A stretch of DNA of 11,576 bases from Candidatus Bathyarchaeia archaeon (GCA_050014495.1 JBEKDF010000059.1:1-11576), one strand, 5' to 3'; shown: positions 1 through 11,576, counted from the first letter of the stretch. Notes: generated by a model from the sequence alone, not told the origin. Program-made: numbers and translations.

Positions 1-43
1 ATTGGGCTAACGCGATGATGATCCCTAGGAGAAGGATACTCAT
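1..43 (-). CDS. 5' end of a probable membrane/secreted protein running off the left edge (MSILLLGIIIALAQ...)
   Basis: ATG at 43-41 on the minus strand opens a hydrophobic stretch; TATA-like TGTATAAA (minus) at ~53-60. Only 14 codons are visible. Confidence 0.4.
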   Translation of the reverse strand, partial: MSILLLGIIIALAQ

Positions 44-122
44 GTAGACTAGTTTATACATTATTTTCATACTGATTCAAAATGAAGAAACGCGTACATA
101 TTAACTTGAGCGTACGCACGCT

Positions 123-294
123 AGCGTCCTCACCTTAATTGGCCTAGTAATCATCATTATTGTTAAGCGCCCTGCTCTTTCTCCTCCCGGCTGCCATTAT
201 AGCCGGCATCGTATGGTTCCTAACCGCAAACGAACTATTTACCGGTGTTGCCTTTTTCCTAGTGGCTATATTCTCCTTGACCCAGAGAAAATAG
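123..294 (+). pseudogene. 5'-truncated, frameshifted paralog of the small membrane protein at 5157..5375
   Basis: Translates SVLTLIGLVIIIIV(+1 at ~165)SALLFLLPAAIIAGIVWFLTANELFTGVAFFLVAIFSLTQRK*. By hand alignment it is 43/56 aa identical to the intact copy and has no start codon. Confidence 0.9.
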
Positions 295-354
295 AACTCA
301 TCAATATTTCTTTTTATAATTTAGAACTTCTATTAGTTGAATCTAGGGTGAATC

Positions 355-870
355 GTGTTGGTTGATAAAAATAATACAACTCCCTTTGTTAGAGCAGTCG
401 ATAATGAAGTAGAGGAAATATCACAGAGAATTCTAACAGAGCTTGAAAGCGCGACTTCCACAGATTTATCCGACGCTACGTATGCAAATATGATATTACA
501 GTTATCAGACATTAATTATACAAAACATATGCTAAAACAGGTAGAAAGTGTAGCATCTGAAGATAAAAATGAGACCGGAAAAAGAGCAATAATCAAGGTA
601 CTTTTGCTCTCTATATGGTTGCAGAGACTCTACTTTATCATAAGGTCCTCAATAATGGGACTGATAAGTGGCATTGTTACAGCGCTCATAATCTTGTTCT
701 TTGGTACAATAAATGTCGTTGGCGGAATATTCATAGGTATTTTTGTGTTCGTGTTTTCGTTAGTTATCACTCGATTATTTGATGCGCAACTAATCAAAGC
801 CACGAAAAAGATCGTCGAAACTATGATTAATCACAGAGCTATACGTAATTTTATTATGAATCATTTCTAG
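355..870 (+). CDS. hypothetical membrane protein (soluble helical N-terminus, two C-terminal TM helices)
   Basis: 171-aa ORF with hydrophobic segments IMGLISGIVTALIILFFG and VVGGIFIGIFVFVFSLVI; TTTTATAA at ~312-319 upstream. Confidence 0.75.
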   Translation: MLVDKNNTTPFVRAVDNEVEEISQRILTELESATSTDLSDATYANMILQLSDINYTKHMLKQVESVASEDKNETGKRAIIKVLLLSIWLQRLYFIIRSSIMGLISGIVTALIILFFGTINVVGGIFIGIFVFVFSLVITRLFDAQLIKATKKIVETMINHRAIRNFIMNHF

Positions 871-890
871 GCAATGAATGTTTAACCCTG

Positions 891-1580
891 TTATCCGTTA
901 CTCGCGTATTTGGGTTTTCTAGAATTTTTTGTAAAAAGCCACTGCCATATGGTAATTTTCTTGGAAGGATAATGAGTCTCAGGTCGATGTTTAATCACGT
1001 CCTCAAGAACCTGATAATCGTACGTGAGATTAATCATAGATGAGCCTGAACGCGCACGTACGCCGAATACAACGACTTTGTATGGTCCTGCTTCTAAATT
1101 CAGTATTTTTGTATCTCTAGAAGAGTTCATGGTGTAATAAGCTACAAATCCTAGGCTTTTCAATAGGTCAGGTAATCTTGGGATTACTAGAGATGTAATT
1201 AGCGGGATAGAAAGACCATCAGTGATAAACGCAGTTGCGCCAGCCACGCCCAGCGTCAGTACAATACTTTTATAGAAACTATCATAAGTGGACTGCTTCA
1301 TCACCGCAAATAACGAAACCTGCTTTGTGCTTGACCACTGAACCTTTATCGTCTGCCCCTGGGAGAGTGAAAAATCTATTGTCTTGAAGGTAATCGCGCC
1401 TAGAGGGACGTTCTCAGATACTACTTTTTGAGTCTTAGTTACATACTCCTTTTCAGTATGTTGGACATCGATAATAATTGGATTAGAGTAATCTAATGAA
1501 GGCATAATTGGTAATACAAATAGTCCAACTGTCAAGAGTATGCAGAAACACACTATCAGATATATTAAATAGGTTTCCAA
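891..1580 (-). CDS. membrane-anchored hypothetical protein with a probable beta-sandwich (GOLD/jelly-roll-like) domain
   Basis: 229-aa ORF with an N-terminal TM helix and beta-strand patterns (FSLSQGQTIKVQWSS, LNLEAGPYKVVVF, INLTY); TATA-like TATATTTA (minus) at ~1615-1622. Confidence 0.7.
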   Translation of the reverse strand: METYLIYLIVCFCILLTVGLFVLPIMPSLDYSNPIIIDVQHTEKEYVTKTQKVVSENVPLGAITFKTIDFSLSQGQTIKVQWSSTKQVSLFAVMKQSTYDSFYKSIVLTLGVAGATAFITDGLSIPLITSLVIPRLPDLLKSLGFVAYYTMNSSRDTKILNLEAGPYKVVVFGVRARSGSSMINLTYDYQVLEDVIKHRPETHYPSKKITIWQWLFTKNSRKPKYASNG

Positions 1581-1687
1581 TTTAATATCACTCGATAGAT
1601 ATTAAACTATCAAGTAAATATATGAAACCTTTTCATCATGGCATGCGCGTGCGTGCTCATATTTCAAGTGTCCTTTATATGGAGTAA

Positions 1688-1818
1688 ATGAATACACTGA
1701 ACATGAATCAATGTAAACGCCTTGAAGATATTTGGACGATTTTAATAAAATACGGTTTTCGGAAAAGTTGTCATGGAGATAATTTCAATCACTACGAGGT
1801 TTAGGTTGAGAGCTTGGA
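1688..1818 (+). pseudogene. relic 5' end of an ABC1/UbiB-kinase paralog
   Basis: KRLEDIWTILIKYGF matches KRAQEISAILTKYGF of the intact kinase (9/15 identical). After a +1 T in the run at 1756-1759 it continues GKVVMEII, versus EIVLLDIF in the intact gene. It ends at the ACGCGCGCGCAT tract. Confidence 0.6.
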
Positions 1819-1841
1819 ACGCGCGCGCATCTAGAAAGTCA

Positions 1842-3467
1842 CTATGAGGTGGGAAGTCTCACCGTAAAGGTTGTACCCTCGTCAAACTTGGACTCGAAGC
1901 TCACTGCACCACCATGCGCATCCACAGCCATCCGAACAAAGTAAAGTCCGAGCCCAACACCCCCTCTCTTAGTAGTGAACAGTGGCTCAAAGAGATGCTT
2001 CTTGTCTTCTTCCTTCACCCCGATACCGGTATCACTGACCTCAACAACCACATCCTCACCATCTCGCCTAGCCGAAACCGCGAGCCTACCCCCATCAGGC
2101 ATCGCCTCCACGCTATTCCGAACCAGATTATCGAGCACCCTACGAATCAAGTCAGGGTCAACAGACACATCACTCAGTCTCTTACCCAAGTGCATGTCGA
2201 GGGTAACATTCCCGGGTCTAGGCATCGTCTCAACAACCTCCTTAACCAGAGATGATAGATCCACCTTCTTCTTGACAACCCTCACCTCTCTAGTACCCTC
2301 CCTGAACGCCTCAATCATCTGGAGGGACCTCTCAGCGTTGTTAGAGATCAACCCCAGCATCTTATCTGAGAGCTCTTGCTTCGCCTTTGCCATCTCCGCT
2401 GCCTGACTGATGGCCACAAGCGGCCCGCGAAGATCATGCGCCACGGTCGCCCCAATCCTGCTAATCGTGTCCATCTGCTCTAACCTACGGAGCCTCTCCT
2501 CGCTATCATGCAGCTTAGCCTCCCCATTCGCCACCAAACCCTCAAGTCGATTAGCGTGTTCCTGCACATCTTCCCTAGCCATTGCTAACTCTATATTCGA
2601 CACCTGAAGCCCTGCATTGGTCTCGGTCAGCTCCTTATTGGTCGCGGACATAACCGATTCAGCTTTCTTCCTCTGAGTGATGTTATCGAATATGGCGACG
2701 AAGTACCCATCCTTCGGGCTGTAGGCAGAGATCGATAGCCACATCCTTAGTGGTTTGAAGAAGAGCTCAAAGGTCTCGGGGTGCCCGGTTGAGGCGACTC
2801 TTCCATAGGTTTCGATGACCTCGGGGTTTCCCTTTCTGATTCCCGGTATAGCCTCAGAGACCTTCTTTCCAATGACTTCCTCCCTCTTCAAGCCGGTTAG
2901 CTTCTCGAAGGCATCATTTACTTCTAGGTAGATGAAGCCCTCTGGTTTGCCCTCTTTGTCGTATATCATCTTGCAGTAGGCGAAACCGTCCAGCATGTTG
3001 GAGAAGAGGATGTGATACTTGTCCTCACTACTCTTGAACCTATTTTCCGCCCAACTCTTCTCTACGGCGTGTCTGATCCTTCTTGCCAGTACTTTGTAGT
3101 GGGCTAGGTTCGGCTCCTTCTTGACGTAGTCGTCGACGCCGATGGCGAATGCGGCTGATGCCACTTCCTCGCTTCCTCTTGCGGTGTAGATTATGAAGGG
3201 GATTGTTTTCGTCTTCTTTACCTCGGCGCAGAGCTGTATTCCGTTCATCCCCGGCATTACGAAGTCGGAGACGATGCAGTCGATTGTTTGATCGGATAGA
3301 TGCTTCAGGGCATCTGCTGGCGTTGGTGCCAATGCTATAGTGAAGGCGGGATCGGCTTGCTCTAGATTCAGCTTCGTAAGCTCCATTTGGCTGGGCTCAT
3401 CGTCGACTAGAAGTACTCTAATTGAGTTTTCAGCTAGAGGGTCGTCTTCGATCAACGCATGAACCAA
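1842..3467 (-). CDS. hybrid sensor histidine kinase (REC-PAS-coiled coil-HisKA-HATPase)
   Basis: REC: VLLVDDE, IVSDFVMPGMNG, DDYVKK. PAS: VNDAFEKLTG...EVIGK. H-box VAHDLRGPL, N-box DNLVRNS, G1 DTGIG, F-box LFEPLFTTK, G2 GVGLGL. Confidence 0.96.
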   Translation of the reverse strand: MVHALIEDDPLAENSIRVLLVDDEPSQMELTKLNLEQADPAFTIALAPTPADALKHLSDQTIDCIVSDFVMPGMNGIQLCAEVKKTKTIPFIIYTARGSEEVASAAFAIGVDDYVKKEPNLAHYKVLARRIRHAVEKSWAENRFKSSEDKYHILFSNMLDGFAYCKMIYDKEGKPEGFIYLEVNDAFEKLTGLKREEVIGKKVSEAIPGIRKGNPEVIETYGRVASTGHPETFELFFKPLRMWLSISAYSPKDGYFVAIFDNITQRKKAESVMSATNKELTETNAGLQVSNIELAMAREDVQEHANRLEGLVANGEAKLHDSEERLRRLEQMDTISRIGATVAHDLRGPLVAISQAAEMAKAKQELSDKMLGLISNNAERSLQMIEAFREGTREVRVVKKKVDLSSLVKEVVETMPRPGNVTLDMHLGKRLSDVSVDPDLIRRVLDNLVRNSVEAMPDGGRLAVSARRDGEDVVVEVSDTGIGVKEEDKKHLFEPLFTTKRGGVGLGLYFVRMAVDAHGGAVSFESKFDEGTTFTVRLPTS

Positions 3468-3663
3468 TTAAAATATTTTGGGTAGACGTTATTTTTAAAT
3501 GTAACTTGGTTAGAAAACGCGCACCCCGCGACTCTTTACCTGAGAAACACCTCCACTTAGCAACCCTGTAAACAATCATCAAAGCGAAGCGCAAATTTAA
3601 TCGACAAAACAACTTGTGCGTGCATAGATCCAATATCAATACTCGAGCTTAGCTGCTTACAGA

Positions 3664-4590
3664 TTATTTCTTAGCCAAATATTTTAACTGAGATAGAAAC
3701 GTAGCCATCATTAAAAGCAAAATGCTAGCCCCAATAAACAATATACCAAGATACATGAACGAAAAAGAGAGATAATTAAAAGGAACAAAAATATCCAAAA
3801 CAGTGAGCCCAAACCCGGCGATAGCTAAGATGAACCCGGAGAGGTAAGAGTAAAACATCAGAGGGTTATGCATCCTACTAAGCTTAATAATACTAGACAT
3901 TATCAGGAACCCGTCTCTAAGTGGATCGAGCTTCTGCACACCTACGCGACTACTATACGATATCGGGACCTCAGCAACTCTATTAGACGCAGCGGCCTGA
4001 GCCGCGATCTCCACCTCGACATCGAAGCCACCGGTTTCCAGAACCAGCTTCTTCGCGAAGGAGGTATCGAGAACATATAACCCTGAGCAGACATCAGTGA
4101 GCCTAGTTCCATAAGTAATATTGAATATCAGGTTAATCACGTTGTTTCCAAGGCGATTAAGTAGCTTAATGTTGGCCCTGTCTCGCCTAGCCCCAATTAC
4201 CTGACTATAGTACGGCGCCTTTTCGAGCAGCGCCTCGATGTCCCTCGCCGAGTAGGTACAGTCGCCATCAATGACTCCGAAGTAGGGGGTCTCGATGTAG
4301 TTGAGTGCCGTCTTTATGGCGCCTGTCTTGCCCCTGCCGCTCTGAGTGTATATGGGAACCCGCATTTTTTCAACTATCTTGACGGTTTTATCGGCCGAGT
4401 TACCGTCGATGACCAACGTTTTTGGGTATCCCTCGAGGAGTACATCTTTTAAAACAAGTTCAATTGCATTCTCCTCGTTTAGGGTTGGAATTACGATTGT
4501 GACATCCTCTTTTTTGATTCGATTTCTGCTCGCCTCATTGATGAAGGTTGAATTGAGGTGAGGGGGATAGTTTTCGGAGTACATTACCAA
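3664..4590 (-). CDS. GT2 glycosyltransferase, DPM1/AglJ-like polyprenol-phosphate sugar transferase with two C-terminal TM helices
   Basis: Motifs VTIVIPTLNEE, IDGNSADKT, DGDCTY (DxD), TDVCSG, GFDVEVEI, EVPISY, KLDPLRDG. Start is TTG 4590 or ATG 4584. Confidence 0.93.
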   Translation of the reverse strand: MVMYSENYPPHLNSTFINEASRNRIKKEDVTIVIPTLNEENAIELVLKDVLLEGYPKTLVIDGNSADKTVKIVEKMRVPIYTQSGRGKTGAIKTALNYIETPYFGVIDGDCTYSARDIEALLEKAPYYSQVIGARRDRANIKLLNRLGNNVINLIFNITYGTRLTDVCSGLYVLDTSFAKKLVLETGGFDVEVEIAAQAAASNRVAEVPISYSSRVGVQKLDPLRDGFLIMSSIIKLSRMHNPLMFYSYLSGFILAIAGFGLTVLDIFVPFNYLSFSFMYLGILFIGASILLLMMATFLSQLKYLAKK

Positions 4591-4707
4591 TCACAAAGTT
4601 TTGCTCTGGTCTAAGTATGGTTTCTTTGGGAATCCGTGTTTATGAATCTCGCGTGCGCGTTCGCTCGATTACACTCGTGCATTCGTGTAGGGGAAGGTGG
4701 ACTGAGT

Positions 4708-4787
4708 TTGGGAGCGATTGTGATGATAAGGATATACAAGGAGATCATCGCCATCTTCACTAAGTATGGGTTCGTGATCGTGGTCTC
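4708..4787 (+). pseudogene. second relic 5' end of an ABC1/UbiB-kinase paralog
   Basis: EIIAIFTKYGFVIVV matches EISAILTKYGFEIVL of the intact kinase (11/15 identical). It is preceded by SD-like GGAAGGTGG and TTG 4708, and homology stops at the TGCGCACGT tract (4788-4796). Confidence 0.7.
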
Positions 4788-4862
4788 TGCGCACGTTGCT
4801 TATATAAACAGGGATTAAAGAAAAATAAATTTGGGTCAGGGAATAGTTGCATAGGGTAACGG

Positions 4863-4870
4863 TTTATAAA
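4863..4870 (+). promoter_or_regulatory. archaeal TATA box for the lmo0937-family gene
   Basis: TTTATAAA ~36 nt upstream of ATG 4906. Confidence 0.6.
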
Positions 4871-4905
4871 CATTCATTACTAAAAAATAATCGGGATGAT
4901 CTAGC

Positions 4906-5067
4906 ATGGATCTCTTCTGGACAGTAGCGGCGATACTCGTGATTCTCTGGTTACTGGGTTTCATCACCGGAATCGGGGGAGAGTTAATTCACATCTTAAT
5001 AGTTATCGCGATAATCGTTGTGGTCATAAGGCTCCTACAGGGAAGGAACGTTGTCACGGGTAATTGA
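4906..5067 (+). CDS. lmo0937-family (DUF5670-like) small membrane protein, 53 aa
   Basis: MDLFWTVAAILVILWLLGFITGIGGELIHILIVIAIIVVVIRLLQGRNVVTGN* fits the family pattern LWLLG...GGxxIHILLV..I...L.G. It is below the ORF-track size cut-off. Confidence 0.9.
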   Translation: MDLFWTVAAILVILWLLGFITGIGGELIHILIVIAIIVVVIRLLQGRNVVTGN

Positions 5068-5156
5068 CGACACGATTGAAAAAATGAAAAAAAAATGTTA
5101 AATGGGATGGTGAGAACTCGGTGTCGCTTAATAATTGGTTAGTCATGTTGTCTTCG

Positions 5157-5375
5157 ATGCTTGTAAGCCAGGTTGGCCTCGCGATGGAGACTATAATAGC
5201 AGCAGGCGTACTCGTCTTAATCGGTCTAATAATCATCATGGTGGTAGGCGCCCTCCTATTTCTTTTGCCGGCGGCCATTATAGCTGGCGTCGTTTGGTAC
5301 CTAACAGCTAACGAGCTCTATGCAGGTGTAGCCTTCCTCCTAGTGGCTATCATCTCCTTAACCAGGAGAAAATAG
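5157..5375 (+). CDS. small hydrophobic membrane protein (2-3 TM)
   Basis: Part of track ORF 5121..5375. TTAATAA at 5128-5134 favours a start at ATG 5145, 5157 or 5184. The paralog at 123-294 differs mostly at third codon positions, which supports coding status. Confidence 0.85.
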   Translation: MLVSQVGLAMETIIAAGVLVLIGLIIIMVVGALLFLLPAAIIAGVVWYLTANELYAGVAFLLVAIISLTRRK

Positions 5376-5422
5376 AGTCCATCGATACACGTTTCGCGAA
5401 TATTAGACAATATCTAGTACAC

Positions 5423-5791
5423 TTACTTGAAATCCCTCGTTATTTCTCTCATGGCTTCGATAATCTTTCTGGGATCAGCTGGTTTCTCGAAAACGTACTT
5501 GAACTTGTCAAGCTTCCTCGCATCAATAGCCTTTAGAAAACCCGTCAACAAGATGACCCTCATCCCCGGATATTCAAGCTTGATCCTATCAGCCAACTCA
5601 TCCCCCTTCATGTCGGGCAACACGAAGTCCACTATAGCTGAAGCATATTTTCTATCCTTAATCCACTCAAGTGCGGCCCAGCCACTGTAGACGACATCAA
5701 CATTGAAGCTCTCACCCTCCAGTATTCGCTTCAATAATTGAGCTTCTCTCTCGTTATTTTCTACTAGGAGGATGGGTGGATTACTAGTCAT
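5423..5791 (-). CDS. stand-alone response regulator receiver (CheY-like)
   Basis: ILLVENN, phospho-Asp in IVDFVLPDMKG, LLTG, EKP. Confidence 0.93.
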   Translation of the reverse strand: MTSNPPILLVENNEREAQLLKRILEGESFNVDVVYSGWAALEWIKDRKYASAIVDFVLPDMKGDELADRIKLEYPGMRVILLTGFLKAIDARKLDKFKYVFEKPADPRKIIEAMREITRDFK

Positions 5792-5819
5792 TGCATCTAT
5801 GTTATTCGTTGTCTTGAAT

Positions 5820-5845
5820 AAAAAAAAGTCGCTTAAGAGCGGACT
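5820..5845 (-). terminator. possible hairpin + T-run terminator
   Basis: Minus strand reads AGTC-C-GCT-CTTA-AGC-GACT followed by T7-8. Confidence 0.35.
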
Positions 5846-5882
5846 CTATATATTATTTCGTGTACGCGCGCATTCGATCTGG

Positions 5883-6559
5883 ATGATAGAGGATGATCAA
5901 AAATAAGCGAATAGCCTTATTTCTTTAGGAGTAGTTTTAGGAACCCTATTTGTCATACTTGATGTTTCAGTCTTCCTCGGACTCACACAATCTGTTGATA
6001 AAATCTTTTTCATCGCTGTAAACCAGTGGAACCCTTCACCGATCCTTGACGTAATAATGATTAGCCTAAGCCTCTACGGTAGAGAAGTCGTTTGGGTGGA
6101 CTCATCATCGCATTCCTCCTCTTCGGAGACGAGAGACAAAAAAAGAACGGGCTGATGCTCCTGATTCTCTTTATTGTATTAACCACTGCCGGAGAAATAG
6201 TTAAGATAGTTGACTTCAGGATTCGACCATACGACGCGCTTTCCAATGTTCGTCTACTAGTCTCTCCTGAGATGGATTCGAGTTTTCTATCCGGCCACAC
6301 GCTGATAGTCGTAGGGGGAGCGATCGTTTCTCTGATCAGAATGAATAGAAAGTGGGCTTTCTTATTGACGGTTGAAGCAGCTCTCGTTTCCTTCTCAAGG
6401 ATCTATGTCGGTGTTCACTATCCCACTGATGCTCTAGGAGGCGCTCTTCTGGGTGCCTCTGGAGCGTTGATACTTTGTTCAAGACCGGAGTTAATTGACG
6501 GGGTTTATCGGAGACTAACCTTACTTTCTTCAGCATCAAACAAAAAGTCGCGCATGTAA
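5883..6559 (+). pseudogene. PAP2-family (undecaprenyl-PP phosphatase-like) membrane phosphatase, disrupted
   Basis: ATG 5883 gives MIEDDQK*(TAA 5904)ANSLISLGVV...DKIFFIAVN...LDVIM...YGREVVW. A -1 shift at TGGG 6093-6096 leads into track ORF 6092..6559 with KxxxxRxRP, SFLSGH (canonical SFPSGH) and SRIYVGVHYPTD. Confidence 0.85.
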
Positions 6560-6927
6560 TCCACGAACCTCTTCAAGGGTAATCGTACATACCTCGTGAA
6601 ATCCGGCGAGGGTTGAAAGACCCCTTGCCTCGTGAGCTCAAAACCCAAGCCCACGTAGTCATCCACGACAGCGGCCTTAATCATCCTCACACCACTGAGT
6701 CTAGCCGCCTTGAAGCGATGATGACCATCTAGAACCGCGTAGATCTCCTTATGCGGGTGCTTAATGACGATGATAGGTTTCAACTTAGATAGATCCATCT
6801 CAGCGAGCCTCTGCACATAATCATCATCAACATCCTCGTCACAGACAACCTTGTCGATTGGTAAATCAACCGCGTATTTGTCAGGTCTAGTGTAGGCTCG
6901 TATTAGGTCCGTCATACCCGCTGACAT
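6505..6927 (-). CDS. stand-alone ParB/sulfiredoxin-like N-terminal domain protein
   Basis: PIIV...YAVLDGHHRFKAARLSG...IKAAV motif, with no HTH visible. Its 3' end overlaps the PAP2 3' end by 55 nt. Confidence 0.85.
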   Translation of the reverse strand: MSAGMTDLIRAYTRPDKYAVDLPIDKVVCDEDVDDDYVQRLAEMDLSKLKPIIVIKHPHKEIYAVLDGHHRFKAARLSGVRMIKAAVVDDYVGLGFELTRQGVFQPSPDFTRYVRLPLKRFVDYMRDFLFDAEESKVSLR

Positions 6928-7023
6928 TAACTAAAAAGTATTAAAAATAGTTTTATTCATAAAATTAAGGCACATATCAAATACGCCTACGGTTCAGCAG
7001 CGTGATCAGAATTGGAATAGCTC

Positions 7024-7440
7024 TCATGCGCGCGCGTTTTCACTGGACTCAAGCAGCTCCACCCAATCCCAATGGTAACGAGTGTTCGGTCTCTTCTCCG
7101 CCACGAACTTGTAGGCTGCCTTGTAATCCATCTTATACTTCTTACTAACATACACACTCGCCAGGAACGGCGTTCGGTTGATGCCAACGAGACAGTGAAT
7201 CAATATCTTCGCGTCGAGATCCGATAAGGCGACAAGAAGCCTTGCGGCTTTAAGGATCTTGCTGGGGATAGGACGGTTTTCGTCGAGAAACCCAACGTGC
7301 ACAGTTTCAAATAGAGTCCTTGCATCTACGATGAAGTCAACACCCTGTTCCCTCAGCGCATCGACGTAATATGCATCTATTATGTCTCCGACCCCGATAC
7401 AGTTATCAATCCAATTCAAATGCGCACGCTCAACCTCCAC
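7024..7440 (-). CDS. dual-specificity/PTP-like phosphatase (CX5R)
   Basis: ILIHCLVGINRTP signature plus AYKFVAEKRP. An in-frame upstream ATG at 7473 is separated from the ORF by a TAA. Confidence 0.88.
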   Translation of the reverse strand: MEVERAHLNWIDNCIGVGDIIDAYYVDALREQGVDFIVDARTLFETVHVGFLDENRPIPSKILKAARLLVALSDLDAKILIHCLVGINRTPFLASVYVSKKYKMDYKAAYKFVAEKRPNTRYHWDWVELLESSENARA

Positions 7441-7724
7441 TAGTTTGGGCTGAGGTTATGAAGGCTTCTCCATGGTCGTGCACATACGAGATGCGCGCGC
7501 GATTCCCTGGATCATCAAGTAGAGGTTCGCACTAACACTAACCTACACACGCATAGTATCTTGCTTCCTGAAGCTAGATTATCTTCATAATATCCTTCAA
7601 ACTCCCACTCCCCCTAACACCCAATAATTGAGATGTTTAGCGTTATTTGAATCCGTTCACCAAATTACATGACGAAGCATAACTTAGATATTCCCCGATC
7701 CCTCGACACTACCTGGTTGATTGT

Positions 7725-8087
7725 TTGTCCACACCAGATGACGTGAAGAAATTACTCGCCCCAGATGAGAAGGTTGAGATGTATGTCAAGCAGAAGTTCT
7801 ACCACCCCAAGATCAGCATAGACTCCCTGGTAGTCACCAACGAGCGTGTAATCCTCAGGCACCCCCATGAGCTGAATCTGAAGAAGGATTACACCGATTA
7901 TAACTACAGGGACATCGCCAACGTGGTCCTGGAGAAGGGAGTTAAGAGGTCAACCATCAAGCTGACCCTCAGGCTTGGGGGAGAGCCGCTTGATTTGAGT
8001 GATATGCCTAATTCCGACGCGGAGAAGTCTTACGGAATCATCAGGGAGTACATCGAGAAAGCTAAGGCCCCCTCACCAATCAGCTGA
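7725..8087 (+). CDS. bacterial PH-domain protein
   Basis: LLAPDEKV...SLVVTNERVIL...YNYRDIANV...STIKL pattern typical of bPH domains. Confidence 0.88.
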   Translation: MSTPDDVKKLLAPDEKVEMYVKQKFYHPKISIDSLVVTNERVILRHPHELNLKKDYTDYNYRDIANVVLEKGVKRSTIKLTLRLGGEPLDLSDMPNSDAEKSYGIIREYIEKAKAPSPIS

Positions 8088-8164
8088 TATTCTAATTAAA
8101 ATTCTCGTACGCTCGTGGAGGACCTATTTCTTTTCTACCTTTTTTTCGCCTTTATGGCGACTGT

Positions 8165-8341
8165 CTATACTGCCTTCTCAGTCTTTGTAGCTCCACTTTT
8201 CACGTCTTTCTCAATAGTTCCACCCGTCTTCTCTACTCCCTTCGCTACACCTTTCTCGAACGCTTTTGCTACCTTTCCGATAGCTTCTCCAGCGTTTTCA
8301 ACTCTCTCCTCGATTGTCTTCTTTTTCTTCTCGTTAGACAT
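8165..8341 (-). CDS. small LEA-like/hydrophilin protein with 11-residue repeats (58 aa, possibly C-terminally truncated)
   Basis: MSNEKKKKTIEERVENAGEAIGKVAKAFEKGVAKGVEKTGGTIEKDVKSGATKTEKAV*, with TTTATTAA (minus) at ~8374-8381. Track ORF 8115..8363(+) is its antisense shadow. Confidence 0.8.
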   Translation of the reverse strand: MSNEKKKKTIEERVENAGEAIGKVAKAFEKGVAKGVEKTGGTIEKDVKSGATKTEKAV

Positions 8342-8571
8342 GTTATTTCAAAAGGAGAATTAAGAGAAGATTGTTAATAAATGTGCACTCGCGGTGTACT
8401 CTCAACAAGCGGATCGTTATCTGGGCTATTCAATTGTCATTTATTTAGAAATAACTTGTATATTGCGAAGGGCGCGCACCTGCATATATTGTCTCAATGC
8501 ACGCTTGGAAAAAACACCATTCTATAATACGCGCGCGCATTTTCGATTCGATTTAAGGAGCTTGAAGGTCG

Positions 8572-8742
8572 CTATTCTTTAGCTTTTCTCTTTATTTTCC
8601 CGACTTTTTCTTGAACGTCCCCTTTGGCTTGCTCAATCTTGCCTTTGACCTGTTCTGTTTTGTTATCCGTTATTTTGCCTACTTCTTCACGGATCTGTCC
8701 CTTGATTTTCTTGCCTCTTCCCTCTACTTCGTCTTTGCTCAT
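8572..8742 (-). CDS. csbD: CsbD family general stress protein (56 aa)
   Basis: MSKDEVEGRGKKIKGQIREEVGKITDNKTEQVKGKIEQAKGDVQEKVGKIK matches the CsbD pattern. Start is ATG 8742, with TTTATTAA (minus) at 8765-8772. Confidence 0.93.
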   Translation of the reverse strand: MSKDEVEGRGKKIKGQIREEVGKITDNKTEQVKGKIEQAKGDVQEKVGKIKRKAKE

Positions 8743-8818
8743 GATCGCATGATAACAATGGTGGTTAATAAACAAACGAAGAGCCTAACGATTCGTGCAT
8801 GTATGCGCATATTGAGGA

Positions 8819-9076
8819 TTACTGTTTTTTAGATGAATTAGAGAGTGCACCGTAGATAATCAGACCAAGGCCAACAATTATAGCAACGATTGATCCTATA
8901 ATGTAAATTTGTAGATTGTTATAACGCTGTTTTAGCGCTGGGTCCAAAGCTGTACCTATTTGACCTAGTACTGTTGATAGGTTTTGGTAGTCGGACCAGA
9001 AGTAAAATATGCCAATTGCTCCAACTGCTAGAAGTATTAACCCTATGAATAAGACTACAGTCTTCATAGAATTCAT
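8819..9076 (-). CDS. small two-TM membrane protein
   Basis: 85 aa with two clear hydrophobic helices flanking a short loop. Confidence 0.8.
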   Translation of the reverse strand: MNSMKTVVLFIGLILLAVGAIGIFYFWSDYQNLSTVLGQIGTALDPALKQRYNNLQIYIIGSIVAIIVGLGLIIYGALSNSSKKQ

Positions 9077-9146
9077 TAGGAAATACAGGGAATTAAAGAT
9101 AGGTGAAATCTAAAACCGCGCGCGATTTCCTTTTCACTCATTAAAA

Positions 9147-10814
9147 TTACCTGAAGAAAAGATACAAGATTACACCGGATAGAATAACGATGCCAAGTAA
9201 AATCCTGTTAGCGGCACTCTTCACAGCGGTCCCAATACGATCTCCAAGACGATCAACATCATCATCCGTTAGTCTGACAATAAGATTTCCGTTTGCTAGA
9301 ACCCTGCTTGCTTCGTTAACACTATGTGGCATCCTAGTAACTTCCTGTGTTGTATCGGGGAGATTGTAAACAATCTTTGTCACTTGGCTGACAATCCTGT
9401 CCTTTACGATCTCACCCAGATAGGGCCTAACCTCAACTAGGAAATTAAACCCTGGATAGATATTCAAACTATAGTCACCGATCATCATGATTACTTTTAT
9501 CATCAGCATAGCGACCATTGGAACTCGCAAACGATACTTTCGCAGGGTATTGGTAATCGCTAAAAAGGCTTCTGTATCAGGTTTATTAGGATCAATAATC
9601 TTGACATTTTGGCCCTCAAGGAGATTAACATAGAGGTCATCCTTAAACGACTCGATCCATGCGTCATTAATCTTCATGCCCAATTCATTAAACACGCGAA
9701 CTAGCTCGTCAACATCGGCATTGAGAACTCCGGTTAGCATTCTTAGTAAGAGATCCCTTTTCTCAGGGCGAAGAATGCCTACAAGGCCAAAATCTAGGAA
9801 TACAATATCACCATTCTGTGTAACCAGAAGATTGCCCGGATGCGGATCTCCGTGGAAAAATCCATCTTGAAATATTTGTTTCAAATAAGCATGTAAACCA
9901 TTACGAGCAACATCTTGGGTATCAATTCCCATACTTTTCATTCCAACTACATCGTCTATCCGAACTCCGTATATATGCTCCATCACTAATAGACGACTTC
10001 CAGAAAACTCCCAATAGATTTTAGGAATTCGAATGCCTTTCATTCCTTCCATATTCTTTGCTAAAAGTTCAGCATTTTTTCCGTCTCTAGTGAAATCGAG
10101 TTCAGAAGTAATCTGTTTAGAAAAATCCTCAACTATCCCGGGAAAATTGTAGATATTTAAGTCATATAATGCGTCAAACTTTTTGGCTATGAATTTTAGT
10201 ATGCTTAAATCTATAGCAACTTTCTCTCTTATATCAGGACGCTGTACCTTCAACACGACATCTGAGCCATCTTTCAGTTTTGCTTCATATTCTTGACTGA
10301 GGCTCGCTGCCGCAAAGGGACGTTCATTCAAATAGGTAAAACTCTTTTCGATTGGGGCATACTCCTCAATTGTTGCCTTAATTTCTTCAAATGACACAGG
10401 CTCTACTTTATCACTAAGCATTTTCAACTCTTTAATCAATTCGGCTGGCAACGATTCCTGACGAGTGCTCATTATCTGGCCAAATTTGACGAATACTGGG
10501 CCAAGCTCCTGTATAGCAAGACGGAAACGTCTGTAGATGTTGAGATTAGCAAGATTAGGATCCTGTTTAAGAATCTTCGCCTTTATGCCCTTCGGAACCA
10601 GCTTCGGGATAACGTCTGGAATAGCTATGGGAATAATTTCCGGTGCAGGGATAGTATCATATCTATGAAAACTTTCCTTTATTCGTCCTTGGAAAATGTC
10701 TAATAACACTATCTCAAAACCATACTTCGTTAGTATGGCAGAGATTTCTTGCGCACGTTTACGACGACTATAAGGATGCGTTACAACCATTCTAGTCACA
10801 TCATTAATATTCAC
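9147..10814 (-). CDS. ABC1/UbiB/AarF family atypical protein kinase
   Basis: Motifs ELGPVFVKFGQIMSTR, AAASLSQ, LKVQRP, ELDF, FFHGDPHPGN, DFGLVG and a C-terminal TM helix. The real start may be ATG 10790. Confidence 0.96.
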   Translation of the reverse strand: MNINDVTRMVVTHPYSRRKRAQEISAILTKYGFEIVLLDIFQGRIKESFHRYDTIPAPEIIPIAIPDVIPKLVPKGIKAKILKQDPNLANLNIYRRFRLAIQELGPVFVKFGQIMSTRQESLPAELIKELKMLSDKVEPVSFEEIKATIEEYAPIEKSFTYLNERPFAAASLSQEYEAKLKDGSDVVLKVQRPDIREKVAIDLSILKFIAKKFDALYDLNIYNFPGIVEDFSKQITSELDFTRDGKNAELLAKNMEGMKGIRIPKIYWEFSGSRLLVMEHIYGVRIDDVVGMKSMGIDTQDVARNGLHAYLKQIFQDGFFHGDPHPGNLLVTQNGDIVFLDFGLVGILRPEKRDLLLRMLTGVLNADVDELVRVFNELGMKINDAWIESFKDDLYVNLLEGQNVKIIDPNKPDTEAFLAITNTLRKYRLRVPMVAMLMIKVIMMIGDYSLNIYPGFNFLVEVRPYLGEIVKDRIVSQVTKIVYNLPDTTQEVTRMPHSVNEASRVLANGNLIVRLTDDDVDRLGDRIGTAVKSAANRILLGIVILSGVILYLFFR

Positions 10815-10829
10815 GAAGCACGCGATGTT

Positions 10830-11357
10830 TCATTTCGTATACTCACTTACGGCGAAGACCGCCTCGACGAGTTTGGCAGCCTCCCTGATAAAGTCCTCCT
10901 CAGCGAGGTCGATCCAATCAGGGCCGGTAATAACCCCCCTAAGGTATATGGTCTCGATGAAACTACACCCTCTCTCCTCTGCCCTCCGTCGCAGCTTTTC
11001 AACGGCTTCAGGATTTGTTTCGTTCGCTCCAACTAGCCCCAAGATAACTTGTTTACCCTTGAGATCGATCTTCTCGAGGAAATCCATCATGGCCAAAGTT
11101 GGTCTTCCCTCCCAGACAGGTGTAAGCAGTATTATTGGGTTGAATCCCTCAAGAGTTGTGAAAGGTACTTTCACGTCATCGTCCTGTTGAGAATAGCGTT
11201 TGTGCTGGAACATATCCCTCCAGTCATTTGGTTCAATTAATCTCCTACTTTCAGCTTTTATTGTTGGTAGAATGATCTCCGCAATCTTCGCAGTGGTACC
11301 TGTTTTAGTGTAATATATGACGAGAGGTTTTAAGATCATCATAACGATTAACTGCAC
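10830..11357 (-). CDS. flavodoxin-like protein
   Basis: LVIYYTKTGTTAKIAE (FMN phosphate loop), TPVWEG, DLKGKQV. The start is more likely ATG 11342 or 11339. Confidence 0.85.
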   Translation of the reverse strand: MQLIVMMILKPLVIYYTKTGTTAKIAEIILPTIKAESRRLIEPNDWRDMFQHKRYSQQDDDVKVPFTTLEGFNPIILLTPVWEGRPTLAMMDFLEKIDLKGKQVILGLVGANETNPEAVEKLRRRAEERGCSFIETIYLRGVITGPDWIDLAEEDFIREAAKLVEAVFAVSEYTK

Positions 11358-11388
11358 ACGATTGTAAAAACATGATCACTCACTTTAT

Positions 11389-11433
11389 AAAAAAATCTCG
11401 CAAGCGAGATGGGGTGTCACTTGCAAGACTCCC
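11389..11433 (-). terminator. hairpin + T7 terminator-like element with alternative folds
   Basis: Minus strand TCTTGCAAGTGA pairs with TCGCTTGCGAGA (12 bp, 2 G-U) and is followed by TTTTTTT. Confidence 0.5.
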
Positions 11434-11576
11434 AAATAATTAATAGATTTAGCACGCGCTGGCTTGTCCCGAAATTCATCAGGGCTAATATAAGCTTATT
11501 TTGATAGTTGGGGTCTCGTCCCCCAATGGTCTGCCTAACCCTAGGAGGTGAGTTCACTTAGGACAAGATGAACACG

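What the first reader, a model, noticed from the sequence alone, without database searches (positions are those of the whole stretch)
90..11459. CG-rich alternating purine-pyrimidine tracts mark almost every gene boundary: candidate undescribed genome-wide DNA signal
Seen: about 24 RY-alternating, CpG-dense tracts. Examples are GCATGCGCGTGCGTGC (1641-1656), CGTGTACGCGCGCAT (5859-5873), ATACGCGCGCGCAT (8527-8540) and CGTGCATGTATGCGCATAT (8794-8812). By hand count 12 are >=12 nt, where a random R/Y model expects about 11576/4096 = ~3. Eleven of the 12 sit in or at the edge of the short AT-rich intergenic gaps, while the GC-richer 1.6-kb histidine kinase has none that long. They are often followed by CGAT/TTCG. 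Known: (CG)n/(CA)n alternation is the best Z-DNA former, and cyanobacterial HIP1 shows that a short palindrome can be iterated genome-wide in association with a methyltransferase. Inference: the tracts could be (a) Z-DNA or supercoiling elements, (b) histone/nucleoid positioning or protein-binding sites, (c) a HIP1-like motif generated by GCGC/CG methylation-directed repair, or (d) recombination scars bounding promoter+gene cassettes. I know of no described element of this type in archaea.
Basis: partly seen in the sequence, partly recalled or inferred. Interest (0 to 1): 0.78.

Follow-up and report, generated by a model that had tools for sequence, protein, structure and literature searches.

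The report
Written CG filler at DNA breaks
The short GCGCGCGC runs between the genes of this uncultured peat archaeon are real and sit where DNA was deleted, captured or reshuffled, mostly as new letters that the uncut relatives lack, so they are likely repair scars of an undescribed way of rejoining broken DNA whose enzyme is not yet identified.

Summary
Observation confirmed: 12 alternating runs of 12 nt or more against 1.4 expected; GCGCGCGC is 17-fold over background genome-wide. The host is a Bathyarchaeia archaeon. The signal is a pure (CG)n core of 7-10 nt that drops sharply above 10 nt here, 82% non-coding. It is not a conserved gene-boundary signal: it marks joints. At 138 of 190 traceable non-transposon junction sides the uncut copy lacks the run; six colinear deletions of 26-3458 nt are sealed by it. 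Best reading: end joining in which self-complementary CG tails are written on broken ends and annealed. An IS5/IS1182-like element inserts into these runs (one end closes the window) but touches 32 of 645 and probably follows them. No candidate enzyme tracked the trait (Ku/LigD, PolX, RT, Cas1, DinB, extra primase, PolB3, Mre11 type). Z-DNA signal and HIP1-like readings are not supported. This scan has reported the same feature before, on other contigs of this genome and in other Bathyarchaeia; eight paper searches found no description.

The parts
110..122 (.). Alternating run at a joint: end of a 122-nt stretch shared with contigs C30 and C76, start of a 5'-truncated gene copy
   Evidence: C30 diverges right after it; paralog 5206-5387 aligns from 124 on
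90..101 (.). Alternating run inside the multicopy 122-nt contig end; origin not traced
   Evidence: identical in C30 and C76
124..294 (+). 5'-truncated copy of the small membrane-protein gene at 5157-5375, cut at the run 110-122
   Evidence: 79-82% identical repeat D1/D6
1050..1063 (.). Alternating run inside the gene 891-1580: codon coincidence, not a scar
   Evidence: same-length codon variants in relatives
1641..1656 (.). CG/RY run at a joint; two relatives diverge at 1636-1637 without it, one (G012) shares an ATGCGCG core and has 8 more nt
1819..1830 (.). (CG)n run at a synteny break; G012 alignment ends 6 nt before and has no run
7025..7037 (.). (CG)n run cutting the 3' end of a dual-specificity-phosphatase gene; paralogs on C25 and in G016 go on and carry their own runs 13-14 nt further
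7038..7419 (-). Phosphatase gene fragment bounded by a run on each side
   Evidence: donors C25, L282, L057 extend beyond both ends; PF00782
7420..7429 (.). RY run exactly where three donors stop aligning; none has it
7491..7501 (.). (CG)n run; one contig of run X10 (depth 3) has 26 more nt here, with a shorter GC run inside
   Evidence: table 4
8472..8479 (.). CG/RY run exactly at the end of two donor alignments, 1 nt shared
8527..8540 (.). (CG)n run 21 nt from the end of the CsbD module alignment; joint not pinned
8794..8812 (.). Long degenerate RY run 17-21 nt beyond the CsbD promoter alignment; joint not pinned
9117..9124 (.). (CG)4 at the 3' border of the ABC1 kinase module; G012 lacks it
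10750..10758 (.). Alternating run inside the ABC1 kinase gene: codon coincidence
   Evidence: conserved or codon-variant in relatives
10818..10824 (.). RY run joining the ABC1 kinase module to the flavodoxin module; three left donors lack it
11452..11458 (.). CG/RY run that is the insertion site of the IS
11459..11576 (+). Terminal inverted repeat and end of a multicopy DUF772+DDE_Tnp_1 insertion sequence; the contig breaks here
3615..3626 (.). Intergenic RY run; no donor found, scar status untested (same for 4650-4660, 5859-5873, 7477-7488, 7544-7555)
5859..5873 (.).

Best explanation
The runs sit at joints where DNA was deleted, captured or reshuffled and are mostly new sequence there; they are likely left by an end-joining repair route in which a host polymerase would add short alternating C-G tails to broken ends. 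Steps: (1) a break is resected to an arbitrary point (shown: cuts fall mid-gene and between genes); (2) a tail is added, usually continuing the alternation from a terminal C or G, sometimes after 1-4 other letters (the junction pattern is shown, the enzymatic addition is inferred); (3) because (CG)n is its own complement, any tailed end can pair with any other in either orientation (inferred); (4) the overlap of about 7-10 bp is filled and sealed (length shown, chemistry inferred); (5) scars survive where they do no harm, so they pile up in spacers and accessory regions, decay into RY runs and serve as landing sites for one IS family (distribution shown, order of events inferred). The writer is unidentified; the replicative primase PriSL is the default suspect only because it is universal and has such activities in Saccharolobus.
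For: Runs coincide with ends of repeat alignments: 91 of 613 non-IS runs >=7 nt vs 10-34 in ten shifted controls; 36 of 228 alignment ends at >=90% identity have a run >=6 in that copy (65 of 228 in either copy) vs 3.0% of random non-coding sites. Of 1475 run sides queried, 218 had a non-identical donor, 28 were IS ends; of the other 190, donors lack the run at 138, have it at 37, are mixed at 15. Where the donor match reaches the run (64 sides) overlap is 0/1/2/3/4 nt in 23/29/7/4/1. Six colinear deletions (26, 200, 321, 321, 457, 3458 nt) are replaced by 7-14 nt with no run at either end of the lost piece; two lost pieces hold no 4-nt CG run at all. A close strain (run X14) has 83 nt where this genome has 25 nt starting at a run, and G002 and G012 diverge at that same letter. 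16 segments of 62-908 nt have a run at both ends, about 10 of them with neither run nor IS end in the donor, judged by eye. Length plateau 186/192/144/111 at 7-10 nt, then 5 at 11, unlike the geometric decay of AT, AC and AG runs. No excess of target duplications or hairpin symmetry across 303 runs. Density is highest in convergent gaps, 1.46 per kb vs 0.81 and 0.94. Precedent for GC-biased primase end joining: PMC3333859, PMC12019639 (passages read).
Against: No enzyme found: none of nine candidates tracked the trait. 'Donor lacks the run' shows the run is foreign to that donor, not that it was untemplated; only a minority of joints could be traced on both sides. About 7 in 10 recent alignment ends have no run >=6. 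The tally holds duplicates from overlapping loci and some codon coincidences: 15 of 27 colinear events were same-length changes, mostly in codons, and 3 of the 10 deletions were self-matches. The cap is not universal: 11-mer to 10-mer counts are 9/101 in G013 and 7/55 in G007 but 45/138 in G016 and 21/63 in G021. The CG-flanked IS family has nearly the same range as the 10-mers: family f1 plus G051. Known primase insertions are 1-2 nt, not alternating tracts (PMC12019639). 89 of 153 sides have 1-15 extra letters before the run, part of which may be captured scraps.
Confidence: 0.62

Rival explanations
1. The IS family makes the runs: they are target duplications, excision footprints or ends left by DUF772+DDE_Tnp_1 elements, with deletions spreading from the excision break.
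For: 52 of 54 genuine-looking IS ends among 65 motif hits are followed by CGCG or TGCG (counted by eye). CG flanks are kept in members down to about 32% identity. Outside family f1 only G051 of 24 genomes has the IS and only G051 has 10-mers. The single GCGCGCGC of G001 abuts an IS end. A 4-bp duplication plus one flanking base each side gives 10 nt. Three of four two-ended copies in this genome would have 11-12-nt empty sites under a 4-bp duplication, longer than most runs.
Against: Footprints need a CG target at the cut; donors share only 0-1 nt at 52 of 64 sides and two deleted pieces hold no CG 4-mer. Small fragments with a run at both ends would need two excisions each. Only 32 of 645 runs touch an IS end. 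Transposase genes are themselves cut by CG-sealed deletions (C33:31597, C76:6510). The single-contig G021 (250 8-mers) has only broken, distant remnants, G015 (177) one weak hit, while G025 has a 71%-identical full copy and 12 8-mers. One G016 insertion sits in a 430-nt deletion whose ends lack a target, as expected if it landed in an older scar. No true empty site was found, so 'the transposition itself writes CG' is not excluded.
Confidence: 0.16
2. Same end-joining route, but the filler is copied or captured: a broken end primes by 1-2 nt on an existing (CG)n run (or a short CG oligonucleotide is caught), and only self-complementary copies lead to joining, so the scars propagate themselves with ordinary enzymes.
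For: Explains why no dedicated gene tracks the trait, the 1-2 nt C/G overlap, the A/AT bias next to runs (61% A after a terminal C) and a length that rarely exceeds existing runs.
Against: Extra letters of 8 nt or more plus the run occur only at their own site in all 11 G000 cases checked, so no second template was seen; no hairpin excess; does not say how the first runs arose.
Confidence: 0.13
3. The runs are functional Z-DNA, nucleosome-positioning or protein-binding signals at gene borders, or fragile Z-DNA sites that cause the breaks.
For: 82% non-coding, many within 30 nt of a stop codon; (CG)n is the best Z-former (PMC4060949, passages); a histone-like gene is present (seen, label from recall). 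Z-DNA instability could explain the loss of runs above 10 nt.
Against: Position not conserved where promoters are; intact donors lack the run, the opposite of a fragile site; most runs are under one Z-helix turn; no Z-alpha in G000, G016, G021; no flank consensus.
Confidence: 0.04
4. HIP1-like motif produced by methylation-directed repair, or ordinary microsatellite slippage.
For: Short palindromic core iterated genome-wide.
Against: Variable length and phase; core 4-mers depleted in coding DNA; no PF00145 in 5 of 5; AT, AC and AG runs decay geometrically; neither process predicts coupling to deletion joints.
Confidence: 0.03

Closest known systems
Primase (PriSL)-mediated end joining in Saccharolobus/Sulfolobus (PMC3333859, PMC12019639; passages read)
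   Same: Archaeal, Ku-independent, terminal transfer then annealing through 2-4 G:C pairs, C/G-biased insertions at repaired breaks.
   Different: Reported insertions are mostly 1-2 nt (CC, GGC, CGG, CCG) and pairing of 5 or more G:C was less efficient; here the filler is an alternating 7-10-nt run. PriS of run-rich and run-poor genomes shows no obvious difference (10 sequences).
Ku/LigD-type NHEJ (bacteria, Methanocella)
   Same: This genome has Ku, a LigD-type polymerase and a ligase-phosphoesterase gene side by side on C3.
   Different: Ku not found in G021, G028, G032, G033, G051 and the polymerase not found in genera g5, g6, g12, which have the runs; present in G001 and G010, which nearly lack them (G001 is 33% GC, which confounds this side).
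N-nucleotides of TdT, templated insertions of Pol theta, telomeric repeats inserted at breaks (recalled; PMC5042397 seen as search listing only)
   Same: New letters at a repair joint create the pairing that seals it; a fixed repeat as scar resembles interstitial telomeric repeats.
   Different: Eukaryotic enzymes; N-regions are random; no RVT_1 in 5 of 5 genomes; the PolX here is a conserved PolX-PHP present in run-free genomes too.
IS5/IS1182-like insertion sequences (Pfam DUF772 + DDE_Tnp_1; family label from recall and from note e1-8162707)
   Same: The element at the window end has terminal inverted repeats, a DDE transposase and CG flanks compatible with a 4-6-bp duplication.
   Different: It accounts for 32 of 645 runs; most joints have no element and no target in the donor.
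Cyanobacterial HIP1 (recalled)
   Same: Short palindrome strongly over-represented.
   Different: HIP1 is a fixed octamer spread through coding DNA and tied to a methyltransferase; none of this was met here.

Membership tests
End-joining filler scar (general) | Lies at a breakpoint | tested here: met
End-joining filler scar (general) | Absent from both parental sequences at the joint | tested here: met
   six colinear deletions, two-donor joints, 138 of 190 single sides
End-joining filler scar (general) | Added by an enzyme without template | not testable with these tools
   needs biochemistry; template search negative but weak
Ku/LigD NHEJ product | Ku and LigD polymerase present wherever the scar is | tested here: not met
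   (G021 is one contig, 92% complete)
PriSL-mediated end joining | PriS present | tested here: met
   5 of 5 genomes; universal, so not discriminating
PriSL-mediated end joining | Insertions of 1-2 nt at C/G microhomology | tested here: not met
   C/G overlap is met but filler is 7-10 nt and alternating
IS target duplication or footprint | Target sequence present in the uncut allele | tested here: not met
   0-1 nt overlap at 52 of 64 sides; no CG 4-mer in two deleted pieces
IS target duplication or footprint | Empty allele of an insertion shows the single target | tested here: inconclusive
   no paired empty site among 99 IS ends or in four runs laid on C34
IS target duplication or footprint | Element co-occurs with the trait | tested here: inconclusive
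   same broad range, poor match within the family
HIP1-like iterated palindrome | Fixed motif enriched in coding DNA too | tested here: not met
HIP1-like iterated palindrome | Cognate methyltransferase | tested here: inconclusive
   no C5 type in 5 of 5; N4C/N6A types not searched
Z-DNA or regulatory element | Position conserved among relatives | tested here: not met
   one core spacer, 3 of 12 with a run, two places; three phosphatase copies cut at different places
Z-DNA or regulatory element | Z conformation or protein binding in vivo | not testable with these tools
   no such data
Integron/CRISPR-like cassette border | Conserved site structure and whole-gene or fixed-length inserts | tested here: not met
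   no flank consensus; inserts 62-908 nt cut mid-gene; Cas1 not found in G021, G032

The most novel reading that the evidence does not exclude
One Bathyarchaeia family has a dedicated DNA-tailing enzyme that writes strictly alternating C-G without a template and stops near one helical turn, giving every broken end a universal self-complementary linker; this drives capture and shuffling of arbitrary DNA fragments, leaves a readable record of hundreds of past breaks, and has been adopted by an IS family as a safe landing site.
Probability: 0.3. Interest if true: 0.92.

Novelty: new variant of a known kind. Interest (0 to 1): 0.74.

Why it matters
How most archaea mend double-strand breaks without Ku is an open question; here the genome itself records the product, a fixed self-complementary filler, in a large uncultured sediment lineage. 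If an enzyme writes it, it is a new nucleic-acid tool (universal linker for joining any two ends) and a new route to gene capture and mosaic accessory regions. The runs also give a sequence marker for past breaks and rearrangements across a family, and show a transposon specialised on repair scars.

Tried and rejected
Writer candidates that did not track the runs: Ku and LigD polymerase; PolX, 40 of 61 genomes, run-free ones included, no telling residue change in 16 aligned; RVT_1, 0 of 5; extra 438-aa primase-like gene, close copies in 5 of 61; Y-family polymerase, not in G000 and 1 of 36 family members; Cas1, 2 of 5; PolB3-sized gene, seen only in G026 and G027 of 10, missing from run-poor G001, G024, G036, G039 too; two Mre11 types; PriS alignment uninformative. 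Gene-loss screen against G001 covered only 835 kb of about 1.8 Mb and gave 34 genes, none an evident polymerase or ligase by eye; a full comparison is left open. G001 and G010 are weak negatives (G001 is 33% GC; G010 not measured). Empty-site searches found no paired site. Hairpin, duplication and template tests were negative. Same-length 'replacements' first taken as scars proved to be codon changes. Methanomicrobiales control loci, 1.2 Mb: 21 runs >=7, none of 10. My gene calls are a simple dicodon model that missed several genes in this window, so non-coding shares are somewhat high. Paper searches found no description; 'Bathyarchaeia' + 'GCGCGC' gave 0 papers. No supplements were read; the genome lists behind bioRxiv 10.64898/2025.12.30.697008 and PMC12699852 could hold a Bathyarchaeia entry that I did not see.


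Full report
Setting. The window is a whole 11.6-kb contig (C59) of a 3.1-Mb, 92-contig genome with an archaeal 16S gene. The closest named relatives of its ABC1 kinase, at 86-94% identity, are titled Candidatus Bathyarchaeota; runs holding the stretch are mostly peat metagenomes. It is an accessory region of small modules: histidine kinase, glycosyltransferase, response regulator, PAP2, phosphatase, PH-domain, CsbD, ABC1 kinase, flavodoxin.

Twelve R/Y-alternating runs of 12 nt or more against 1.4 in dinucleotide shuffles, 0 of 500 reaching it. Independent runs span eight of the tracts without a difference. Genome-wide the signal is a pure (CG)n core: GCGCGCGC 17-fold over an order-3 model. 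Pure runs number 481, 186, 192, 144, 111, 5 at 6 to 11 nt; AT, AC and AG runs fall off geometrically; 527 of 645 runs of 7 nt or more are outside my gene calls, which cover 83% of the genome. The claimed CGAT/TTCG follower is not enriched and there is no flank consensus beyond a following A or AT. Two of the window's runs (1050, 10750) are codon coincidences.

The runs mark joints. In a self-comparison of the genome, 91 of 613 non-IS runs have an alignment end within 10 nt, against 10-34 for shifted positions; 65 of 228 ends of alignments at 90% identity or more have a run of 6 or more in one of the two copies, against 3% of random non-coding sites. In the window, donors stop at or within a few bases of the runs at 110, 1641, 1819, 7025, 7420, 8472, 9117 and 10818; the phosphatase gene is a fragment with a run at each end, and two paralogs are cut by their own runs at other positions. 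Cuts are arbitrary: G016 has the 891-1580 gene cut mid-way by a 12-nt run.

The runs are new sequence at the joint. Of 190 non-IS sides with a donor, 138 donors lack the run, 37 have it, 15 are mixed; overlap with the donor is 0-1 nt at 52 of 64 sides where the match reaches the run, and the first added base usually continues the alternation (the tally includes some duplicates and codon cases). Of 27 colinear events, 15 are same-length changes, 2 small insertions, 3 self-matches, 1 has an RY run at the donor end, and 6 are clean deletions of 26-3458 nt sealed by 7-14 nt; in two the lost piece holds no 4-nt CG run. A close strain has 83 nt where this genome has 25 nt beginning with a run; in that spacer the promoter-like boxes are conserved in 12 of 12 genus members and a run appears in 3, at two places. 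Sixteen segments of 62-908 nt have a run at both ends. Neither hairpin symmetry nor direct duplication is in excess across 303 runs.

Range. GCGCGCGC counts run from 0 to 512 in 61 genomes; 10-mers occur in most of family f1 and, outside it, only in G051 of 24. G021, another genus in one contig, shows the same kind of run in AT-richer non-coding places (regions chosen for holding 10-mers). The drop above 10 nt is sharp in several genus members and weak in G016, G021 and G032. The preferred phase differs by species: G-first here (99 vs 54 10-mers), C-first in G007 (7 vs 48).

The transposon. The window ends in a multicopy element with inverted repeats and a DUF772+DDE_Tnp_1 transposase. 52 of 54 genuine-looking ends are followed by CGCG or TGCG, and distant members keep CG flanks. 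Its range matches the 10-mers broadly, which keeps it alive as a rival. But it touches 32 of 645 runs, donors lack its target at most joints, its own genes are cut by CG-sealed deletions, and run-rich G021 and G015 have only remnants. Mean flank length (about 6 nt a side over 99 ends) fits insertion into 7-10-nt runs with a duplication of about 4 bp, though three of four two-ended copies here need 6 bp. No true empty site was found.

Mechanism. Joint position and foreign origin are shown; tail synthesis, the enzyme and the cause of the length limit (enzyme counting, or loss of Z-forming runs) are inferred. The genome has a Ku/LigD operon, but Ku and the polymerase were not found in several run-rich genomes. 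No other candidate tracked the trait (see Tried and rejected).

Known systems. Closest is primase-mediated end joining in Saccharolobus: terminal transfer, annealing through 2-4 G:C pairs, C/G-biased 1-2-nt insertions (PMC3333859, PMC12019639; passages). It works like that route and like eukaryotic N- or templated filler (recalled), but fails their signatures in length and alternation. A survey reports that GC and RY alternation is generally suppressed in prokaryotes (PMC4060949; passages); passages searched in a Z-DNA survey, an STR survey and an archaeal IS survey had no mention of Bathyarchaeia. Eight searches found no description.

Earlier notes of this scan reached the filler reading on other DNA several times and the transposon reading twice; one filler note is marked as partly fallen, without detail. 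My reading was set before I opened them and rests on the calls above.

Verdict. Real, lineage-wide, not a gene-boundary signal; a scar at DNA joints with high confidence (about 0.9), written by an end-joining polymerase with moderate confidence (0.62). New variant of a known kind; interest 0.74.

Noticed in passing
G000, many small contigs (C15, C16, C24, C29, C50, C53, C74, C75); not in the window by exact core match: A second dispersed repeat of about 25 nt, 84 exact-core and 136 relaxed copies, spaced 0.5-1.5 kb and often just upstream of a family of small membrane-protein genes; looks like a cassette or dif-like half site (likeness recalled, untested).
   Followed up: partly
G000:C3:63436-67463: Complete Ku, LigD-type polymerase and ligase-phosphoesterase cluster; the polymerase is in 14 of 17 other genus members and 1 other genus of the family.
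   Followed up: partly
G000:C80, C18, C46, C6, C79, C24: Six stand-alone Cas1 copies or fragments, several cut by CG runs or IS ends; four in G016. No array was looked for.
   Followed up: no
G000:C20:26047-27366 and C53:7058-7864: Two extra primase-like (AEP) genes; the first has 68-74% identical copies in four genus members, the second lies next to an integrase-like gene.
   Followed up: partly
G000:C2:92203-98407 and C9:4130-10600; G016, G013, G007, G005: Two unrelated NurA-HerA-Mre11-Rad50 sets in this genome; four genus members appear to carry a third Mre11 type (26-29% to the resident one).
   Followed up: partly
family f1: A PolB3-sized gene was seen in only 2 of 10 genomes searched and a Y-family polymerase in 1 of 36 family members.
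   Followed up: no
G007, G013, G009, G023 vs G000, G005, G021: Species differ in the phase of the run (C-first vs G-first), a possible fingerprint of the writer.
   Followed up: no
window 5893-6559: The PAP2 phosphatase gene appears split by a frameshift near 6090 (ATG at 5893, Pfam match in the 6092 frame).
   Followed up: no
G000:C34:18634-19054 and C79:7078-7544: Short (420 and 466 nt) elements with the IS inverted repeats but no transposase; the C79 one carries a small helix-turn-helix-like ORF.
   Followed up: partly
G001: A genus member with 33% GC over the 835 kb held, against about 49% here.
   Followed up: no
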